A stretch of 64,000 bases of DNA from an uncultured Eubacteriales bacterium (GTDB lineage: Bacteria; Acidobacteriota; Aminicenantia; Aminicenantales; Aminicenantaceae): assembly GCA_964550165.1 (NCBI GenBank), contig CAZJYC010000004.1, positions 2,795 through 66,794 on the forward strand. Reading direction: 5' to 3'. The position numbers were made by a program, and so were the translations under genes. Shown here piece after piece: positions 1 through 64,000 of this stretch. How positions within the stretch are numbered: the stretch's first letter is position 1; every line of letters begins with the position of its first letter. The notes under the pieces were generated by a model. That model was given only the letters and a program-made list of their open reading frames with translations. It ran no database searches and was not told the origin of the DNA.

Positions 1-240
1 ATCTCCCAAAATCTTTGGATATTCAGGGAACAATTTTTTATCACGGAATTTTGGATGCATTCAGGTGAAGGCGAATCGAAAGAGTCTCTCAGAGATGACC
101 GAAGCGGCTATTGAAGTTATAGGCTTCCCGTGCTGACCTTTGAGGGAACGCTGCCTTGCCGGGCGGCGAGGGGACAGCGACAAAACCGTGAAGGGGAGCG
201 AGCCTATCCTGGAGAAGCTTTCAGAGGAGCCACACAAAAT
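1..240. repeat. Two abutting pieces of the dispersed structured intergenic repeat family: terminal module at 1-60 and internally deleted core at about 79-240
   Basis: 1-60 is a near-exact reverse complement of 34801-34859. 79-240 aligns to the reverse complement of 27961-28170 with the central part deleted. Confidence 0.8.
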
Positions 241-254
241 GGAGGAAAGCCTCT

Positions 255-986
255 TTAAAGAAAATTTATCAGCTTTCTCTTCAAGAACGAAAAGGCCTCT
301 TTTGGGCTGGAACAATAGGAAAAAAGCTCCAGGTCTTCGGGCGCGATAGCCTTGTATTTCAGAAAGGAATCAAAATTGATGACCTCACGCCAGTATTTCT
401 CTCCATAGAGAAGAATGATGACATGGTCTTTCTGAATTTTTCCTGTCTGAATCAAAGTCAGTATTTCAAAAACCTCGTCTAAAGTCCCGTAGCCTCCGGG
501 GAAGGCCACAACAGCTTTGGCTTTATAGATCAGCCAGAACTTTCGCATGAAAAAATAATGAAAAATAAAAGCAAGTTCTGGGGAGATGTAAGGATTCAAG
601 AATTGCTCCTCGGGAAGTTCGATATTCATCCCGATGGTCTTCCCGCCCGCTCGGGAAGCACCCCGATTCGCAGCTTCCATGATCCCTGGCCCACCCCCTG
701 TGCAGATCACAAAATTCTTTCCCTTTGGCTTTAATTTAATCGCCCATTCCACCAGGTTGCAGGCGAGATCCTCGGCTTCCCAGTAATATTTGGTGAGCAA
801 AGAATCTTTCTCCTCGGGCTCTGCTCGTGAAGAGCCGAGAAAAAGAATTGTGTTATTCACCTTCAGCTTGCTCAGCCTGGACAATGGCTCCAAATATTCG
901 CTTAAAATCCTCAAAGTGCGAGCTTCAGGCGAATTCAAAAATTCTAAGTTGTTATAAGCTCTCTCTGGCTTCTGATTCTCTTTCAT
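255..986 (-). CDS. LOG family (TIGR00730-type Rossmann fold) nucleotide phosphoribohydrolase
   Basis: Motifs TGGGPGIMEAANRGA, GMNIELPEEQ, YFFMRK, PGGYGTLDE. Confidence 0.92.
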   Translation of the reverse strand: MKENQKPERAYNNLEFLNSPEARTLRILSEYLEPLSRLSKLKVNNTILFLGSSRAEPEEKDSLLTKYYWEAEDLACNLVEWAIKLKPKGKNFVICTGGGPGIMEAANRGASRAGGKTIGMNIELPEEQFLNPYISPELAFIFHYFFMRKFWLIYKAKAVVAFPGGYGTLDEVFEILTLIQTGKIQKDHVIILLYGEKYWREVINFDSFLKYKAIAPEDLELFSYCSSPKEAFSFLKRKLINFL

Positions 987-1249
987 CTCAATCTCTCTCC
1001 ATAAGAATTAAAGATTCTATCTAAAACGCACTCAAAAAACAAGGTTTACAGATAAAATTTATAGCGGGGACCGCTTTGCTTTCTTCCTTCCAATGCTTGC
1101 TTCGCTCCCTGTCTCTCCTTCTCGCACGGACTATATGAATCGATCATGAGAATATTCATATTCTCGGACTCTAAAATTCGAAGCCAGTCCAAAAAAATTA
1201 GAAGTAGACCTGATTTGAATTCTGTGTTATCTATATCAGAAGCTTTAAG

Positions 1250-1984
1250 ATGGCCTCAGGTCTGGAAGGTTTATCGGCCAAAGAATATCCTGGGCGGGTC
1301 ATCATCCTTGGAAGAGACGCATCAGGGAAAAACGAAGTTGTTGTCTACGCCATCACAGGAAGGTCTGTTTCAAGCCAAGCAAGAAAATTGGAGCAAAAGG
1401 GTAATGCCATCTGGGCAAAGCCAATCGATGAGGAACTTATAAAAAAAGGAAACCTCGAGTTGCTCATTTATCCCACCATATTGCTCTCAAGAGGAATTGC
1501 GGTCAGCAACGGCAAGCAGACTGAGGATATCAAAGAGAACCTCAGCCAAAGCCAGGACCCGGCAGAAGTTTTGGCCTTCGCCCTTGCCCGATGGGATTAT
1601 GAGCCTGATTCGCCTGCTTACACACCCAGGATAAGCGGCTGCATCCTCGCTCAAAGGAAAGCAGCCCTCAGCATAATCAGAAGAGGGGCGCACGGCGCTT
1701 CGGAAAAAAATATATTCGATGTTCCTTTGGAAGCGGGAAAGGGCAAAATGATATCCACCTATGAAGGGAAGAATAAGGACCCTTTGCCTTCTTTTGAAGG
1801 AAGTCCTCTGGATGTCAGGATTATCGGAAAAAATCCAAAAGAAATGGCTGAGGCTGTCTTGGTGGCTTTAGCTCCCCGCTCTGGCCAAAAAGACTACAGG
1901 GTGGCTGTCGCCTGTGTCTTTGCCAGGGACTTAATTCGAGATGCGTATGACATATCCATCATCAACAGGCAGGAAAGGATATAA
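1250..1984 (+). CDS. Stand-alone IMP cyclohydrolase (PurO-like, Ntn fold)
   Basis: N-terminal YPGRVIILG..VYAITGRS.S and YEPDSPAYTPRISG; lies directly upstream of a PurH lacking its cyclohydrolase domain. Confidence 0.8.
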   Translation: MASGLEGLSAKEYPGRVIILGRDASGKNEVVVYAITGRSVSSQARKLEQKGNAIWAKPIDEELIKKGNLELLIYPTILLSRGIAVSNGKQTEDIKENLSQSQDPAEVLAFALARWDYEPDSPAYTPRISGCILAQRKAALSIIRRGAHGASEKNIFDVPLEAGKGKMISTYEGKNKDPLPSFEGSPLDVRIIGKNPKEMAEAVLVALAPRSGQKDYRVAVACVFARDLIRDAYDISIINRQERI

Positions 1985-1990
1985 ACTCTC

Positions 1991-3070
1991 ATGGATAAAG
2001 TAAGCAAAAGAGACCGTGAACAATACAGCATCAAAGTTAAGGAGGAATTTCCGGATGTCCTTCCATTCGGCGACACACTCTTCAAGAAAAAGCAATCGAT
2101 GAGGTACGGAGAAAACCCTGGATACCCGGCTGCTTTTTACGCCGAACAAGGTGCATCCGGTCCCAACATGGCCACCTTTGAAGTCCTTCAGGAAGGGACC
2201 AAGGGATTAGGCTACATAAATGTTGCCGATATGGATTTGGGACAGAGGCTCGCCAAGAAATTGACAGAAATCTATCGCAACAGATTGATCTGTGTTCTGG
2301 TTAAGCATGAAATCCCGAGCGGTGTGGCGATGGGGGAGACGCCGGAAGAAGTATTTGAAAAGGCTTGGGGTTGCGATCCTCTTTCTAACTTTGGCAGCGT
2401 CGATGTCTTCAATCATAAAGTTACCAAGCCTCTTGCTGAGCGAATTGTGGAAAAGGGGAGGAATGTCGAAGTTGTCTATGCTCCGGATTTCGCGGCCGAA
2501 GCTCTCGAAGTTTTATCATCGCGACAGGTTTTGAGAGTGGTCAAAATGGGGACTTACTTAGATCGAGAAGCCAGAGACAGCGGGTTGGAAATCAAAAGAG
2601 TGGCGGGCGGTCTTTTGATCCAGAAAAGATTTGACTCAAGAATCATATCACCAGATTCTGTGGACGTTGTGTCAAAAAGAAAACCCGCGTTGGAAGAAAT
2701 CGAAGCTGCAATCTTCAACTGGAATGTGGCCTGCTTCACCCGCTCCAATGCGGTCGTTATCGGAAAAAAAGATAAAGTCCACGGCATCGGCTCGGGCCAG
2801 AGAAGCCGAATCGATGCCGCCGAAGATGCAATCCGCTATTCGAGGCGAGGCTATGGACCGGAGGGGTGCGTTATGGCTTCCGATGCCTTTATGCCTTTTT
2901 CTGACGTCGTCACGCTCGCCGCTCAAAATGGGATAACGGCCATCATCTACCCTCTGGGTTCGATCAAGGACCAGGAAGTCATCGACAAGGCCAATGAGCA
3001 CGACCTGGCGATGGTCATAACCAGAAAACCTGGAGAAACGGACAGCGAGCGCTGCTTCCTGCACAGGTAA
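1991..3070 (+). CDS. purH: AICAR transformylase (PurH C-terminal domain only, no IMPCH/MGS-like domain)
   Basis: MRYGENP, catalytic KH (VKHEIPSGVA), SNAVVIGK, GSGQRSRID, ASDAFMPF; only 359 aa. Confidence 0.88.
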   Translation: MDKVSKRDREQYSIKVKEEFPDVLPFGDTLFKKKQSMRYGENPGYPAAFYAEQGASGPNMATFEVLQEGTKGLGYINVADMDLGQRLAKKLTEIYRNRLICVLVKHEIPSGVAMGETPEEVFEKAWGCDPLSNFGSVDVFNHKVTKPLAERIVEKGRNVEVVYAPDFAAEALEVLSSRQVLRVVKMGTYLDREARDSGLEIKRVAGGLLIQKRFDSRIISPDSVDVVSKRKPALEEIEAAIFNWNVACFTRSNAVVIGKKDKVHGIGSGQRSRIDAAEDAIRYSRRGYGPEGCVMASDAFMPFSDVVTLAAQNGITAIIYPLGSIKDQEVIDKANEHDLAMVITRKPGETDSERCFLHR

Positions 3071-3134
3071 AAACAGTCAGTTTTTATATAACTGTCGAAA
3101 AATCCCAGGGATAAAAGGACGGTCGGAGTGAAGC

Positions 3135-3162
3135 TTGACCTTAAAAGGCTTTAGACTATAAT
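3135..3162 (+). promoter_or_regulatory. Sigma70-type promoter candidate for the malic enzyme gene
   Basis: TTGACC-16 nt-TATAAT. Confidence 0.5.
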
Positions 3163-3293
3163 TAAAGACTTTTTAAATTCATAAAAAGCTTTTCAAAATT
3201 GCTTAAAAAGAGTAAAGTTTGAGTTTAAAGGTTTCATAATTTAACAAATCTATCATAAAAAATTTCGAAGAACCTTTAAAAAGGAGTCATGAA

Positions 3294-4652
3294 ATGAAAA
3301 AAGTTACAGTGGAAGAGTTGCTGGCCAAGGCTGAGCAACCTTCCAAGGATGCTCTACGGCTTCATCCCTTTTACAGAGGAAAAATCGAGGTCATCCCTAA
3401 ATGCAGAATCCGGTCATTCGAAGATTTCGCCATCTGGTATACCCCCGGCGTGGCTGCTCCTTGTAAAGAAATCCATGCTGACAAAGAAAAAGTCTATGAG
3501 ATAACCAACAAATGGAATTTTGTGGCCGTTGTTTCTGACGGGTCAAGAGTTCTCGGGCTGGGAGATATAGGCCCAGAAGCAGGACTGCCAGTTATGGAAG
3601 GAAAGGCTTTGCTCTATAAGTACCTGGGCGGAGTTGATGCTTTTCCTATCTGTCTCAACACCCATGAACCCGATGAAATCATTCAGGCTGTCAAATGGAT
3701 TCAGCCGACATTTGGCGGAATCAATCTGGAAGATATTTCCCATCCCAAATGCTTCCATATCCTGGATACCTTAAGGAAAGAAATGGAAATTCCTGTCTGG
3801 CATGATGACCAGCAGGGAACAGCCTGTGTGACAGTGGCAGGGCTGATCAACGCCGTAAAAATTGTCGGCAAAAAGATGGAAGATATTAAAGTGGCGCACA
3901 TCGGTGCAGGCGCAGCCAACATCGCCATCACCAGACTGATCATCACGGCCGGGTGCAAACCAGAGAACCTCATTGTTGTCGATTCAAAAGGAATTCTCCA
4001 CAGAGACAGGGGGGACAAAGAGCTCTTGCAGACAAAATACAAGGAAAAATGGCATATCTGCGAGACAACAAATCCCAAAGGGATAAGAGGGGACATCCCC
4101 GAGGCAATGGAAGGTGCGGATGTTGTCATATCGGCCTCAAAGCCTGGGCCTGGCGTCATAAAGCCAGAATGGGTCAAAAGAATGGCCAAAAATCCCATCG
4201 TTTTTGCCGAAGCAAACCCGGTCCCTGAAATATGGCCATGGGAGGCAAAGGAGGCTGGAGCGAAGATTGTTGCTACCGGACGCTCGGATTTTCCCAACCA
4301 GATCAATAATTCGCTTGGGTTCCCAGGAATATTCAGGGGTTCGCTGGATATTAGAGCGACAAAAATCACGGACGAGATGTGTATTGAAGCGGCCAAGGAA
4401 CTGGCAAAAGTGGCTGAGGATAAAGGACTGAGTGAGGATTATATTATTCCCAACATGGACCAGTGGGAAGTCTTCCCGAGAGAAGCTGTGGCTGTCGGTT
4501 CCAAGGGGATAGAGCAGGCAGTTGCTCGCATCAAAGCCCCGGCCGAAGTAAGATTCAAACATGCCGAGGAAATCATCAAAAAAGCCAGGGAAGAAGTCCA
4601 GTTATTGATGAAAGAACAATTCATTATAGATCCTGACGGGAAGAAAAAATAA
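3294..4652 (+). CDS. NAD(P)-dependent malic enzyme
   Basis: YTPGVA, VVSDGSRVLGLGDIG, PVMEGKA, GINLEDI, HDDQQGTA, GAGAA, ATGRSDFPNQINN. Confidence 0.95.
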   Translation: MKKVTVEELLAKAEQPSKDALRLHPFYRGKIEVIPKCRIRSFEDFAIWYTPGVAAPCKEIHADKEKVYEITNKWNFVAVVSDGSRVLGLGDIGPEAGLPVMEGKALLYKYLGGVDAFPICLNTHEPDEIIQAVKWIQPTFGGINLEDISHPKCFHILDTLRKEMEIPVWHDDQQGTACVTVAGLINAVKIVGKKMEDIKVAHIGAGAANIAITRLIITAGCKPENLIVVDSKGILHRDRGDKELLQTKYKEKWHICETTNPKGIRGDIPEAMEGADVVISASKPGPGVIKPEWVKRMAKNPIVFAEANPVPEIWPWEAKEAGAKIVATGRSDFPNQINNSLGFPGIFRGSLDIRATKITDEMCIEAAKELAKVAEDKGLSEDYIIPNMDQWEVFPREAVAVGSKGIEQAVARIKAPAEVRFKHAEEIIKKAREEVQLLMKEQFIIDPDGKKK

Positions 4653-4817
4653 ATAGAACTTACTGAAAATAAAATAAAAGTAAAAATGCCATAAAAAAAA
4701 TGGCTTATTATTTTTTATAATAAGAAGAGCATAAAGAAAGAAAAGCAGCTCAAAAGAACAAGAATTTTAGCTTAAATATTCCAGCCTTTAACGATTAAAA
4801 AATAATTGAAATAAAAA

Positions 4818-4847
4818 CTTGACAAAAGTATACTCATATTTTATATT
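4818..4847 (+). promoter_or_regulatory. dnaK promoter overlapped by a HAIR-like (HspR) operator
   Basis: TTGACA(4819)-17-TATATT(4842). CTTGACA-N7-ACTCATA against the HAIR consensus CTTGAGT-N7-ACTCAAG (5/7 per arm). Confidence 0.6.
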
Positions 4848-4875
4848 AACTAACGACTAAACAAGGAGGACTTAA

Positions 4876-6798
4876 ATGGCTAAAACAATAGGCATAGACC
4901 TTGGAACGACAAACTCAGTCGTAGCAGTGGTTGAAGGTGATCAGCCTGTCATCATTGCCAACGAAGAAGGTGGAAGAACAACTCCTTCAGTCGTGGCTTT
5001 TAACGAAAAAGGCGAGAGGCTGGTGGGTCAGGTTGCCAAAAGGCAGCGGATCACCAACCCTGAAAACACCGTCTATTCCATAAAACGATTTATGGGTCGC
5101 CGCCACCACGAAGTCGGCCAGGAAATCAAGCAAGTTCCGTTTAAAGTCGGCAAAGCACCGAACGGAGACGTAAGGATTGAAGTCTTGGGTAAGAAATTCT
5201 CCCCTCCGGAGATCTCTGCCCTTATCCTTCAGAAACTGAAAAAAGCGGCCGAGGATTATCTTGGAGAGAAAATCGAAAAAGCGGTGATCACGGTTCCGGC
5301 CTATTTTAACGATAGCCAGCGCAAGGCAACTAAGGATGCTGGCGTCATCGCAGGCCTGAAAGTGGAACGGATTATCAACGAGCCCACCGCAGCCGCTCTG
5401 GCCTACGGAATGGATAAGAAAAAAGATGAAGTGATCGCTGTCTATGACTTTGGAGGAGGAACTTTCGATATTTCAATTCTGGAAGTTGGAGAAGGCGTAG
5501 TTGAGGTTAAAGCCACCAACGGCGATACCCACCTGGGCGGCGACGACATCGACCAGCATGTCCAGGACTGGCTGGTGGCAGAATTCAAGAAAGAATCGGG
5601 AATTGACCTTTCCAAGGATAAAATGGCTCTCCAGAGGCTTAAAGAAGCGGCTGAAAAAGCAAAAATGGAGCTTTCGACAACCATGGAAACGGAGATCAAC
5701 CTCCCCTTTATCACCGCTGATGCCTCAGGCCCAAAGCACCTTTTGATGAAGCTGACCAGGTCCAAACTGGAACAGCTCATGGACGACATTATTCAAAGGA
5801 GTGTCGGGCCCTGCAAACAGGCTCTGGCTGATGCAGGCTTAAATCCTGAGAATATAGACGAAGTTATTCTGGTTGGAGGTTCGACCCGAATTCCAAAGGT
5901 CCAACAGCTCGTCAAAGACCTTTTCGGAAAAGAGCCCTGCAAAGGCGTTAATCCTGATGAAGTGGTGGCGGCAGGAGCTGCGATTCAGGGTGCTGTTCTG
6001 AGCGGAGAGGTCAAGGACATTCTCCTTCTGGATGTGACTCCGTTGACCCTTGGCATTGAAACCCTTGGCGGTGTCTTCACCAGGATGATTGCTCGCAACA
6101 CGACCATACCAACCAAGAAAACAGAAATTTTCTCCACAGCTGCGGATAACCAGCCGAGTGTGGAAATTCACGTGCTTCAAGGTGAAAGGGAAATGGCTGC
6201 GTATAACAGGACATTGGGCAGATTTCACCTCGATGGCATTCCGCCTGCACCCCGTGGCATTCCCAAAATCGAAGTGACTTTTGACATCGACGCAAACGGA
6301 ATTCTTCATGTCTCGGCCAAAGATATAGGCACAGGCAAACAGCAGGCCATCACCATAACCGGCCACAGCGGGCTTGACGAGAAAGAGATCGAAAGAATGG
6401 TCAAGGAAGCCGAAGCTCATTCTGATGAGGACAAGAAGAGGAGAGAAGTCATCGATACTAAAAACCAGGCCGACCAGATGGTCTACAGCCTCGAGAAACT
6501 GTTAAGGGAGAACAAAGACAGGATTCCTGAGCAAGAAGCAAGCCAAGTCCAGGCAGAGATCGAGAACACCAAAAAGGCCATTGAAAGCGAAGACCTTGAG
6601 CGGATAAAGTCAGCGGTGGATGCACTTTCCAGAGCTTCCCATAAACTAACAGAAATGATGTACCAGCAGGCCGGCCAGCAGCAAGCGCAACAGAGTTCTG
6701 CCCAAAGCCAAACAGAAGGCAAGCAGGCCTCATCCGATGCCTCTTCCGAAGAAGAAGTTATCGATGCTGAAGTTGTCGATGAGGACAAACAGAGCTAA
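4876..6798 (+). CDS. dnaK: Chaperone DnaK (full length, with lid)
   Basis: [32 protein letters not shown], acidic C-terminal tail; RBS AAGGAGG. Confidence 0.98.
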
Positions 6799-6864
6799 TC
6801 CTTGCTGACCGCTGGATAGAGACTGAGGCCTTTATTGTTATCTGAGAAAAGATAAGGCTCAGGA

Positions 6865-7971
6865 ATGAATAAAGATTATTATCAAATTTTAGGAGTTGAC
6901 CGCAGGGCCAATCTGGCGGAAATAAAAAAGGCTTATCGAAAGCTCGCCCGGAAATACCATCCAGACCTGAACCCAGGAGACAAATCGACTGAAGCCAAGT
7001 TCAAAGAAATCCAGGAAGCTTACTCCGTCTTGAGCGATCCTAAGAAAAAAAGTCAGTACGACCAGTTTGGCATTTTCGGAGAAACGCCTCCAGGAGGAGG
7101 CCCATACCAGACATACTCCTCAGGATTTGAGAGCTTTGATTTTTCTGACCTTGGAACCTCTTCGTTCAAAGATGTTTTTGAAAATCTCTTTGGAGCAGGT
7201 CGCCAGCGGACTCAGCAAAGAGCAGAAAGAGGCGAAGATCTTCTCTATACGATGAGAATGGGTTTCCTGGACGCAATCAACGGCCTGAAGACGAGAATTC
7301 AATTGACCCGGACGGTGGCCTGTCCCACCTGCGAGGGAACTGGCTATATCCAGAAAGGCGGGGAGCGCAGCTGCCCAGCATGCAGAGGGAGTGGCCGCAC
7401 AAGCGCACAAAGAGGCTTTATGAAGTTTTCCTCAACATGCCCTTATTGCGGGGGGACAGGTGTTCTTCCCGGACAGCAATGCTCAGCTTGCTATGGGCGG
7501 GGTTCAGTTCAAAAGATTGAGCTGATCAGTGTCAGGATTCCGGGTGGAGTGAACACAGGCTCGAAAGTGCGTATTCCTGGCAAAGGGAATGCAGGAAGGA
7601 ATGGAGGCCCTCCCGGTGACCTGTTCATCACGGTCGAGGTTGACTCCCATCCTCTCTTCAAAAGAGAGGGCTCGCACATTTATGTCAAAGTTCCCATAAC
7701 CGTGCCTGAAGCCACTCTTGGAGCAAAGATTGAGGTCCCTACGCTGTACGGCAGAGCGACCATAAAGGTTCCTCCTGGCACAAAATCCGGTCAAAAATTC
7801 AGGCTCAGGGATAAAGGAGCGCCTCTGCCAGGAAGAAGGTCCCGGGGTGACCAATTTGTGGAAGTGACGATTGTGCCACCTCCGTCGAACGACGAAAGAA
7901 TTCGAGAACTGATGAGAGAACTGGAGAAGGTCGCAAGCCAGAATCCAAGGGAAAAAATGGGGATTCATTAA
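6865..7971 (+). CDS. dnaJ: Co-chaperone DnaJ (class A)
   Basis: J domain with HPD, four CxxCxGxG repeats, C-terminal domain. Confidence 0.96.
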
Positions 7972-7972
7972 C

Positions 7973-8401
7973 ATGAGAATCAACAAAAAAATGAAAGACA
8001 ACAAAGACAGAGAACCAAAAACGTATTATCATATAAGCAGCGTTTCAAGGATGTTCAATGTCCATCCCCAGACCCTCAGACTGTATGAGAGGGAAGGGCT
8101 CTTAAAGCCCTCACGAAGCGAAGGAAACACTCGACTCTACACCGAGGATGACATAAAACAACTCAGAATCATACTGAACCTGACGCGCGACCTGGGAATC
8201 AATCTGGCTGGTGTGGAGGCCATCCTGAACATGAGACAGAGGATGGAACAAATTGAAGCGGAGGTGAACATGCTTCTGGAGTATGTAAAGAAAGAGTTCT
8301 TTGAAGGCAGGGAAGACGAATTTGAAATCAAAAGAGAGGATCTGGTTCACATAAGACCAACAAAAATAATAAAAATAAAGAAAGAGAGTAGCGAAGAATG
8401 A
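7973..8401 (+). CDS. hspR: MerR-family heat-shock repressor HspR
   Basis: VHPQTLRLYEREGLLKPSRSEGNTRLY, DLGINLAGV; follows dnaK-dnaJ. Confidence 0.88.
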   Translation: MRINKKMKDNKDREPKTYYHISSVSRMFNVHPQTLRLYEREGLLKPSRSEGNTRLYTEDDIKQLRIILNLTRDLGINLAGVEAILNMRQRMEQIEAEVNMLLEYVKKEFFEGREDEFEIKREDLVHIRPTKIIKIKKESSEE

Positions 8402-9246
8402 AGGATGACTATAGGGATTACTTCGATTCGAAAACCTTAAGAGCCTATCTCAATCAGATCTCCAAGTTTCCACCGCTTTGCCAGATTGAGGAAAAAAAGC
8501 TGGGAGAGCTTATCCAGAAGGGCGATAAAAAAGCACTCAGGGCATTGATTGAAGCCAATCTAAAGTTCGTTGTTTCCTATGTCAAGAGGTACAGGGGCAT
8601 GGGGTTGAGCATGTTCGACTTGATCAACGAGGGCAATCTGGGGCTCATCGAGGCTGCCAAGCGATTTGATCCGCGGCGGAACGTCAAATTTATATCCTAT
8701 GCTGTCTGGTGGATAAGGCAGGCCATCATCCATGCGCTCAGCCGGTATTCACGTACCTATTTTATTCCCCAGAAACTCTCTGACAAGATATCCGATATGA
8801 AGAAAAAGGCCGCTGAGCTGAAAGCAGAATTAGGGAGAAGCCCGACGAGGGAGGAGATCGCCCAAAGAATGGGCGTTGCCGCTGAAGATATCGAAGACCT
8901 GGAGATGTTGGATGGCAAGGATGTTTCTCTCAGCGACAAATATTTTGATGAAGATAGGGAGGTCGGCGACAGGATTAGAGACGACCTTTCTCCTTCTGTC
9001 GAATACCAGATTGTTAAGAATTCTATAAAGCAGCAGATTCGGGAGATCTTGAGGGAACTGGATGAAAAAGAAGCACTTGTGTTAAGATTAAGATTCGGAT
9101 TGGATGATGACACGCCACGAACTCTTCAAGAGATTGGAGATGAGCTCAAATTGACCAGAGAAAGGATCAGGCAGATTGAGAAAAAAGCCATGAGAAAACT
9201 ATCCCGCTCGAACAAACTTCAACAGCTGAGAGGGTATCTCAACTGA
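8398..9246 (+). CDS. Sigma-70 family RNA polymerase sigma factor (RpoD/RpoS/RpoH-like, lacking region 1.1)
   Basis: YLNQI, LIEANLKFVV, DLINEGNLGLIEAAKRFDP, SYAVWWIRQAI, TLQEIG...TRERIRQIEKKA; ATGA overlap with hspR. Confidence 0.93.
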   Translation: MKDDYRDYFDSKTLRAYLNQISKFPPLCQIEEKKLGELIQKGDKKALRALIEANLKFVVSYVKRYRGMGLSMFDLINEGNLGLIEAAKRFDPRRNVKFISYAVWWIRQAIIHALSRYSRTYFIPQKLSDKISDMKKKAAELKAELGRSPTREEIAQRMGVAAEDIEDLEMLDGKDVSLSDKYFDEDREVGDRIRDDLSPSVEYQIVKNSIKQQIREILRELDEKEALVLRLRFGLDDDTPRTLQEIGDELKLTRERIRQIEKKAMRKLSRSNKLQQLRGYLN

Positions 9247-9989
9247 TGACGGAAAATTTATGTCCTGAATGCCAGGGAACAGGCTGGATTCTTAAGGAAT
9301 CCAAGTCCGGAACTGTGGCCAAGCGCTGCAAATGCATCGAAGAGCAGAAGACTCAGATGCTTCTCGAGCGGGCGAACATTCCGAGAAGATATAGGGATTG
9401 TACATTCAAGAACTTCGAAATTCATAACGACTCCCACCAGGATGCCATAAAGATAGCCAAAAAATTTGTCAAAAACTATCCAGTTCAGGATATTGGGCTC
9501 CTTTTCCTTGGACCGTGTGGAGTGGGGAAGACCCATCTGGCTGTGGCCATCATTCAGGAATTAATCGAGAAGAAAGGCGCGCAATGTTATTTCTGCGATT
9601 TCAGGGAATTGATAAGAAATATCCAGAGCAGCTATACGCCCGATTCTACATTGACAGAATCAAACATTCTGGAACCTATCTTTGAGAGTGATGTGCTGGT
9701 GCTCGATGAACTGGGAGCCAAAAGAACAACAGCCTGGGTTGAGGAGACAGTTTTCTACATCATCAACAACCGCTACAACAACAAAAAGCTGACCATCTTT
9801 ACCTCAAATTATCTCGATACTGAGGAGGAAGAGGACACCAGGGATCCCTATTTTAAAAAGGGTGGGGAGACTCTGGTCGACAGAATTGGAGTTCGCTTAA
9901 GGTCGAGGCTCTATGAGATGTGCAAGATTGTTGAGATGTGGGGAAAGGACTACCGCAAGGAAATCAAACAGGCTGGCTATCGGTTCTGA
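9246..9989 (+). CDS. DnaC/IstB-like AAA+ ATPase with N-terminal Zn-binding CxxC..CxC (probable helicase loader)
   Basis: CPECQGTGW...RCKC, Walker A GPCGVGKT, Walker B LVLDELG, IFTSN, RLRSRLYEMC. Confidence 0.85.
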   Translation: MTENLCPECQGTGWILKESKSGTVAKRCKCIEEQKTQMLLERANIPRRYRDCTFKNFEIHNDSHQDAIKIAKKFVKNYPVQDIGLLFLGPCGVGKTHLAVAIIQELIEKKGAQCYFCDFRELIRNIQSSYTPDSTLTESNILEPIFESDVLVLDELGAKRTTAWVEETVFYIINNRYNNKKLTIFTSNYLDTEEEEDTRDPYFKKGGETLVDRIGVRLRSRLYEMCKIVEMWGKDYRKEIKQAGYRF

Positions 9990-10114
9990 TCCGAAACTCA
10001 GCTTGCGAACTATCCCAAAAAAGGCGCTGACGAATCCATTGATATTCTTCTATAATTCTGCTAAATTATGGACGATCGCTCCTCGGTAGCTCAATCGGCA
10101 GAGCGGGTGGCTGT

Positions 10115-10464
10115 AAAGAGGAGTAACGGATGAGTGACAACCGCACTTACCGAGACAGATTTGATAAGTGCATTTTGCTTTGTGCAAATTGTCACCGTGA
10201 AGTTCACTCCGGATTGCAGCTTCCACGAGAAATCGTGGTTGAAAAATCGGGTGAATTCAGGGAAGCCTTCGCTCCGTTCTCCGCGGAGAAAGGTAATCCT
10301 GAGCCAAACCCTGCCGTTTTCCAAAATGGCAGGGGAGGTGCAGAGACTAGAGCTAAAGCTCGTACCCTGACCGGGGTTCAGGGGAAGCGCCCGACACCCC
10401 AACTTCAATCATCTGGAGAGGGTGAAGAGATAGTCCAAGCCCAGAAGAAATTCTGGGGGTCTTG
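10115..10464 (+). ncRNA. Group I self-splicing intron (350 nt) at tRNA position 35/36
   Basis: 5' splice U pairs with G in P1 (exon GCTGT / GCAGC 10216-20); terminal G at 10464; P2 CCACGA-GAAA-TCGTGG; P3 TCGGGTG/CGCCCGA; P4 TTCAGG/CCTGAG; P7 GAGACTA/TAGTCC; J8/7 AAGAGA; P8 CACCC/GGGTG; P9 CCCAGAA-GAAA-TTCTGGG. Confidence 0.93.
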
Positions 10465-10474
10465 TAACCACTAG
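10130..10474 (+). pseudogene. Degenerate intron-encoded HNH homing endonuclease ORF (apparent internal in-frame deletion)
   Basis: RBS GAGGAG at 10118-23; retains only DKCILLCANCHREVH (C-terminal HNH strand with CxxC); frame continues through the ribozyme core to a TAG in exon 2. Confidence 0.72.
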
Positions 10475-10855
10475 GTTGCAGGTTCGAGTCCTGCCCGAGG
10501 AGCCATTTTGAACGATTCTTCAAACACATTGGGGCGGGGTTTTGCTCGTCTGCTTCGCGCTTTCTCTTTCAATTCCAATTCACATCATCTGGGCTATCCA
10601 TTCCAGCATGGCTAAAATTGGATGCCCTAGTTCTATGAAGTCCACTAGAATCTTTTTGAAAAGTACCATATAGTTGATTCCGACAGGCGAATTTATTCTC
10701 TTTTCAAGATAGCCCTGGGAAATTTTATTGAGGCCATAGAACAAAGAGCAAGCTCCCTGATTATGTGCGATGAATCATGGAATTGAGGATGCTTACTTCT
10801 CATCAAGAGAAATTGACCATAATTTCTTTCAGATTTATAATTATAGCAGACTTGA

Positions 10856-11383
10856 ATGAAGATAAATATGAAGAATTTGATCGCAGCCCAAAAAAAGAAA
10901 ATTCCTGCTTTCATAAAAAAACTTATGATTTTTCCAGTCTTTTTATTTTCGTTGCTCTTAACAGCGGAAGCGGGGAATTACGCAAAAAAAATTCTTCCCT
11001 CTACTCCACAACCTCCATGGGTTGAAAATCCTGAAAGAGCTTTGTTCGAACCGGATGGGGAACTTGCAGAGATATACTATGCCTCGCACATAGATCTCGA
11101 ATTAAGTGATTATGCTGAAAAGTTAAAGATCACAACCAAAGAGTTATGGGAGGATAGACGTTTTGGAACAAGAACTTATGCTGTCTTCGTGAAGGAAAAT
11201 AAAGATGACGCGTGGAAATACATAGGGATGAGTCAGATTGGAGAAGCAGGTTGTTTCAATTTAGGCCAAAAAGTAAAACATGTAAGATTAATGTACATAA
11301 ATCCATACGATCATTTATTAGTTCCAGGGCTGTTAAAAAAGGTAATGGGTGTGGATTCTATTGAGGGACTGGATTTGGATTAG
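10856..11383 (+). CDS. Hypothetical protein, possibly exported
   Basis: 175-aa ORF with a hydrophobic signal-like segment, AT-rich, no family recognised. Confidence 0.6.
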   Translation: MKINMKNLIAAQKKKIPAFIKKLMIFPVFLFSLLLTAEAGNYAKKILPSTPQPPWVENPERALFEPDGELAEIYYASHIDLELSDYAEKLKITTKELWEDRRFGTRTYAVFVKENKDDAWKYIGMSQIGEAGCFNLGQKVKHVRLMYINPYDHLLVPGLLKKVMGVDSIEGLDLD

Positions 11384-11592
11384 AGATCAGTTTTGTTCCT
11401 GCCAGGACGTTTCTTCTCGACTTCGACATTTTTCACGCCCAGCGTTTCCCTTTATTCCGCCACAGAGACGTGGAAATAAGGGATCTGGACTATACTGTTT
11501 CTCTTAACGAATGGATTTCTTTTAAAGATAGAGATGAACTCTCGTCATGCGGGGGATTATTGACAAAAGATCTGTAGTTGATTGGAGCGTAT

Positions 11593-12087
11593 TTAATCTG
11601 TGCGGCCGATATATTGCTTTGAAGCTCTGAGCAAATATTTTACGCCCTTATAATCGACAATCCTGACAACGACATCGACATAGACCCCAGGACCCCATTT
11701 CGGGCCTTCTCGGCCAATTTTCTCCAGTTGGTGCTGATGATTGGGATCTTTGGGTCTTTCCTCGTCGGAAAACTTCGTCTCCCAAATCGGATCCCAGACA
11801 TCTTGAACATTGATAACCCACAATCGATTTGCATCGACTGAAGGGGGAAAAGGTGACAAATCTGCCGCGGTAACCCAGATTAGGGCAATAAGCGGTTTTC
11901 CGTTTGGTGGAGACACAGGCATAAAATCACGCCAGAGAAAAGTCTCCAGTGTAAACTTCCGTCCATAAATCTCGACCTGTTCTGGCGCGGAGAGGAGCTC
12001 CTGTAAGGTAGGTGTTGTGGGCGTAAAGAGCCCTTCACATCCAGAAATCAAAAGCAGAACTGAAATTAATACAAATCTCTTTAACAA
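11593..12087 (-). CDS. Hypothetical lipoprotein
   Basis: Lipobox LLLISGC; family not recognised. Confidence 0.7.
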   Translation of the reverse strand: MLKRFVLISVLLLISGCEGLFTPTTPTLQELLSAPEQVEIYGRKFTLETFLWRDFMPVSPPNGKPLIALIWVTAADLSPFPPSVDANRLWVINVQDVWDPIWETKFSDEERPKDPNHQHQLEKIGREGPKWGPGVYVDVVVRIVDYKGVKYLLRASKQYIGRTD

Positions 12088-12500
12088 TTCTTATAGTTCC
12101 TGTTCTTAATAATAATAGAATATTTTTAGGTTGTCAAATATCACCAACAGATGTTATCAACATTATGTGAGAAAGACATATTCTGATTAATGAATGAGTT
12201 AATTCTTTTTAAAAATTAGATAGTATAGAGCCATATACATTTCCAAGATTCAAGCGAATCTTTGAATTTGATTAAAGAATTCAATTTTTTATGGAATCTG
12301 CTTCAAAAAATTCATCATTCTTTAGCTTCAGGAGGGGACAAAAATCACCCTGAAAATCACCCCTCACGGCGATTTACATTCTCAGCCTCTCCTGCGATCA
12401 TTAAATTGCTTGAAAAATAGAGCAAAAGCTCTATACTGATACTTTTTATAGATTGGATTATGAAAAGATTCGCAAAATAAAACAAAATGGAGGAATTGAA

Positions 12501-13634
12501 ATGAGACACCTAAAATCTTTTTCATGGAAATCTTTGTTTACGCTGACTGTTTTCCTGTTCGCGGTTGCATGGAATGCAATGGCCCAGGAAAACGGCGAAG
12601 AAAGCTCGGAGCTCGAACAAACTATTCAAAAGCTTTCTGAAGATGCTGGAAGAGCTTATCTCTCACCCGCCATTATTCCATTTGGCATCAATCTCAATGG
12701 CGGCTGGTTCCACAAATCGCCTCCTCCAAAATTATTCGGCCTGAATCTGGAATTCGGCCTGGTTGGGATGGGCACGTTCTTCCCTGAAGATGCACAGAGA
12801 GACTTTTCCGTCCAGGGATCATTCCGTTTCAATTCAGAGCAGGCGCTGAATTTATTCGACACTACAGGTCTAACACAACCAGAAATAGATTTAATCGTTG
12901 CCGAAATTATCTCCCAGGATTTCGCCGTATCAATTTACGGGGCAACTATTATCGGTGGGAATGAACCAGGGGACTACATCAATGTAGAATTAAGTTCGAC
13001 AGAGATTGATGACCCAAACAACCCCGATGAGACAATAACCATCGGCGGAACGGTTGATCTCGGAATTGGAGGTCTTGGCGAGATATTTGAACAGATTAAA
13101 TTCCTTCCTTTTGCAGCCCCACAGGTCACTGTTGGCACGGTCTTAGGAACTCAGGCGACAATCCGCTATTTGCCTGAATCCATCAGCAATTTGCCGTTGG
13201 TCAATGAAGTTACGGATGAGATTGGAAAATTCAGCTGGTTTGGATGGGGTATCCAGCACAACCCGGGTGTGTTTTTCTCTTTTCCTCTTCCTGTGGATAT
13301 CTCTCTCGCATATTTTAAACAAACATTAAAAGTGGGGACTTTATTCGAAGCCGATACAACAGCCTATGGAGTAACTGTAAGCAAAAAGCTTGGCTTAGGA
13401 TTCCTGAACCTCACACCCTACGCCGGATACCTGCGGGAAAGCTCCAAAATAGACATCAGGTATGCGTTCACTGTGGATGATCAGGAGTTTGACGTTCACC
13501 TGGATTTTCCAAAAAATAAAAGAAATCGCATGACTGTCGGCCTGAGCCTCCGGCTGCTCATGTTCAACGTCAATGCGGACTACAATTTCGGAGATTACAA
13601 GTCTGCGACAGTGGGAATTATGATCGGCATGTAA
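12501..13634 (+). CDS. Putative outer-membrane beta-barrel protein (DUF6588-like)
   Basis: RBS GGAGG before ATG 12501, signal peptide, GINLNGGWF, PFAAPQVTVG, GIQHN, amphipathic C-terminal strands. Confidence 0.7.
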   Translation: MRHLKSFSWKSLFTLTVFLFAVAWNAMAQENGEESSELEQTIQKLSEDAGRAYLSPAIIPFGINLNGGWFHKSPPPKLFGLNLEFGLVGMGTFFPEDAQRDFSVQGSFRFNSEQALNLFDTTGLTQPEIDLIVAEIISQDFAVSIYGATIIGGNEPGDYINVELSSTEIDDPNNPDETITIGGTVDLGIGGLGEIFEQIKFLPFAAPQVTVGTVLGTQATIRYLPESISNLPLVNEVTDEIGKFSWFGWGIQHNPGVFFSFPLPVDISLAYFKQTLKVGTLFEADTTAYGVTVSKKLGLGFLNLTPYAGYLRESSKIDIRYAFTVDDQEFDVHLDFPKNKRNRMTVGLSLRLLMFNVNADYNFGDYKSATVGIMIGM

Positions 13635-13879
13635 AGATTTTCTCTTAGCCAAAAAATCGGCCCGTCTCTTTAGGAGCGAGAGGAAAAATCCCGATAAAAG
13701 TTTATAGAGGCAAACGCAGAGTATTTTCGGGACATGTGCTATAAGATCGTTTTTCCTTACTGCTAAAAAAACATTTATATTGGCCCAATTTAGCTCAATA
13801 AAATCTTTAGGACTTTACTCTCAATTTTGTCCAGCCACCCTCCCCTGCTTTGAACCCAAATTTGCCGCTAGGGCTGTGT

Positions 13880-13950
13880 CCTCATGAGCGAAGCGCGGTG
13901 ATCTCAAAGACTCATCTCGAGATCGCCAGGCGCGTGCCGTGTGCTCGCCA
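13880..13950. repeat. Degenerate REP-like palindrome
   Basis: GAGCGAAGCG motif and stem GGTGATCTC(13897)/GAGATCGCC(13919). Confidence 0.45.
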
Positions 13951-14112
13951 TAAAAGGGAAAGAGCATTCATATCTTTTCTTGAATCAAGCGCGTAAACAC
14001 ATACGCCTATCCAGCTCGTAATTTTAAGAACCTCTCGACAGGCAAATATTTCACTTCAATTTTTCCGCTGTTTGCGATATAAGAAAGCTTTTAGACAAAG
14101 AAGGAGATAACC

Positions 14113-14757
14113 ATGAAAAAGCTGTGGATGATGATTATATTGATTCTGTTATCAGCGGCAACCCTCTCATCAGCCGCAAAAAGCCGGTGGGCCTTTGAGG
14201 CATTTTTTGGCGCGGCCTGGAGTATTTCCACGCCTTTGAGTATCCATCAATACGGTGAGGACCGCATTTATTTGATCGCAAGATACAACAATGAACCGTT
14301 TAAAGAATCGCCCTATTACGCCTGGAGAATATCCAGATGGAAGCGGAATCGTGCCTGGGAATTTGAGCTAGTTCACCATAAGATTATTCTGTCCAATCGT
14401 CCGCAAGAAGTTCAGTATTTCGCGATAACTCATGGTTATAACCTTATCACCGTTAACAGGGCCTGGTCGTATGGCAGCTGGGTCTGGCGGGTGGGCGCTG
14501 GACTTGTTGCCGCCCATCCGGAAAGCACAATTCGGGAAAAGAGTCTATCCTGGGGAGAAGGGCTCGACGGTTTCTACATCACTGGCCCCACAGTCCAGGC
14601 CGCATTGGAAAAAAAATTCCTGATTTTCGGCAGACTTTTTGCCGTTTTTGAAGGAAAATTTACCGCATCTTATGCGGTCGTGCCCATTCAAGACGGGAAT
14701 GCTTATGCGCCAAACGTAGCCCTGCATGGGCTCTTTGGACTCGGATATTGGTTTTAG
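14113..14757 (+). CDS. Hypothetical exported protein, probable small outer-membrane beta-barrel
   Basis: Signal peptide, aromatic-rich amphipathic strands, C-terminal GLGYWF. Confidence 0.7.
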   Translation: MKKLWMMIILILLSAATLSSAAKSRWAFEAFFGAAWSISTPLSIHQYGEDRIYLIARYNNEPFKESPYYAWRISRWKRNRAWEFELVHHKIILSNRPQEVQYFAITHGYNLITVNRAWSYGSWVWRVGAGLVAAHPESTIREKSLSWGEGLDGFYITGPTVQAALEKKFLIFGRLFAVFEGKFTASYAVVPIQDGNAYAPNVALHGLFGLGYWF

Positions 14758-14772
14758 AAAGGAAAAATCAAA

Positions 14773-16092
14773 ATGAGCGCTTCACAGACGGCAATTTTTT
14801 TGGTTATTTTGGCCTCCGTGCTGCTCGTGACTTCCGCATCATGTCAGCAGGAAGGCGCACGCCCGCAAGGGCAGAATCCCGTAAAGCCTGGATTGGAAGT
14901 ATTTCTCGAGAAACATCTCTCCCTTGTCAAAGGAAAAAGAGTGGGTTTGATTACAAATCCTACAGGGGTTGACACTCACCTCCAGAGCATCATCGACTCA
15001 TTCAGCAGGATTAGCGCTGTCAACCTGGTCGCGCTCTATGGACCCGAGCATGGAGTGAGAGGCAATGCCCAGGCCGGCGAATATGTCCCTTTCTACCTGG
15101 ATGAAAAATATAATCTTCCGGTCTTCAGCCTTTATGGCCAATCCCGGAAGCCAGAGAAAGATATGCTTAAGAATATCGACGCCTATATGCGCTCTTTTGA
15201 CACCGCAGCGCTCGGAAAAATCCCGGATAGAAAAATGGTGGAGAGCATCGATGTTTTGATCTTTGACCTTCAGGATGTAGGAACTAGAATCTATACCTAT
15301 ATCGCTACCATGGCCTACGCGATGCAGGCCTGCGCGGAATACGGAATGGATTTTATTGTTCTGGACAGGCCCAATCCCATAAACGGCATGGACATGGAGG
15401 GCCCGCTGCTGGAATACCCGGAATACAGCTCTTTTGTCGGCCTTTACCCTATACCCGTCAGGCATGGCATGACTGCTGGAGAGCTGGCCAAGTTTTTCAA
15501 CGACAATTTCCTTGAGAAAAAAGCCAACCTGACCGTAATTCCCATGGAGGGATGGAGGAGGGAGATGTGGTACGATGAGACATCGCTTCCCTGGGTTTTT
15601 CCCTCTCCAAACATGCCCGGCCCGGACACGGCCACAGTTTATCCTGGCCAGGTCTTTCTGGAAGGGACAAACGTATCCGAAGGGAGGGGGACGACAAAGC
15701 CCTTTGAAATCTTCGGTGCTCCCTGGATCGACGGCCATGAGCTTGCGCAAAAACTTAACGCACTCAACTTGCCCGGGGTCAGATTCAGAGAAGCCTGGTT
15801 TGCTCCAACATTCTCCAAGTTTGCAGGCGAGCTGTGCGGAGGAGCCCAAATCCATATCATAGACAGAAGCCAGTACAGGCCGTTTGAAACGACGCTTTAC
15901 ATCCTAAAAACCATAATGGCTCTGTATCCTGGCTATTTCGAGTTCCATAAAGACTACATGGATAGGATTATGGGAACGTCAACAATAAGGGAATCCCTTG
16001 AAAAAGGCGTTGATATCAAAGAAATTATTAAAAGCTACGAAGAGGACTTAAAGACCTTTTCCCAGCGCAGAAGACCCTATTTGCTTTATTAG
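14773..16092 (+). CDS. namZ: Exo-beta-N-acetylmuramidase NamZ (DUF1343) family
   Basis: GLITNPTG, LYGPEHGVRG, FDLQDVGTRIYTY, LDRPNP, PSPNMP, SEGRGTTKPFE. Confidence 0.92.
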   Translation: MSASQTAIFLVILASVLLVTSASCQQEGARPQGQNPVKPGLEVFLEKHLSLVKGKRVGLITNPTGVDTHLQSIIDSFSRISAVNLVALYGPEHGVRGNAQAGEYVPFYLDEKYNLPVFSLYGQSRKPEKDMLKNIDAYMRSFDTAALGKIPDRKMVESIDVLIFDLQDVGTRIYTYIATMAYAMQACAEYGMDFIVLDRPNPINGMDMEGPLLEYPEYSSFVGLYPIPVRHGMTAGELAKFFNDNFLEKKANLTVIPMEGWRREMWYDETSLPWVFPSPNMPGPDTATVYPGQVFLEGTNVSEGRGTTKPFEIFGAPWIDGHELAQKLNALNLPGVRFREAWFAPTFSKFAGELCGGAQIHIIDRSQYRPFETTLYILKTIMALYPGYFEFHKDYMDRIMGTSTIRESLEKGVDIKEIIKSYEEDLKTFSQRRRPYLLY

Positions 16093-16103
16093 GAGGTGCT
16101 GCG

Positions 16104-16556
16104 ATGTTTCTCTATTTAGTCCAGCATGGTCTTTCTCTGACGGAAGAACAAAACTCTGAAAGGCCTTTAAGCCCTGAAGGCAAAAAGCAGACTCAAAAGA
16201 CAGCCGCCTTCTTAAAAACGAAGAGCATCCGGGTCGACTGCCTCTGGCACAGCGCGAAATTGCGTGCAATCCAAACGGCCCAAATCATCGCCAGGGCCGT
16301 TTCTTGCTCAGAAATTCTCCAGAGGGATGATTTGAATCCTTTGGATTCGCCAGCCAGGCTCCCTGATGAGATTCAATCCCTGAACAAAAGCTTGATGATC
16401 GTCGGACATCTGCCGTTCCTCCAGAAACTGGCATCGTTACTCTTGACTGGCTCAGAAAATTATCCGTTGGTGTCCTTTAAAAACTCAGGTGTTGTCTGCT
16501 TGGAGTTTCGAGAGACCTGGAAGATTGCCTGGATATTAACTCCAGAATTGATGTGA
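16104..16556 (+). CDS. sixA: Phosphohistidine phosphatase SixA
   Basis: LYLVQHG, ERPLS..G, HSAKLRAIQTA, MIVGHLP. Confidence 0.88.
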   Translation: MFLYLVQHGLSLTEEQNSERPLSPEGKKQTQKTAAFLKTKSIRVDCLWHSAKLRAIQTAQIIARAVSCSEILQRDDLNPLDSPARLPDEIQSLNKSLMIVGHLPFLQKLASLLLTGSENYPLVSFKNSGVVCLEFRETWKIAWILTPELM

Positions 16557-16675
16557 GCAGCGCATTTGACTGAACTCTTTCGAAAAATTAAGGCCAAAAA
16601 TCAGTGCGCTGACTGATCCACGGAGGGACATCCAAGAGTTATGAGAGAGTTTAGCCAGAGGTAAAGCCGACGCTT

Positions 16676-17413
16676 TTACTGCAACTTTCTTATGCGGACC
16701 TGGATATCTTTGATGTCTGCGAGAAGCTCCACAATCTTGGCTGTATCTGTATCGCCATAATGATAAGGGTAGAGGATTTTGGGCCTGAATGCTCTGGCGG
16801 CATCGGCAACCATCTCCGGAGACATGGTGTAGGGAAGATTCATGGGCAAAAATGCGATATCGATATTCTTTAAAGCCTTCATTTCCGGTGTATTTTCTGT
16901 ATCTCCAGCCACATAAACTCTTTTATCTGCGAAAGTGAGGATATAACCGTTGCCTTCTCCTTGAGGATGATAAGGGATTCCTTGCGGTCGCTTGTGGACG
17001 ATATTATAAGCAGGAACAGCCTCTATTTTAATTCCCTGCACTGTTCGCGCTTCCCCGTTTTTCATGACCTGGCCGTTTTCATGCTTCTCGGCACATTTTT
17101 CGGTGAGGATGATATCCGTGCCTTGCTTTTTGATGGTCTCGATAGCCTTAGCATCAAAATGATCGCCGTGCTCATGGGTGATGAGGATAAGGTCAGCTTT
17201 AGGGAGAGTTTTGTAATCGGCATATCTCCCGACTGGATCGATATGGATTATTTTGCCGGCGAAGCTAAAGAGCAGAGTTCCGTGGCCGATGAACGTAATC
17301 TTGATTTCACCCTGTGGCGTTAGAAAGATATCCTCTTCGAATTCCTGCTGGGCCGAGAAGGAAAAAGCCAAAAGAAACAACAGAGATGTCATCAAGACAA
17401 ACGATTTTTCCAT
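16676..17413 (-). CDS. Exported metallo-beta-lactamase-fold hydrolase (UlaG-like)
   Basis: ITHEHGDH, VYVAGDT, YPYHY; signal peptide. Confidence 0.88.
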   Translation of the reverse strand: MEKSFVLMTSLLFLLAFSFSAQQEFEEDIFLTPQGEIKITFIGHGTLLFSFAGKIIHIDPVGRYADYKTLPKADLILITHEHGDHFDAKAIETIKKQGTDIILTEKCAEKHENGQVMKNGEARTVQGIKIEAVPAYNIVHKRPQGIPYHPQGEGNGYILTFADKRVYVAGDTENTPEMKALKNIDIAFLPMNLPYTMSPEMVADAARAFRPKILYPYHYGDTDTAKIVELLADIKDIQVRIRKLQ

Positions 17414-17454
17414 GATTGCCCTCCGTGGTGAATGATGATATCAATAAAGCATTC

Positions 17455-18627
17455 TCAAGCGCTCAACAGCTCATGGGCCTCGATGAGCTTTTGTTTGACC
17501 TTAAGCCCATAGGGACAGGCCGATTGACAGTATCCGGTGCAACTCTCACAGTCAAGAGGCTTCCTTTTCTCCTCGAGTTCCGCATAATAACGCATGGCTT
17601 CTTTTTCCATGTGGTAGTCTTCAAAGTACATTTTGAAGCGGAGCACCTCGTTGACGGCGACATTATGCGGACATGAGGAGAGACATTCGCTGCAGCTGAC
17701 TCTGCAGTATTGGTCTCTGGTCTGACGCTGATACTCAGCAATCACTTTTAAATCCGCTCTGTTGAGGGGCTTGCTTGAAGCAGCCACATATTCCTCCACA
17801 TGGGAGTAGCTGCTCATGGTCGGGATGCAGGTGTCAAGGTTAGGGTTGCTCAAGACCCAGCGAATTGCCGCCTGAGGATAGCTCACCTCCGGGCTGATCA
17901 TAGATTTTAAGTTTCCATGTTTTCCGCCGGCAAAGACTTTCATGGCCACAGTCCCAATTCCCTTGAGGCGGGCCTGCTCGACAAGAGGCTCGATCTCTGG
18001 CCCTTCATCATGGTTGTAGATGAAAAGAATGACCTCGGCGAACCCGTTTTCCAGAGCCTGTTTCAGAGTGAGCTTGGCATTGTGGGTAGAAAATCCTGTG
18101 AAGCGGACTTTCCCATCCTTTTTGAGCTGAGAATAAGCCGCCTGGATCTCCTCATTATTGAGAAAAGACATGTCATTTAAGCCATGAATCATGGCCACAT
18201 CGACATAGTCGGTCTGCATGCGCTTCAGACTTGCTTCGACTCTGCGGATTATATCCTCGCGATTTGACTGCTGCCGGGAGGAATAGCCATGTTTGGTGGT
18301 GATAACGACTTTATCCCTAACGTCTTTAAGAGCTTGCCCGATGAATATCTCGCTTTTGGTGTTCAAATAGCTTTCGGCTGTATCAAAATAAGTTACACCC
18401 AAATCGTAAGCGTACCTCATGACATTCGGCTCGAAGAACGATATCGCCCCGCAGCCAACATCCGAGACTTTGATGCCTGTTTTTCCCAATGTGTTGTATT
18501 TTTTTATCTTAATCGGAGAGGATTCTTGAATGCTCTTTGTATCAGCCCTCAGGCTGTTTGCGATACCAAAGCCCATAAGGCTTGAGGTGATAGCTGTTAG
18601 AAAATTTCGCCGATTGATGTTGGACAT
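17455..18627 (-). CDS. Aldo/keto reductase with Tat-like signal and C-terminal Fe-S cysteine clusters
   Basis: RRNFL, YFDTAESY, TKH, GFSTHN, C-terminal Cys clusters (CRVSCSECLSSCP, CESCTGYCQSACP). Confidence 0.9.
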   Translation of the reverse strand: MSNINRRNFLTAITSSLMGFGIANSLRADTKSIQESSPIKIKKYNTLGKTGIKVSDVGCGAISFFEPNVMRYAYDLGVTYFDTAESYLNTKSEIFIGQALKDVRDKVVITTKHGYSSRQQSNREDIIRRVEASLKRMQTDYVDVAMIHGLNDMSFLNNEEIQAAYSQLKKDGKVRFTGFSTHNAKLTLKQALENGFAEVILFIYNHDEGPEIEPLVEQARLKGIGTVAMKVFAGGKHGNLKSMISPEVSYPQAAIRWVLSNPNLDTCIPTMSSYSHVEEYVAASSKPLNRADLKVIAEYQRQTRDQYCRVSCSECLSSCPHNVAVNEVLRFKMYFEDYHMEKEAMRYYAELEEKRKPLDCESCTGYCQSACPYGLKVKQKLIEAHELLSA

Positions 18628-18641
18628 TTTTTCCTCCTGAA

Positions 18642-19691
18642 TTATTTTTTTCTTGCCCGAATGGGCAACAGCGGCTCCAGTTTCTCTCGAAGCTTGTTGT
18701 ATTCCTCTGGGCCGAGGAGAATAACATAATTTTCGCTTCTGAAGTTAGGAAATAAAAATTTGGCTCCCGGGACGATTGCTTCTCTTGGCGGCTGGGAGTC
18801 AAGAAAATCGATTTCAAATTCCATATCGGCTATTTCAACAATCAGTTTATCCCGGGCATTGAATCCGGCTCTCTGGAAACACTCATCTGTCCAGTTGGTT
18901 TCTATCTGAAGCCTGTTCCGCTGAAAACCAGAAGCAACGATGTTTCCCTTCAAGGCTGCTTCTTCAATCTCGATTTCACCCACATTCACGTCAAGATTGG
19001 AGAAAAATTCTTTCGTCAGAGGCTGATTGATTGTCGGCTCAGAGATCTCGTAGGTGCTTCCCCGCGTGCCCACTTGAGAAATGAACCAGGAAGCCGGGAT
19101 CTTTACCCCGTCGATTTCCTGGTAAGGACCGTAATCATGGTTGACTTCGTATTTGCCTTCATTCGGATCAAGGCCTTTAAAGACCGCTCTCCTGAGCAGG
19201 AAATCATCGGCGTCCAGGTAGAATTCAACATCCAGGTCGTCCACTTTCGCGGTTAGCAAATAATGCTTCTTTGGCCCATATTTTTTTAGCCCCTGAAACT
19301 TGAGCTGGTCTTTGAAGTTGACCAGGGTGAACAAGCCGGACCGGAGCAAGGCGAGTGACTGGTGCATGGCCTTCTGAACTCCCTTAAGCTCGGTCATTCG
19401 ATTGAAGCAATTTCTTCTGACCTTTTGACTATCAGCGATTATGACTTCGGTGATGATTGGGTCTTTTCCCTCTGTCATTTTCATCACGCCATCCGAGGAC
19501 ATAAAAAAGGTGGTTGTGCCATGTCGGAAAGAGTAATTCTTGATCTGGGCTAAGTTCTGCTTTCCTCCCGCAGCCTGGATGCTTTTCTCGACAATCTCTT
19601 CAAGCGAGAGCTCAACCTGAGAGTGGCTGGGAAGCATAAGGAATAAAAGAAACAAAGAGCAAACAAAAAAAATTCCGAATCGGCCTGCCAT
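18642..19691 (-). CDS. Hypothetical exported protein (N-terminus resembles outer-membrane lipoprotein-sorting-like proteins)
   Basis: Signal peptide then LEEIVEKSIQAAGG; family tentative. Confidence 0.65.
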   Translation of the reverse strand: MAGRFGIFFVCSLFLLFLMLPSHSQVELSLEEIVEKSIQAAGGKQNLAQIKNYSFRHGTTTFFMSSDGVMKMTEGKDPIITEVIIADSQKVRRNCFNRMTELKGVQKAMHQSLALLRSGLFTLVNFKDQLKFQGLKKYGPKKHYLLTAKVDDLDVEFYLDADDFLLRRAVFKGLDPNEGKYEVNHDYGPYQEIDGVKIPASWFISQVGTRGSTYEISEPTINQPLTKEFFSNLDVNVGEIEIEEAALKGNIVASGFQRNRLQIETNWTDECFQRAGFNARDKLIVEIADMEFEIDFLDSQPPREAIVPGAKFLFPNFRSENYVILLGPEEYNKLREKLEPLLPIRARKK

Positions 19692-19939
19692 ACATGCCTC
19701 CTTTGATAATTTTTATCGGAATTATTTTAAAAAAATTAATCTCGTTATTCAAGCGCAAAAAAATTATTTTTTTTCGTTGCTTCCTTCCGCCTCGAACAAA
19801 GCGATAGCGCGCTGTTCCAATAGGTTGATGAAACGTATCCCTGTTTGTCAAATGAGGCCGATGATTTTAAAAACCGTTAGAGATGGCAAAACAGATCTCA
19901 GTAAGCCCGAAATCTTCGGGTGATCAAGAAAATGTGTTG

Positions 19940-19948
19940 TGGTATAAT
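19940..19948 (+). promoter_or_regulatory. Extended -10 promoter candidate for the dsrC-like operon
   Basis: TGgTATAAT about 200 nt upstream of the RBS-supported start. Confidence 0.5.
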
Positions 19949-20149
19949 AGCGCGTCGACTTTGGAAGAGGAATAAGATCGCATTCCCGCTTCCAAAGGCT
20001 GCTTCGCCATCTCAATTCAATATTCAGACGGGGCAAAGACTAGCTTCTTGCCGCCAAGAGAGGCCGCTCGCCTGGAATTGCTGACAAGCGGTTTTTCATG
20101 GCAAGCCGTGGGACATAGAGCGACCGTCAAAAAATTTAAGGAGCTCGCT

Positions 20150-20470
20150 ATGCCGTTCATCGAAGATAAAGAGAAAAAAATAGAAGTCAACGAAGAAGGT
20201 TTTTTAGTCCATCATGAGGATTGGAACAGGGAAGTGGCTGAACTTTTAGCCAGAGATGAGGAGGGAATAGAATCTTTAACTGAAGAACACTGGGCGGTTA
20301 TCAATTATATTCGTGACTATTATCTTGAGAATAAACTGGCGCCGATGGTCCGTAAGCTCTGCCAGAACACAGGATTTCAGCTCAGGCACATTTATGAACT
20401 GTTCCCTTCTGGGCCTGCCAAAGGAGCCTGCAAACTCGCAGGATTGCCCAAGCCCGATGGCTGCGTTTAG
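20150..20470 (+). CDS. dsrC: DsrC/TusE family sulfur-relay protein with both C-terminal cysteines
   Basis: RBS AAGGAG; EEGFL...WNREVAE..A, LTEEHWAVINYIR, LFPSGPAKGACKLAGLPKPDGCV (CX10CV). Confidence 0.88.
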   Translation: MPFIEDKEKKIEVNEEGFLVHHEDWNREVAELLARDEEGIESLTEEHWAVINYIRDYYLENKLAPMVRKLCQNTGFQLRHIYELFPSGPAKGACKLAGLPKPDGCV

Positions 20471-20485
20471 AAGGGAAGAATTTTC

Positions 20486-21112
20486 ATGCTTTCTGTTCTG
20501 AGGATTGCGACGTTCGTCTCCATCGCCATTTCTGTTATTTCCCTCTTTGTTCTGATTTTGAAGACCTTTTCTTTCGGCAAAAAGTCCCGCTATGCGCCTC
20601 CTCACGGAAGCGGGACAAAAGGCATCATTGACGCGTTTGGACGAGGCATGATGCCCTGGGCGAAAGAAAGCGCATCCCATCATCTCCCCACTTATATCGG
20701 CGGCCTGCTGTACCATGCCGGCATCTTCTCCGCGCTTTTCTATCTTCTCTCTGTCCTTATCCCTTTTGGTTTGCCGATTGCGTTCCTTACTCTCCTCCGC
20801 GCCTTTATCATCTTAAGCCTTTTGAGCGGATTTGCCCTCCTTATCAAGAGACTCGCCGTTCCTGCCCTGAAAAGGATAAGCTGCCCGGATGATTTCGCGG
20901 CGAATATTCTTGTTGGCCTTTTCCTTTTTTCAGCCCTGGTCCACACATATTTTGCGCGTTTGGCTCCCTTGTTCCTCTCTCTGGCTATCATCCTCTTTCT
21001 TTATATCCCCATGGGGAAAATCCGCCACTGTTTCTTCTTTTTTTACGTCAGAGTCCTCTTTGGGCTTTTTTTCGGGAGAAGGGGAGTCTTGCCCCGGAAG
21101 CAGAGGGTTTGA
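20486..21112 (+). CDS. DsrM/HdrE/NarI-like membrane cytochrome b subunit
   Basis: About 5 TM helices, candidate heme-ligand His residues (LLYHAG, LVHT, KIRHCFFFF); sits between dsrC and a DsrK-like gene. Confidence 0.72.
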   Translation: MLSVLRIATFVSIAISVISLFVLILKTFSFGKKSRYAPPHGSGTKGIIDAFGRGMMPWAKESASHHLPTYIGGLLYHAGIFSALFYLLSVLIPFGLPIAFLTLLRAFIILSLLSGFALLIKRLAVPALKRISCPDDFAANILVGLFLFSALVHTYFARLAPLFLSLAIILFLYIPMGKIRHCFFFFYVRVLFGLFFGRRGVLPRKQRV

Positions 21113-21115
21113 GAC

Positions 21116-22474
21116 ATGACTGAAAAAGACGGCGGGAAAGACTGGCTGGAAGAGAAAATCAAGGGTCTGAAACCAGAAGAATTGAAAAAGGCTATCAAGG
21201 GCTTTCAAGAGCTCATTCACTCTGAATATGCGGCCTGCCTCAATTCTTGTGTCCATTGCGGCCTCTGCGCCGATTCCTGCCATTATTATTTAAGCAATAA
21301 GGAGACCCCCTCGCTTCCTGCCTACAAGCTCGGTCTCGTGGCCTCTGTCTTCAAAAGATATTTCAGTTTTAGCGGGAAGAACTTTCCACGCTGGGCAGGA
21401 GCCAGAGAATTCAACCCGGAAACGGTCAGAGAATGGGTGGATACGCTGTTTGGACGATGCACGCTCTGCGGCCGATGTTTTCTCAATTGCTCCATGGGCT
21501 TGAACATTCCTTATCTCATCCGGGCCGCGAGAAACGCTTTGGTCATTCTGAATCTTGTCCCTCCCGGCCTCGACTCTACCGTTGCCACCGCTCTCGAAAA
21601 AGGCAACAACATGGGAATTCCTAAGCAAGAATGGATTGAGACGGTCCGCTGGCTGGAAGAAGAGCTTCAGAAGGAGGTCAGAGACCCGGAAGCCAGGCTT
21701 CCCATGGACAAAAGGGGTGAAAAGCTTTTATACACAATCAACCCCAGGGAGCCCATGTTCTTTCCTTTATCCATCGTCGCTGCCGGCAAAATATTTTATG
21801 CAGCAAAGGAGAGCTGGACTCTGTCCAGCGAAAACTACGACCTGACAAACTATGCGTTCTACACCGGGGATGAGAGAAGCGCTGCAATCATTTCCGAGAG
21901 GCTCACCCAGTCCATGAAAAAATTGGGCTGCCAAACTCTGGTTCTCGGAGAATGTGGTCATGGTTTCATCTCCAACAGGTGGGAGAGCCCGGAGTGGCTG
22001 GGGCAAAAATATGACTTTGAGGTCAAAAGCATTCTCGAGATCGTCGAGGCTTATCTTCGCCAGGGACGGATCGGGCTCGATCCTTCCCTCAATGCTGATC
22101 CCGTAACTCTCCACGACCCCTGCAACCTCGTCCGGCTGGGAGGAATTGTGGAAGAGCAGAGATATATCCTGAAGCAGGCTGTCAGCCATTTTGCGGAGAT
22201 GAGCCCCAACCGGGAAAAAAATTTTTGCTGTGGGGGAGGCGGCGGCCAACTGGCCATGAGCCGCTTCAGGCAGAGACGCCTTGACGCAGGCCGAATAAAG
22301 GCGGAGCAGATAAAAAAAACCGGCGCCAAAACTGTCGCCACTCCCTGCCACAACTGCATCGACCAGCTCATGGAGCTCAACAAGCACTACAAACTTGGAG
22401 TGGAGATAAAAACAGTCTGCGAAATTGTCGCCAAGGCCCTGGTCCTTGACAAGAACACGAAAGGCTCAGGCTGA
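21116..22474 (+). CDS. DsrK/HdrD-like Fe-S oxidoreductase (CCG domains)
   Basis: CVHCGLCADSC, CTLCGRCFLNC, ECGHG, HDPCN, FCCGGGGG, PCHNC. Confidence 0.88.
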   Translation: MTEKDGGKDWLEEKIKGLKPEELKKAIKGFQELIHSEYAACLNSCVHCGLCADSCHYYLSNKETPSLPAYKLGLVASVFKRYFSFSGKNFPRWAGAREFNPETVREWVDTLFGRCTLCGRCFLNCSMGLNIPYLIRAARNALVILNLVPPGLDSTVATALEKGNNMGIPKQEWIETVRWLEEELQKEVRDPEARLPMDKRGEKLLYTINPREPMFFPLSIVAAGKIFYAAKESWTLSSENYDLTNYAFYTGDERSAAIISERLTQSMKKLGCQTLVLGECGHGFISNRWESPEWLGQKYDFEVKSILEIVEAYLRQGRIGLDPSLNADPVTLHDPCNLVRLGGIVEEQRYILKQAVSHFAEMSPNREKNFCCGGGGGQLAMSRFRQRRLDAGRIKAEQIKKTGAKTVATPCHNCIDQLMELNKHYKLGVEIKTVCEIVAKALVLDKNTKGSG

Positions 22475-22490
22475 ATAACAAGCGCTGACT

Positions 22491-23660
22491 TTATCGATTC
22501 CTTCTGGATTCAGCTATCTCCTTAACAGCCTGGATGGTCAGGTCGATCTCTTCTTCTGTGTTAAAAGGTCCAATCCCAAAACGGACTGCTCCGTGGATCT
22601 TATCCGTTCCGAGCTGTTCATGGACACGGGGAGCGCAATGAAGGCCGGTCCGGCAGGCGATATTGTAATCCACATCGAGGATTGTTCCAGTGTTGATGGC
22701 TTCCAGACCGTTGACGTTGAGAAGAAATACGCTGATATGGTCCGTCAGATCATCCTGGCAATAGAGTGTGACTCCCTCGACATCCTTCAGACCGTCGCGG
22801 AGCCTTGTCGTGAGCTTCATCTCCTGCTCATGGATGGCGCTCAATCCTTTCTTTTTGACCCAGTTCAGGCCTGCATAAAGCCCGGCCACCCCTAGAACAT
22901 TCAGCGTCCCGTACTCGAGCCGGTAAGGATATTCCTCCAGATGCGTCCGGACAGCGGACCTGACCCCGGTGCCCCCGGCGCGGGTATGGCGGATTTCAAT
23001 CCCTTCCCTGACATACAGGCCCCCGATCCCGGTAGGGCCAAGCAGGGATTTATGGCCGGTGAAAGCCACCAGATCCACGTTCTGGTCTTTGATGTCGATC
23101 GGGATTTTGCCGGCGGATTGGGAGACGTCGACGGCAAAAGGGATGCCCCTTTCTCGGCAGTGCCTTCCGATTTCTTTTATGGGCTGAACCGTGCCGATAA
23201 CGTTGGAGGCATGATTGACGATAACGAGTTTTGTGTTCTTCTTGAATTTCTTCGGGAAATCATCAGGATCGACGAACCCTTTTTCATCAAACGGGATGTA
23301 ATCGACTGCGACCCCCGTATAACTGTAGAGATGATAAAGGGGCCTCAGCACGGAATTGTGCTCCAGGGTCGTCGTAATGGCGTGGTCGCCTTCCTTGAGC
23401 ATGCCGAAGATGATAAGATTCAAGGCATCGGTCGAATTATAGGAAAAGCATAGCCTGTTCGCGTCTTTTCCGTTAAAAAACTCCGTCAATTCTTTTCGTG
23501 TTTTTTCAACCAGTTCTCCTGTTTCCATACAGAGATCATAGCCCGAACGGCCAGGATTGACTCCAAAATTGCGGTAGAAATGATTCATGAACGTATAGAC
23601 TTCATCGGGTTTGGGAAAAGATGTGGCTCCGTTATCCAGAAATATGAGTTTACGCACCAA
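22491..23660 (-). CDS. Aminotransferase class V, cysteine desulfurase family
   Basis: FLDNGATSFPKP, LEHNSV, HASNVIG, DVSQSAG, FTGHKSLLGP, RTGLHCAP. Confidence 0.92.
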   Translation of the reverse strand: MVRKLIFLDNGATSFPKPDEVYTFMNHFYRNFGVNPGRSGYDLCMETGELVEKTRKELTEFFNGKDANRLCFSYNSTDALNLIIFGMLKEGDHAITTTLEHNSVLRPLYHLYSYTGVAVDYIPFDEKGFVDPDDFPKKFKKNTKLVIVNHASNVIGTVQPIKEIGRHCRERGIPFAVDVSQSAGKIPIDIKDQNVDLVAFTGHKSLLGPTGIGGLYVREGIEIRHTRAGGTGVRSAVRTHLEEYPYRLEYGTLNVLGVAGLYAGLNWVKKKGLSAIHEQEMKLTTRLRDGLKDVEGVTLYCQDDLTDHISVFLLNVNGLEAINTGTILDVDYNIACRTGLHCAPRVHEQLGTDKIHGAVRFGIGPFNTEEEIDLTIQAVKEIAESRRNR

Positions 23661-23814
23661 ATGGACTCATAAAAACCTCTTCACCGCCCAGTGGAGGCCT
23701 CGGAAAAAAGATATGGTCTCGAGATTAAACTATATATTTATTTTTTCGACAGAAATCAACGATTTTTTATAAATTGACAGAATTACGGACTTGGAATAGA
23801 ATTATTACCTCTTC

Positions 23815-25455
23815 ATGCAACCCATGGGACTTAAGGGTATACAATCAAGAAAAAGCCTTCAAACAGTCCTCCTGTTATTCTTATCAGGATCCACAGCCAT
23901 CTTCTTCCTCCTCGGCTGCGCATCAACGAAAAAGCCCTATGACCTGGTTATAAAAAATGGCTTTGTCATCGATGGATCAGGCAATCCCTGGTTTCTCGCT
24001 GACCTCGGCATAAGGAACAAGAAAATAGTCAAGATTGGCTTTCTGAACGAAAGCCGGGCCAAACAAACGGTCGACGCTCAAAATCTATTCGTCTGTCCTG
24101 GATTCATCGACATCCACACTCATTGCGACCGAGGAATTATCGATGTTCCTACGGTCGACAACTACGTCCATCAAGGCGCGACAAGCGTTATCGGCGGCAA
24201 CTGCGGAAGCCATCCTTTCCCCTTGAAGGAACTCTTCGCAAAAATCCAGGAGAAAGGGATCTCGATTAACTTTGGCTGCCTTATCGGCCACAACACAATT
24301 CGAAGGGAAGTCATGGGATTCAAAATGAGCGCTCCGACAGAAGAAGAGACAGAAAGGATGAAGAGCCTGATCGATGAAGAGATGAAGGCCGGAGCTCTGG
24401 GATTTTCTACAGGATTAGCCTATCTTCCAGGAACTTATGCCAAAACAGAAGAACTCATCCAGCTTGCCTCTCCCGTCGCCCGCTACAAAGGTATCTATGC
24501 CTCCCATATCAGAGATCAGGGCCTTCGCATCACAGAAGCCATCGAAGAAGCCATCGCTGTCGGCGAAAACAACACTATCCCTGTCCAGATATCTCACATC
24601 AAACTGGCCGATGATGCTGTCTGGTTTCAGCCGGAAAGAATTATCAAACCGGTCGAGGAAGCCCGTCAGAGGGGCGTTGAGGTCACCCTCGACCAGTATC
24701 CCTATACAGCCACAAGCTCCGGATTTACCAGCAGCTTCCCTTCTTGGGCTTTCGAAGGAGGTAAAGAAAAATTTCTGGAAAGAATCAAAGATCAAAAATC
24801 CTATGAAAAAATAAAGGCTCACATCATAAAACGCAGATTGACGTCAACAAAAGGAATCGACAGGCTGGAAACCATCTTTATCGCAAGCTGTCAGGAATTT
24901 CCTGAATATGAAGGGAAAAACCTGCGGGAGATTCTTGAGGCTCAAGGGAAAAAACCGACAGTCGATAACGCAGCAGATTTCATTATCGATATCGAGAAAA
25001 ACGGAGGAGCTTCAGGAGTTTTTTTCCAGATGGACGAGAAGGATGTGGAGAGTCTGATGCGCCTTTCCTACACGATGCACGCTTCCGACGGCGCAGTTGA
25101 AGTCATCGGGCGTGGCGTCCCTCATCCAAGAAATTATGGAACCTTTCCCAGAGTCATTGCCCGTTATGTCAGAGAAAAAAGAGTCATTGCATTGGAAGAG
25201 GCCATCCGGAAAATGACCTCTTTGCCCGCCCAAACCTTGAGGCTTCATAAAAGGGGCATGATCCGAGAAGGGAATTATGCCGATCTTACAATCTTTGACT
25301 GGAACACATTTGAGGATATGGCGACTTTCTCTGACCCTCACCAATACAGCCGAGGTCTGATGTACGTCCTTGTGAACGGCGAGCTTGTTGTGAACAAGGG
25401 AAAGCATACGGCTCGGCTGCCAGGAATGATTCTCTATGGGAAAGGGAAGAAATGA
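23815..25455 (+). CDS. N-acyl-D-amino-acid deacylase (D-aminoacylase), probable lipoprotein
   Basis: PGFIDIHTH, GGNCG, GFSTGL.Y.PG, SHIKLA, HPRNYGTFPRV, ADLTIFD. Confidence 0.92.
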   Translation: MQPMGLKGIQSRKSLQTVLLLFLSGSTAIFFLLGCASTKKPYDLVIKNGFVIDGSGNPWFLADLGIRNKKIVKIGFLNESRAKQTVDAQNLFVCPGFIDIHTHCDRGIIDVPTVDNYVHQGATSVIGGNCGSHPFPLKELFAKIQEKGISINFGCLIGHNTIRREVMGFKMSAPTEEETERMKSLIDEEMKAGALGFSTGLAYLPGTYAKTEELIQLASPVARYKGIYASHIRDQGLRITEAIEEAIAVGENNTIPVQISHIKLADDAVWFQPERIIKPVEEARQRGVEVTLDQYPYTATSSGFTSSFPSWAFEGGKEKFLERIKDQKSYEKIKAHIIKRRLTSTKGIDRLETIFIASCQEFPEYEGKNLREILEAQGKKPTVDNAADFIIDIEKNGGASGVFFQMDEKDVESLMRLSYTMHASDGAVEVIGRGVPHPRNYGTFPRVIARYVREKRVIALEEAIRKMTSLPAQTLRLHKRGMIREGNYADLTIFDWNTFEDMATFSDPHQYSRGLMYVLVNGELVVNKGKHTARLPGMILYGKGKK

Positions 25456-25464
25456 GGTTGAAAA

Positions 25465-25824
25465 ATGATTATCAAAAAAAATGAGGAAATCCCCGAGGCG
25501 CTCATGGAGGACGAAGATGTCAAGAAAGTGGTGAGGAAAATCCTTATCGGACCTGACGATGGTTCGAACAATATCATTATGAGATATTTCAAAGTCCTTC
25601 CAGAAGGAAACACACCTTTTCACAGCCATGCTCACGAGCATGTGATCAAAATAGAGAAAGGAAGAGGAATCGTCGTTTGGGGAGGAGGAGAGGAAACGAT
25701 TGTTTCTGAGGGACAGAGCCTTTTCATCCAAGCCAACGAAAAACATCAATTTAAAAATCCCTTTGCCAAACCTTTTGAATTTTTGTGTATCATCATCAAT
25801 CCTGAACAAATTGAGTCAAGATAG
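25465..25824 (+). CDS. Cupin domain protein
   Basis: TPFHSHAHEH...G.G, EKHQFKN. Confidence 0.85.
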   Translation: MIIKKNEEIPEALMEDEDVKKVVRKILIGPDDGSNNIIMRYFKVLPEGNTPFHSHAHEHVIKIEKGRGIVVWGGGEETIVSEGQSLFIQANEKHQFKNPFAKPFEFLCIIINPEQIESR

Positions 25825-25851
25825 AATAAAAGAGCGACAACAGAACTCTCG

Positions 25852-26835
25852 ATGAAATTCAACTTAAACAGCGCGATCGAGTTTCTTCTTGCCAGAGGAA
25901 ACCTTCCTATCCTTTACTGGTTGAAAAAAGATATTCTTGAAGTCCCGGCGGATAGGGAGCTTAAGAACCTGCAAAAATTTGCTTCCAGGATCAGAATTCT
26001 GAAAGGCCAGAAAAATAACGGCGGCTGGTGCAAAAAAAAATATGAAGGTCATCCTCGCTGGGAAAAAACATATTACATTGTAGAGACATTAAAAAACCTC
26101 TTCAAACTTTATAACTATGGTTGCAGCCTCGAGGAGGAGGAAATTCAAAAGGCGGTCGACTTCCTCTTCTCCACTCAATCTAAAGAGGGAGACTTTCGTG
26201 GCGCGTATCTCAACGAATACTCCCCCACCTATCATGCTTTGACTCTTGAAATACTCTGTCTCTATGGTCTCGATAAAGACAAAAGGACTCAGAAAGGATT
26301 CCGCTGGATTCTCAGAAACAGGCAGGAGGATGGTGGCTGGGTCATCCCGTACCGGACTATAGAGCACGAACAGCTAAAAAATCGGTACAATTTTAGAGCA
26401 CAGCTCAAGCTTGAACCTATCAAAACTGATCGATCTCGCCCCTTTTCCCATCTTGTCACAGGCATGGTCCTCCGTGCCCTTGCTGGTTCTTCAACCTGGA
26501 AGAAGGGCAAAGAGGCCTGGAAAGCAGGCGAATTGGTGCTGAGCCGCTTTTTCAAGGAGGACGGATACGACGACAGACGTCTCTCCTCCTGCTGGGAAGA
26601 AATCACCTATCCTTTCTGGGCGACCGATATTCTGAGCAGCCTCGATTCCCTTTCCAAAATTGGCTTTCCAGCAGAGGATGAAAGAATCCAGAGGGGCTTG
26701 GAATGGCTGATGAAAAAGCAAATCCGTCAAGGCTACTGGGAATCAGGGAACAAAAAGTCAACCTTAGAAGACCATCTCTGGGTGACCTTCGCGGTTTTAA
26801 GAGTACTCAAGAGATTCGGACTGTTTGACGTATAA
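25852..26835 (+). CDS. Prenyltransferase/squalene oxidase repeat-containing protein
   Basis: Repeated QxxDGGW-type motifs (QKNNGGW, QSKEGDF, QEDGGW, QGYW). Confidence 0.75.
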   Translation: MKFNLNSAIEFLLARGNLPILYWLKKDILEVPADRELKNLQKFASRIRILKGQKNNGGWCKKKYEGHPRWEKTYYIVETLKNLFKLYNYGCSLEEEEIQKAVDFLFSTQSKEGDFRGAYLNEYSPTYHALTLEILCLYGLDKDKRTQKGFRWILRNRQEDGGWVIPYRTIEHEQLKNRYNFRAQLKLEPIKTDRSRPFSHLVTGMVLRALAGSSTWKKGKEAWKAGELVLSRFFKEDGYDDRRLSSCWEEITYPFWATDILSSLDSLSKIGFPAEDERIQRGLEWLMKKQIRQGYWESGNKKSTLEDHLWVTFAVLRVLKRFGLFDV

Positions 26836-26851
26836 CCAGAGAAACGCGCTC

Positions 26852-27202
26852 TCAATGGGTGTGCTCAACGGAGCGTTTTTCCAAATCCTTGAGGACGTTA
26901 ATCAGACGAGCTGTTAAAAGAGAAAATCCCTGATTGATCCTTGTCCTTTGCTCGGAGTTTTCATGGCGGAGAAGCGTATTGGTAAAATAACTGCTTCCCG
27001 AAAAGCAGTTTCTAATATTCCTGACGAGTTTTTTGAGCGAGTCTAAATCGAATTCTTCTTTCAGGATGATATTCTTTGACTCCAGATGAAAATGCAGAAA
27101 AACATTCGCCCATTCTGAGTTATCTCCGTCCTTGAGCAGCACGGCAATCTCACTCAGGAGAAGAGCAAGCTCTTCAACTCGCCATTTTTCAACTTTTTGC
27201 AT
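26852..27202 (-). CDS. Hypothetical protein
   Basis: 116-aa ORF convergent on the upstream gene; no family recognised. Confidence 0.6.
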   Translation of the reverse strand: MQKVEKWRVEELALLLSEIAVLLKDGDNSEWANVFLHFHLESKNIILKEEFDLDSLKKLVRNIRNCFSGSSYFTNTLLRHENSEQRTRINQGFSLLTARLINVLKDLEKRSVEHTH

Positions 27203-27281
27203 AGTTTGTATATGATGCCAAAGTTTCCAGAAAAAATCGAGGAATTTTTAAAGTCAGCATTTCAATTCCTTGATTTGAAGA

Positions 27282-27316
27282 GATTCATCGAGCAATCTTT
27301 TATCATAAAATTGAAA
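27282..27316. repeat. Isolated terminal module of the dispersed repeat family
   Basis: GATTCATCGAGCAATCTTTTATCATAAAATT resembles 45187-45222 and 18-52. Confidence 0.45.
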
Positions 27317-27422
27317 TTTCTAACAAAAAATGATTTCTTGAAACAATAAAAACGGGTAATATAATGAATGCGCTTTATTTCAGATTTTTGTTTTATTTTC
27401 TATCCTAGCGGATCATTATTCC

Positions 27423-27899
27423 ATGAGATACTTCTTGAGCTTAGGCAGCAACATCGGAGACAGGGCGAAAAATCTGGCCCAAACGCTCTTCCTTCTTGAA
27501 CAAGCGGGAGTTAAAATCCTTAAAAAATCATCCCTTTATGAGACCCAACCGGTCGATCTTAATTCAGAATTTTGGTTCTATAACCAGGTTGTGGAGGTCG
27601 AAGCAGACACTTCTCCTGAAGCATTCTTAACTCTGATAAAAAAAATCGAAAAAAAGATGGGAAGAAAAGCTAAGGCCAGAAAGGAACCTCGAATTATAGA
27701 CGTTGACATCCTTCTTGCAGAAAGAACTGTCATTCAGACACATGACCTGGAGATTCCCCATCCCAGGATGGAAAAAAGGAATTTTGTCCTCACTGCTTTC
27801 AAGGAGATCTCTCCTGGCACCGTCCATCCTGTTCTCGGAAAAAGCATAGAAGACCTTTGTAAGGAATCAAAGGACCGTTCGGTTGTCATCCACTTGTAA
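27423..27899 (+). CDS. folK: 2-amino-4-hydroxy-6-hydroxymethyldihydropteridine diphosphokinase
   Basis: LSLGSNIGDR, SSLYETQP, PRIIDVDILL, IPHPRM..RNFVL. Confidence 0.96.
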   Translation: MRYFLSLGSNIGDRAKNLAQTLFLLEQAGVKILKKSSLYETQPVDLNSEFWFYNQVVEVEADTSPEAFLTLIKKIEKKMGRKAKARKEPRIIDVDILLAERTVIQTHDLEIPHPRMEKRNFVLTAFKEISPGTVHPVLGKSIEDLCKESKDRSVVIHL

Positions 27900-27960
27900 A
27901 AATCAAAGAGTTGCCCGGTAAATGTCCCAATATCAAGTAAAAGCAATCGACTCTCTTCTA

Positions 27961-28170
27961 TTTTGTGTGTCTTATCTGAAAGTCTTCTCAAAATGGCCTC
28001 GCTCCCCTTCAGGTTTTTAACGCCGTTCCCTCGCAGCCCTTCTCGGCGGCTGCGGAACTCGCTTCGCTCAGACATCCTCGCCGCCCGACTCCGTCGGGTT
28101 CCCTCGAAGGGCAGCTCGGGAAGGCTAAACCTTCAATGGTCGCTTCGGCCATCTCTGAGAAGCTCTTTTG
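27961..28170. repeat. Dispersed structured intergenic repeat, core copy
   Basis: Homologous to 34855-35026 and to the reverse complement of 79-240; terminal stem CTTCTCAAAATGGCC/GGCCATCTCTGAGAAG. Confidence 0.85.
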
Positions 28171-28260
28171 TTATCTGCATCTCCACCACCACACAAAATA
28201 AAAAAGAATCGAGCAAATTTATCTTTACAGCCAAAAACATTTCGTGTAATAAATTCTAAT

Positions 28261-30462
28261 ATGAGAAAAGCCGCATTTATATTTTTAATCGTTATCTTTT
28301 GTGTCATTAAAGCCTATGCCGTTGAAATCAAGGGAGAAGTTCTGAATCTCGAAGCAAAACCTGTTTCTGGAGCAGTCATTCTTCATCGTCCTAGCGGAAA
28401 CAAAGCGACTTCCGATGAACAGGGGCAATTCAGTCTGATTGTGCCAGACGAGAGAAGAATCAAGCTTGAAGTCCTTCATCCAGACTACATAGAACAGGAA
28501 ATTTCTCTCTCCGCCAAAGACCTCCAGAGAAAGGTTATTGTCAGACTCATTCCTTACATTGTCCAGAGAGAAGAAATTGTCGTCACGGCCTTGAGGTATC
28601 CCGAATCGTCTTCAAGCGTCCCTGCCGCTGAAACAGTTGTTCTCAAGGAAATCCTGGAAGAGACAATGGTTGCCAACATCACCGAAGGGCTATCCAAACT
28701 GCCGGGAGTCTACAGTATCGGCTCAGGGGGATTTTCTGTTGTTCCCAACATTCGCGGACTGGCCAGAAGAAGAGTGCTGATTCTGATCGACAATGCGCGG
28801 ATAACCAGCGACAGGCGAACAGGTCCAAGCGCTTCCTTTATCGAGCCCGGGGATATCGAAAAGATCGAGGTTCTGAGAAGTCCATCCTCAGTTTTTTACG
28901 GCTCGGATGCCATCGGCGGTGTCATCCATATTTTAACCAAAAAGCCGGCCGTCGACGGAAGATTTAGGGGAAATCTCAATCTCAAGTATGGAACAATCAA
29001 CCATGAAAAGGGACTGGGCCTCTCGCTCGAAGGGAGCCATAAGCAAACAGGTTTTTATCTATCATTCCAGGGAGATGACGCTGGGAATTACTCGTCTCCT
29101 AACGGTGAAATCCTTCAATCCCAATTCAGCCAGGGCAGTCTCTTTGGCAAAATCTCTCATGTCACGGAAAAAAGGGAGGTTCATCTCAGCTTTCTCGGCT
29201 CGAGAGGGTATGACATCGGAAAGACAAGCTCAGACAGTGCCAGCAAACCGACCTGGTATCCTGAAGAAAACCAGAATCTTTTCCAGGTTCACTGGCTCGA
29301 AAAAGGGGTTGCCGGAGACAGAGAGTTAGCCGCGCATGCCTTTTGCAACCCCAACTTTCTGGAAACCAAAAGAGAAACGTTCGAGCCTTACCATACCGAG
29401 CAATCAAAGACACGGAGCACGGACTACGGATTCCATCTTTCCTACCAGAAGAAGGCAGCAAATCATCTCCGTTTATCAGGGGGGACTGATTTTTACGGAA
29501 GGACCGCAGTCAAAGCTTATAATGCCTACAAAACCTATGACTCAGATTTTGATTCTTCGGGGAACCTGGTCGAGGCTATTGAAGAATGGCCTTTTACAGA
29601 AGGAGACAGGAAAGACCTTGGCTTTTTCCTCTCTGCGGATTACTCAGGAGTAGAAAATCTCGATCTCGTGGCCGGCCTTCGCTGGGATTTTCTCTGGATG
29701 AAGGCTCTGCCTGAAGACACTCCGCCCGGCGAAAAAAGAAATTACAGCACCTGGACGGGATTTCTGGGGTGCTCTTTTCGGCTGACTGAGGAGATTATTG
29801 CCTTTGCCAATCTTTCCAGGGCCTACCGAGCGGCCAGCCTGAGCGAATTGTTCTATACTGGCATAACAGGCCGGGGATTCATATACGGCCAACCCACCTT
29901 GAATCCGGAAACAAGCTTCAATCTTGATGCTGGACTAAAATTGATCTCCAGGCGCTTTTTTGCCGGCATTTATGCCTTTTATTACATCATCGATGATCTG
30001 ATAGAGCGGTTTACTATTACGGATGACATATACATTTACGGGAATATCGACAGAGGACAAATCAGCGGCTTCGAGCTGGAAATGGAATATTATCCTATTC
30101 CAGGCTGGAAAATTTTCGGGAACATTTTCTCTTTCAAAGGAAAAAGCAAGGAGACAAATGACCCGCTCTATGATATACCCGCTGCTCGCCTCTACACGGG
30201 GACACGTTTTTGGATAAGCCGTTTCTCCGCGGAAATCAATGCAACTCTCCAGTGCCGCAAAAAAAACCCTGGACCAGACGAAATTGAAATTCCCGGCTTT
30301 GGCGTGGTCAATTTCAAATCCAATTATTTTATCAATTCAAACTTGAAATTTTACATTATCATTTCCAATCTCCTGAATAAAGCCTATCAAGCAAGGCCTG
30401 ATCGCCGCAGCGTTGAAGAGCCCGGAAGGAACTTTCTTTTTGGCCTGAGCTATTCTTTTTAA
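28261..30462 (+). CDS. TonB-dependent receptor
   Basis: Signal peptide from ATG 28261, plug motifs (LPGV, IRGL, IEKIEVLR...YGSDAIGGVI), C-terminal GLSYSF. Confidence 0.95.
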   Translation: MRKAAFIFLIVIFCVIKAYAVEIKGEVLNLEAKPVSGAVILHRPSGNKATSDEQGQFSLIVPDERRIKLEVLHPDYIEQEISLSAKDLQRKVIVRLIPYIVQREEIVVTALRYPESSSSVPAAETVVLKEILEETMVANITEGLSKLPGVYSIGSGGFSVVPNIRGLARRRVLILIDNARITSDRRTGPSASFIEPGDIEKIEVLRSPSSVFYGSDAIGGVIHILTKKPAVDGRFRGNLNLKYGTINHEKGLGLSLEGSHKQTGFYLSFQGDDAGNYSSPNGEILQSQFSQGSLFGKISHVTEKREVHLSFLGSRGYDIGKTSSDSASKPTWYPEENQNLFQVHWLEKGVAGDRELAAHAFCNPNFLETKRETFEPYHTEQSKTRSTDYGFHLSYQKKAANHLRLSGGTDFYGRTAVKAYNAYKTYDSDFDSSGNLVEAIEEWPFTEGDRKDLGFFLSADYSGVENLDLVAGLRWDFLWMKALPEDTPPGEKRNYSTWTGFLGCSFRLTEEIIAFANLSRAYRAASLSELFYTGITGRGFIYGQPTLNPETSFNLDAGLKLISRRFFAGIYAFYYIIDDLIERFTITDDIYIYGNIDRGQISGFELEMEYYPIPGWKIFGNIFSFKGKSKETNDPLYDIPAARLYTGTRFWISRFSAEINATLQCRKKNPGPDEIEIPGFGVVNFKSNYFINSNLKFYIIISNLLNKAYQARPDRRSVEEPGRNFLFGLSYSF

Positions 30463-30543
30463 AAATTGTATGAGGCTGAAATCGAAAGCATCTCTCTCAA
30501 ATTCCGTTCAATACGAATTATGATTCAAGCGAGGAGGCCTGCT

Positions 30544-30789
30544 GTGAAGAGATTCATTTTGCTTTTCACTTTATTTTTATTTTGTCTGCTCTGCATTTTT
30601 TCTTCCGTAGGAATCGATGAAACCCGGAAGAAAAAAGTTACGCCTAATGCGGTCGAGAAACCCACGCCTGCGGAGCTTGGTTTGAAATGGTGGAATGACC
30701 AGGCGGCTTTAAAAGAAGCTTCTCCCTTCAAAAATTTGAAACGGCGATTTATGGGACCATGGGTGATGAGCGGCCGCAAAAAAAATTAG
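30544..30789 (+). pseudogene. Probable truncated N-terminus of a VPS10/BNR-repeat glycosyl-hydrolase-like protein
   Basis: RBS GAGGAGG plus GTG, signal peptide, then FKNLKRRFMGPWVMSGR (resembling LKWRxIGPxxMSGR) followed at once by a stop. Confidence 0.5.
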
Positions 30790-30801
30790 AAGGAGAGGAA
30801 A

Positions 30802-32892
30802 ATGCGCTCACCTTATCTTAAAAGAAAAACCGGTTTTTTCTTGGTCTTCATCCTTTTCCTGACACTTTTTGCTGCTCAGCAATCCCGGCCTTATACGCTG
30901 GAAGCCATCATGAGTTATGCTTTTCCGTCAAATCTTGTGGCTTCTCCTCAGGGAGATACTGTGGCCTGGGTTTTCAACTGGCAGGGAAAACGAAACATCT
31001 GGACGGCAAGAGGTCCTGAATACAGGGCTCAACAGCTCACAAACTATGCTCTGGATGATGGCCAGGAGCTTGGAGAGCTGGCCTTCAATTTTGATGGCAC
31101 AATCCTTGTCTATGTCGGGGGTGGCTCTGCCAACCGTGCTGGGGAATACCCCAATCCCACCTCCAATCCTGAAGGGGCTGAGCAGGCCGTATGGGCGATT
31201 AAGGCCGAGGGAGGTGAACCCTGGAGAATCGGTATGGGAAGCAATCCAGTGCCTTCACCGGTCGGGAATTCCATCGTATTCAGTTTGAGGGGCCAGATTT
31301 ATTCATCATCACTCGACGGCTCCTCAAATCCCAGGCAGCTTTTCAAAGCGCGAGGCAGCAACGGCTCTCCATCCTGGTCGCCTGATGGCTCAAGGCTCAC
31401 TTTCGTCAGCAATAGGGAAGACCACAGCTTCATCGGCATTTATGACCTGGACAATAAAGCTATTCTGTGGATTTCTCCCTCTGTAGACAGGGATGCCTAT
31501 CCGGTCTGGTCGACTTGCGGCAAACACGTTGCTTTTGTCCGGTTTCCAGGCAGGGCCTCTGTTGCTTTCTCTACAGGAGGACAAAAGTTCTCCTTGATGG
31601 TCGCGGACATCGAAACTGGCAAATCCCAAGAAATATGGCAATGCCCCAACGAAACTGGCGGCTTTGCCCAGTATTATCATTCTGAGCCGCTCCGTTGGGC
31701 TGCAGACGGCTATCTTGTCTTCTACTCAGAACACGAAAAATGGATGCACCTTTATTCCATAGCTACAAAAGATCAGAAAGTGGCCTGTCTGACGCCGGGA
31801 AATTATGAAGTCGAGAACAGCTTCCTCTCAAAAGACGGAAAAACTCTCATCTTCAACTCCAACTCTGGCGACATCGACCGCAGGCATCTCTGGTCAGTCT
31901 CTGTCAAGGGTGGCAAGGCGAAGCTTTTGACTCCAGGAGAAGGGCTTGAATGGGCCCCTGTTCTCACGGCACACAGCAGGGATTTAGTCTTTCTCTGCTC
32001 CACATATTCCCAGCCTGCGGCCCCTGCAATCCTGACCAAAGGAAAACAAAGGCTCATAGCGCCTGAAGTGATACCCAAGGAATTTCCTGCGAAAGAACTG
32101 GTCAAACCTCAGCAGGTCGTCATCAAGGCTCCTGATGGCCTCGACATCCACTGCCAGCTTTTTCTGCCCAAGGCGGCAAAAGCCGGCGACAAGCGGCCCG
32201 CCGTGATTTTCATGCACGGTGGCCCGATTCGTCAGATGATGCTGGGCTGGCACATGCGCGGCTACTACCACAATGCCTATGGAATGAACCAGTATCTCTG
32301 CCAAAACGGATACGTTGTCTTTTCCGTAAACTTCCGTTCAGGAATCGGATATGGATTTGATTTTCGGACAGCGGCCAACCAGGGCCCTCGCGGAGCTTCA
32401 GAGTACCAGGATATTGTGGCGGCTGGCCGATATTTACAAAAAAGGCCTGAAGTCGATCTAAATAAAATTGGTCTCTGGGGAGGCTCTTACGGTGGCTATT
32501 TGACTGCGTTGGGCCTTGCCAGAGATTCCGAGCTTTTCGCGGCTGGCGTTGATTTGCACGGCGTTCATGACTGGTCGCTCAGAGCAAGGCGCCGCGAGGG
32601 CGGAGGCTGGGGCATTGAAGGTGAAAACCTGATGAGTTCTGCTTATCAGTCTTCACCGGTGGCGGATGTCTATTTCTGGACCTCACCGGTGCTTTTCGTC
32701 CATGGGGATGATGACAGGAATGTCGATTTCATCCAGACAACGGATATGGTTCAACGCCTGAGAGCACTGGGCAAAGCTTATGTTGAAACTCTTATTTTTC
32801 CTGATGAGGTTCACGGCTTTCTCCGCCATGAAATCTGGCTCAAGGTTTTCAAAGCTGCAGCAGAGTTTTTTGACCGCTTCCTTAAACAATAA
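30802..32892 (+). CDS. S9 family peptidase (dipeptidyl aminopeptidase-like) with beta-propeller
   Basis: WSPDG repeats, HGGP, nucleophile GGSYGG, HGDDDRNV, DEVHGF. Confidence 0.93.
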   Translation: MRSPYLKRKTGFFLVFILFLTLFAAQQSRPYTLEAIMSYAFPSNLVASPQGDTVAWVFNWQGKRNIWTARGPEYRAQQLTNYALDDGQELGELAFNFDGTILVYVGGGSANRAGEYPNPTSNPEGAEQAVWAIKAEGGEPWRIGMGSNPVPSPVGNSIVFSLRGQIYSSSLDGSSNPRQLFKARGSNGSPSWSPDGSRLTFVSNREDHSFIGIYDLDNKAILWISPSVDRDAYPVWSTCGKHVAFVRFPGRASVAFSTGGQKFSLMVADIETGKSQEIWQCPNETGGFAQYYHSEPLRWAADGYLVFYSEHEKWMHLYSIATKDQKVACLTPGNYEVENSFLSKDGKTLIFNSNSGDIDRRHLWSVSVKGGKAKLLTPGEGLEWAPVLTAHSRDLVFLCSTYSQPAAPAILTKGKQRLIAPEVIPKEFPAKELVKPQQVVIKAPDGLDIHCQLFLPKAAKAGDKRPAVIFMHGGPIRQMMLGWHMRGYYHNAYGMNQYLCQNGYVVFSVNFRSGIGYGFDFRTAANQGPRGASEYQDIVAAGRYLQKRPEVDLNKIGLWGGSYGGYLTALGLARDSELFAAGVDLHGVHDWSLRARRREGGGWGIEGENLMSSAYQSSPVADVYFWTSPVLFVHGDDDRNVDFIQTTDMVQRLRALGKAYVETLIFPDEVHGFLRHEIWLKVFKAAAEFFDRFLKQ

Positions 32893-32971
32893 CGCAAGGT
32901 TGGCAAGATTCTCCTTATTAGAAGAGATAAAGGCAGAGGTCATAGCTAGACCAGTGGACGTTTTCCCCAGG

Positions 32972-33337
32972 TCAAAAAGCATCTTTTATGTGGCCAATGG
33001 TGTATTCATTCTTTTCGTCAAGAGATAAAGAGACAACATCAAACCGGCACTCAACATCCTCAAGGTTATTTTTTACCAAAAATCCCTGAGCAATCTTCTT
33101 GATCTGCTTCTGCTTGGCGGGATTGACAAATTCCTCAGGTAGCCCGAAATCGATCTTCCTTCTTGTTTTAACCTCGACAAAAACTAAGGTTTTTCGGTCA
33201 TAGGCGATGATATCGATTTCTCCCCTGAACATTCTAAAGCCTTTGGCGACAATCTTATATCTTTTCTTTTCCAAATACTGAAGAGCAATCCTTTCGCCCG
33301 ACTGCCCGAGGATCCGGGGGGATTTACGGGGCTGCAT
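32972..33337 (-). CDS. yraN: YraN family (UPF0102) protein
   Basis: GERIALQYL, GEIDIIA, LVFVEVKTR, CRFDVV. Confidence 0.92.
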   Translation of the reverse strand: MQPRKSPRILGQSGERIALQYLEKKRYKIVAKGFRMFRGEIDIIAYDRKTLVFVEVKTRRKIDFGLPEEFVNPAKQKQIKKIAQGFLVKNNLEDVECRFDVVSLSLDEKNEYTIGHIKDAF

Positions 33338-33358
33338 AAAATTTTTCCAGGGGAGATC

Positions 33359-34753
33359 TCATTTTTTGACCTTCCACCTCACGCCCTCTTTTGTGTCCTC
33401 CAAGATAATTCCCTGCTGGAGAAGCTCGGCACGGATTTGGTCAGCCAGCTTGTAGTCTTTTCTGGAGCGCGCCTCCTCTCTGAGCTTAATTTTTTCCATA
33501 GCTTCCGTCGATAATGTCTCTTCTCTCGCTTCGGGGAGAACAGCCAGGACACTGTTGCTGGATTGGAAGAAGGCGACCAGGTCTTCGGTATTTTTCTTGA
33601 AGACTTTGCCCTTGGGAATCAGGGTATTGACCTTTTTGATCAGCTCAAAGAGGGCTGTCAAAGAGACAGAGATGTTCAAATCATCGCTGAGGCCTTTTAC
33701 GAATTTCTGGCGTGTTTCTTCTAAAAGTTTGGCAATTTTCTTGTTTTCTCCTTCCTCAAATGTCCTGTTTTTGAGTTCAAAGATGAAGTCCTTCATCCTC
33801 TCCACCGAAGATTTTGCCTGATCCAGGGCTTCAAACGTGAAATTGAGCGTTTTGCGGTAGTGGGTGGAGAGAAGGAGAAAACGGAGAGCCAGAGGGTCAA
33901 CATGTCTCTGGAGAAGATCCTGCAAAGTGTAGAAATTTCCTTTGGACTTGGACATCTTCTCGCCTTCGACGATGAGGTGATGGCAATGGAGCCAGTAGTT
34001 GACGAATTTTTTCCCCGAATAGGCTTCAGATTGAGCGATCTCGTTCTCATGATGAGGAAAGATGTTATCCACGCCTCCGCAGTGAATATCGAATGTCTGC
34101 CCCAGGTATTTGGAGCTCATCACCGAACATTCGATATGCCATCCTGGCCGGCCAGGACCTATCTCTGTCTCCCAGAAAGGTTCGCCCTCTTTCTTGTATT
34201 TCCAGAGCGCAAAATCATGGATGCTTTCCTTCTCGTATTCATCGGATTCGATCCTCTGTCCGGCTCTGAGCTCGCCAATTTTTATCTTCGAGAGACGTCC
34301 ATACTCGGGAAATTTGGCAATGCTGAAATAAACGGAACCGTCCTTCTCGTAGGCGTAACCTTTTTCAATAAGGCCCTTGATCATCTCCACCATCTCTGGA
34401 ATATGCTCTGTGGCCCTGGGGTAGTAATCGGCAGGAATGATGTTCAAGGTCCTGAGGCCTTCAAAAAAGGCCTCGGTGTATTTTTTCGTGAATTCCTGAA
34501 GCGTCACACCCTGAGCATTAGATCCCCTAATAGTTTTGTCGTCGACATCGGTGATATTCATGACATGGATAACTCCATAATCCATGAAAACAAGAAATCT
34601 CTTGAGCAGGTCTTCAAAAACGTAAGCCCGGAAATTGCCGATGTGAGGATAGTCATAGACCGTGGGACCGCAGGTGTAGAGCTTGACTTCTCCGGGAGAG
34701 ATGGAGTTGAAAGGCTCTTTTTTTCCCGTTAGCGTGTTAAAGAATTGAATCAT
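33359..34753 (-). CDS. cysS: Cysteine--tRNA ligase
   Basis: YTCGPTVY, HIGN, GRPGWHIECS, DIHCGGVDNIFPHHENE, KMSKS. Confidence 0.98.
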   Translation of the reverse strand: MIQFFNTLTGKKEPFNSISPGEVKLYTCGPTVYDYPHIGNFRAYVFEDLLKRFLVFMDYGVIHVMNITDVDDKTIRGSNAQGVTLQEFTKKYTEAFFEGLRTLNIIPADYYPRATEHIPEMVEMIKGLIEKGYAYEKDGSVYFSIAKFPEYGRLSKIKIGELRAGQRIESDEYEKESIHDFALWKYKKEGEPFWETEIGPGRPGWHIECSVMSSKYLGQTFDIHCGGVDNIFPHHENEIAQSEAYSGKKFVNYWLHCHHLIVEGEKMSKSKGNFYTLQDLLQRHVDPLALRFLLLSTHYRKTLNFTFEALDQAKSSVERMKDFIFELKNRTFEEGENKKIAKLLEETRQKFVKGLSDDLNISVSLTALFELIKKVNTLIPKGKVFKKNTEDLVAFFQSSNSVLAVLPEAREETLSTEAMEKIKLREEARSRKDYKLADQIRAELLQQGIILEDTKEGVRWKVKK

Positions 34754-34798
34754 GAGAGCCTATTATGAAAAATTACGATCCAGAGAGTCAACACTTTT

Positions 34799-35058
34799 AG
34801 ATGCATTCAAATTCCGTGATAAAAGATTGCTCCCTGAATATCCAAAGATTTTGGGAGATTGCCTCGCTCCCCTTCGGATTTTTAACGCCATTCTCCGTTC
34901 GCTCTTCTCGGCGGCTGCGTAACTCGCTCCGCTCAGACATACTCGCCGCCCGACTCCGTCGGATTCCCTCGAAGAGCGAACTCCGAAGGCTAAATCCTCG
35001 ATGGCCGCTGCGGCTATCTCCCAAAATCTCTTCGAATCACGGAACTTGGGATGCTTGT
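34799..35058. mobile_element. Most complete copy of the dispersed repeat; MITE-like, with imperfect terminal inverted repeats and a candidate 9-bp target duplication
   Basis: GCATTCAAATTCCGTGAT ... ATCACGGAACTTGGGATGC; AACACTTTT at 34790-98 and 35059-67. Confidence 0.6.
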
Positions 35059-35074
35059 AACACTTTTGACACGG

Positions 35075-35103
35075 TTGACCCGTTAAATCGTTTGTGCCAT
35101 AAT
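35075..35103 (+). promoter_or_regulatory. Sigma70-type promoter candidate for the LKR-SDH-memo operon
   Basis: TTGACC-17-CATAAT. Confidence 0.5.
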
Positions 35104-35142
35104 TTTGTTTAATCTATTTTTTCGTTGAGGGTGCTTCGGACC

Positions 35143-36459
35143 ATGAAAACCGTGATCGGTATCCGACGTGAAGACAAAAACCGCTGGGAAAGAAGGGCTC
35201 CGCTCATCCCAGCTCATGTTCGAGAACTCGTGCAGAATCACCGGCTTGAGATACGGATTCAGCCTTCCTCTATTCGCATTTTTTCGGACGAAGACTACGT
35301 TCGAGAAGGAGCAATAATCGCAGAAGACCTCAGTTTCTGCTCGATTGTTTTTGCCATCAAAGAGATCCCTCTCCATCTGTTCAAAAAAGAGGGTGTCTAT
35401 ATATTTTTCTCCCATACCATCAAAGGGCAACCGTATAACATGCCCATGCTTCGAAAGATGATGGAGCTCGACTGCACTTTGATCGATTACGAAAAGATTG
35501 CCGACGCGAACGGAAAGCGTCTACTCTTTTTTGGCAGGCAGGCCGGACAGGCAGGAATGGTCGATACACTCTGGGCTTTGGGTCAGAGGTTGAATCACGA
35601 AAAAAAGAAAAATCCTTTTCTTGCGATCAAACAGGCCTATCACTACAAGAGCCTGGTTGAAGCCAAAGAAGAAATCAAAAAGGTTGGATGGCAGATCCAC
35701 GAAAAGGGCCTTGAACCTTCTCTTGTCCCTTTGGTCTGCGGTTTTGCAGGGTACGGCCATGTCTCCCAAGGCGCCCAGGAAATATTCGATCTTCTCCCTT
35801 TTGAAGAGATTGAGGCCGAGAAAATAGAGTCATTCTTCAGAGAGAAGAATTACTCCGCTTCCAGAGTTTATAAAGTCGTCTTCAAAGAAAAAGACATGAT
35901 CAGGCCCACCAGCCCTGACCGAAAATTTGAACTTCAGGATTACTACAACCACCCTGAAAAATACACATCCATCTTTGACTCCTATCTTACTTACCTCACT
36001 GTCCTCGTCAACTGCATCTTCTGGACAGCCAGATATCCACGATTTGTCACAAAAAAGAGACTGAAAGAGCTTTATAAAAATAGAGAGCCGCGTCTTCGGG
36101 TCATCGGAGACATCTCCTGTGACATTGAAGGCTCTGTGGAAGTCACAGTTCATGCAACCAATCCAGACAATCCGGTCTATGTCTATGATCTCGTCGAAGA
36201 CAGGGCAAAAGACGGATTTGAGGGGAGAGGGCCTGTCATCATGGCCGTGGATAATCTCCCAGCGGAGATTTCCCTTGAATCCTCCGTATACTTCAGCTCA
36301 AACCTTATGCCTTTAGTGCCCGAAATTGCCAAAGCGGACTTTTCCAGAGATTTTCAAAGCTGCGAACTGCCGGAGGCCGTGAAAAAAGCGGTCATTCTTT
36401 TCCGGGGCAAGCTGACCCCGGATTATGAAGACATGAAGGATTTTTTGAAATCATTCTGA
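35143..36459 (+). CDS. Lysine-ketoglutarate reductase (LKR; N-terminal half of aminoadipic semialdehyde synthase)
   Basis: GIRREDKNRWERRAPLIP, FFSHTIKGQPYNM, LIDYEKI, GYGHVSQGAQEIF, GDISCDIEGS, MAVDNLP. Confidence 0.88.
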   Translation: MKTVIGIRREDKNRWERRAPLIPAHVRELVQNHRLEIRIQPSSIRIFSDEDYVREGAIIAEDLSFCSIVFAIKEIPLHLFKKEGVYIFFSHTIKGQPYNMPMLRKMMELDCTLIDYEKIADANGKRLLFFGRQAGQAGMVDTLWALGQRLNHEKKKNPFLAIKQAYHYKSLVEAKEEIKKVGWQIHEKGLEPSLVPLVCGFAGYGHVSQGAQEIFDLLPFEEIEAEKIESFFREKNYSASRVYKVVFKEKDMIRPTSPDRKFELQDYYNHPEKYTSIFDSYLTYLTVLVNCIFWTARYPRFVTKKRLKELYKNREPRLRVIGDISCDIEGSVEVTVHATNPDNPVYVYDLVEDRAKDGFEGRGPVIMAVDNLPAEISLESSVYFSSNLMPLVPEIAKADFSRDFQSCELPEAVKKAVILFRGKLTPDYEDMKDFLKSF

Positions 36460-36472
36460 GAGGAGCGGTATC

Positions 36473-37795
36473 ATGAAAAAAATACTGATTCTTGGCGCAG
36501 GACTTGTGGCTAAACCCCTGGTCAGGTATCTCCTCGACCAACCGGATTTCGAGGTCGAAGTGGCCAGCCGGACGGTCAGTAAGGCAGAAAAGCTAATCGA
36601 CAACCATCCTCAGGGAACAGCCAAAGAGCTGAACCTCAAGGATGAAGAGGGACTCAAAAAAGAGATTTCCAAGGCAGACATCATCATCAGCATGGTCCCT
36701 TACTCCTTTCACCCCAAAGTGGCTAAATACTGTGTTGAGTACAAAAAGGATATGGTCACAACCTCCTACGTGAGCGAAGTTTTGAAGAATATTGATGGAG
36801 AAGCCCAAAAGGCAGGCGTATTGCTTTTGAACGAGGTCGGACTCGATCCCGGAATCGACCATATGGAGGCCATGAGGATCATCCATGAAATCGAGGAGAA
36901 GGGCGGGGACGTCGTGAGCTTCACCTCTTATTGTGGTGGTTTGCCTGCCCCTGAGGCTAACACCAACCCTTTTGGCTATAAATTCTCCTGGAGCCCGATC
37001 GGAGTCCTTCTCGCCGGAAAAAACTCAGCCCAATATCTGAGAGACGGGCAGCAGATATTCATCCCTTCCCAAGACCTTTTTGCCGATTGCGCCATCATCC
37101 CCATCGCGGGGCTGGGCGAATTCGAGGGCTATCCCAACCGGAATTCCCTGCCTTATATTCAGCTCTACGGAATCCAATCCACAAAGACCATGCTCCGAGG
37201 AACATTGAGGAATAAGGGATGGTGCTCGACCATGAAGAAAATCGTCGAGCTGGGGCTCCTTGACGAAGAACAGAAAGAGTGGTCTGGGCTGACTTACGCA
37301 GGATTTCTCAGGAAACTGATGAATGAGCCAGCGGAAAAAGATACGAAAAAGGCGTTGAGTGCCCATTTAAAGATCAAGGACAGCTCGGATATTATCAAAA
37401 GGTTTGAATGGCTCGGTCTTCTGAGTGACGACTCCCTTCCTGTAACAAAAGGTTCAGCTTTAGACATCCTGGGTGCCGAAATGCTGAAAAAGCTTCAGTA
37501 CGAAGAAGGGGAGAGGGATATGATCATTCTCCAGCATGAGTTTGTCGCTTCTTATCCTGGGAAGAAAAAGGAGAAAATCACCTCAACCCTGATCGACTTT
37601 GGCATACCTCACGGAGATTCATCCATGGCGCGGACAGTGGGTCTCCCGGCTGCCATCAGCACAAGGCTTATTCTGGAAGGGAAGATCAAGGAGAAAGGCG
37701 TTCATATCCCTGTCATTCCCGAAATCTACCGGCCCGTTCTTCAGGAATTGAAAGAGATGGGGATTGCCTTTAACGAAAAAAGGAAAAATATCTAG
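36473..37795 (+). CDS. Saccharopine dehydrogenase (glutamate-forming, SDH/Lys9-like)
   Basis: ILILGAGLV, NEVGLDPGIDH, SYCGGLPAPE, YKFSWSP, EGYPNRNS, RGTLR, MARTVGLPAA. Confidence 0.93.
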   Translation: MKKILILGAGLVAKPLVRYLLDQPDFEVEVASRTVSKAEKLIDNHPQGTAKELNLKDEEGLKKEISKADIIISMVPYSFHPKVAKYCVEYKKDMVTTSYVSEVLKNIDGEAQKAGVLLLNEVGLDPGIDHMEAMRIIHEIEEKGGDVVSFTSYCGGLPAPEANTNPFGYKFSWSPIGVLLAGKNSAQYLRDGQQIFIPSQDLFADCAIIPIAGLGEFEGYPNRNSLPYIQLYGIQSTKTMLRGTLRNKGWCSTMKKIVELGLLDEEQKEWSGLTYAGFLRKLMNEPAEKDTKKALSAHLKIKDSSDIIKRFEWLGLLSDDSLPVTKGSALDILGAEMLKKLQYEEGERDMIILQHEFVASYPGKKKEKITSTLIDFGIPHGDSSMARTVGLPAAISTRLILEGKIKEKGVHIPVIPEIYRPVLQELKEMGIAFNEKRKNI

Positions 37796-37844
37796 GAATT
37801 GACGATAAAGCGATGATTTCTATATTTCATCAGGGGAGGATAAA

Positions 37845-38651
37845 TTGAAAAGGAAGCCTGCCGTAAGCGGCTATTTCTATCCTTCAAGAGCCGATGACCT
37901 CAAAAAAATGATTGAGCGCATGGTAGGCCCAAAACAGGAAAAAGAAAAGGCAATTGGCGTGGTCTCGCCTCATGCCGGCTTCGAATACTCAGGGCCTGTT
38001 GCCGGCGCCGTTTTCTCCTCTGTCCGCTTGCCTGAGAGGTTTGTCATCCTCGGCCCCAGCCACAGGGCCACACAATCCCGCTTGGCAATCATGAAGGAAG
38101 GAGTCTGGGAAACGCCTCTGGGCCAAGTTCAAATTGACTCTAGGCTTGCAGAGCTCATTGCCAAGCATTCCGGTCTTGTCAAAGATGATGATGTCGCGCA
38201 TCTTCATGAGCATTCCCTCGAGGTTCAGCTCCCTTTTATCCAGTACTTCAGGAAAGATATTTCTATCGTCCCGATCTGCATTTCTTATCACGCCACATTC
38301 GATGACCTCCAGGAGCTGGGAAAAGCCGTTGCCTTTGCTATCCAAGAAGTCAAGGAAGAGGTGATGATTGTCGCCAGCACCGATATGAGTCATTATGTGG
38401 ATCAAAAAACGGCCCGAAAAAAAGACTTTTTGGCCATTGAGAAAATCCTTCAGCTAGACGCCAGAGGCCTTTACGATGTCGTGCAGGAAGAGGATATCAG
38501 TATGTGCGGCTTTCAGCCCACGAGCTCTGCGATTATTGCTTCCAAGGAACTGGGTGCGAAAAAAGCCTTTCTCGTCAAATACCAGACTTCAGGAGATGTC
38601 ACCGGAAATTATCACGAAGTTGTTGGCTATGCGGGGATAAGAATCAGCTGA
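37845..38651 (+). CDS. MEMO1 family / AmmeMemoRadiSam system protein B
   Basis: RKPAVSGYFYP, PHAG..YSG, GPSH, EHSLEVQLPF, ASTDMSHY, SMCG. Confidence 0.93.
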   Translation: MKRKPAVSGYFYPSRADDLKKMIERMVGPKQEKEKAIGVVSPHAGFEYSGPVAGAVFSSVRLPERFVILGPSHRATQSRLAIMKEGVWETPLGQVQIDSRLAELIAKHSGLVKDDDVAHLHEHSLEVQLPFIQYFRKDISIVPICISYHATFDDLQELGKAVAFAIQEVKEEVMIVASTDMSHYVDQKTARKKDFLAIEKILQLDARGLYDVVQEEDISMCGFQPTSSAIIASKELGAKKAFLVKYQTSGDVTGNYHEVVGYAGIRIS

Positions 38652-38870
38652 AAGAGTTCTGTCCCATACTTCACAATTTCCGTCTCCTTTGAATGTCATA
38701 GCCCTTTGCTCTCCCCTAGCTGGAAAGGTCTGCAAAAGCATTTATAAACCCTTTTTTTTATCACAGAATTGTAAAATGCTAACCATGTCCGGGAATCATC
38801 CTAAATCCGTTGTCCATAACATGATGTTGCTTCGTGGAGAATAAGATCCTTGCCCATGTCTCGCTTTTCA

Positions 38871-38900
38871 TTGACAATATTAAAGATTTAATGCTATAAA
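38871..38900 (+). promoter_or_regulatory. hrcA operon promoter candidate
   Basis: TTGACA-18-TATAAA with extended -10 TG. Confidence 0.6.
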
Positions 38901-38915
38901 TTTTTTCTAGAAAAA

Positions 38916-39959
38916 ATGCGTGTCTCCAACCTGAGAGAGAAAGATAAGCAGATCCTCAATTTGATTGTTGAGACCTACCTAAGAAACAGAAAACCAATCA
39001 GTTCAGGATCCATTGCTCAAATAAGCCCTCTTTCTGTCTCGCCGGCTACTGTCAGAAATATCATGGCTAAACTGGAAAAGCGTGAGCTCCTCTATCAGCC
39101 GCACACATCTGCCGGCCGCATACCGACGGATAAAGGTTTGAGATTTTACGTCAACAGTCTCCTCTCCGAGACTCTTGTTCTCGAAAAACAGCTGGATCTT
39201 CCCGCAACAGATTTTTCTTACAACAGGGGAGACTTCAACACACTCCTCAACGAGGTCTCAAACACTCTGGCAGAATACTCGGACAATTTAGGATTTGTCC
39301 TTTATCCGAGGATTTCCAGGATAAATTTCCGACACGTCCGTTTTATCAGGATTTCTGAAGACAAGGTTATGATTATCCTAGTGATAACATCTAACTTTGT
39401 TCTAACAGAAATTTTCCGGACAGACACCTATTTCACGCAGGTTGAGCTCGACAAAGCCTCTCAGTATATCAACCAGAGTTTTTCTGGCAAAAATTTTATC
39501 TTTGTGCGGGATTATCTTTTGAATGAGCTGCCCAGATACAAAGCCAAATATGAAATAATGACTAACAGGTTGATAAGCCTTCTCAAATCTTATCTCACTC
39601 AAGAAGAACATGGAAGCCAGATATTTTTTCAGGGAGCACCGAAGCTTATAGAAAAACATGAGCTCTTCGAGATAGAAAGCCTAAAGTCACTCTTTCAAAA
39701 TTTTGAGGAAAAGGCGAAGCTAGCCAAGCTCCTTTCTGACTTCATCAGTCTTGACAGAGTCAAAGTTTTGATCGGCTCTGAGTTGAACATCCCCGATATC
39801 CCGGATATCTCTCTCGTTCTTTCCCATTATGGAGACCGCAACCAGATTCTTGGCTCCTTAGGCATTATCGGGCCAAAAATAATCCCCTATCGAAAAATCA
39901 TTCCCTTAGTGGATTGTGTTGCCAAAAGATTGACACAAACCATCAGCTTCAATCCATGA
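38916..39959 (+). CDS. hrcA: Heat-inducible transcription repressor HrcA
   Basis: PISS, SPATVRNIMAKLE, QPHTSAGRIPTDKGLRFYV, LIGSE, LGIIGP. Confidence 0.96.
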   Translation: MRVSNLREKDKQILNLIVETYLRNRKPISSGSIAQISPLSVSPATVRNIMAKLEKRELLYQPHTSAGRIPTDKGLRFYVNSLLSETLVLEKQLDLPATDFSYNRGDFNTLLNEVSNTLAEYSDNLGFVLYPRISRINFRHVRFIRISEDKVMIILVITSNFVLTEIFRTDTYFTQVELDKASQYINQSFSGKNFIFVRDYLLNELPRYKAKYEIMTNRLISLLKSYLTQEEHGSQIFFQGAPKLIEKHELFEIESLKSLFQNFEEKAKLAKLLSDFISLDRVKVLIGSELNIPDIPDISLVLSHYGDRNQILGSLGIIGPKIIPYRKIIPLVDCVAKRLTQTISFNP

Positions 39960-39970
39960 GAGGAGGAAGA

Positions 39971-40612
39971 ATGAAAAAGAACTCTGAAACAAAGCCTCCT
40001 GAGGAAAAAAAAGAGGCAATAGAACAAGAAGCTGAAAGTCTAAACGACTCGGAGCCTGTGGGTCTAAGGGAAGTCGAAGAGCAAAAGGAGCAGAAAGAGC
40101 ACAAGGAAACACATGATAAGGCCAAAATTTTAAAAGATAAACTGAAGAAAAGAGACTTAGAAATCAAAGCGCTCAAACTGGAGATTGAAAAGTTTAAAGA
40201 TGACTACTTGAGAGCCCTGGCAGAAATGGAAAATCTCAAGAAAAGATTAGAGCGGGAAAAGACAGACTATTATCAGTATGCCCTTTCCGATTTTTTAAGA
40301 GAGCTCTTTGTTGTTCTGGATAATTTTGAAAGGGCTCTGGAAACCAGAGATGAGGGCAACGGCAAGAGCTTCCGTGAAGGTGTCGATATGATCTATAAAC
40401 AATTTTTAGACCTTTTGCTCAAACAAGGCATTACTCCCATAGAAATCAAGGATAAAAAATTTGACCCGAATCTCCATCAGGCCTTTATCACCGTTGAATC
40501 GGAAGAGGTTAAGGAGCCTGAGGTTATAGAGGAATTGCGAAAAGGGTACACCCTTTATAAAAGGCTTCTCCGTCCTGCTCTTGTCAAAGTGGCTGTACCC
40601 AAAAAAGAGTAA
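39971..40612 (+). CDS. grpE: Nucleotide exchange factor GrpE
   Basis: RBS GAGGAGG; LRALAEMENLKKR, LDNFERAL, FDPNLHQA, GYTLYKRLLRPALVKV. Confidence 0.96.
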   Translation: MKKNSETKPPEEKKEAIEQEAESLNDSEPVGLREVEEQKEQKEHKETHDKAKILKDKLKKRDLEIKALKLEIEKFKDDYLRALAEMENLKKRLEREKTDYYQYALSDFLRELFVVLDNFERALETRDEGNGKSFREGVDMIYKQFLDLLLKQGITPIEIKDKKFDPNLHQAFITVESEEVKEPEVIEELRKGYTLYKRLLRPALVKVAVPKKE

Positions 40613-40617
40613 AAAAC

Positions 40618-42201
40618 ATGGGCTATATAATTGGAGTTGACTTAGGGACAACGTTTTCCTGTATTGCCTATTTAGAAGGCGAAGAGCCAAAAGTTATTCC
40701 AAATCTGGATGGCATGCCGACCACGCCTTCCATTGTCAGTTTCACCAGCACAGGAGAAAAACTCATCGGAAACCTAGCCTTAAGGCAGGCCATCACCAAT
40801 CCTGAAAACACGGTATCCGCCATCAAAAGACTCATAGGCAAAAAATTCGACTCAGAAGAGGTGAAGGAAACCATCAGGAGAATGCCCTACAAATTAGTCG
40901 AAGCAGAAAATGGCGATGTCATGGTGGAAATAAATTCCAAGAAGATCAGCCCTCAAGAAATTTCGGCCATGATCCTGGGCTACTTGAAGAAATGTGCGGA
41001 ATCTTATTTTGGGGAAGAAGTGAATGAAGCTATTATCACCGTGCCTGCGAATTTTAACGACCATCAGAGAAAAGCGACTCGCGATGCAGCTGAAATTGCT
41101 GGCTTAGCCCCTCTGCGTATTATCAATGAGCCCACGTCCGCCAGTTTGGCCTATGGATTTAACATGCGAAAGAATGCAACCATTGCTGTTTTTGATTTAG
41201 GGGGAGGGACGTTTGATATCACCTTGATGGAGGTTAATGAAGGCATCTTCCATGTTTTAGCCACAAACGGAAATTCTTATCTTGGCGGAGAGGATTTCGA
41301 TAACCGCATTGTCCAGTGGCTGCTCGAAGATTTCCAAAAGGAAACCCATGTCGATTTATCCAAGAATAAGCTGGCCCTCCAGCGCATCAAAGAGGCTGCA
41401 GAAAAGACAAAACGGGCGCTTTCTTTCACCTTAGAAAGCGAAATCAATCTTCCTTTCATCTATTCAGACGCAAGCGGTTCGAAGCACATCAAAAAAAATC
41501 TCGAGAGGGAGAAACTGGAGGAGATGACAAAAGATCTGATTGCCGCAACCTTCCCTTACATCGAGAAAGCGCTCCAAGACAGCCACCTAACGCCAAAAGA
41601 TATCGATGAAGTCATCATAGTCGGTGGGCAAACCAGAATGCCGTTGGTTAAGATAATGATTTCGGATTTTTTCGGCAAAGAACCCATCGGAAATATTAAT
41701 CCCGACGAAATTGTGGCCATGGGAGCGGCTATTCAATCAGGAATCATAAGAGGAAAAATCACAGAACCTATCCTCCTCCTTGATGTCACATCCCATTCCT
41801 TGGGAATTGAGACAGAAAACGACACTTTCAACAGAATTATCGGGAGAAACACAACAATTCCAACCAGAAGGACTCGCTCCTTCACGACAGTCGAACACAA
41901 CCAGCCCAGAGTGAGGATCCATGTCCTCCAAGGAGAGAATGACACGGCCTCTGAAAATATATCTTTAGCTTACTTTGATTTGGTAGGAATTGAGCGCGCG
42001 CCCGCCGGTGTCCCCAGGATTGATGTCACTTTCGAAATAGACGCTGACGGAATTGTTAAAGTTTTTGCCAAAGATGTCGATACAGGCATAGAACAGAAAG
42101 TTGAAGTCAAACCTTCATCAGGCCTGTCCAAAGAGCAGATACATAAAATCGCCGACAGAATCCAGACCGATGAGTCCAAAGCAGAGAAAGAGAATAAATG
42201 A
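40618..42201 (+). CDS. dnaK: Second Hsp70/DnaK paralogue lacking the C-terminal helical lid (527 aa)
   Basis: [38 protein letters not shown]-beta present; ends just after SGLSKEQI. Confidence 0.92.
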
Positions 42202-43331
42202 CAAAAAGAGACTACTACGAAATACTTGGCCTCAGCCAAAATGCGACTTCAGAAGAGATAAAAAAGGCTTACCGTCAGATGGCCCTCAAATATCATCCAG
42301 ACAGGAACCCTGACAATAAAGATGCCGAAGAGAAGTTTAAAGAAGCCGCAGAGGCATACAGTGTTCTCATCGATACACAAAAGAGGTCTGTCTATGATCG
42401 CTTCGGCCACGACGGATTGAGGGGTGAGGGATACAGCGGCTTTACAGGCTTCAACTCTTCCATCTTCGAGGATTTCGAGGATATTCTGGGGAATTTCTTC
42501 AATTTTGGCTTCGGAGATCTATTCGGAACTCGACAAAGAGCGCGAACGTACTATCCTAAGAAAGGGAGAGACTTGGCTTTAGAGCTTGATCTCACTTTGG
42601 ACGAGGTTGCTTTCGGCGCAGAGAGAGAAATCAAGCTCAACCGACTCGACCTCTGTCCAGTCTGCAAGGGAACGAGGCTCCAACCCGGAACTCAAAAAAC
42701 GGTCTGCCGGGCCTGCCAAGGAAAGGGACAGATTCGCTACCAGCAGGGATTTTTCACAATCTCACGCACCTGTTCGCATTGCGGGGGGATGGGCGAAACG
42801 ATCACCACACCTTGCCCAGAGTGCCGCGGCTCAGGAAAGATTCGGAAAAAGAAAACTTTGACGGTCAAAATCCCGGCCGGTGTTGACGATGGGACAAGAC
42901 TCAGGATTGCCGGAGAAGGAGAAGCGGGGGACGCAGGAGCGGCCAAAGGAGACCTCTATGTGGTTATCCGGTTGAGGGAGCATGAGTTTTTTAAAAGGGA
43001 AGGGAACAATCTTTATTGTCAAGTCACAATATTCTTTACCCACGCAGCCTTGGGAACTTCAATCAGAATCCCTACCCTGGAAGGCGAGGAAGTTCTCAAA
43101 ATTCCGGCAGGGACTCAGCCAGGAGAAGTCTTCCGTATAAAAGGCAGAGGTATAAGAAACCTCGAAGGCCACGGAAAAGGAGACTTATACGTTAAAATCA
43201 ATATCAAAGTTCCTGAGAATTTATCCAGAGAACAAAAAGGCCTGCTTCAAAAATTCGCAGAATCTCGGGGGGAAAAGCTTGAAGAGCTGAATAAGAGCAT
43301 TTTCAATAAGGTCAAAAATATCATTCATTAG
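42198..43331 (+). CDS. dnaJ: Co-chaperone DnaJ (class A)
   Basis: HPD, G/F region with DIL, four CxxCxGxG repeats. Confidence 0.96.
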
Positions 43332-43338
43332 AGCTAGG

Positions 43339-44091
43339 TTGACATCCAATCGCTTTTTCATCGACCAAAAAAACCTGAAATCCTCAACCGTCATTCTTTA
43401 TGGGGAGGAGCATCACCATTTGAGCCGCGTGGCCAGAATCAAGCCCAAAGAGACAGTCTGGCTCTTTGATGGTGCTGGCACAAGTTATTTGGCTCGCGTG
43501 ACAGAGATCACACGAGACCATACACGGTTAGCCATCCTCGAAAAGCTGGAAAAAGAGGGCCCCAAGCTCAGCATAACTCTTGCCCAGGCCCTCATAAAAT
43601 CCAAGAACATGGACATCATCATTCAGAAAGCGACAGAGCTGGGCGTAACAAAGATTATCCCTGTCATTACAGCGCGGAGTGTGGTAAGAGTCGAGGGAAA
43701 GATCGAAGGGAAAATGGAAAGGTGGGGAAAGATTGCACAGGAAGCCGCCAAACAAAGCCGAAGTTCTTTTATTCCTTCCATACTCACTCCGATGCATCTC
43801 GAGACGCTGATAAGGGAAAGGAAAGAAGAGAAAAAATTTCTTCTGAGCGAAAAAAAAGGGAAATATCTCAGAGACTTTTTAATCCAGAATTCCGCATCAG
43901 GACTTCATCGAACAAAGGCCCCATCATCGGTGCTTCTCCTCATCGGCCCGGAAGGAGGTTGGACAGCAGAAGAAGAGGAAAACGCTCTGAGTCACGGATA
44001 TGAAGCTGTAAGCCTCGGCAAGGCCATTCTAAAAACGGAGACAGCGGCCATCTCCAGCCTGTCCTTAATCTCTCACTTCTGGAATTTATAA
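43339..44091 (+). CDS. rsmE: 16S rRNA m3U1498 methyltransferase
   Basis: HHHLSRVARI, QKATELGV, EAAKQS, IGPEGGW, LGKAILKTETAA. Confidence 0.95.
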   Translation: MTSNRFFIDQKNLKSSTVILYGEEHHHLSRVARIKPKETVWLFDGAGTSYLARVTEITRDHTRLAILEKLEKEGPKLSITLAQALIKSKNMDIIIQKATELGVTKIIPVITARSVVRVEGKIEGKMERWGKIAQEAAKQSRSSFIPSILTPMHLETLIRERKEEKKFLLSEKKGKYLRDFLIQNSASGLHRTKAPSSVLLLIGPEGGWTAEEEENALSHGYEAVSLGKAILKTETAAISSLSLISHFWNL

Positions 44092-44092
44092 A

Positions 44093-45028
44093 ATGTTTCT
44101 TCAGGGTCAGAAAGTCGGAAAATACGAGATACTCCGCTCGCTGGGCAGCGGCGGTTTTGGTTCTGTGTTTCTGGCGCGCGACACATGGCTCGATATCAAA
44201 GTGGCGATCAAGGTTCCCCATAAGCAATCTTTAGAGCTTTATAAACTTCTCAAAGAACCGAGACTTCAAGCTGCTTTAAATCATCCGAATATTGTCCGGA
44301 TGATTGCCGCCGAGAAGGAAAACAAAGTCTTTTTTATGGTGATGGAGTTTGTGAAAGGGAAAACCCTTGAAAAAATCCTGGAGAAAGAAAAAGCTTTTGA
44401 CTTTGAAAGCTCTATCGATTACATCACCCAGATTTCCTACGGTGTGGACCATGCCCATAACAACAAAATCATTCACAGGGACCTGAGACCGTCCAACATC
44501 ATGATTTCAGAGGAGGGGACGGCAAAAATAACGGATTTTGGAACTTCAGCTTGGCTGAACAATCTCTCCTATGCCTCAACTCGAATTGGCTCTCCTCCTT
44601 ACATGGCGCCAGAACAATTCTTAGGAAAGGCTGTTTTCTGCTCGGACATATACTCGATCGGTTGCATATTCTATGAAATGCTTATCGGCCAGCCTCCTCT
44701 CATCGACCCCGATCCTTTCAAGATACTGGAAAAAGCCCAACAGCGAAAGATCCGTCCGCCTCGATTGCTCAACAGCAAGATTCCCAAAGTGATCGACGAA
44801 ATTATCATGAAATGCCTCGCTTATAAAGTTGAAGAAAGATACCAAAAGCCTTCTGAAATTATAAGGCAGCTTGCCACCTTCAAGGGAAAAAGTTCTAAGA
44901 AAACCGAAATCGAAGACATCATGGGAAGGATCAAGGCAAGAGAAAGAACTACGATGATCTGCTGGAATTGCCGGCGACCCCTTCCCTATAAAGCCAGAAA
45001 TTGTCCACACTGTGGAGAACCGGTCTGA
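44093..45028 (+). CDS. Soluble Hanks-type Ser/Thr protein kinase with C-terminal zinc ribbon
   Basis: GSGGFG, VAIK, HRDLRPSN, DFG, YMAPE; CWNC...CPHCG; no TM segment. Confidence 0.93.
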   Translation: MFLQGQKVGKYEILRSLGSGGFGSVFLARDTWLDIKVAIKVPHKQSLELYKLLKEPRLQAALNHPNIVRMIAAEKENKVFFMVMEFVKGKTLEKILEKEKAFDFESSIDYITQISYGVDHAHNNKIIHRDLRPSNIMISEEGTAKITDFGTSAWLNNLSYASTRIGSPPYMAPEQFLGKAVFCSDIYSIGCIFYEMLIGQPPLIDPDPFKILEKAQQRKIRPPRLLNSKIPKVIDEIIMKCLAYKVEERYQKPSEIIRQLATFKGKSSKKTEIEDIMGRIKARERTTMICWNCRRPLPYKARNCPHCGEPV

Positions 45029-45044
45029 GAACAATTAAGCCATT

Positions 45045-45230
45045 TTAGACGGCGTGCCTTTGAGCCAATCTGCCTGAGCCTTCCACACGATTTTCTCACC
45101 GTTTAGCCTCCCCGGGGAATCTCTTCAAGAGCGAACGCCGAAGGCTAAATCCTCGATGGTTGCTATGGCTCTCCCCCAAAATCTTCGGATATTCATGAAG
45201 CAATCTTTTATCTCAGAATTGAAAATGGAA
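45045..45230. repeat. Partial long-form copy of the dispersed repeat
   Basis: Reverse complement aligns with about 52970-53105; its right end carries the terminal module seen at 1-60. Confidence 0.8.
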
Positions 45231-45332
45231 ACATAGGATTCAGAAGTTTGACTTGGCTAGACAATTAAGATAATATGGAGTTCCTGTTTTATAATTTTTA
45301 TTATCATAACTACTATTTAACAGGAGTCATGA

Positions 45333-46265
45333 ATGAGCCCATTTAATGAAAAAAGCGGCATGGTCTGGATGAACGGAAAGCTCGTGCCTTGGAGTAAAGC
45401 TCATATTCATATCGCTTCTCACGTTATCCACTACGCAAGCTCTCTTTTTGAAGGTTTCCGGGCTTATAAGACAGCGAAAGGCACAGTCATTTTCCGGATG
45501 GACGCTCATATCAAAAGACTTTACAACTCTTGCAAGATGTACCGCATGGACATTCCTTACTCACAGGAAGAATTCATGGATGCTGTCATCGAAACAATCA
45601 AAGTCAACAACCTCGAAGCCTGCTACATCCGGCCCATCGTCTACCGGGGCTATGGGTCTTTAGGAGTCGATCCTTTTCCGAATCCAATTGACTGTGCTAT
45701 ACTTGTCTGGGAATGGGGAAAATACCTTGGAGAAGAAGCTTTGGAGAATGGCGTGGACGTTAAGGTTTCTACTTGGCAGAGGATGGCGCCCAATACCTTC
45801 CCGGCTTTGGCCAAGTCTGGAGCCAACTACATGAATTCTCAGCTGATAAAAACCGAAGCCATTCTAGAAGGCTATGTGGAAGGAATCGCCCTCAACGTCA
45901 GAGGTCATATCTCTGAAGGGAGCGGAGAGAATATTTTTCTGGTGATGGAAGGAATCCTTCATACACCCCCTCTATCCTCATCCATTCTCCCTGGAATCAC
46001 GCGGAACACGGTGATTCGACTGGCCAAGGAAATGGGCTTGCCGCTGGTAGAAGAGACAATCCCCAGGGAGATGCTTTATATAGCGGATGAGGTCTTTTTC
46101 ACCGGTTCGGCCGCAGAAATCACACCCATTCGCTCTATCGATAAAATAATCATCGGTGACGGCAGGCGCGGCCCGATCGCCAAGGCCCTTCAGGATGAAT
46201 TTTTCGCCTACATCAACGGAGAAAAAGAGGACAGACACAATTGGCTGACATACATAAATCCATAA
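45333..46265 (+). CDS. ilvE: Branched-chain amino acid aminotransferase
   Basis: [51 protein letters not shown]. Confidence 0.96.
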
Positions 46266-46282
46266 TATAAGGGGTTGAAACA

Positions 46283-47437
46283 ATGAAAATAGACGAACTT
46301 TTAAAAATCGCGATTGAAAGTGATGCTTCTGACCTCCATTTGAAATCGGGCAATCATCCTCTTATTCGCATCAACGGCATTCTCAGGCCGTTGACGTCCT
46401 TTCCAAGATTAACGGCTGCTATGACTCAGGCCCTTGCCGATCAGATCATGACCAGCTCCCAGAAGAGCATCTTGGAAGAGGATCTCGATATCGATTTGGC
46501 CTACAGTTTTCCAGGGTTTGGCAGATTCAGAGGAAATATTTTTCGCCAAAGGGGGTCCATTACGGTTGCTTTGAGAATCATTCCGCTCGAACCCAAATCC
46601 ATCAAAGACCTGCTCTTGCCTGAATCTCTGGAAATGATCTCTCTCGAACAGAGAGGCTTGGTTATCGCTACAGGGACGACAGGAAGCGGCAAGACAACAA
46701 CTCTGGCAGCCATGATTGACTATATCAACACCCACCGGACGGAAAATATCATCACCATCGAAGACCCGATCGAATATTTACACAGAGATAAAAAGAGCAC
46801 GATTTCCCAGAGAGAGGTGGGAGTGGACGTTAAAAGTTTTTCTAGAGGACTCAGGGCGGCTCTGAGAGAGGATCCTGATGTTATTCTTGTTGGCGAGATG
46901 AGAGACAAAGATACAATCGAAACAGCTCTCGTGGCGGCTGAAACCGGACACTTAGTGTTAAGCACTCTCCACACCCTGGACGCCCCAGAAACAATAAACC
47001 GAGTCGTTTCTGTCTTTCCTCCTCACAACCAGAAGCAGGTCAGATTTCAGCTGGCCAGCATCCTTAAGGCTGTCATCTCTATGAGACTTATTCCGCGAAT
47101 GGGCGGAAAGGGAAGGGTGCCAGCCGTAGAGGTAATGATTAACACTCCCTATATTCAGGAATGCATCATGAACCGGGAAAAAACACATCTTGTCAAAGAA
47201 GCGATTGAAGCTGGCGTCTCTCAGTACGGCATGCAATCCTTTGACCAGGCGATCTATCAACTTTACAAAGATAAATATATATCTTTTGAACAAGGTCTGA
47301 GATACTCCTCCAGCCCCAATAATTTCAAATTGAGAGTCGCAGGTATTCAATCTTCTTCAGATATGGCTCTTGAAGAAATGGAAACGAAGATGAGCAAAGT
47401 TCATATCGAAGAATCGGAAGAAGAAGAAAATCAATAA
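46283..47437 (+). CDS. Type IV pilus retraction ATPase, PilT/PilU family
   Basis: GTTGSGKTT, TIEDPIE, LREDPDVILVGEMRD, AETGHLVLSTLHT; the AIRNLIRE motif is not conserved. Confidence 0.92.
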   Translation: MKIDELLKIAIESDASDLHLKSGNHPLIRINGILRPLTSFPRLTAAMTQALADQIMTSSQKSILEEDLDIDLAYSFPGFGRFRGNIFRQRGSITVALRIIPLEPKSIKDLLLPESLEMISLEQRGLVIATGTTGSGKTTTLAAMIDYINTHRTENIITIEDPIEYLHRDKKSTISQREVGVDVKSFSRGLRAALREDPDVILVGEMRDKDTIETALVAAETGHLVLSTLHTLDAPETINRVVSVFPPHNQKQVRFQLASILKAVISMRLIPRMGGKGRVPAVEVMINTPYIQECIMNREKTHLVKEAIEAGVSQYGMQSFDQAIYQLYKDKYISFEQGLRYSSSPNNFKLRVAGIQSSSDMALEEMETKMSKVHIEESEEEENQ

Positions 47438-50116
47438 ATGAAAGCTCAGGAGATTAGAGAAAGCTTTCTAGACTTTTTCGCCAAAAAAAATCATAAAATA
47501 GTCAAAAGTTCACCACTCCTTCCTAAGCATGATCCCACCATCCTTTTTAGCAATGCGGGTATGAACCAGTTCAAGAATATCTTCTTGGGGCTTGAGAAAA
47601 GAAGCTTCAAGAGGGCAGCTTCTGTCCAGAAGTGCTTGCGAGTGAGCGGAAAACATAATGACCTGGAAATGGTGGGAAAAACAAACAAACACCATACGTT
47701 TTTCGAGATGCTCGGGAACTTCTCGTTCGGGGATTATTTCAAAAAAGAGGCGATCGCATACGCTTGGGAGCTTGTGACAAATGTCTATAAGCTTAAAAAG
47801 GACAATATTTATGTCACAGTCTACGAAGAAGACAACGAAGCCTTAAAAATCTGGGAGGAGTCTATCGGGCTCTCTTCAGACAGAATATTCCGCTTCGGCA
47901 AAGAGGACAACTTTTGGGCCATGGGAGAAACTGGGCCTTGCGGCCCCTGCTCAGAAATTCACTACGATATGGGCCCAGAGATCGAAGAGGGAAAACCTTA
48001 TGACTTGATTGCGAAGGGGAGTGACCGTTTTCTTGAGCTCTGGAATTTGGTGTTCATGCAGTACTTTCAAGATGATACAGGCAAACAGCACCCCTTGCCA
48101 TCTCCTTCGATCGATACTGGGATGGGGCTTGAACGAACGGCTGCAGCGCTGCAGCGAAAAAAGAGCAATTTTGATACAGACCTCTTTACTGCCTTGATCG
48201 AAGCCATCTCTGAGCTCTCGCGGAGAGAATATCCTTCAGGAGATGAAGGAGATATCTCTGTGCGGATCATCGCTGACCATATCCGTGCCATATCGTTCCT
48301 CGTTTCAGATGGAATAATGCCTGCAAACGAGGGACGAGGATATGTCTTGCGGCGGTTGATCCGCCGAGCCTTTCGTCACGGCAATTTATTGGGCATAGAG
48401 GAGCCTTTTCTCTACAGATTGGTCAGCGTCGTCAGCGACATCATGAAGGATGCTTACCCGGAGTTGCTCACCTCTTCGCAATATATCTCAAAAGTTTGCC
48501 AGTCTGAAGAAAAACGCTTCTCATTGACGCTTTCCTCAGGAATTCGCACTTTTGACCAATACATCCATGAAGCTCGGAGCGAAGGGCAAAAAGTGCTTCC
48601 CGGGCCCAAAGCCTTCAAACTCTATGACACCTTTGGCTTCCCGCTCGACCTGACCAAAGAATTAGCCGAAGAGAAAAAAATGGATGTGGACGAAAAGGGC
48701 TTCTACAAAGAGCTTGAGCAACAGCGCGATAGAGCTCGTCTATCGTGGAAGGGAGAAGAGAGACAAAGAGAAAAAAAGATTTACGAGAAACTGAAAGAAC
48801 TCAAGACGCGTTTTGTCGGATATGAGAAGGAGAAAGTCCCCGAAGCGCGGGTTCTTGCTCTTTTAAAAAAAGACCATCGGACTGAAGAGCTCAAGGAAGG
48901 AGAAAGTGGAGAAATCTTCCTCGACCAGACTCCTTTCTACGCAGAAGCAGGCGGTCAAACCAGTGACAAAGGAATTCTGAAAAATCCTCATTTTTCGGCG
49001 GTTGTCGAGTATGTCCACACTCCAATCCCTGAACTCATCGCCCATAGAGTGAAAGTGATTTCAGGCAGAATAAAAGTCCACGATACGCTGGAAGCGAATA
49101 TCGATGCCTTGCAGCGTAGAGCCATAAGCAGCAACCATACAGCAACGCATCTTCTTCATGCATCCTTGCGACAGACCTTAGGAGACCATGTCAAACAGGC
49201 CGGGTCTCTCGTTACAGCCTCGCGTTTCCGGTTTGATTTCACCCATTTTGCTCCTTTAAGCAGCTCTGAATTAAAGCAGATCGAGTTGCTTGTCAACGAA
49301 AAAATCAGGGAAAACATTCCCGTCAACACCAGAATCACAACGCTGGAGGAAGGGCTCGAAGAAGGCGCAATAGCCATATTTGAGGAAAAGTACGGCGATA
49401 GGGTGAGGATGGTCAGCATCGATGATTTCAGCAAAGAGCTTTGTGGCGGAGTTCATGCTCCCTCTACAGGCCAGATCGGATTGTTTATAATTGTCGCAGA
49501 GTTCGGCATCGCAGCAGGGATGAGAAGGATCGAGGCCATGACAGGGGAAGAGGCCCTGCGGTATGTCCAGGAAAGCGACGAACTTATGAATGAAATTCAA
49601 TCAGCTCTCAATACTCCAAAAAAGGAGCTGATTCCCCAGATTGACAAATTGAAGGAATCCTTAAAAGAGAAAGACAAAGAAAATAAAGCGCTCAGGCAAA
49701 GGCTTGCTCATTTACAATATGTCAAAGATTTAAGCGTAAAGGTCAAAGAAAATATAAATGTCTCAGATGAAGTCAAAGTAAAAATAGTTAAAGGAATTTC
49801 TGTTTATACCAAAAAAGTAGAGGGGCTCAACAACGCGGAGCTCAGAGAACTGGCTGATTCTCTTAAACAGAAGTTAGGCTCAGGAGTTGTCATCTTGGGA
49901 AGTGTATCAGAAAAAAAGATTTTCCTGGTGAGTGCTGTCACCAAAGACCTCACAGGCCGCATAAAGGCCAATGACCTGATTAAAGAAATGGCCGCGATGA
50001 TAGGGGGTGGGGGAGGGGGGCGACCGGACTTCGCTCAAGCCGGAGGAACTGAAGTCGGAAAACTGGATCAAGTTCTTAAAGAGAGCTATTCAATCCTGGA
50101 AAAAATCATCAAATAA
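47438..50116 (+). CDS. alaS: Alanine--tRNA ligase
   Basis: FSNAGMNQFK, HHTFFEMLGNFSFGDYFK, GPCGPCSE, IDTGMGLER, NHTATHLLH, ELCGGVH, GGGGRPDFAQAG. Confidence 0.98.
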   Translation: MKAQEIRESFLDFFAKKNHKIVKSSPLLPKHDPTILFSNAGMNQFKNIFLGLEKRSFKRAASVQKCLRVSGKHNDLEMVGKTNKHHTFFEMLGNFSFGDYFKKEAIAYAWELVTNVYKLKKDNIYVTVYEEDNEALKIWEESIGLSSDRIFRFGKEDNFWAMGETGPCGPCSEIHYDMGPEIEEGKPYDLIAKGSDRFLELWNLVFMQYFQDDTGKQHPLPSPSIDTGMGLERTAAALQRKKSNFDTDLFTALIEAISELSRREYPSGDEGDISVRIIADHIRAISFLVSDGIMPANEGRGYVLRRLIRRAFRHGNLLGIEEPFLYRLVSVVSDIMKDAYPELLTSSQYISKVCQSEEKRFSLTLSSGIRTFDQYIHEARSEGQKVLPGPKAFKLYDTFGFPLDLTKELAEEKKMDVDEKGFYKELEQQRDRARLSWKGEERQREKKIYEKLKELKTRFVGYEKEKVPEARVLALLKKDHRTEELKEGESGEIFLDQTPFYAEAGGQTSDKGILKNPHFSAVVEYVHTPIPELIAHRVKVISGRIKVHDTLEANIDALQRRAISSNHTATHLLHASLRQTLGDHVKQAGSLVTASRFRFDFTHFAPLSSSELKQIELLVNEKIRENIPVNTRITTLEEGLEEGAIAIFEEKYGDRVRMVSIDDFSKELCGGVHAPSTGQIGLFIIVAEFGIAAGMRRIEAMTGEEALRYVQESDELMNEIQSALNTPKKELIPQIDKLKESLKEKDKENKALRQRLAHLQYVKDLSVKVKENINVSDEVKVKIVKGISVYTKKVEGLNNAELRELADSLKQKLGSGVVILGSVSEKKIFLVSAVTKDLTGRIKANDLIKEMAAMIGGGGGGRPDFAQAGGTEVGKLDQVLKESYSILEKIIK

Positions 50117-50240
50117 TAGAAGCCTTGTTTTTTGTTTAACCTTTGAGGGCTAAAAAAACACTTAAAAATTCACCTCCAAAGAGGATTGCCTTTACCCAAA
50201 AAAACTGCCATGATAAGGCTTAAAATCAAACAGTAAGGGA

Positions 50241-50840
50241 ATGATGAAGGAAAGAAAAGGCGCAAATCTTAAGATCATCGCTCACTTGGGGATTTTCTCC
50301 CTTCTTGCCCTCCTTTGCCTGCACCTGGAGACTCAAGCCAGTTCAGGAAATTCAGAATTTGACCAAACTATCAAGAAGATCGCCCAAGAACACGGTCTGG
50401 AGCCAGCCCTGATTCATTCCATTATCAGGGCCGAGTCCAATTACAATTGCAATGCCATTTCTTCCAAGGGTGCGATGGGACTTATGCAATTGATGCCGGA
50501 AACAGCAAAAAAATATGGGGTGAGAAATCCGTTCGATCCCGCTGAAAATATTGAGGGTGGAGTGAAGTATTTAAAGGACCTGATGAATATCTTCGGCCGG
50601 AGGACAGATTATGTCCTGGCTGCCTATAATGCCGGGCAGGAAGCTCTGAAGAGAAATGGCGGAATCCCGCCCTATCCTGAGACTAAAAATTACATAGAGA
50701 AAGTTATGGCCTCCTACCGTGAAACCTATATCGGAAAGAAGACGGAGATTTTTAAATACCGCGATGAATCAGGAACTGTGGTCCTGACAAACTGCCGCTA
50801 TCTCTATTCCTTGAACAAGGAGAGGGAAAAGGCCAATTAA
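50241..50840 (+). CDS. Lytic transglycosylase (SLT domain)
   Basis: IIRAESNYN, SSKGAMGLMQLMPETA, NIEGGVKYL, LAAYNAG, PPYPETKNY. Confidence 0.93.
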   Translation: MMKERKGANLKIIAHLGIFSLLALLCLHLETQASSGNSEFDQTIKKIAQEHGLEPALIHSIIRAESNYNCNAISSKGAMGLMQLMPETAKKYGVRNPFDPAENIEGGVKYLKDLMNIFGRRTDYVLAAYNAGQEALKRNGGIPPYPETKNYIEKVMASYRETYIGKKTEIFKYRDESGTVVLTNCRYLYSLNKEREKAN

Positions 50841-51773
50841 TCAAAGATAGCCCTTGACCGGAAGACTTCGGGGAACAATCTCAAACGTTGCCGGCAATTT
50901 CTCCAGTTGTTCGCCGCCTGCCTCGATGAGGACACTTTCATCGCCTTCTGGCAAAGCCTCTATCTTTCTGCCTTGGACGAGCGATATCTTGGGAGGCGTC
51001 AGATGAGAACCCGTATAAATTCTCCAAACATTCCTGAAAAACTCCAGGAGCTTCATCCCTTTGACCAAAACAACATCAAAAAGACCATCATCCAGCTTTG
51101 CTTGCGGCGCGATTTTCATCCCTTTGCCAAAAATCCTTCCGTTTGAAATTGCCCCAACCATATATTCTTCGATGGGAAATTCCTCATCATCGATTCTCAG
51201 CCTTATTCTTTTGTTCTTATAGGTTATGATGGTGGAAAGCAAGCATCTCAGGTAAGAGGAGGCTCTCGGTTTCATCCGGTTTTGATCAACTTTTTGGACA
51301 ACTTCCCCGCCGATTCCAAAATCTGAAACATTCAAGAACTATCTTTCCTCATCCATCCCGGAGGGATTCTTATACCTTATGATTCCAATATCGATCCAGG
51401 AGGAAGGATCCTGCACAATAGTTTTCACGGCATTTTTAAGCCTTAAAGGAATATTCAAGCTCCTGATGAGATCACAACCTGTTCCCGAAGGGACAATTCC
51501 CAACACGGTCTGCGGGTTTATGATTTTATTGTTTTCATAGAAGCCGTTGGCGATTTCATTAATTGTCCCGTCTCGACCGACTCCCACGATGAGTTCAGTC
51601 CCGTCTTTGATTGCAAGCCTTGAAATTTCAATCGCTTGCAAAGGCTTTTCGGTAAATTCATATTTAAATTCTTTGATAAGGCTTTTCAGAGCTTCTTTTA
51701 TCGTGCGCCACCTTTTCCTCGTCTTGCCCCTGTTGGACTCAGGATTGACGATCACCTGTGTTTTCAGAAGCAC
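50841..51773 (-). pseudogene. Diacylglycerol/lipid kinase (YegS/DagK family) pseudogene with an in-frame TAG
   Basis: One reading frame, DEER*FLNVSDFG (TAG at 51339-41). GGDGT is changed to GRDGT and DGE to GGE. Probable GTG start near 51773 after AAGGAG. Confidence 0.85.
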
Positions 51774-52251
51774 CTGTGGCTCCTTGACTCTTTTGAGCGG
51801 CTTTTTTTCCAAAGAGAGAGATGCCGATGATCCCCCCAAGGGCTCCGAAGGCTGCGAATATCATGGCCGAAACTACCAATCCAGCGAAGAACAAGCCGAT
51901 AGAGAATCCGCCTTCAAACAGATTTTCCCATCCTGAGGGCACCTCCTCCATGTACCCAGTAATCCAATTCCTCACTTCATCTAAAAATTCTCTGTTGAAG
52001 CTTTGAAACGGTATATTGACGAATGCGTGCACGACAGCCGCCACGATTCCTGCAAAAATGCCAACGATTGCCCCATCACCGCCGGTTAAAGCAACAGGAG
52101 AATCCTTGGAGAGGAGATAGGCAGCAAGCATAGCTCCGCCAATGATCCAGAGGCAGCAAAGGCATTTAAAAAATGGGATGGCTGAAATGACGCCTGCGAC
52201 AACGCCGCCCACCAAAGCAGGAACTAACATACCCGGTCTCTGATTACTCAT
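51739..52251 (-). CDS. Hypothetical membrane protein
   Basis: About 4 Gly-rich TM helices, CLCC motif. Confidence 0.75.
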   Translation of the reverse strand: MSNQRPGMLVPALVGGVVAGVISAIPFFKCLCCLWIIGGAMLAAYLLSKDSPVALTGGDGAIVGIFAGIVAAVVHAFVNIPFQSFNREFLDEVRNWITGYMEEVPSGWENLFEGGFSIGLFFAGLVVSAMIFAAFGALGGIIGISLFGKKAAQKSQGATGASENTGDRQS

Positions 52252-52355
52252 CCTTCCTCCTACTCTTTTGGTTTTTCTTATTCTATTGAGATTTCGATTT
52301 AAATTTCAAGATGTATTTTGAAGCAACATCCGTGCTCTTAGCACGGATAAAATGG

Positions 52356-52856
52356 CTAGAAAATTGCTTTTTTTATCCTAAAACCATTTCTTTTTGTTCT
52401 CACAAAACAATCCGTCAAGCCAGCAATAAAATAGAAGGGCAGAATAATCCCCCAGATAAATCCTGTGGCAAATCGTATCCAGTTGGAGCTCTTCCAGAGA
52501 TGGAAAAGATTTCCCAGGAAATCGAGACCAATCGGCAGAGAGAAAAGAACAAAAGTTCGAGCCTTTGGCAGAGAAAAATTCAATAATCCCTTTACGAGGG
52601 GAAAGAGCACAATCCCCCCCAAAAACCCAAAATAGGTCCCAAGACAACGGCCACACACGGCAATGGGGAATCCAAATAGGAAAAAGGAGCGAGAAGGAAT
52701 TTGATGACAGAAAGGAGAAAAAATTGCGTAGGCGAAGAGGCTCAATCCCGGAGACCGGCTCCTCAAGTAAGGAGCCAGAAAAATGATCACCAGCCAAGCT
52801 AACGCACCGGCAAGAGTGAGGGAATAAACAAGAAGAGCTATCTCTTTGTTTCTCAT
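52356..52856 (-). CDS. DUF2085-type membrane protein
   Basis: FCHQIPSRSF, AVCGRCLGTY, PIGLD, IRFATG. Confidence 0.85.
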   Translation of the reverse strand: MRNKEIALLVYSLTLAGALAWLVIIFLAPYLRSRSPGLSLFAYAIFSPFCHQIPSRSFFLFGFPIAVCGRCLGTYFGFLGGIVLFPLVKGLLNFSLPKARTFVLFSLPIGLDFLGNLFHLWKSSNWIRFATGFIWGIILPFYFIAGLTDCFVRTKRNGFRIKKAIF

Positions 52857-52969
52857 TATGTGTTGCTATCCAAACTATCCCAGAGAGAGGATTTTGTCAA
52901 TTTTCGCCAGCCAATTGTTCGCATTTCTAATTCCTAAATACAAGATAGCTACCCTGATATAAAGATGTT

Positions 52970-53330
52970 GAGAAAGAGCCGCAGCGACCATTGAGGATTT
53001 AGCCTTCGGAGTTCGCTCTTGAAAAGGTTGCACGCGGAGGCTAAGCGGTGAGAAAACCGTTTGAAAAGCTCAGGCAGATTGGCTCGAAGGTACGCCGCTT
53101 TTGCCCCAGCGAGCCAAAAGCGGCTCGGTTCAAGGCTTCGCTCTCCTCTCCCTTCGGTCGAGGAACTGTGCCCGCTCAGCCTTTCACACGACCTTCTCGC
53201 CACTCTGCCTTCGCCTGGGTAATAGAAAGCTGCGTGTTATTGAACCGCTTAGCCGGAGCGTTACGCAGCCGCCGAGAAGAGCGAACGGAGAATGACGTTA
53301 AAAATACGAAGGGGAGCAGGGTTCTTCCCC
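52970..53330. repeat. Long-form copy of the dispersed repeat with an extra about 215-nt structured module
   Basis: Both ends match the reverse complement of 34855-35020; module closed by GGCTAAGCGGT(53039)/ACCGCTTAGCC(53244). Confidence 0.82.
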
Positions 53331-53428
53331 AAAGTTTTCACAGATACCATTTGACAGAACAATTTTCAATGTGTAAATTTGTCATTTAAGCCACAAAACA
53401 CCTTCTGATACACTTTAAGGAGGTTATT

Positions 53429-55255
53429 ATGGGACGAAAAATAGCAAGCATTGGGCTACTTGTTTTTTTCATTTTTTCAGTCAAATTTACTTTTTCTCAA
53501 GGCCAGCAAGCTTCTGAAATATTAGAGAAGAATAGAACCGGCATCATCTCTCTTGTGGCCTATGGAGACAACAAACAAATTGTTGGCGAAGGGACAGCGT
53601 TTCTCGTGGAAGATGGCGTCCTTGCGACCTCTTATCTGCTGATTAGTCAAGCCAGTGACATCCAAGCAGTGGATTCAAGCGGGAAAAATGTTAAAATTGA
53701 AGCAATTTTGGGATTTGACAAGAAGTCATTCACCGTTCTCCTCAAAGCTAAGACAAAAGCACCAGCCCTTATTTTAGGGAATTCAGACGAGTTAGAGAAA
53801 AACAAAAACTTATTTGCCATCGGATGCAGTGAATCGGGGGAGGTAACGATTTCAACAGGAACAATCAGCAATCTCTTCGAGCTAACGCCCGGACAAAAAA
53901 TTATTAAAACTTCATTTTCAGTTCCAAATAAATATAACGGAGGCCCACTTATCGATGAAAAAGGACAAGTTGTCGGAATCCTCATTATTCCTGAAAGAGG
54001 CTTCGAATTCATCATCCCTTCCAATGCGCTGAAAGCAGTACAGAAAAAATCCGAAATCAAACTCAAAAAATGGCAACGCGATGATTATCTCGCAACCACA
54101 GAAGGATCTTTTCTTGCAGGAAAAATCGCCTCCTTGCTCGATGAAACAAGAAGGGCCCAGAGCTATTTAGAAAAAGTTGTCAAAGATATTCCTGACGATA
54201 TCGAAGCCCAAGCCCTCATCGCCTCTGTTTACAGCCGGCAGAGAAATTATGAGTCAGCCATTTCAGCCTATAAAAAGGTCATCGAATTAAACGCAAATAG
54301 AGACGATGCTTACTACGGCTTGGGAGTTGTCTACATCAAAATGAGACGATACGAAGAGGCCATCCCACAGCTGGAAAGAGCCATCCAGCTCAACCCTGAC
54401 TATAAAGACGCATATTTTTATATCGCTGGGGCTTATGAAGAGCTCAAAAACTTTGCCAAGGCTGCGGAATTCTTTGAAAAACACCTCAGCTCAAACCCAG
54501 ACAAACCGGGTGAAGTCTATTATCATCTGGGTTTGAGCCGGTTTGAGCTCAAGCAGTTTGAAGCCGCTGCCGAGGCCTTTGAGCAAGCTTCGAAAGAAAG
54601 TCCTCAAGATACGGCGATTATCTACAGGCTGGCTCAAGCCTATCAAAATGCAAACCAGTATGAAAAAGCGGCTGAAGCCTATATAAGGCTTGCCGAATTG
54701 AGCCCGGAAGGTCCTCTCAATTATTACCGCGCTATTTTAGGAATGTATGACAAGGCCGGGATGAATGATAAGGCTGTGGAGATCGCCAAGAAAATCGTTG
54801 AACTAACCCCAGGAAACAGTGACTCTATCTACAATCTCGGCTATATGTATTTCAAGCTAAAAAAATTCAATGAAGCCATTGAAGCATTTAAAAAAGTCAT
54901 AGAAATGAATCCAGGTAATACCTATGCCTACTCCACCCTTGGGCAAATTTACCTCGAACTTAAACAATGGGGAAGATTAGTCGACTTATACAGCAAACTT
55001 GTCGACTTAGAACCTAATGACGCTAACGCCTGGCATGCCGTTGGCGTGGGCTACATGCAGCAGAAAAAATTTGATTCTGCTCTTTATCCTTTGAAAAAAG
55101 CTGTTGAACTTCAGCCTGACTTCGGCAATGCATTATTTAACCTGGCCATCACATACTTGAATCTCCATGATAATTACAGTGCGAGAGAAACCTACAGAAA
55201 ATTATTGAAAGTCGATCCTGCTCAGGCAGAAAAACTCAAAAAGTATTTGCGATAA
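53429..55255 (+). CDS. Exported trypsin-like (apparently inactive) domain plus TPR-repeat protein
   Basis: Signal peptide; trypsin-2-like fold with ATSYLL and KYNGGPL at the catalytic motifs; many TPR repeats. Confidence 0.85.
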   Translation: MGRKIASIGLLVFFIFSVKFTFSQGQQASEILEKNRTGIISLVAYGDNKQIVGEGTAFLVEDGVLATSYLLISQASDIQAVDSSGKNVKIEAILGFDKKSFTVLLKAKTKAPALILGNSDELEKNKNLFAIGCSESGEVTISTGTISNLFELTPGQKIIKTSFSVPNKYNGGPLIDEKGQVVGILIIPERGFEFIIPSNALKAVQKKSEIKLKKWQRDDYLATTEGSFLAGKIASLLDETRRAQSYLEKVVKDIPDDIEAQALIASVYSRQRNYESAISAYKKVIELNANRDDAYYGLGVVYIKMRRYEEAIPQLERAIQLNPDYKDAYFYIAGAYEELKNFAKAAEFFEKHLSSNPDKPGEVYYHLGLSRFELKQFEAAAEAFEQASKESPQDTAIIYRLAQAYQNANQYEKAAEAYIRLAELSPEGPLNYYRAILGMYDKAGMNDKAVEIAKKIVELTPGNSDSIYNLGYMYFKLKKFNEAIEAFKKVIEMNPGNTYAYSTLGQIYLELKQWGRLVDLYSKLVDLEPNDANAWHAVGVGYMQQKKFDSALYPLKKAVELQPDFGNALFNLAITYLNLHDNYSARETYRKLLKVDPAQAEKLKKYLR

Positions 55256-55608
55256 AAAACAACGCATGCTGCTGTAAGCATTATTTTTTCTGTGAAGGCA
55301 TATGATGACGATAAAAGCAAGCTCTCACAGTGCTGGTTTCCATCCCTCCTCGCCAAAGACCCACCCACCACCATGGGCTTCAGAGGGACGGAAACCAGCG
55401 CCTTCATTCCTCTCTCTATCAAATCTCTTTTCTCATCATGGAAAAAAAGATGCTTCCAATGGTGTTCAAAAAAATTGACAAAAGTTAGAAAAATATGCTA
55501 TATAAACATTTCTATACCAAATTTTCATTCCAAAAAAAACCGTTCTTCATTAGAAGAAGCTTTAAATTAAGCATTAGCTTTTTTATCCCATTACTCAAAA
55601 AAAATTAG

Positions 55609-55693
55609 GGGCAGGTGGCGGAATTGGCATACGCGCTAGGCTTAGGACCTAGTTCCTTCTAAAGGATTGCGGGTTCGACTCCCGCTCTGCCCA
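55609..55693 (+). tRNA. tRNA-Leu(TAG)
   Basis: GGGCAGG/TCTGCCC acceptor, anticodon arm CTAGG-CTTAGGA-CCTAG, long variable arm, TTCGACT loop; CCA not encoded. Confidence 0.95.
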
Positions 55694-55735
55694 TTATTTT
55701 TTTTAGCAGGGCCAACATAATTATCGACTAATACA

Positions 55736-57010
55736 ATGACAAGCAACGTAAAAGTTTTGAGCACGTGTAAAAGAGAAATTGAAGTTGATATCTCGACCAA
55801 CGAGGTCATGAGAGAATTTGAAAGGATTGTGACTCAATATTCCTCCGGAGCTAAAATCCCGGGATTCAGGCCTGGAAAGGCCCCGATTCCTATCATCAAG
55901 CAAAGGTTCTATCCGGAGATAAGAGATAATGTCATCAATTCTCTAGTGCCTAAGGCGCTAAGCCATGAGCTCAAAGTACAAAATCTGGATCCTGTGGCTA
56001 TGCCCGTCGTGAGCGACCTTCACTTCAAGGAAGGAGATCCTCTTCATTTCAAAGCACAATTTGAAATCATGCCAGAGATCAAACTCCCTGAATACAAAAA
56101 AATTAAAGTTAAAAAGAAAAACACTTCGTTAACGGATAAAGAACTTCAGCAAGCTTTGGAGGAGCTCCGGCAAAGGTCTGCCGAATACGCTCCTGTTGAG
56201 GGGAGGGGAGTGGTCGACGGCGATTATGTTATTGCAGAAGTGCGAGGAAAAGATTTGAAAACGAAAAAGATGCTCCCCATAGAGAAAGGAGTCATCCATG
56301 CCGGTCAACCCGAGAATGAAGATGTCCTGAATAAGAACCTGATAGGATTAAAGCCCGGTGAAGTCAGAAATTTCTTGATTGATTTTGACCTGAACCATAA
56401 GAACAAAAAACTTGCAGGGAGAACAATCGAATACACCTTAAAGATCGTCTCGGTCAAAGAAAAAAAACTTCCAGAAATAACCGATGAATTCGCAAAGGAT
56501 CTCGGAGAATTCACAGATTTGAATGCATTAAAAGAAAAAATAAGGGAGGAACTGGTTTACTCTAAGGAGAAAGAAGCCAAGAACGAGATGGCCGAGGAAA
56601 TATTAAAAAAGATATCGGACCAACTCAGCATTGAACTGCCAGAAATTTTGGTTGACCAGGAATACAGAAGAGCCTTAAAGAACTTCCTATCTTCTCGCCC
56701 CCAGAAAGACCTGAAAAAAGAGGAACTTGAGCAACTTAAGACTGAGGCCCAACAGAAGGCCGAACAAAATTTGAAGAATCATTTGATTTTGACAAAAATC
56801 GCCGAAAAAGAAGGGCTGACTGTTTCTGATCAAGAAATTCATGAAGAATTTAAGGCCATCGCCAAAGCGAATAATGTTCCCTTGGCCAAGGTCGTGGACA
56901 GTGTTAACAGAGAAGGTAAGAGAGAAGAAATCCAAAGAAATCTTCAGCTTAAAAAGACAGTTGACTTTTTGGTTGAACAGGCTATAATAGAAAGTCAAGA
57001 TTCTTCATGA
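55736..57010 (+). CDS. tig: Trigger factor
   Basis: IPGFRPGKAP, FKBP-like middle domain, follows tRNA-Leu. Confidence 0.94.
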   Translation: MTSNVKVLSTCKREIEVDISTNEVMREFERIVTQYSSGAKIPGFRPGKAPIPIIKQRFYPEIRDNVINSLVPKALSHELKVQNLDPVAMPVVSDLHFKEGDPLHFKAQFEIMPEIKLPEYKKIKVKKKNTSLTDKELQQALEELRQRSAEYAPVEGRGVVDGDYVIAEVRGKDLKTKKMLPIEKGVIHAGQPENEDVLNKNLIGLKPGEVRNFLIDFDLNHKNKKLAGRTIEYTLKIVSVKEKKLPEITDEFAKDLGEFTDLNALKEKIREELVYSKEKEAKNEMAEEILKKISDQLSIELPEILVDQEYRRALKNFLSSRPQKDLKKEELEQLKTEAQQKAEQNLKNHLILTKIAEKEGLTVSDQEIHEEFKAIAKANNVPLAKVVDSVNREGKREEIQRNLQLKKTVDFLVEQAIIESQDSS

Positions 57011-57077
57011 AATTAATCCCCAGAACCGGTCAAATTTAGGATGAGTTAAACTCTTCCTAAAAATTCGGAGCATAAAT

Positions 57078-59495
57078 ATGCAAAACGCCAACAATTACTC
57101 AGAAACGACGAGGAACATTTCTTTAATCCCGCTGAGGGACATCGTTGTTTTCCCTTCCACCCTAGTTCCTTTCATCATCGGACGGCCATCCTCCATTCAA
57201 GCGCTCGAAATTGCGATAGAGAAAGACAAACTGATTTTCCTTGCCGCTCAAATGGATGCGTCTCTGGACAATCCCACGCCCAAGGATATTTATTCCATGG
57301 GTGTGATCGCCAAAATTATCCGTATTCTTAAGATGGACAACAACAACGTCAAAGTTGTCGTCGAAGGGAAGAAAAGGGCAAGAATCATAGAATACCTCAG
57401 CACTTATCCTTTTTATCAAGTTTTGGCTAAAGAAATCAAAGAAATCGAGAGCGAAAGCAAAGAGTTGAAAGAAATATTGCAAAGAGTATTGGCCCTCTTC
57501 GAGGATTATCTCAAGCTCAGCCAGAATGCAAATTTCGAATCCATTATTCCTGCATTGAGAGATAACACTCCTGACAGGATTACCGACATTATTTCCTCAC
57601 ACCTCTATCTTCCTTTAGAAGAAAAGCAGAATCTGTTGGAAACAGTCAACAGCTTCGAAAGAATAAGACGGCTGAATTTTGTCTTAGAAAACGAAATACT
57701 GAAAATTAATTCCAGGCTGAAAAAAGAAGGAAAAAGCCGCCGAAAGGATCTTTTTAGGGAGGCTGGCCAAAAGGTTTTCCCCGCCGGGATTGGTTTTAAA
57801 AAAGAGGATCAGCCTAATGAAATCGAAGAGCTGAAGCGAAAGGTGATTCAAGCCAACATGCCCAAAGATGCCGAAGAGAAGGCTAATAAAGAAATAGAAA
57901 GGCTGGAATCTATGCCTCCGATGTCAGCAGAAGCGACAGTCTGCCGCAACTATCTGGACTGGCTCACCTCATTGCCCTGGAACAAAAAATCCAGGGAGAA
58001 GAGAGCCCTGGATGAAGCAGAAAAAATCCTAGATGAAGATCATTATGGATTGGAGAAGGTCAAAGAAAGGATACTGGAGTATCTTTCGATTCGTCAGCTT
58101 GTTAAAAACCCGAAAGGCATCATTTTAGGCTTTATAGGCCCTCCGGGCGTAGGGAAGAGTTCGCTCGGCCGTTCGATCGCGCGAGCAACGGGAAGAAAAT
58201 TCGTCCGTCTCTCTCTGGGCGGAGTGAGAGACGAAGCCGAAATCCGAGGGCATAGAAGGACATACATCGGAGCCTATCCAGGAAGAATCATCCAGATGAT
58301 AAAAAGAGCCGGAACAAAGAATCCTGTCTTCCTGCTGGACGAAGTGGATAAGATGAGCATGGATTTCAGAGGAGATCCAGCTTCGGCCTTGATGGAGGTC
58401 CTGGATCCTGAACAGAACAGCACTTTTCTCGACCATTACATAGATACCGATTTTGACCTTTCCCAAGTTATGTTCATCGTAACCGCGAACATGCTCGAAC
58501 CCGTTCCTCGGCCTCTACTCGATAGAATGGAAGTCATCAGGATCCCGGGATACACCGAAGATGAAAAACTGCAGATCGCCAAGCGCTTCCTGCTCCCCAA
58601 GCAGTTGAAAGCCCACGGCCTGAATGAGAACAACCTGAAAATCACCGAAAAAGCCTTCATGAAACTCATTCGGGAGTACACAAAAGAAGCCGGTGTAAGG
58701 AATGTCGAACGCGAGATTAACTCCATATGCCGCAAAGTCGTTAAGAAAGTCGTATCCAAAGGCAAGTCCTACGAGGAAAAAGTGACCGACAAGGATCTCG
58801 AAAATTTTCTCGGCATTCCAAGATTCAGACGCTCAGAGATCGACAAAAAAAATGAAATAGGTGTTGCCATAGGCATGGCCTGGACAGAATTTGGCGGAGA
58901 GCTATTAACATTTGAGGTGACAAAAGTCCATGGCAAAGGAAACTTCACCCTGACAGGCCATCTTGGGGAAATCATGCAGGAATCCGCCCAGGCGGCTTTC
59001 AGCTATGTCAAAGGGAAAATCTATGAGCTGAATATCGCCAAGGATTTGCATAAAAATTACGATATTCACATCCATGTCCCAGAGGTCGCTACTCCCAAAG
59101 AAGGCCCTTCTGCCGGGATCACCATCGCCACATCGATCATCTCTCTGCTCACGGAAATCCCGGTCAACAAAAAAGTGGCCATGAGCGGAGAAATTACTCT
59201 GAAGGGAAAAGTCCTTCCGGTGGGCGGTATCAAAGAAAAACTACTGGCTGCTCATCGCGAAGGGATTAAAGAGGCCATTCTTCCCCTTGATAATAAGCCG
59301 GACTTAAAAGATCTCCCAAAAAACATACTTGAGGAAATGAAAATCCATTTTGTCGAAAACATGGATGAAGTCTTGAAAATCGCGCTGATACGGAAACTCC
59401 CCGAAAAACGTGAAAAGAAAAAAGTGGCAGTTCCTTCTGCGCTTCCAAAAAGGGAAGAAGGGGAGGGGCCCCAAGAGCCATCTTTAACTCATTGA
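57078..59495 (+). CDS. lon: ATP-dependent protease La (LonA)
   Basis: [51 protein letters not shown]. Confidence 0.97.
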
Positions 59496-59582
59496 TATTA
59501 AATAAATTAATATATCTCTCAGTTAGACTCTAAACAGAATATCCAGTTCAAAAATAATTGGCAAAAAGGAGAATAAATAAAA

Positions 59583-60863
59583 ATGAAAGAGTATAATTTA
59601 GCCCAACTCGAAGAAAAAGACATTGAAGAATTGCACAAAATTTCCGGACAGTTTGGTCTCTCAGAAGACGAAATCGAGGATTCAAACAAGCACAATCTCA
59701 TCTTCAAGATTCTAGAAGCGCAGGCTAAAAAGAATGGATTGCTTTTTTCCGAAGGCGTCCTGGAATGTCTCGATGATGGTTTTGGCTTTCTCAGGGCCCC
59801 TGAATTCAGTTATTTGCCCAGTCATGACGATATCTATGTTTCTCCTTCCCAGATTCGAAAGTTTCAGCTTCGAACCGGCGATACGATATCAGGAATCGTC
59901 CGTGCGCCTAAAGACGGAGAGAAATATTTTGCCCTGATTAAAATTGAGGCTATCAATTTTGCCCACCCTGAGATAGTTCTTGACTCCAGGAGAAATATAT
60001 ATTTTGACAATCTGACTCCTCTTTATCCCTTTGAAAAAATCAGGCTTGAGGATGGCGAAAAGAAAAATCTTAATGCGCGGGTCATGGACCTTTTAACCCC
60101 GATCGGCAAAGGTCAAAGAGGATTGATCGTTTCTCCTCCTCGAGCAGGAAAAACAACACTTTTGAAGACGATTGCCAAATCGATCGAAAAAAATCACCCC
60201 GAAATATTTCTTATTGTCCTCCTCGTCGCCGAGCGTCCAGAAGAAGTCACGGATTTCCAGAGGAGCATCAATGGCGAAGTGGTCGCATCAACGTTCGACG
60301 AGCCTCCGGCTCGAAATGCTCAGGTGGCCAACATTGTCTTGGAAAAAGCGAAAAGGCTTGTGGAGCTCAAAAAAGATGTCACCATTCTTCTCGACAGCAT
60401 CACCCGCTTGGCCAGAGCCCATAATGCCATTATCCCGCCATCAGGAAAAGTCCTTTCTGGAGGAATTGACGCCAATGCATTGAACAAGCCAAAGAAATTC
60501 TTCGGCTCTGCCAGAAAAGTTGAAGAAGGAGGCAGCTTGACTATCGTCGCCACCGCCCTGATCGATACCGGAAGCCGTATGGATGAAGTAATTTTTGAAG
60601 AGTTTAAGGGAACAGGAAACCTAGAAATAAATCTTGATAGACGTCTTGTCGATAAGCGACTTTTTCCGGCTATAGATATCACTCGCTCTGGCACAAGAAA
60701 AGAAGAGCTTCTTATTGCAGATAACGATCTCAACAGAATTTGGATCCTGAGGAAGGTCCTTAGCCAGCTCAGCGAAGTTGAGTCGATGGAACTTCTTCTG
60801 GAAAAGATATCCAAGACCAAGACAAATGCCGATTTCTTGGATGCGATGAGCAAGGGCCTCTAA
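59583..60863 (+). CDS. rho: Transcription termination factor Rho
   Basis: [54 protein letters not shown]. Confidence 0.98.
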
Positions 60864-60988
60864 GAAAAAAGCTAAATATTTCCCACCTTTCAGCGATATT
60901 TATATAAGTTATTGATAATAATATAATTATATTATTTTTGCCGACTGTGTCGCATAAGGGATATTATGTAAACTATTATCAATTTTTT

Positions 60989-61825
60989 TTAAAAAATGCT
61001 TTCTTTTAATTTTTTTATTACCCTTAACAATGTCTCTATGATCTCATCTCTTGTCACATTTGGCTTTCTGAATTCAATTTTTACCTTGAATTTATCATCC
61101 TTCTCTGCATAGTTGTAAATAAAAGCTCTTTCTTTTTTAATTTTTCCCTTGATCAACTTTGAAAGGTCTCTTGTATCTTCTCTTTTTAGCTCTCTTTTCT
61201 TTATGGCAGTAATGAGCTTTAGCATGTCGTTCATATCTTTCTGTTTGGCAATTTCTAATATCGTGCTTCGACTTTTAATCTTGTATTCATCGCACAATTT
61301 CCTGATCTCTTTCGGTATTTTACTGATGTTCATTATCTCTGTCACCGTCGACCTGGCTTTTCCTATCTTTCTTGAAATTTGTTCGTGGCTGTATCCATAC
61401 AAATCCGACAAGGCTCTCAATCCATCGGCTTCTTCAAAAACATCTAGATCTTTTCTCTGCATATTCTCGATCAAAGCCATCTCCATTGCTTCATTGTCAG
61501 AAACATTCATCTCAATACAAGGAAGTTCCTTCATTTTGATGTTTTTGGCAGCCACATAGCGTCTTTCGCCAGCGACGATCTCGTAGCGTTCGTTCTTTCT
61601 TCGGACAAGAATTGGTTCAAGTATTCCTTTTTCCTTGATCGAGGCCATAAGCTCCTGGATGTTTCCTAACTCTGTCCTTGCCTGTTGAGGACTCGGGTCG
61701 ATTTCGTTTACTGGAATCATTCTGATTCTGGGGCTGGTAGATCTTGAATCTATCAAGTCCACATAGTGGACATCATGCTTCATTTTTATATGCTCTGGCA
61801 GACCGCTTTTCTTAGCTCTTTGCAC
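60989..61825 (-). CDS. parB: ParB/Spo0J partition protein
   Basis: GILEPILV, IVAGERRY.A, ALIENMQRKDL, HTH; probable GTG start at 61825 after GAGGAGG, overlapping the end of parA. Confidence 0.93.
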   Translation of the reverse strand: MQRAKKSGLPEHIKMKHDVHYVDLIDSRSTSPRIRMIPVNEIDPSPQQARTELGNIQELMASIKEKGILEPILVRRKNERYEIVAGERRYVAAKNIKMKELPCIEMNVSDNEAMEMALIENMQRKDLDVFEEADGLRALSDLYGYSHEQISRKIGKARSTVTEIMNISKIPKEIRKLCDEYKIKSRSTILEIAKQKDMNDMLKLITAIKKRELKREDTRDLSKLIKGKIKKERAFIYNYAEKDDKFKVKIEFRKPNVTRDEIIETLLRVIKKLKESIF

Positions 61826-62576
61826 GACCGATAACCTCCTCAGCAAGTTTCTTGTATTGAACCGCCCCCACCGAATTGGGAGCATAAGTAAATATCGATT
61901 CTTTATAGGCAGGGCTTTCTTCAAGTTTGACACTTTTCGATATCATCGTTTTAAAAACTTTTTTTCCGAAAACACCTTTGATTCGGTCAACAACATCCTT
62001 TGAAATGTTCGTTCTTTTATCATGGAGCGTTATGAGCACTCCCAAGATTTCCAGTTTGGGATTTATATTCTTTCTTATTTTCTCAATAGTCTCAAGCAGG
62101 TCATCCGTTCCTTCCAGACTTAGATAAGACGATTGAATGGGAATTATAATATGGGTTGCCGTCACCAAGGCGTTGATGGTTATCAGGCCAAGAGTGGGTG
62201 GAGTATCGATGATGATAAAATCGTAATCGTTCCTGATCGTTTCCACAACATCTCTCAAGCGGAAGTGTCCATCGATTTCGCCCAGCAGCATCGGCTCCAG
62301 CTTCGCCATCGATATTTTCGAAATGGCCACCTCAAGGCCTGGCACTGAAGACTTGACGATGATTTCTCTGATTTTCACGTTTGAATTCACCAAGACATCA
62401 TAGAGTGACTTTTCATAGAGCGAGGGGTCTCTCACGCTGGAAACTGTGCTATGCGCTTGAGGGTCGGTATCTACCAGAAGGGTGCTTTTTCCAAACAGGG
62501 CAATGGCGGAGGAGAGATTAAAAGCGGTTGTGGTCTTCCCTACCCCTCCTTTTTGATTGGCGATGGCGATGATCAC
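61812..62576 (-). CDS. parA: ParA/Soj partition ATPase
   Basis: NQKGGVGKTT, VDTDPQ, DFIIIDTPP, SVKLEESP. Confidence 0.96.
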   Translation of the reverse strand: MIIAIANQKGGVGKTTTAFNLSSAIALFGKSTLLVDTDPQAHSTVSSVRDPSLYEKSLYDVLVNSNVKIREIIVKSSVPGLEVAISKISMAKLEPMLLGEIDGHFRLRDVVETIRNDYDFIIIDTPPTLGLITINALVTATHIIIPIQSSYLSLEGTDDLLETIEKIRKNINPKLEILGVLITLHDKRTNISKDVVDRIKGVFGKKVFKTMISKSVKLEESPAYKESIFTYAPNSVGAVQYKKLAEEVIGRAKS

Positions 62577-62659
62577 ATTTACGCTCCGGACGGAAATACA
62601 GAAAGTAAAATATAAAAAATAGACCTAAATTGCAAGAACAAAATAGAAAATTATTCAAG

Positions 62660-62679
62660 AATGTCGGCCTGCCGACATT
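62660..62679. promoter_or_regulatory. Palindrome upstream of parA; candidate non-canonical parS or operator
   Basis: AATGTCGGC-CT-GCCGACATT with perfect 9-bp arms. Confidence 0.55.
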
Positions 62680-62766
62680 TTAAAATAAATTTTTGAAAAT
62701 AAATAAATTATGAAATCATACCCCTCATTTACTCCGAAGACGTTTAATATGATTTTTAAGGAGATT

Positions 62767-63192
62767 CTATCCGCAAAATTGGCGCACATATTGTTCTATG
62801 GCAGATTTCCAGGCGAAGTACGCTTTTCCTTTCAAGTGTAGTCCGTCTTTGGTGTATTCCGGATTGAGTTTATTATCTTCGACAATAAACAAAGAATGTA
62901 AATCGACATGATTCACGCCAAGCTCCTTGGCCCCTTGCTTTAAAGAATCATTAATCGCGAGAATTTCCGCCGTTTTGTTCGTATGATCGGGTGCCGGGCC
63001 AAAATCAGGATTGACAGGCAGAAAAATTTTAGGAAAAATTTTCGACCTCGGAGATTTTTCCTGGACAGTCTGAATGATCCTTTTTATCTTCGAAACAATA
63101 GGGTCACCTGTCTTCCCGCGTTCAAGATCGTTAACCACGATCATCAAAAAATTTTTTTGGGGGATGGGAACCGACGACATCGCCCAGCTCAA
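62767..63192 (-). pseudogene. Truncated GDSL/SGNH hydrolase remnant
   Basis: Block III degenerate (LMIVVNDL), block V DGLHL; N-terminal GDS block not found upstream. Confidence 0.65.
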
Positions 63193-63669
63193 CGTCGAAA
63201 AGTAGAAAAACGGAGAGAAAAAAAGAACACGGCAATAACAGTTTTGTGATATTCAGAAAGGTATTTTTTTGCTCTGACAAATCTTAGAAAAAGCAAAAAA
63301 GAAAGAATATGAAGGCTAAGATCTGAGCACTTATTTTCTAACTAATTGAAAATAAATAAGATAAAATGGCTTTATGGCAGAAAGAATATTTAAATTATTG
63401 ATATCAAATAAATTATAAGCGGATAACATGCATAAAATAATACAAATTTCAAATTTATTAGCCTTAAAAAGATGAGAATTTGGATATCAAATTAACCTAA
63501 ATTAGAAAATATTTTAATTCGCAAGCCTTATAATATGTTTAATCGTCTTTTAACTGCCTGTTATTATTAGAATTATTTGTATTTTGTGTTATCATATTCT
63601 AAGTTTTTAACGTCGGACAAGCATACCAGAAAGAATCTTAAAGGAGCTCCCCTGCCCTTTGCCCGGGTC

Positions 63670-64000
63670 TTATTTTTTCAGAACCAAAGGGAATAATTCT
63701 GATTCGGCTCTCCCCTTCCCCATGATCTCCATGACCCTAGCCACCACCTCTGGTCTCGCATCTGCGACGCTGTGTTTCTCGCCGGGGTCATCCCTCAAGT
63801 TATACAACTCGAGCTTCTCCGCCACTGTTTTCCGGAAAGCCTTCCAAACGCCCAAGCGAACGGCCTGGCTCCCATGGTATTCCCAGTAAAGGTACTCATG
63901 CTTGTCCTGCTTCTTGAATTGTCCCAAGAGCTCGGGCAGCAATGAAATGCCATCAATCTCTTCAGGTGGTTCTGCTCCTGCAAGCTCCAAAAAAGTGGGA
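63670..64000 (-). CDS. Arylsulfatase family protein, C-terminal part (runs off the window)
   Basis: IDGISLLPEL, HEYLYWE, AVRLG.WK, ELYNLRDDPGE. Confidence 0.85.
   Translation of the reverse strand, partial: PTFLELAGAEPPEEIDGISLLPELLGQFKKQDKHEYLYWEYHGSQAVRLGVWKAFRKTVAEKLELYNLRDDPGEKHSVADARPEVVARVMEIMGKGRAESELFPLVLKK

Follow-up and report, generated by a model that had tools for sequence, protein, structure and literature searches.

The tRNA-Asn(GUU) gene of the window (the whole 64-kb stretch of DNA analyzed here) is interrupted within its anticodon by an insert that is almost certainly a real, functional self-splicing group I intron, as judged from its sequence and its conserved predicted structure. 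Very probably the intron represents an intermediate stage of endonuclease-gene decay, in which the ribozyme would still splice while its HNH endonuclease gene would be dead, leaving an immobile, vertically inherited element. It falls into a class that has been catalogued before and is very widespread, and for its host lineage it is typical. What is new relative to a preliminary description of this DNA is the endonuclease remnant, the overlap between the tail of its open reading frame (ORF) and the ribozyme, a decay series accompanied by empty sites, and the existence of phage-borne copies.

A split tRNA-Asn gene overlooked by default annotation

The two halves of the gene lie on the forward strand and are separated by 350 nt. 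The 5' exon (10080..10114, +) comprises tRNA positions 1 to 35 and ends in CUGU, its last nucleotide, U10114, being U-1; the 3' exon (10465..10505, +) comprises positions 36 to 76, including an encoded CCA. Joining 10114 to 10465 yields a canonical 76-nt tRNA-Asn(GUU) with its CCA end according to ARAGORN, which reports the gene as i(36,350) when intron detection is on, in agreement with the 35/36 split and the 10114/10465 join proposed in the preliminary description. That description had also anticipated that standard annotation would miss the tRNA, and both default ARAGORN and the Rfam tRNA model were indeed blank for the split gene, a result that is expected and is not counter-evidence. A tRNA-Leu at 55609 is the sole tRNA called by default ARAGORN in the whole window, and no second tRNA-Asn was found by ARAGORN within these 64 kb. 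Because default tools overlook the split gene, the genomes of Aminicenantes and of many other lineages will seem to be without tRNA-Asn unless intron-aware tools are used.

Upstream of the gene is a candidate sigma-70-like promoter (10039..10067, +; TTGATA-17-TAAATT, with TG ahead of the second hexamer), and a second candidate (10027-10056) is likewise a match to the consensus only. The promoter consensus scan returned 4 sites versus 1.1 expected, these being consensus matches and no evidence of function. An assembly artifact as the source of the insert was excluded, since the identical 350-nt insert and locus are present in an independent assembly (Logan SRR8652711, locus L001); SRR8652713 is a further assembly with the locus.

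The insert folds as a group I ribozyme

The insert (10115..10464, +) is matched by the Rfam group I intron model (Intron_gpI, RF00028) at 10153-10457 (+), scoring 92.4 bits (gathering score, 50; E = 2e-22), and the match spans the full model (1-253); the covariance-model search suggested earlier as a check thus came out positive. Helices were derived from the sequence and the Rfam alignment and were tested on 42 related introns, aligned with MAFFT over the stretch between the guide sequence and exon 2, both included. Standard pairs occupy 88.3% of cells in this alignment, versus 31-44% when partners are slid by 1 to 3 columns. Compensatory (both-side) changes are found in 52 of 71 pairs, none of 500 shuffles matched the observed values, and P2, P3, P6, P8, and P9 are 98-100% paired.

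At the 5' splice site, the P1 5' strand (10109..10116, +) consists of exon GGCUGU plus AA, and its minimum-free-energy partner is the internal guide sequence UUGCAGCU (10214..10221, +), which doubles as codons Leu-Gln-Leu of the ORF tail described below. Specifically, GCAGCU (10216-10221) complements exon GGCUGU (10109-10114, tRNA positions 30-35) and places a U.G wobble at U10114, a slightly longer version of the exon GCUGU/guide GCAGC pairing recognized previously. The exon is nearly invariant, and covariation is therefore uninformative for P1; the guide sequence itself is conserved, with a perfect 6/6 GCAGCY complement in most mapped relatives. P10 is weak: judged from the sequence, pairing of the 3'-exon UAACC is limited to a few nucleotides on the 5' side of the guide.

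The remaining elements, all on the forward strand, follow in canonical order. The P2 hairpin CCACGA-GAAA-UCGUGG (10223..10238) is paired in 100% of cells, with compensatory changes in 6/6 pairs. The two strands of P3, UCGGGUG (10247..10253) and CGCCCGA (10388..10394), the latter placed by the covariation alignment, are 98.3% paired and show double changes in 3 pairs. The P4-P5-P5a domain (10257..10302), made up of P4 (10257-10262/10297-10302), P5 (10265-10269/10290-10294), and P5a (10272-10276/10284-10288), is 84% paired with double changes in 10 pairs. In the P6/P6a element (10303..10339), P6 (10303-10305/10337-10339) and P6a (10309-10315/10328-10334) are 100% and 89% paired, respectively, and a GCC/GGU versus GCG/CGU switch occurs in 19 sequences. 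The P7 5' strand GACUA (10345..10349), preceded by J6/7 GCAGA, has its partner at 10431-10435, and the resulting helix makes a pseudoknot with P3; P7 is 100% paired and (almost) invariant, so that covariation speaks neither for nor against it. P7 is the guanosine-binding helix of group I introns. Between P7 and the P3 3' strand lie two extra, IA-like hairpins (10350..10383), P7.1 (10350-10361) and P7.2 (10365-10383), which are specific to this subfamily and co-vary inside the Aminicenantes clade. The P8/P8a hairpin (10395..10424; 99% paired, double changes in 4 pairs) is followed by J8/7 AAGAGA and the P7 3' strand UAGUC (10425..10435; Rfam match and alignment) and by the P9 hairpin CCCAGAA-GAAA-UUCUGGG (10440..10457; 98.3% paired, double changes in 6/7 pairs). 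The intron ends with the terminal G (omega G) at 10464, which marks the 3' splice site in the ARAGORN intron call.

The preliminary description had listed the terminal G, the P3/P7 pseudoknot, and GAAA tetraloops on P2 and P9 (here 10229-10232 and 10447-10450), and all of these are present. Its P/Q/R/S-like segments correspond to the P3-P4, P4', J6/7-P7, and J8/7-P7' strands.

Split tRNA-Asn genes are widespread

GTDB species genomes were scanned with a pattern composed of G plus the tRNA-Asn 3' half. About 114 of the 120 matches listed are tRNA-Asn genes split exactly at 35/36. At least 110 loci were mapped with the insert (184-1858 nt) lying between CUGU and UAA and ending in G; among four further split tRNA-Asn genes, three end at contig or locus ends and one has an unlocated 5' exon. 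The joined exons were re-called by ARAGORN as tRNA-Asn(GUU) in 112/113 cases. In each of the 113 mapped relatives CUGU closes the matching 5' half, while their terminal G is present by construction and is not independent, as the scan pattern demanded a G before the TAA of the 3' exon. The Rfam gathering score was reached by 18/20 sampled loci; L021 and L065, whose genes are split in the same way, score below it. Calls of tRNA-Thr, Asp, Tyr, and Phe, which arose from ARAGORN's sliding intron, were dropped after explicit exon pairing and re-calling. Three loci (L067, L072, and L073) were false pattern matches without an intron, and in another three (L005, L016, and L075) no intron was called; L005 and L075 were matched at the very start of the stored locus, where an intron is possibly cut off.

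By record label, the hosts belong to at least 15 phylum-level groups among the matches listed. Patescibacteria are the largest group, and the other labels are Omnitrophota, Cyanobacteria, Acidobacteriota (Aminicenantes, Pyrinomonadaceae, and Blastocatellia), Nitrospirota, Planctomycetota, "Deltaproteobacteria," Firmicutes, Elusimicrobiota, Rokubacteria/Methylomirabilota, Chloroflexota, Ignavibacteriota, Binatia, and Margulisbacteria. Not every label is reliable: Aminicenantes synteny was seen in four metagenome-assembled genomes (MAGs) labeled "uncultured Eubacteriales." Furthermore, the same split gene occurs in 19 viral contigs of IMG/VR, several of the copies lying in dense tRNA arrays of 100-436-kb contigs.

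The P1 loop carries the remnant of an HNH endonuclease gene

A large P1 loop takes up the first ~100 nt of the intron; in it, a Shine-Dalgarno-like GAGGAG (10118..10123, +; sequence reading) stands 6 nt upstream of an ATG at 10130, the start of an ORF beginning MSDNRTYRDRFDKCILLCANCHREVHSG. The position of GAGGAG aligns with the ORF starts of endonuclease-bearing relatives, whose introns of 536-630 nt contain an ORF of ~100-125 aa with CxxC...EFHH...CANCHREVH. These full-length ORFs, those of L030 and L066 being examples, give borderline Pfam HNH matches along the whole profile and match the phrog_2255 HNH endonuclease family at E = 1e-31. NCBIfam has no family for the intron ORFs, and a PDB sequence search with them returned weak HNH-tail matches only. 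Among the 113 mapped introns, the HNH motif set is full in 21, partial in 9, and absent from 83; one of the 21, L084, has an ORF that is frameshifted near its 5' end.

The corresponding ORF remnant of the window (10130..10213, +; MSDNRTYRDR/FDKCILLCANCHREVHSG) lies inside the P1 loop. Breakpoint analysis and alignment with full-length ORFs indicated that it lacks 204 nt, or ~68 codons, in frame near 10150-10159, a deletion that takes out the first CxxC (zinc knuckle) and the catalytic His-His (EFHH). A complete beta-beta-alpha-metal motif comprises the first CxxC, the catalytic His-His, Asn, and the second CxxCH...H; CANCHREVH is all that is left of it in the window, where Pfam HNH (PF01844) covers only profile positions 27-46 of 47 at E = 0.017, below the cut-off. 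As far as can be read from its sequence, the HNH endonuclease gene of the window is dead. The intron had previously been called apparently intact, and this holds for the ribozyme, with its conserved core, but not for its HNH ORF, which had gone unseen and is deleted.

After codon 28 the frame remains open, continuing across the ribozyme until it meets a TAG in exon 2 (10130..10474, +; 114 codons). It was called as a gene on the Logan contig of L001 and has no family match beyond the HNH tail. The called 114-aa protein is spurious; where default tRNA finders overlook the tRNA-Asn gene, gene callers substitute this fictitious product.

The C-terminal tail of the ORF, LQLPREIVVEKSGEFRE, is encoded in its last ~17 codons by the guide sequence, P2, P3, J3/4, and P4. 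The tail over these elements is conserved in all endonuclease-bearing copies with the pattern LQLPxExVVEKxGEFRE, providing a compact case of a protein-coding sequence that overlaps a ribozyme core. The remnant in the window folds as an extension of P1 (-42.5 kcal/mol, z = -4.9, 0/200 shuffles as good). In L110, a deletion of the same size (204 nt, in frame) has breakpoints unlike those of the window, and in both the frame is open to exon 2; that two Aminicenantes lineages have in-frame deletions of equal size might point to a constraint acting on the tail overlap or on the P1 extension. Tentatively, the intron ORFs may constitute a family of very small HNH homing endonucleases, present in many phyla, that would be specific for the tRNA-Asn anticodon region, reside in the P1 loop, and use the ribozyme core as the coding sequence of their tail, although we consider this family assignment somewhat less probable than its negation. 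We found no description of such a family in the literature searched.

Occupied, decayed, and empty sites at one Aminicenantes locus

The DnaK protein of the window is 86-90% identical to proteins named Candidatus Aminicenantes, and contigs of Aminicenantes type share a conserved dnaK-dnaJ-merR-sigma-dnaC-tRNA-Asn cluster. The intron is found at this locus in at least 12 further genomes of that type. All five upstream genes accompany the intron in L036, L047, L110, and L122; the stored loci of L008, L085, and L105 include part of the cluster along with the intron; and L123 (the complete Aminicenantes chromosome CP070757.1) and L126 have intron versions of 297 and 301 nt in which the ORF remnant is shorter still. 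In L125, the closest relative (DnaK 90% identical), and in L127, tRNA-Asn is uninterrupted at the same place. The sequence of these empty sites is exactly that of the predicted 10114-10465 join, the anticodon arm of L127 is identical to the joined exons of the window, and the 5' exon is identical to the 5' half of the intronless orthologs L127 and L067. The occurrence of intron and empty-site alleles at one locus indicates a presence/absence polymorphism in the lineage.

At the orthologous locus the introns form a decay series with lengths of about 350, about 300, and about 250 nt. Relatives have longer versions (550-560 nt), whose ORF is full or near-full, outside the dnaK-dnaJ-tRNA locus, and a near-complete, frameshifted ORF is that of L084, a "Deltaproteobacteria" MAG whose intron falls inside the Aminicenantes clade. 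One bacterial class displays several stages of the homing-endonuclease life cycle, from the empty site through decayed ORFs of several lengths to the ORF-less ribozyme.

Among the matches listed, the introns closest to that of the window are Aminicenantes copies, with 76-82% identity, and in a neighbor-joining tree of the cores the window intron nests in the Aminicenantes clade. The Nitrospirota and Pyrinomonadaceae/Blastocatellia copies largely cluster by kind, with one or two differently labeled intruders each. The introns of L084 and L102, both labeled "Deltaproteobacteria," group within the Aminicenantes clade, but their genomic context is a different one; their placement hints at transfer somewhere in the history of the intron and lends no support to a recent import from Patescibacteria here.

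A model for splicing and decay, and its alternatives

We propose the following model. The tRNA-Asn gene has promoter-like sites of its own, recognized as consensus matches. In the pre-tRNA, nucleotides 30-35 (GGCUGU) can quit the anticodon stem-loop to pair with the guide GCAGCU, forming P1 with the U.G at the splice site; the 95-nt P1 loop, made up of the ORF remnant, is predicted to fold into a stable extension hairpin joining the two P1 strands, and P2 to P9 build a core with the canonical P3/P7 pseudoknot. According to the mechanism established for group I introns, an exogenous guanosine in the P7 pocket would attack after U10114, G10464 would then take the place of the guanosine in the same pocket, and the 3'-OH of U35 would attack after G10464, ligating the exons into a CUGUUAA anticodon loop; end processing of the tRNA would proceed as normal afterwards. 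The ancestor would have been a mobile intron with an HNH gene of ~100-125 aa in its P1 loop, the last ~17 codons of which formed the IGS-P2-P3-J3/4-P4 segment. With 68 codons lost, including the catalytic His-His, the gene would be dead, and the window copy would therefore be an immobile, vertically inherited ribozyme.

A different explanation could be that the intron is dead or splices poorly and that this tRNA-Asn copy is a pseudogene, its function being supplied by an intact copy elsewhere in the genome. The 64 kb seen contain no other tRNA-Asn, an absence that has no bearing on the remainder of the genome, and with its endonuclease gene decayed the element is no longer kept by homing. The core, however, is as conserved as those of its relatives: the window intron is off consensus at 3/115 conserved core columns, all of them peripheral, which is typical of the set, and it is from this conservation that we infer catalytic competence. 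Pairing has moreover been kept by compensatory changes among the syntenic Aminicenantes copies, which implies selection for folding, the exons are identical to those of functional intronless orthologs, and it is at this locus that the lineage conserves its tRNA-Asn gene. Taken with these observations, the pseudogene explanation is very unlikely. Still less credit is due to the idea that the 114-codon mini-ORF is functional, for instance by assisting in the manner of a maturase or by modulating folding as a translated leader. It could draw on the retention of a good Shine-Dalgarno sequence and on the two 204-nt in-frame deletions of the window and L110, which have different breakpoints and both leave the frame open to exon 2. 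On the other hand, the catalytic HH and the first CxxC are missing, no family is matched, most members of the clade have no ORF at all and yet have kept the ribozyme, and RNA constraints account for the downstream "protein" conservation.

The preliminary description had suggested that a horizontal acquisition may have extended the intron class to another phylum, and in its strongest form this reading would make the intron a recent arrival from Patescibacteria of a class new to the host phylum. Patescibacteria do form the largest group among the matches listed, the class has been mobile over long time scales, with endonuclease-bearing copies in many phyla and further copies in viral contigs, and the introns of two "Deltaproteobacteria" MAGs nest in the Aminicenantes clade. 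Nevertheless, the nearest relatives (76-82%) are Aminicenantes introns at the same syntenic locus, whereas the mapped Patescibacteria introns match that of the window far more weakly than the Aminicenantes copies do, or not at all (BLAST). The intron is already present in many public Aminicenantes genomes, contradicting the notion that it is absent from all others, and the class occurs in Aminicenantes and under at least 15 other phylum-level labels in public genomes, so that an extension to a new phylum is not supported. Recent transfer from Patescibacteria is thus highly improbable, on a par with a functional mini-ORF, and we retain vertical inheritance of a decaying, self-splicing intron as the reading to be preferred.

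Comparison with known systems

Nothing here alters the known principles of group I introns. Williams 2020 (bioRxiv 10.1101/2020.01.27.920355) raises the number of tRNA settings interrupted by introns from four, the classical Leu.3Ug, Arg.5Ug, fMet.2Ug, and Ile2.5Ug, to 21, and its seed alignment includes Pam37.Asn.4Ug, Wba81.Asp.4Ug, Mba143.Tyr.4Ug, and Mpe6.Lys.4Ug. This preprint was the only work found in the literature on tRNA-Asn and Patescibacteria/CPR in connection with group I introns. The Pam37.Asn.4Ug and Wba81.Asp.4Ug seeds bear out the 35/36 precedent in Asn and Asp tRNAs that the preliminary description had mentioned; by the same token the site is not novel, being already catalogued there as Asn.4Ug. 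The consulted parts of the preprint state that long introns may hold genes and say nothing further on such genes.

The Asn.4Ug class, as represented in that material, has the same tRNA as the window, the same site (CUGU/UAA, after the fourth anticodon-loop nucleotide), U-1, and the terminal G, and the window intron belongs to it. Its seed Pam37.Asn.4Ug shares every core motif with the window (AAAUCGGGUGAAUUCA, GCAGAGACUA, AGCGCCCGACA, and GAGAUAGUCC) and has 146 identities with the 252-nt window core, so that the two are homologous. Both the class and the window have an extra helix between P7 and P3'; in the seeds seen, the P7-P3' columns contain residues in Asn.4Ug, Lys.2Ug, Phe.2Ug, and Leu.1Ug and are empty in Leu.3Ug, Arg.5Ug, fMet.2Ug, and Ile2.5Ug. 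Relative to the class as described in the parts consulted, the window is distinguished by its Aminicenantes host and by the endonuclease-gene remnant in its P1.

The classical, self-splicing subgroup IC3 introns, in Anabaena/Nostoc tRNA-Leu(UAA), Azoarcus tRNA-Ile(CAU), Agrobacterium tRNA-Arg(CCU), and cyanobacterial tRNA-fMet, resemble that of the window in being anticodon-loop group I ribozymes with a P1 formed from anticodon-arm nucleotides, a U.G wobble, and a terminal G. They are inserted at 34/35, 36/37, or 33/34, whereas the window intron is inserted at 35/36, and they have no P7-P3' helices, whereas the window has two (10350-10383) of IA-like type; the intron thus falls outside subgroup IC3.

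Among homing endonucleases of tRNA introns, I-Ssp6803I was the only one found described in the literature searched. This tetrameric PD-(D/E)XK enzyme is encoded in the tRNA-fMet intron of Synechocystis PCC 6803 and targets the DNA of the anticodon stem-loop in the tRNA gene that has no intron (PMC2175346, PMC3943268). The Synechocystis intron and the window are alike in the placement of an endonuclease gene within a group I intron of a tRNA gene, but the ORF family of the window is of the small zinc-binding HNH type, not PD-(D/E)XK, and is deleted in the window. The combination of an IA-like ribozyme with an HNH gene is instead reminiscent of phage group IA introns (I-HmuI of SPO1; I-PfoP3I, PMC3428280), and the best protein-family matches of the full-length ORFs are phage HNH families. 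The I-HmuI and I-PfoP3I introns sit in protein-coding genes (DNA polymerase), whereas that of the window sits in a tRNA gene; their endonucleases are larger and carry extra DNA-binding modules, whereas the tail of the window-type ORF overlaps the ribozyme core.

Overlap between the HNH reading frame and the ribozyme

The final ∼17 codons of the homing-endonuclease HNH open reading frame (ORF) (LQLPxExVVEKxGEFRE) are encoded by the guide sequence, P2, P3, J3/4, and P4 of the ribozyme. This protein/ribozyme overlap occupies positions 10214 to 10264 of the window, and alignment with the same region of introns at six related loci (L030, L066, L096, L053, L119, and L006), the first two of which carry full-length HNH ORFs, demonstrated that it is kept across phyla.

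The ORF alignment also revealed that the window (positions 10130 to 10221) and the Aminicenantes metagenome-assembled genome (MAG) CSMAG_2582 (L110; compared over intron positions 17 to 103) alike lack 204 nt of the HNH ORF, an in-frame loss of 68 codons. Both have an open frame of 114 codons ending at the TAG of exon 2. In the breakpoint analysis, the best deletion breakpoints were unequal, falling after codons 7 to 10 in the window and after codons 14 to 16 in L110. The equal losses could have arisen through two separate deletions of equal length or through gene conversion, or the P1 extension could be constrained in its length. In the 1,858-nt intron of Nitrospira sp. CG24E (L063; NEWP02000021.1), the HNH ORF is interrupted by an insertion of ∼1.3 kb. 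Among the ORFs within this insertion is one for a PemK/MazF-like toxin (Pfam E = 4e-11).

Taxonomic labels and tRNA-Asn loci of relatives

Four of the MAGs carrying related loci (L008, L036, L085, and L105; binchicken TPA assemblies) are labeled "uncultured Eubacteriales." These labels look unreliable; the genes upstream of tRNA-Asn match the Aminicenantes cluster: all 5 cluster genes in L036, with DnaK 84% identical, and a dnaC-like gene (66 to 76% identical) in the other three, accompanied by a sigma factor gene in L085 and L105. Two MAGs labeled "Deltaproteobacteria" (L084 and L102) have introns that are 76 to 78% identical to the window intron and fall inside the Aminicenantes intron clade in the core tree; the HNH ORF of L084 is nearly full-length and frameshifted. 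A search of these two loci for Aminicenantes cluster genes found none. The two introns are candidates for cross-phylum transfer, or for a binning error.

In "Candidatus Saccharicenans subterraneus" (L067; QUAH01000014.1), tRNA-Asn is intact and intronless, and its sequence is identical to the predicted spliced product of the window. At a distance of ∼3 kb there is also an orphan 3′ half of tRNA-Asn, which follows a G and lacks an intron; it may be a repeat left by an element that integrated into the tRNA gene. Two ENA contigs, L124 and L125, encode an identical DnaK but differ downstream of the dnaC-like gene. L125 carries an intronless tRNA-Asn there; in L124, an AT-rich stretch and a 304-amino-acid ORF extend to the end of the contig, and no tRNA-Asn was called. 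In the window, the tRNA gene is closely followed by a 175-amino-acid ORF without a Pfam match (positions 10856 to 11383), which is also called on the independent assembly L001.

Split tRNA-Asn genes on viral contigs

tRNA-Asn genes split at 35/36 are also present on IMG/VR viral contigs (among them L138, L139, L146, L151, L168, L174, L175, and L184), several of them within dense tRNA arrays on contigs of 100 to 436 kb. Shorter viral inserts, of 183 to 211 nt, score under the Rfam threshold; in L139, L175, and L184, Rfam confirmed a group I intron.

Follow-up and report, generated by a model that had tools for sequence, protein, structure and literature searches.

A tRNA-Asn group I intron with a decayed HNH endonuclease gene in loop L1, its ends probably retained by RNA pairing

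ORF-less group I introns of subgroup IC3 are found in tRNA genes, among them Azoarcus tRNA-Ile, cyanobacterial tRNA-Leu(UAA) and Agrobacterium tRNA-Arg. The ORF of the T4 td intron sits in a peripheral loop of P6. Goddard and Burt are said to have described, in 1999, a homing cycle of invasion, decay and loss, and a 2013 genome paper on candidate phylum TM7 (Saccharibacteria) reportedly mentions a tRNA-Asn intron. In the literature searched, no account of a group I intron in a tRNA-Asn gene came to light, and 'Asn' appears nowhere in the text of a 2014 review of bacterial group I introns. The tRNA-fMet group I intron of Synechocystis PCC 6803 encodes I-Ssp6803I, which targets the intron-less tRNA gene at its anticodon region (Bonocora and Shub 2001, cited in PMC3984707 and PMC3943268). 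In the T4 td intron, the ribosome-binding site of I-TevI is occluded by long-range RNA pairing (Gibb and Edgell 2010, as summarized in PMC3984707), and the T4 nrdB intron combines a defunct I-TevIII with the trans-acting MobE (PMC2790892). In collaborative homing, a free-standing endonuclease gene lies beside an ORF-less intron and its product targets the insertion site of that intron (Zeng et al. 2009 and Bonocora and Shub 2009, both as summarized in PMC3984707; F-CphI, PMC6083498).

The window analysed here is a 64,000-nt stretch of contig CAZJYC010000004.1 from an uncultured Aminicenantales bacterium, and all features given below are on its forward strand. With introns allowed, ARAGORN found a tRNA-Asn(GUU) gene at 10080-10505, interrupted by a 350-nt intron between anticodon bases 35 and 36; the default mode of the program did not call it. 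Virtual splicing produced a 76-nt tRNA-Asn(gtt) cloverleaf with a GUU anticodon (ARAGORN). Exon 1 (10080-10114) comprises the acceptor strand, the D arm, the 5′ strand of the anticodon stem and the anticodon-loop bases C-U-G-U, the last U being that of the splice site. Exon 2 (10465-10505, ARAGORN) supplies U36, the 3′ strand of the anticodon stem, the variable loop, the T arm, the acceptor strand and GCCA. The 5′ splice site lies directly after T10114, the final base of the intron is G10464 and exon 2 begins at T10465, so that the intron is flanked by GCTGT and TAACC; every relative has this terminal G ahead of TAAC. A promoter-like site (CTGACG, 18 nt, TATAAT) at 10027-10056, roughly 24 nt upstream of where the tRNA begins, had 10 of 12 consensus matches in a consensus scan, as a pattern match only. 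The same samples also contained tRNA-Asn genes that have this anticodon arm and no intron. Since default tRNA finders miss the split gene, tRNA-Asn will seem absent from the genomes of many uncultured phyla, and the intron ORF is annotated as 'hypothetical protein' or 'McrA'.

The intron (10115-10464) matched Rfam RF00028 with 92.4 bits (E = 2e-22; gathering score 50). All helices of a group I intron could be drawn on the window: the conserved core P3-P8, including the P3/P7 pseudoknot, and in addition P1, P2 and P9. When a hand-built model of P2-P9 was applied to 41 relatives, standard pairs were found in 89% of cells and compensatory changes at 44 of 67 pairs, which was matched by 0 of 500 shuffles. 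The 5′ strand of P1 (10109-10116, GGCUGU before and AA after the splice site) pairs with 10214-10221 in the minimum-energy fold. The latter segment, UUGCAGCU, contains the internal guide sequence (IGS) together with the 3′ strand of P1, is complementary to exon 1 and reads as codons L-Q-L. Within it, GCAGCT (10216-10221) pairs with exon GGCTGT (10109-10114); the splice-site U-G wobble is formed by U10114 and G10216 inside GGCUGUAA/UUGCAGCU, and GCAGC of the IGS is invariant in the 41 relatives. P2 (10223-10238) is a CCACGA/UCGUGG hairpin with a GAAA loop, with all six pairs compensatory and 100% of cells paired. P3 (10247-10253 with 10388-10394) is paired in 99% of cells. In the hand-built model, P4 (10257-10262 with 10297-10302) encloses P5 (10266-10269 with 10290-10293) and P5a (10272-10276 with 10284-10288), and is followed by P6 (10303-10305 with 10337-10339) and P6a (10309-10315 with 10328-10334), where 7 of 7 P6a pairs covary. 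P7, GACUA at 10345-10349 and UAGUC at 10431-10435, is nearly invariant and paired in 98% of cells. P8 consists in this model of 10397-10399 with 10420-10422 and 10403-10406 with 10415-10418, and P9 (10440-10457) is a CCCAGAA/UUCUGGG hairpin with a GAAA loop, paired in 97% of cells, with 5 of 7 pairs compensatory. Between P7 and the 3′ strand of P3, a P7.1-like hairpin (10350-10361) and a P7.2-like hairpin (10365-10383) are paired in the window and its clade; over all relatives 53% of the cells of this region pair, and another clade differs in structure. Two extra hairpins in this position are atypical of IC3. A P10 helix, in which exon 2 would meet the nucleotides 5′ of the IGS, was a weak match by eye and was not used. 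A search for a metatranscriptome of the organism gave none; the RNA runs shared 15-18% of words, contributed by other organisms through conserved core or exon sequence.

Pairing of the IGS at 10216-10221 sets loop L1 at 101 nt (10115-10215), a single long hairpin extending P1. L1 measures 304-306 nt in the full-length relatives of the clade and 6-17 nt in ORF-less relatives. A Shine-Dalgarno-like GAGGAG (10118-10123) stands 6 nt before the ATG at 10130, from which an ORF of 114 codons plus stop (10130-10474) runs through the 3′ strand of P1 to P9 and into exon 2, where it ends at TAG 10472-10474 in the 3′ strand of the anticodon stem. In these respects the preliminary description, with its L1 of about 100 nt, ribosome-binding site, start codon and stop in exon 2, proved accurate. 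The 114-aa product, MSDNRTYRDRFDKCILLCANCHREVHSGLQLP...KKFWGSCNH, is identical to a database protein (P0001). According to protein and DNA alignments with full-length relatives, codons 1-10 (MSDNRTYRDR, 10130-10159) are the N-terminus of an HNH protein, and codons 11-26 (FDKCILLCANCHREVH, 10160-10207) are the C-terminal part of the HNH motif, with the second CxxC and the last two His. In full-length homologues, MSDKRRY(S/A)DR is followed by 68 residues, including CxxC, EFHH and the KDFGIS..GYTRSW insert, and then by LDKCILLCANCHREVHSGLQLP. In the window, residue 10 is followed immediately by residue 79, with the junction near 10158-10160; 204 nt (codons 11-78) are gone, in agreement with the earlier proposal that the catalytic core had been lost in frame, and the deletion is thereby mapped. 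The first zinc knuckle (CxxC) and the catalytic His-His are absent from the remnant, which cannot be a nuclease because codons 11-78 are deleted; judged by its sequence, the nuclease gene of the window is dead. Pfam HNH aligned with the remnant over profile positions 27-46 of 47 only (E = 0.003-0.017, below the cut-off). Such a motif is weak alone, and it is more than chance because full-length homologues hold both segments in order. No second nuclease copy was found in the window, where tblastn of full-length HNH domains matched 10142-10219 only.

The remnant protein was matched by 327 database proteins. The best full-length ones, of 181-184 aa (E ~1e-47), have the N- and C-terminal segments in order, as would be expected from the preliminary description, around an apparently complete HNH domain. 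They are encoded in the same L1 of the tRNA-Asn intron in 176 species-level genomes of more than 10 phyla, and the view that such relatives mark a tRNA-Asn intron family is thus upheld. In 80 related loci from species-representative genomes, as far as both exons were on the contig, the HNH ORF or its remnant lay in L1 at the identical tRNA-Asn(GTT) site, except in L064 and L073. The hosts include Aminicenantes, Nitrospirota, Deltaproteobacteria, Elusimicrobia, CPR phyla, WOR-3, Planctomycetia, Rokubacteria, Omnitrophica and others. The gene is therefore intron-encoded with the same insertion site filled in unrelated hosts, as in homing-endonuclease genes, and this suggests past homing activity of the L1 nuclease gene. 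An intact predicted HNH domain of 96-107 residues was encoded in 52 of 57 long introns; C37, H52, H53, C86, C89, H90 and H94 are invariant, C40 occurs in at least 90% of sequences, and the position of the Asn of the motif is a conserved Lys. Pfam HNH (PF01844) matched full-length relatives at positions 1-47 with 20.0 bits, under the cut-off of 21.4, and NCBIfam held no meaningful family for the protein. Profile matches to solved structures were McrA (E = 0.005) and the nuclease domain of a group II intron maturase (E = 0.04). The AlphaFold model of one full-length relative (P0014, residues 1-97, pLDDT ~61-89) has strand-strand-helix at 49-53, 82-86 and 87-94, and its top Foldseek matches in the PDB were all HNH nucleases (Cap5, Gme HNH, Cas9 HNH and T4 endonuclease VII), with E of at least 0.07.

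In all likelihood, L1 of this intron is a collapsed HNH gene, the ends of which are kept by RNA pairing and the read-through tail of which is a by-product. L1 formerly held an HNH homing-endonuclease gene of about 98 codons, which began about 15 nt past the 5′ splice site; the codon for its last His lies 8 nt before the IGS. One 204-bp in-frame deletion took codons 11-78, which encode the basic helix, the first CxxC knuckle, the catalytic His-His and the insert specific to the family. The leftover 44 and 57 nt are the two gene ends, mutually paired in the RNA so as to extend P1 to a long hairpin. This stem would close the loop and bring the guide sequence to the 5′ splice site, and it would conceal the ribosome-binding site after complete transcription of L1. 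Because tRNA-Asn splicing must work, deletions taking either strand would be lost; hence every independent collapse would keep both ends and 'CxxCH..H' would outlive the protein. The selective reason for end retention given here is a plausible one, deduced from these patterns. The ORF would run on because there is no stop before the guide sequence and the ribozyme frame is open in this clade.

The 5′ strand of the closing stem, GGAGUAAC (10120-10127), pairs with GUUcACUCC (10202-10210, codons V-H-S), and it overlaps the Shine-Dalgarno sequence, of which positions 10120-10123 are paired. Further pairs in L1 are AUG/CGU and GUGACAA/UUGUCAC. The minimum free energy of L1 was −45.5 kcal/mol, and shuffles gave −29.3 ± 3.5 (z = −4.6). 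Family-wide, cognate stem duplexes reached −11.55 kcal/mol against −9.68 ± 0.31, and 0 of 10000 permutations were as low. Compensatory versions of the stem are GGCAUGGAC/GUCCAUGCC, AGCAUGAAC/GUUCAUGCU, GCGUGAAU/AUUCACGC, GGCGUGAAC/GUUCACGCC and GGAGUGA/UCACUCC. Since the two ends are complementary and covary, survival of 'CxxCH..H' is better explained by RNA structure than by protein. In vivo, the closing stem may occlude the ribosome-binding site, as the overlap in sequence suggests. Only introns with a long L1 would need the stem, because ORF-less relatives presumably splice with an L1 of 6-17 nt. The 3′ codons of the nuclease thus double as P1-closing stem and guide sequence, by which the 'protein motif' persists past the death of the protein, and conserved ORF relics need not be coding.

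At least 10 independent collapses were found at this locus, and both ORF ends were kept in all of them. Ten junctions lie in syntenic loci, in which a sigma factor gene and a DnaC-like gene are followed by tRNA-Asn; an anchored two-gap DNA pattern search found four loci only. In the collapsed loci, between 40 and 123 nt remain at the 5′ end and between 19 and 63 nt at the 3′ end, and a range statistic for the gathering of breakpoints in the centre gave p ~1e-3. The minimum of 40 nt at the 5′ end exceeds the ~26 nt that the stem needs, which counts against a stem-only explanation.

Deletion hot spots with microhomology near the EYL and LLC codons, together with a small sample, could also leave both ends in place with no selection on an RNA stem, which we consider unlikely. 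Several junctions cluster right after ...REYL and right before ...LLCANCH. Selection for extra-stable collapsed hairpins was examined with 900 simulated internal deletions keeping similar ends, and the collapsed loops were no more stable per nucleotide (P = 0.77), so that stability beyond the keeping of the ends is not selected. The 7-bp GCACUUA/UAAGUGC stem across the junction of the window likewise gives no evidence of selection, because simulated deletions were equally stable. ORF-less introns, moreover, manage without the stem. Against hot spots, the ORF ends covary across phyla in full-length introns too, where no deletion is involved, and the ten breakpoint positions differ. In L087 the CxxCH codons are lost and the adjacent CACUCU strand is retained, so the 3′ strand of the stem is kept even there.

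Translation of the remnant offers another account, in which the 114 codons are still translated to some purpose, as a small protein or peptide or because passage through the ribozyme times or gates the folding and splicing of the tRNA-Asn precursor, and the frame is under selection. We regard this as improbable. In its favour, deletion lengths were multiples of three in 9 of 10 independent events, and in 6 of the 7 from frame-blind methods (binomial p ~0.007), a bias that a purely RNA-level explanation does not predict and that counts against it. At least 12 further in-frame junction types occur among database proteins, six sampled short ORFs were all ORF-less introns with no out-of-frame collapse, all collapsed forms keep the Shine-Dalgarno sequence and the start codon, and the frame is open to the exon-2 TAG in the clade of the window. 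However, retention of the Shine-Dalgarno sequence and start codon is explained by pairing in the conserved stem: GGAG is the 5′ strand pairing with the ...VHS codons, and its survival needs no translation. GAGGAG is present in the sequence, as the preliminary description had it. Zinc ligands are broken in L077 and L084, the whole CxxCH motif is lost in L087, the kept N-terminal length ranges from 3 to ~33 codons, and frameshifted full-length pseudogenes persist.

The tail also speaks against a translated remnant. Read-through to exon 2 is limited to one (Aminicenantes-like) clade and is absent in Nitrospira, CPR and other clades, where the ORF stops 20-298 nt before the 3′ splice site, at many ribozyme positions. 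Length changes in the core and its loops are not enriched for multiples of three (3 of 6 lineages only), and ribozyme read-through was therefore rejected as a conserved, selected feature. The tail is predicted to be disordered (pLDDT <50, residues 98-182), and free-standing homologues end 5-18 residues past the last His, without it. No evidence was found, then, for the suggestion that translation through the core modulates splicing, and the tail is probably a clade-specific, tolerated by-product.

It is also conceivable, at long odds, that the L1 cassette is a translation-coupled RNA switch that has outlived the nuclease and gates tRNA-Asn maturation. A ribosome starting from the Shine-Dalgarno sequence and ATG on the nascent transcript would cross the guide sequence and the ribozyme and terminate in exon 2, and its passage would time the folding of P1 and the core, hence tRNA-Asn maturation. 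If true, this would explain why the start codon, both stem strands and the frame are preserved in almost all collapses, and maturation of a tRNA would be gated by translation of its own intron. Scarcely credible is an origin of the short L1 as an ancestral state later enlarged by genes, or as an assembly error, for which there is nothing specific beyond the fact that short-read metagenome assemblies can collapse repeats: the remnant codons are homologous to the two ends of a conserved 98-residue domain, with order and frame preserved, close syntenic loci have mutually underivable junctions (the window and L058 each hold unique sequence), no internal repeat is present at the junction, and the L1 remnant is not an assembly artefact because the identical intron allele, with zero differences, was assembled independently in contigs of four separate sediment-metagenome runs.

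Besides the intron-borne genes, bacteria and hundreds of phages carry free-standing homologues next to their tRNA-Asn genes. This position, together with the intron-less tRNA-Asn genes of the same samples, would fit indirectly with the preliminary prediction that the full-length nuclease cuts intron-less anticodon-arm DNA. The free-standing homologues were located in tRNA arrays in 62 of 66 viral loci, and in 41 the closest tRNA was tRNA-Asn. Cultured Cronobacter, Bacillus and Bacteroides phages have homologues beside tRNA-Asn in such arrays; the gene of Cronobacter phage CR3 comes immediately after tRNA-Asn, and T5-like phages have 43%-identical homologues within their tRNA region. A free-standing homologue was found upstream (L037, L038, L054, L059 and L062) or downstream (L066 and L069) of a tRNA-Asn gene with an ORF-less intron, and viral contig L119 has the same pairing. 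Intron-borne copies in phages were rejected: Rfam reported no group I intron at nine viral loci, L119 alone has an ORF-less intron beside the gene, and a 194-nt insert in L114 was unconfirmed by Rfam. One nuclease family thus occurs in four states, namely free-standing beside phage-array tRNA-Asn, beside an ORF-less intron, in the intron loop and collapsed, a natural series for the formation and decay of mobile introns. Endonuclease-gene invasion, collaborative homing and the homing cycle become directly comparable in it, and the cultured phages open the proposed routes to experiment.

The arrangement in L037, L038, L054, L059, L062, L066, L069 and L119 resembles that of collaborative homing. 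The known cases concern the phage protein-coding genes psbA and nrdB; here the gene is a tRNA gene, the hosts include bacteria and, unlike in those cases, the same protein family is also found inside the intron. SegB and F-Tfl likewise are encoded in tRNA arrays, and the preferred target of SegB is a tRNA-Asn gene; SegB belongs to a nuclease family other than the present HNH family, and the likeness to F-Tfl is one of location, although T5-like phages hold homologues in their tRNA region. The window shares with the nrdB intron and I-TevIII a degenerate endonuclease gene kept within an intron that, here presumably, still splices, and related free-standing HNH genes could act in trans. Unlike I-TevIII, one gene at one orthologous locus has collapsed at least 10 times independently with an in-frame bias, and unlike the nrdB/MobE case the window is without another nuclease copy. 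As with td and I-TevI, the ORF extends into the core, and expression must be restrained for the ribozyme to fold. The td intron interrupts a translated mRNA, whereas here a tRNA gene is interrupted and the ORF is in L1; the occluding strand would here be the 3′ end of the same ORF, an occlusion that the covariation suggests.

As in the I-Ssp6803I system, a group I intron of bacteria occupies the anticodon loop of a tRNA here and has a homing-endonuclease gene aboard. I-Ssp6803I is a PD-(D/E)xK enzyme of a cyanobacterial tRNA-fMet intron, whereas here the nuclease is a small HNH protein, the gene is tRNA-Asn and the hosts belong to more than 10 mostly uncultured phyla; unlike the I-Ssp6803I gene, the copy of the window is a deletion relic. 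With IC3 tRNA introns, the window intron shares insertion in the anticodon loop and a compact P2-P9 core of ~200-250 nt, and its P2 and P9 GAAA loops resemble theirs. The ORF-less members of the family, introns of 196-268 nt, look like IC3 tRNA introns. The window intron differs from IC3 tRNA introns in residing in tRNA-Asn, at a site between bases 35 and 36 of the GUU anticodon.

The tRNA-Asn(GUU) gene of the window lies on the forward strand at 10080-10505 and is interrupted by a 350-nt group I intron (10115-10464), which separates the second anticodon base from the third. With introns allowed, ARAGORN reads a 76-nt tRNA-Asn ('gctgt-intron-taacc'), and the group I intron model of Rfam matches the intron at 92.4 bits (E = 2e-22). 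The split gene was not called by ARAGORN in default mode, which reported only a tRNA-Leu, and the Rfam tRNA model likewise missed tRNA-Asn at 10080-10505. Intron-bearing genomes will therefore appear to be without tRNA-Asn, with the intron ORF labelled as a hypothetical protein or McrA. The tRNA-Leu(TAG), the sole tRNA found by default tools in the window, is an ordinary gene at 55609-55693. The window allele was identical in contigs from four separate sediment-metagenome runs, which rules out an assembly accident. Upstream on the same strand, 7973-8401 encodes a MerR-like regulator, 8398-9246 a sigma-70 family factor, and 9246-9989 a DnaC/IstB-like ATPase that carries a CxxC...CxC motif at its N-terminus and ends ...AGYRF. 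The adjacency of this block (7973-9989) to tRNA-Asn is conserved across Aminicenantes-like genomes.

A Shine-Dalgarno-like GAGGAG, read from the sequence (10118-10123), precedes an ATG at 10130 on the forward strand. The ORF has 114 codons, begins MSDNRTYRDRFDKCILLCANCHREVHSGLQLP... and stops at a TAG inside exon 2 (10472-10474); these statements of the preliminary description, including an L1 loop of about 100 nt, were all correct on re-reading. Pairing of the guide sequence, GCAGCT (10216-10221), with GGCTGT of the exon (10109-10114) sets L1, the loop between the 5' splice site and the guide sequence, at 101 nt. A P2-P9 model that adds two hairpins between P7 and P3' was drawn on the window and scored over 41 relatives. 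Standard pairs occupied 89% of cells versus 76.7% in shuffles, and compensatory changes occurred at 44 of the 67 pairs; 0 of 500 shuffles came up to this. The ribozyme core of the window is intact. The P7-P3' segment (columns 157-203 of the alignment of intron relatives, window 10350-10383), where the model pairs only 53% of cells, is clade-dependent: the Aminicenantes type has two hairpins and the Nitrospira type another sequence (GAGGCUGAGGAGCC...AAUAA.GCC).

The remnant alone matched only the last 20 positions of the Pfam HNH profile, below threshold. A database search with the ORF returned 327 relatives, many of them 181-184 aa long and reading MSDKRRYSDRREYLIEAVQKRRKKIRQMAI.YKGGKCQ.CGY.RC.EALEFHHL....KDFGIS..GYTRSW..IK.ELDKCILLCANCHREVHSGLQLPREIVVEKSGEF...KKFWG.CNH. 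Homologues carrying both peptide segments of the window, a prediction of the preliminary description, thus exist: the full-length relatives hold them in the same order, and their translation likewise continues through the ribozyme. Alignment to these proteins bore out the proposed in-frame loss of the catalytic core. The window fuses residue 10 to residue 79, a deletion of 204 nt at the DNA level with its junction at ~10158-10160, and the deleted part contains the first CxxC and the invariant His52-His53. We call the family a probable divergent HNH enzyme that narrowly misses formal thresholds, because the full-length domain matched the entire Pfam HNH profile (20.0 bits, under the cut-off of 21.4), a 48-member profile matched the solved structures of McrA (E = 0.005) and a group II intron maturase nuclease domain (E = 0.04), and the top Foldseek matches of the AlphaFold model, confident over residues 1-97, were all HNH nucleases (E of at least 0.07).

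The full-length relatives also mark a tRNA-Asn intron family, as had been anticipated. A one-genome-per-species scan gave 176 loci, 80 of which were fetched for analysis. ARAGORN with introns allowed made tRNA calls at 75 of the 80; 63 calls were tRNA-Asn(GTT) outright, and the remaining 12, 'Thr' or 'Tyr', were boundary ambiguities of an identical CTGT|...G|TAA junction. Three of the five loci without a call were truncated by contig ends. A further locus, L073 of Berkelbacteria (760-1345), retains most of the ribozyme together with exon 1 and the HNH gene, and the sequence after P7 passes directly into T-arm-like and acceptor-like sequence. Neither P9 nor the 3' strand of the anticodon stem could be recognised, and ARAGORN calls no tRNA there; it may be a damaged gene. 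By record names, the hosts include Aminicenantes, Acidobacteriota, Nitrospirota, Deltaproteobacteria, Elusimicrobia, many CPR phyla, WOR-3, Planctomycetia, Rokubacteria, Omnitrophica, Acetothermia and Binatia. The introns are full (501-655 nt, with the whole gene inside an L1 of ~305 nt), collapsed (343-408 nt) or ORF-less (196-268 nt, L1 of 6-17 nt). The domain was intact in 52 of the 57 long introns; in five (L014, L031, L040, L060, L068) the HNH gene was broken by frameshifts or stops while the intron was unshortened, a second decay route beside internal deletions.

Sigma-70 and DnaC/IstB-like genes with nucleotide identities of 67-75% precede tRNA-Asn in many loci, which makes the sites orthologous. 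Ten distinct deletion junctions were found (window, L058, L042/L044, L075, L077, L082/L088/L089, L083, L084/L085, L086 and L087), with deletions of 147-216 nt at orthologous loci and a dozen additional junction types among database proteins. L058 is the closest relative of the window, and since each of the two keeps sequence absent from the other, they collapsed separately. All deletions were internal; the retained length was 40-123 nt on the 5' side and 19-63 nt on the 3' side, and breakpoints were more central than under random placement (range statistic, p ~1e-3). When L1 is very short, at 17 to ~40 nt (loci L174 and L175, where L1 is ACAATGAAGAAAA(T/A)AGT, and database proteins P0064, P0044 and P0047), an ATG start persists in the open frame of the ribozyme, giving readings such as MKKIVQLP... 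and MSD|CHREIH.... These ATG-bearing loops suggest stepwise erosion from ~305 nt down to 6-8 nt.

The last His codon lies 8 nt from the guide sequence, which leaves the gene without space for its own stop codon. The frame is open for ~85 codons, to the exon 2 TAG, in the clade of the window. Read-through of the ribozyme is probably a tolerated by-product, because the frame stops at many positions within the ribozyme in Nitrospira, CPR and other clades, free-standing homologues terminate 5-18 residues past the last His, disorder is predicted for the tail of the 182-aa protein (pLDDT < 50) and only 3 of 6 lineages changed core length by a multiple of three. That translation of the collapsed remnant has a role, as had also been raised, we consider improbable; the single observation in its favour is the frame bias of the deletions. 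Nine of ten are multiples of three, as are 6 of 7 events from methods blind to the N-terminal frame (p ~0.007). Six short database ORFs checked as possible out-of-frame collapses were all ORF-less introns.

Complementarity exists between the leader just 3' of the 5' splice site and the (E)-V/I-H-S/A codons ahead of the guide sequence, and the two segments co-vary among lineages: GGAGUGA/UCACUCC, GGCGUGAAC/GUUCACGCC, GGCAUGGAC/GUCCAUGCC, AGCAUGAAC/GUUCAUGCU, GCGUGAAU/AUUCACGC and GCAUGGAU/AUCCAUGC. Among 64 distinct introns the mean energy of the intron's own duplex was -11.55 kcal/mol, versus -9.68 +/- 0.31 kcal/mol for mismatched partners, and 0 of 10000 permutations were as low. The minimum-energy fold of 10105-10224 is one long hairpin (-45.5 kcal/mol versus -29.3 +/- 3.5 in shuffles) comprising P1 (10109-10116 with 10214-10221), GGAGU/ACUCC and AAC/GUU (10120-10127 with 10202-10210), an AUG/CGU pairing, and GUGACAA/UUGUCAC (10134-10140 with 10189-10195). 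The stem, which takes in the start codon as well as the Shine-Dalgarno bases, shuts the gene-holding loop. L087 retains the CACUCU strand without the CxxCH codons, and zinc ligands are missing from L077 and L084, which indicates that collapsed forms conserve the RNA strand rather than the peptide motif. A long L1 would require the stem for P1 formation, so that the ORF ends would be retained, and, after transcription of the loop, the stem may curb translation of the nuclease gene. Collapsed loops showed no unusual stability against simulated deletions.

Some Aminicenantes genomes carry a free-standing homologue of 103-112 aa, with its own stop, next to a tRNA-Asn with a group I intron that lacks an ORF. 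It lies immediately upstream in L037 (1501-1830), L062 (1501-1809), L059 (1501-1815), L038 (1501-1809) and L054 (497-814), and immediately downstream in L066 (1907-2242) and L069 (1910-2245). The upstream copies share the synteny of the window, following the DnaC-like gene. A Saccharibacteria homologue (L064, 1496-1989) is directly upstream of an intron-less tRNA-Asn, and a partial copy of the tRNA 3' half (CACTGTTAAGGATAAGGTCGTAGG...) comes next, as if the residue of an insertion event. The family is encoded on at least 571 viral-contig stretches, and phage tRNA arrays contain 62 of the 66 distinct viral loci examined (from L090-L169). For 41 of the 66, tRNA-Asn was the closest tRNA within 450 nt, with tRNA-Asn on both sides in four (for example L093, L097 and L104; see also L095, L096, L100 and L102). 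The annotation 'HNH endonuclease' is given to homologues in 472 GenBank phage records; tRNA-Asn (1021-1093) of Cronobacter phage CR3 (L176) has the gene (1111-1467) directly after it. Two viral contigs have a free-standing HNH gene and then a tRNA-Asn with an ORF-less insert, of 206 nt in L119 (613-1149), a group I intron by Rfam (67 bits), and of 194 nt in L114 (1501-2267), a putative intron that Rfam did not confirm. These settings support, without proving, the tRNA-Asn gene as the enzyme's target. Contigs from three of the sediment runs (X2-X4) connect exon 1 straight to exon 2 at 10114/10465; they are intron-less tRNA-Asn genes with an identical or nearly identical anticodon arm, so intron-less targets exist in the community. 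Exon depth was 2-8 times flank depth in these metagenomes, and the tRNA sequence is thus common to many community members.

Group I introns with decayed endonuclease genes, bacterial tRNA introns, an endonuclease-bearing tRNA intron (I-Ssp6803I, tRNA-fMet) and RBS occlusion within an intron are all known. The open-access literature searched held no description of a tRNA-Asn group I intron or of an HNH gene inside a bacterial tRNA intron, and the family around the window is unusually informative. According to a 2014 review, phage introns known until then were all in protein-coding genes, despite numerous phage tRNA genes (PMC3984707). The restraint that the stem may place on translation resembles that review's account of intron ORFs overlapping core sequence (PMC3984707). 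T4 SegB, whose preferred site is a tRNA-Asn gene, and T5 F-TflI/II/IV are free-standing homing endonucleases in phage tRNA clusters (PMC2330249), a setting like that of the present HNH homologues. A free-standing gene beside an ORF-less tRNA-Asn intron looks like 'collaborative homing' in bacteria, mirroring that route to mobile introns (PMC3984707).

Follow-up and report, generated by a model that had tools for sequence, protein, structure and literature searches.

The closest described counterparts of the locus analysed here are DsrMK(JOP) complexes acting with DsrC, and DsrMKJOP has been shown to reduce DsrC-bound sulfur with menadiol (PMC10861901). DsrC can be persulfurated in vitro by IscS and cysteine, or by sulfide, and its second cysteine has been reported almost exclusively together with DsrAB (PMC3397948). 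In annotation, DsrC or DsrMK matches without dsrAB are scored as false positives (PMC8477390). Neukirchen et al. 2023 (PMC10504309) note a lack of DsrAB for 7/74 bacterial assemblies and for basal Chloroflexi DsrM. A single-heme precedent with a menaquinone site is EtfD (PMC13083937). Here we analysed a 64,000-nucleotide stretch (the window) from an Aminicenantaceae MAG that is 87% complete. A description of the module that it carries was not found in the literature searched.

Organization of the locus

A two-cysteine dsrC is followed by a gene for a membrane protein with a predicted NarI fold and by a DsrK/TmcB/HmcF-type Fe-S gene, and a TIGR01977 desulfurase gene converges on the three. The first-pass annotation had reported dsrC-M-K-like genes facing a desulfurase, and HMM scores, motifs and coordinates bear this out. 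The features are as follows.

19939..19948, + strand: putative extended -10 promoter element (TG-N-TATAAT type) of the dsrC-M-K operon, read from the sequence
20150..20470, + strand: DsrC-type sulfur carrier, 106 aa, with C95 and C105 (PF04358 and TIGR03342 above cut-off)
20486..21112, + strand: DsrM-like NarI-fold membrane subunit, 208 aa, predicted single b-heme at H77/H181 (conservation, predicted structure)
21116..22474, + strand: DsrK/TmcB/HmcF-type Fe-S subunit, 452 aa (motifs, HMM scores, tree)
22491..23660, - strand: convergent group II cysteine desulfurase, TIGR01977 subfamily (score above cut-off, invariant residues, linkage)

The gaps between dsrC and the membrane gene and between the membrane gene and the Fe-S gene are 15 and 3 nt, respectively, and the stop codons of the Fe-S and desulfurase genes lie 16 nt apart, with no terminator found between them. 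The desulfurase start may be a GTG at 23657. The putative promoter element was not listed by the promoter scan; a comparable -10-type element lies ~30-40 nt upstream of dsrC in close relatives. A reading of the long leader upstream of dsrC as a cis-RNA was unsupported, as there was no Rfam match near the gathering score, the fold z was -1.0, and the leader was present as a single copy and unconserved in relatives.

Carrier and membrane enzyme

The carrier ends in C-X10-C-V, as noted earlier, and scored 129 bits with PF04358, 119 with TIGR03342 (cut-off 53.5) and 77 with the TusE equivalog (cut-off 191), so that it is a two-cysteine DsrC as opposed to TusE. Its terminal AGLPKPDGCV is within the one difference allowed from AGLPKPTGC, the DiSCo motif for DsrC (PMC8477390), and its closest PDB matches were sulfate-reducer DsrC (2xsj_C and 2v4j_C). 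Both cysteines are kept in 52/58 MK-linked DsrCs, while the second is Ala in the other six, and trisulfide or disulfide chemistry would therefore not be universal.

Pfam gave no match for the membrane subunit, and the HmcE match was weak (1e-4). Its predicted structure (pLDDT 95) has five long helices and matched NarI best (VIA Z 13.0, a borderline value for a helical bundle; rmsd 5.8, 164 aligned), followed by EtfD (Z 11.5, rmsd 3.2, 193 aligned). Foldseek also placed a NarI-type protein first (E 0.018, prob 1.0), with no match at E <= 0.001, and an hhalign comparison with DsrM (E 1e-6) backs the NarI-type fold, which DsrM shares. Among 102 homologues H77 is present in all and H181 in 101, and the other membrane histidines are unconserved; canonical DsrM (18 sequences) has four heme histidines, for two b hemes, and TmcC likewise has four. 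The subunit keeps only two of these four, and so probably binds a single heme and does not form a redox loop. The earlier label of a cytochrome-b-like protein is refined in that there are ligands for one heme and not two.

The Fe-S subunit carries motifs for two 4Fe-4S (cubane) clusters, a GECGH motif (Cys280) and one complete five-Cys CCG motif (C336, C371, C372, C411 and C414), which upholds its description as a CCG-domain Fe-S protein. This is the motif set of DsrK (two cubanes, one CCG and the GECGH Cys; compared with PMC10861901), and it is invariant in 53 DsrC-linked rows. HMM scores were 283 bits for HmcF, 282 for TmcB and 239 for DsrK, each below the model's own cut-off (400 for DsrK of DsrMKJOP, NF045796). 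Membership of a Tmc/Hmc complex does not fit the missed equivalog cut-offs or the periplasmic cytochrome partner genes, which were looked for and not found, and membership of HdrDE does not fit the single CCG stretch, where HdrDE would have two complete CCG motifs. A PDB sequence search returned no DsrK, TmcB or HmcF structure.

A 41-row, midpoint-rooted tree, built without an outgroup, archaeal DsrK or an AU test, set the Fe-S subunit apart from canonical DsrK by a 100/99 branch; TmcB was represented by one reference, on a long branch, and no HmcF reference above cut-off was found for it. It branches with a Firmicutes protein (L210) from a reductive-type dsrA-B-D-C-M-K-N operon, whose membrane subunit has the same two histidines; the L210 genome may have a further DsrMK. 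A grouping with unrelated Hdr/GlpC families, which the first-pass annotation had named as one outcome that would count against it, was not found: the subunit sits in a DsrK/TmcB-type clade that includes this dsrAB-linked member. Judged by its predicted single heme site and separate clade, the Fe-S and membrane pair is not canonical DsrM/DsrK.

Linkage of the desulfurase

The desulfurase scored 437 with TIGR01977 (cut-off 377), and its PLP lysine (Lys203) and catalytic cysteine (Cys341, within RTGLHC) are invariant alignment columns; the score, the lysine and the RxGxHC cysteine are those of group II cysteine desulfurases. Its orthologue was found in 28 of the 30 genomes of the order that have DsrC and in 0/11 that lack it. 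It adjoins 38/47 DsrC-type loci with enough flank, among them loci from Zixibacteria, Ignavibacteria and Holophagales, is absent at the other 9/47, and adjoins 0/33 TusA-type loci. In one closed genome (G039) MK lies ~1 Mb away and the desulfurase still adjoins dsrC, and it also stays by dsrC where another MK subclade substitutes. Orientation is usually convergent, not co-transcribed, and co-directional at three loci. Its occurrence together with DsrC, its position next to the module in other phyla and its staying with dsrC when MK moves make the desulfurase, on synteny and co-occurrence, part of the DsrC module.

A predicted complex of desulfurase and DsrC weakly supports the pairing: it scored 0.36 (best control 0.00) against a mark that 58/80 solved pairs and 2/110 mismatched ones reached, where just 7/80 solved pairs, yet both mismatches, reached the mark with scores <=0.60. 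Contact agreement between runs was 100% and partner pLDDT was at least 84.

Absence of dsrAB and distribution of the module

The lack of dsrAB near the operon, remarked on earlier for the window, extends to the source assembly and 40 relatives. A search of the source genome for dsrAB, sat and aprAB, as had been suggested, found neither dsrA, a NIR_SIR-domain gene nor aprA over cut-off, and sat lies alongside apsK among polysaccharide genes; neither AprAB nor a dissimilatory Sat, as required for dissimilatory sulfate reduction, is thus in evidence. Among 41 genomes of the order (three closed), dsrA was found in 0/41, DsrC in 30/41, the desulfurase orthologue in 28/41 and the K-like gene in 25/41, the last three occurrences all being nested; the genomes are related to one another, however, and linked genes can be lost from an assembly as a group. 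DsrAB of the minimal Dsr-pathway set (DsrABCMK) was accordingly found in none of them. The same dsrA search recovered 6/6 DsrMKJOP genomes as a positive control, and dsrA was also not found in 13 further DsrC-MK-module genomes, including two that are 100% complete in 1-2 contigs. dsrAB thus seems to be genuinely absent. The module itself was not found in 11/41 relatives, of which four have a completeness of at least 92%, and the MK pair is broken in one relative.

In other lineages TusA/DsrE2 takes the place of DsrC, or a type III SQR that of MK. Single-Cys carriers (TusA and one-Cys DsrC) likewise pair with the same MK family, which points to a terminal persulfide as the common substrate.

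A MenA-like protein was found in 34/41 relatives, most matches lying slightly under cut-off, and menD and mqnA/D were not found in the 41 genomes, so that the quinone would depend on salvage. UbiA/MenA was not found in the source genome either, probably an assembly gap since adjacent genes, signal peptidase included, are missing as well. The genome carries complex I genes and a Psr/Phs-type operon.

Proposed mechanism and alternatives

The interpretation of the locus as a membrane-linked thiol/persulfide redox module gained support, as neither a dsrAB pathway in the genome nor an Hdr/GlpC grouping was found. In the reading we prefer, with a probability of roughly 45%, DsrC receives a persulfide from the desulfurase, and quinol-dependent reduction by the MK-like enzyme then frees the sulfur as sulfide; that cysteine loads the carrier and that electrons flow this way are what we infer. 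The module would then be a DsrAB-independent carrier-persulfide:menaquinone oxidoreductase working in the reductive direction. The desulfurase would turn cysteine into alanine and hand the sulfur to the terminal Cys of DsrC, a pairing assumed here for a chemistry known in the family. DsrC would dock on the K-like subunit, where, by analogy with DsrK, the non-cubane cluster and the GECGH Cys would cleave the S-S bond, and menaquinol electrons would arrive via one cytoplasm-side b heme and two cubanes, a topology modelled on NarI and EtfD, with release of sulfide. Where DsrC has its second Cys, this residue could expel the sulfide beforehand, and the enzyme would then reduce the resulting disulfide. 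The net reaction would be cysteine + quinol to alanine + H2S, an electroneutral electron sink that would also clear reactive sulfane sulfur; any energy gain would arise upstream, e.g., at complex I.

The energetics set limits on this direction. The sulfur/sulfide potential is ~-270 mV, and an enzyme that lacks a second heme cannot draw on the proton gradient for reverse electron flow; reduction would therefore require either a carrier species of high potential or a very low sulfide level. Menaquinol lies at ~-70 mV (PMC10861901). Also against the reductive reading, the gene that stands in for MK next to DsrC in some relatives encodes a type III SQR, from a family usually oxidising sulfide. The mostly convergent orientation of the desulfurase, its absence at 9/47 loci, the dependence on quinone salvage and the kinship of the genomes count against it as well. 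Oxidation toward menaquinone is downhill with one heme, and the MK-like enzyme could be SQR-like, taking electrons from sulfide plus the thiol of DsrC (or from its persulfide or dithiol form) and passing them to menaquinone, whereby sulfide would be detoxified or DsrC charged with sulfane sulfur, with the desulfurase as a second input to that carrier. EtfD runs in that direction (PMC13083937), type III SQR-DsrC-DsrE2 is found next to, or together with, the same desulfurase in the absence of MK, SQR-III occurs among five closed or near-closed genomes solely in the one without MK, and the Psr/Phs-type reductase could consume quinol. We nonetheless regard the oxidative direction as unlikely, if well short of negligible, since desulfurase and oxidase would both load a carrier for which no DsrAB consumer was found, the dsrAB-linked clade member belongs to a dsrD-containing, reductive-type operon, and SQR was not found in the source genome.

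The remaining alternatives give DsrC or the desulfurase another role. That DsrC is a dithiol/disulfide shuttle, reduced by HdrABC-FlxABCD (bifurcation) and re-oxidised by the MK-like complex into the quinone pool, with the desulfurase just supplying Fe-S sulfur, would suit the hdrCB-kor-hdrA-flx cluster and two more HdrB loci in the source genome, the two cysteines kept in most MK-linked DsrCs and the interaction of D. vulgaris DsrC with Flx-Hdr in fermentation (cited in PMC10504309); it is made improbable by HdrB, which was found in 10/11 genomes lacking DsrC but in none of four full-module genomes that are 94-97% complete, by the six copies lacking the second Cys, and by rearranged loci in which the desulfurase tracks dsrC, not the Fe-S gene. 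A TusE-like biosynthetic relay for tRNA thiolation or cofactors, with MK just resetting the carrier's redox state, is more doubtful still: desulfurase to carrier is the customary start of such relays, and the source genome has IscS/IscU-like genes with tusA plus a lone dsrE2, but the TusE score falls far short, the neighbourhood shows no conserved acceptor gene beyond the order, and, as noted above, the module was not found in 11/41 relatives. TIGR01977 covers the selenocysteine lyase SclA, which could load Se on DsrC for reduction to selenide by MK; the SclA model, however, gave 300 (cut-off 525), no selD scored above cut-off in the source genome or in G039, a closed genome carrying all four module genes, and the examined neighbourhoods lack selenium genes, so we consider selenium handling very improbable. 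The slightest chance falls to an ordinary sulfite reducer with dsrAB on an unassembled contig, or to a decaying relic of the pathway. Incompleteness of the source genome, which lacks the signal-peptidase/menA region found in relatives, and the one broken MK pair would fit, but dsrA was found in 0/41 genomes, three single-contig ones included, and in none of the 13 further module genomes, and all catalytic residues are invariant.

We tentatively propose, with somewhat less assurance than for the core reaction, a single-heme DsrMK-like enzyme exchanging electrons between menaquinone and protein-bound persulfides on interchangeable DsrC/TusA with a dedicated desulfurase feed. This would be a widespread, undescribed pathway in which cysteine sulfur could serve fermenters as an electron sink, and it may be a case of the DsrC-DsrMK half of sulfite respiration at work without DsrAB. 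DsrC-DsrMK without DsrAB forms a large conserved exception across several sediment phyla: many anaerobes unable to respire sulfite keep the carrier and membrane Fe-S enzyme beside a cysteine-splitting enzyme. If it works as proposed, the module would be an unrecognised sulfide source (or sink) in low-sulfate sediments and would warn against dsrC/dsrMK as sulfate-reduction markers. As a minimal two-subunit, one-heme system, it could serve for studying DsrK-type cleavage of carrier-bound sulfur, and it bears on whether the second heme and DsrJOP make DsrMKJOP energy-conserving.

Comparison with known systems

The module shares with DsrMK(JOP), the menaquinol:DsrC-trisulfide oxidoreductase, a NarI-fold subunit, an Fe-S subunit that combines two cubanes with a single CCG cluster and GECGH, and a two-Cys DsrC alongside. 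It differs in lacking DsrAB, DsrJOP and DsrN, in its linked desulfurase, in its separate clade, in a membrane subunit of 208 aa with two heme His as opposed to ~330 aa and four in DsrM, and in the last CCG ligand, which is Cys in the module and Asp in DsrK. By its description, the 'dsrMK-only' basal clade that Neukirchen et al. reported in 2023 (PMC10504309) also has MK without JOP, and a further parallel is the Firmicutes dsrABD-C-MK-N member that groups with the Fe-S subunit, whereas lack of DsrAB is the rule in the module, and the sections describing that clade mention neither a desulfurase link nor a single heme. The Fe-S subunit scored highest with the models of TmcBC/HmcEF (282-283 bits), which have the identical motif set, but these scores are far under the cut-offs (735 and 750), the module has no TmcAD or HmcABCD, and TmcC has four His. 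Mycobacterial EtfD has a NarI-like membrane fold, one bis-His b heme, an Fe-S wire and CCG-type clusters, but is a fused ETF:menaquinone oxidoreductase without a sulfur carrier. In the IscS-TusA-TusBCD-TusE and Rhd-TusA-DsrE2-DsrEFH-DsrC relays, too, a carrier of the DsrC/TusE family receives a persulfide on its terminal Cys; unlike both, the module cluster has no intermediate carriers and ends at a membrane redox enzyme, not at MnmA or DsrAB.

Gene set at the dsrC locus

The four-gene layout proposed in the first-pass annotation was recovered in full:

20150-20470 (+), dsrC
20486-21112 (+), DsrM-like membrane subunit (M)
21116-22474 (+), DsrK-like Fe-S subunit (K)
22491-23660 (-), desulfurase

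Gaps of 15 nt and 3 nt separate dsrC from the membrane gene and the latter from the Fe-S gene, on which the desulfurase gene converges across 16 nt. In profile searches DsrC scored over the cut-offs for PF04358 and TIGR03342 but fell short of the TusE one, and the desulfurase exceeded the TIGR01977 cut-off. Among solved structures in the PDB, sulfate-reducer DsrCs were nearest to the DsrC encoded here. The Fe-S protein scored 283 bits against HmcF, 282 against TmcB and 239 against DsrK, every score lying under its cut-off. The dsrC start lies ~160 nt farther from the putative -10 element than in close relatives (interval 19949-20149); this single-copy stretch (fold z -1.0) had no match in an Rfam search, and the extra sequence looks like a lineage-specific insertion, not a conserved leader RNA. 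Elsewhere in the window, N-terminal sequences only place two dnaK-like/dnaJ-like gene sets within 64 kb (4876-7971 and 40618-43331).

The redox pair and its relatives

In the Fe-S subunit the eight cysteines of the cubane motifs, the one in GECGH and a complete five-cysteine CCG motif are all retained; this catalytic set of DsrK/TmcB/HmcF (PMC10861901) is invariant across 53 DsrC-linked homologues. In a 41-row, midpoint-rooted tree, with TmcB on a long branch, it fell within a 30-row clade (100/99) separate from canonical DsrK and four-histidine paralogues. The membrane subunit has a predicted NarI- and EtfD-like fold and only two conserved helix histidines, H77 and H181, whereas canonical DsrM and TmcC have four; by sequence, the absent ones are the inner pair. 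NarI H56 and H205 ligate the cytoplasm-side heme, and by analogy the heme kept here is predicted to be the proximal one. The MK-like enzyme is probably electroneutral, with no redox loop, and EtfD provides a precedent for a single heme of this kind meeting menaquinone (PMC13083937).

Related and respiratory loci (G000, source genome)
L210:1959-8533, Firmicutes UBA3576: dsrA-dsrB-dsrD-ferredoxin-dsrC-M-K-dsrN, two-histidine DsrM
L090-L132, Chloroflexota, Armatimonadota, Kryptonia: ArsR-DsrE2-TusA-M-K (L104 and L109 without dsrE2)
L055:4491-7960, L058:7644-9234, L061:5691-7818, Aminicenantales: type III SQR, one-cysteine DsrC, DsrE2
L002:2824-11608, G000 C6: Tat-signal Psr/Phs-like molybdoenzyme, NrfD-like and NrfC-like genes
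L216:1-10699, G000 C51: hdrC-hdrB-2-oxoacid:ferredoxin oxidoreductase-hdrA-flx-type cluster, then fumarate reductase-like genes

The 30-row clade includes the L210 protein, whose locus suggests sulfite respiration using a single-heme DsrM, and a sister group with ArsR-DsrE2-TusA in place of dsrC (L090-L132). Alanine replaces the first DsrC cysteine in 6 of 58 MK-linked DsrCs. At L055 a TIGR01977 desulfurase of the same type directly precedes the SQR cassette, and the closed genome G027 combines one-cysteine DsrC, type III SQR and DsrE2 with that desulfurase elsewhere and no K-like gene. The core shared by these loci is a terminal-cysteine carrier plus a quinone-linked S-S redox enzyme. Sulfate-reducer loci L196-L201 carry a two-histidine M and K pair of the same clade with dsrC not adjacent; their K has a C-terminal extension of ~140 aa, and sensor kinase/response regulator-like genes come next.

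Linkage of the desulfurase

Among 41 Aminicenantales genomes, a desulfurase orthologue (67-84% identity) occurred in 28, all DsrC-positive, and a K-like gene in 25, all also having DsrC and desulfurase; the 11 DsrC-negative genomes had neither. Of the DsrC-type loci whose flank was long enough to judge, 38 of 47 have the desulfurase alongside, those of Zixibacteria, Ignavibacteria and Holophagales among them, against 0 of 33 TusA-type loci. At rearranged loci it stays next to dsrC though the MK pair relocates (~1 Mb away in closed G039) or is substituted by a different MK subclade. Judged from this linkage, the desulfurase is part of the module. The predicted desulfurase-DsrC complex scored 0.36 versus 0.00 for the best control, which backs the pairing weakly: among reference pairs this level holds 7 of the 80 solved complexes, together with the two mismatches out of 110 that passed. 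Every contact (100%) recurred between runs, and the partners had a pLDDT of 84 or more. At L043:7501-8007, dsrC and desulfurase are intact and the MK pair is in fragments.

Absence of dsrA

The proposed genome check for dsrAB, sat and aprAB found no dsrA, nitrite/sulfite reductase domain or aprA in the 87% complete, 2.9-Mb source MAG; sat was seen with apsK, amid sugar-nucleotide genes, consistent with PAPS supply. The supposition that dsrAB is missing was borne out more widely: in samples of kin, mostly incomplete, dsrA occurred in 0 of 41 genomes of the order (three single-contig; 30 with DsrC), 0 of 13 further genomes with the DsrC-MK arrangement and 2 of 43 carrying a membrane-protein homologue, and was detected in 6 of 6 DsrMKJOP control genomes. 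Assembly gaps do not account for its absence alongside DsrC.

Candidate mechanism

We favor, at a probability of about 45%, a reading in which the desulfurase would generate a DsrC persulfide that quinol would reduce with release of sulfide; here we infer the transfer of sulfur itself, the number of hemes and their side of the membrane, the involvement of quinone and the direction of the reaction. This reading is weakest on energetics: menaquinol has little power to reduce sulfane sulfur, and a single heme would be unable to exploit the proton gradient, so an oxidative, SQR-like direction of the MK-like enzyme is a serious, if rather improbable, rival. A disulfide shuttle between Hdr-Flx and DsrC is possible, since Hdr-Flx genes are present in the source genome (L216), but HdrB distribution is independent of that of the module. 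Selenium handling is unlikely because closed G039 has the module and selD was not found there. Two further source-genome hdrABC loci (C7, C24) lie beside hydrogenase-related genes.

Quinone supply is uncertain. No menD or mqnA/D was found in the 41 genomes, 34 of which encode a MenA-like prenyltransferase, possibly reflecting precursor salvage or an unrecognised route. The source genome has complex I and Psr-type genes (L002); near the latter lies a fused NarI, 4Fe-4S and double-CCG protein, and complex I genes come after.

Relation to known systems

Neukirchen et al. describe a basal dsrMK-only clade with seven assemblies in which DsrAB is missing, and likewise basal DsrM in Chloroflexi that lack DsrAB (PMC10504309). 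DiSCo scores DsrC/DsrMK matches without dsrAB as false positives (PMC8477390), Stockdreher et al. describe the second DsrC cysteine as nearly restricted to DsrAB-bearing organisms (PMC3397948), and a sediment survey reported many MAGs with dsrC/dsrE and without DsrAB (PMC12740246). No description of the four-gene module was found in the literature searched. With its genes, motifs, linkage and dsrA absence in the sample established, the module is a real, conserved, uncharacterised variant assembled from known parts: in its predicted working it resembles DsrC plus DsrMK, but it belongs neither to the Dsr pathway nor to canonical DsrM/DsrK.
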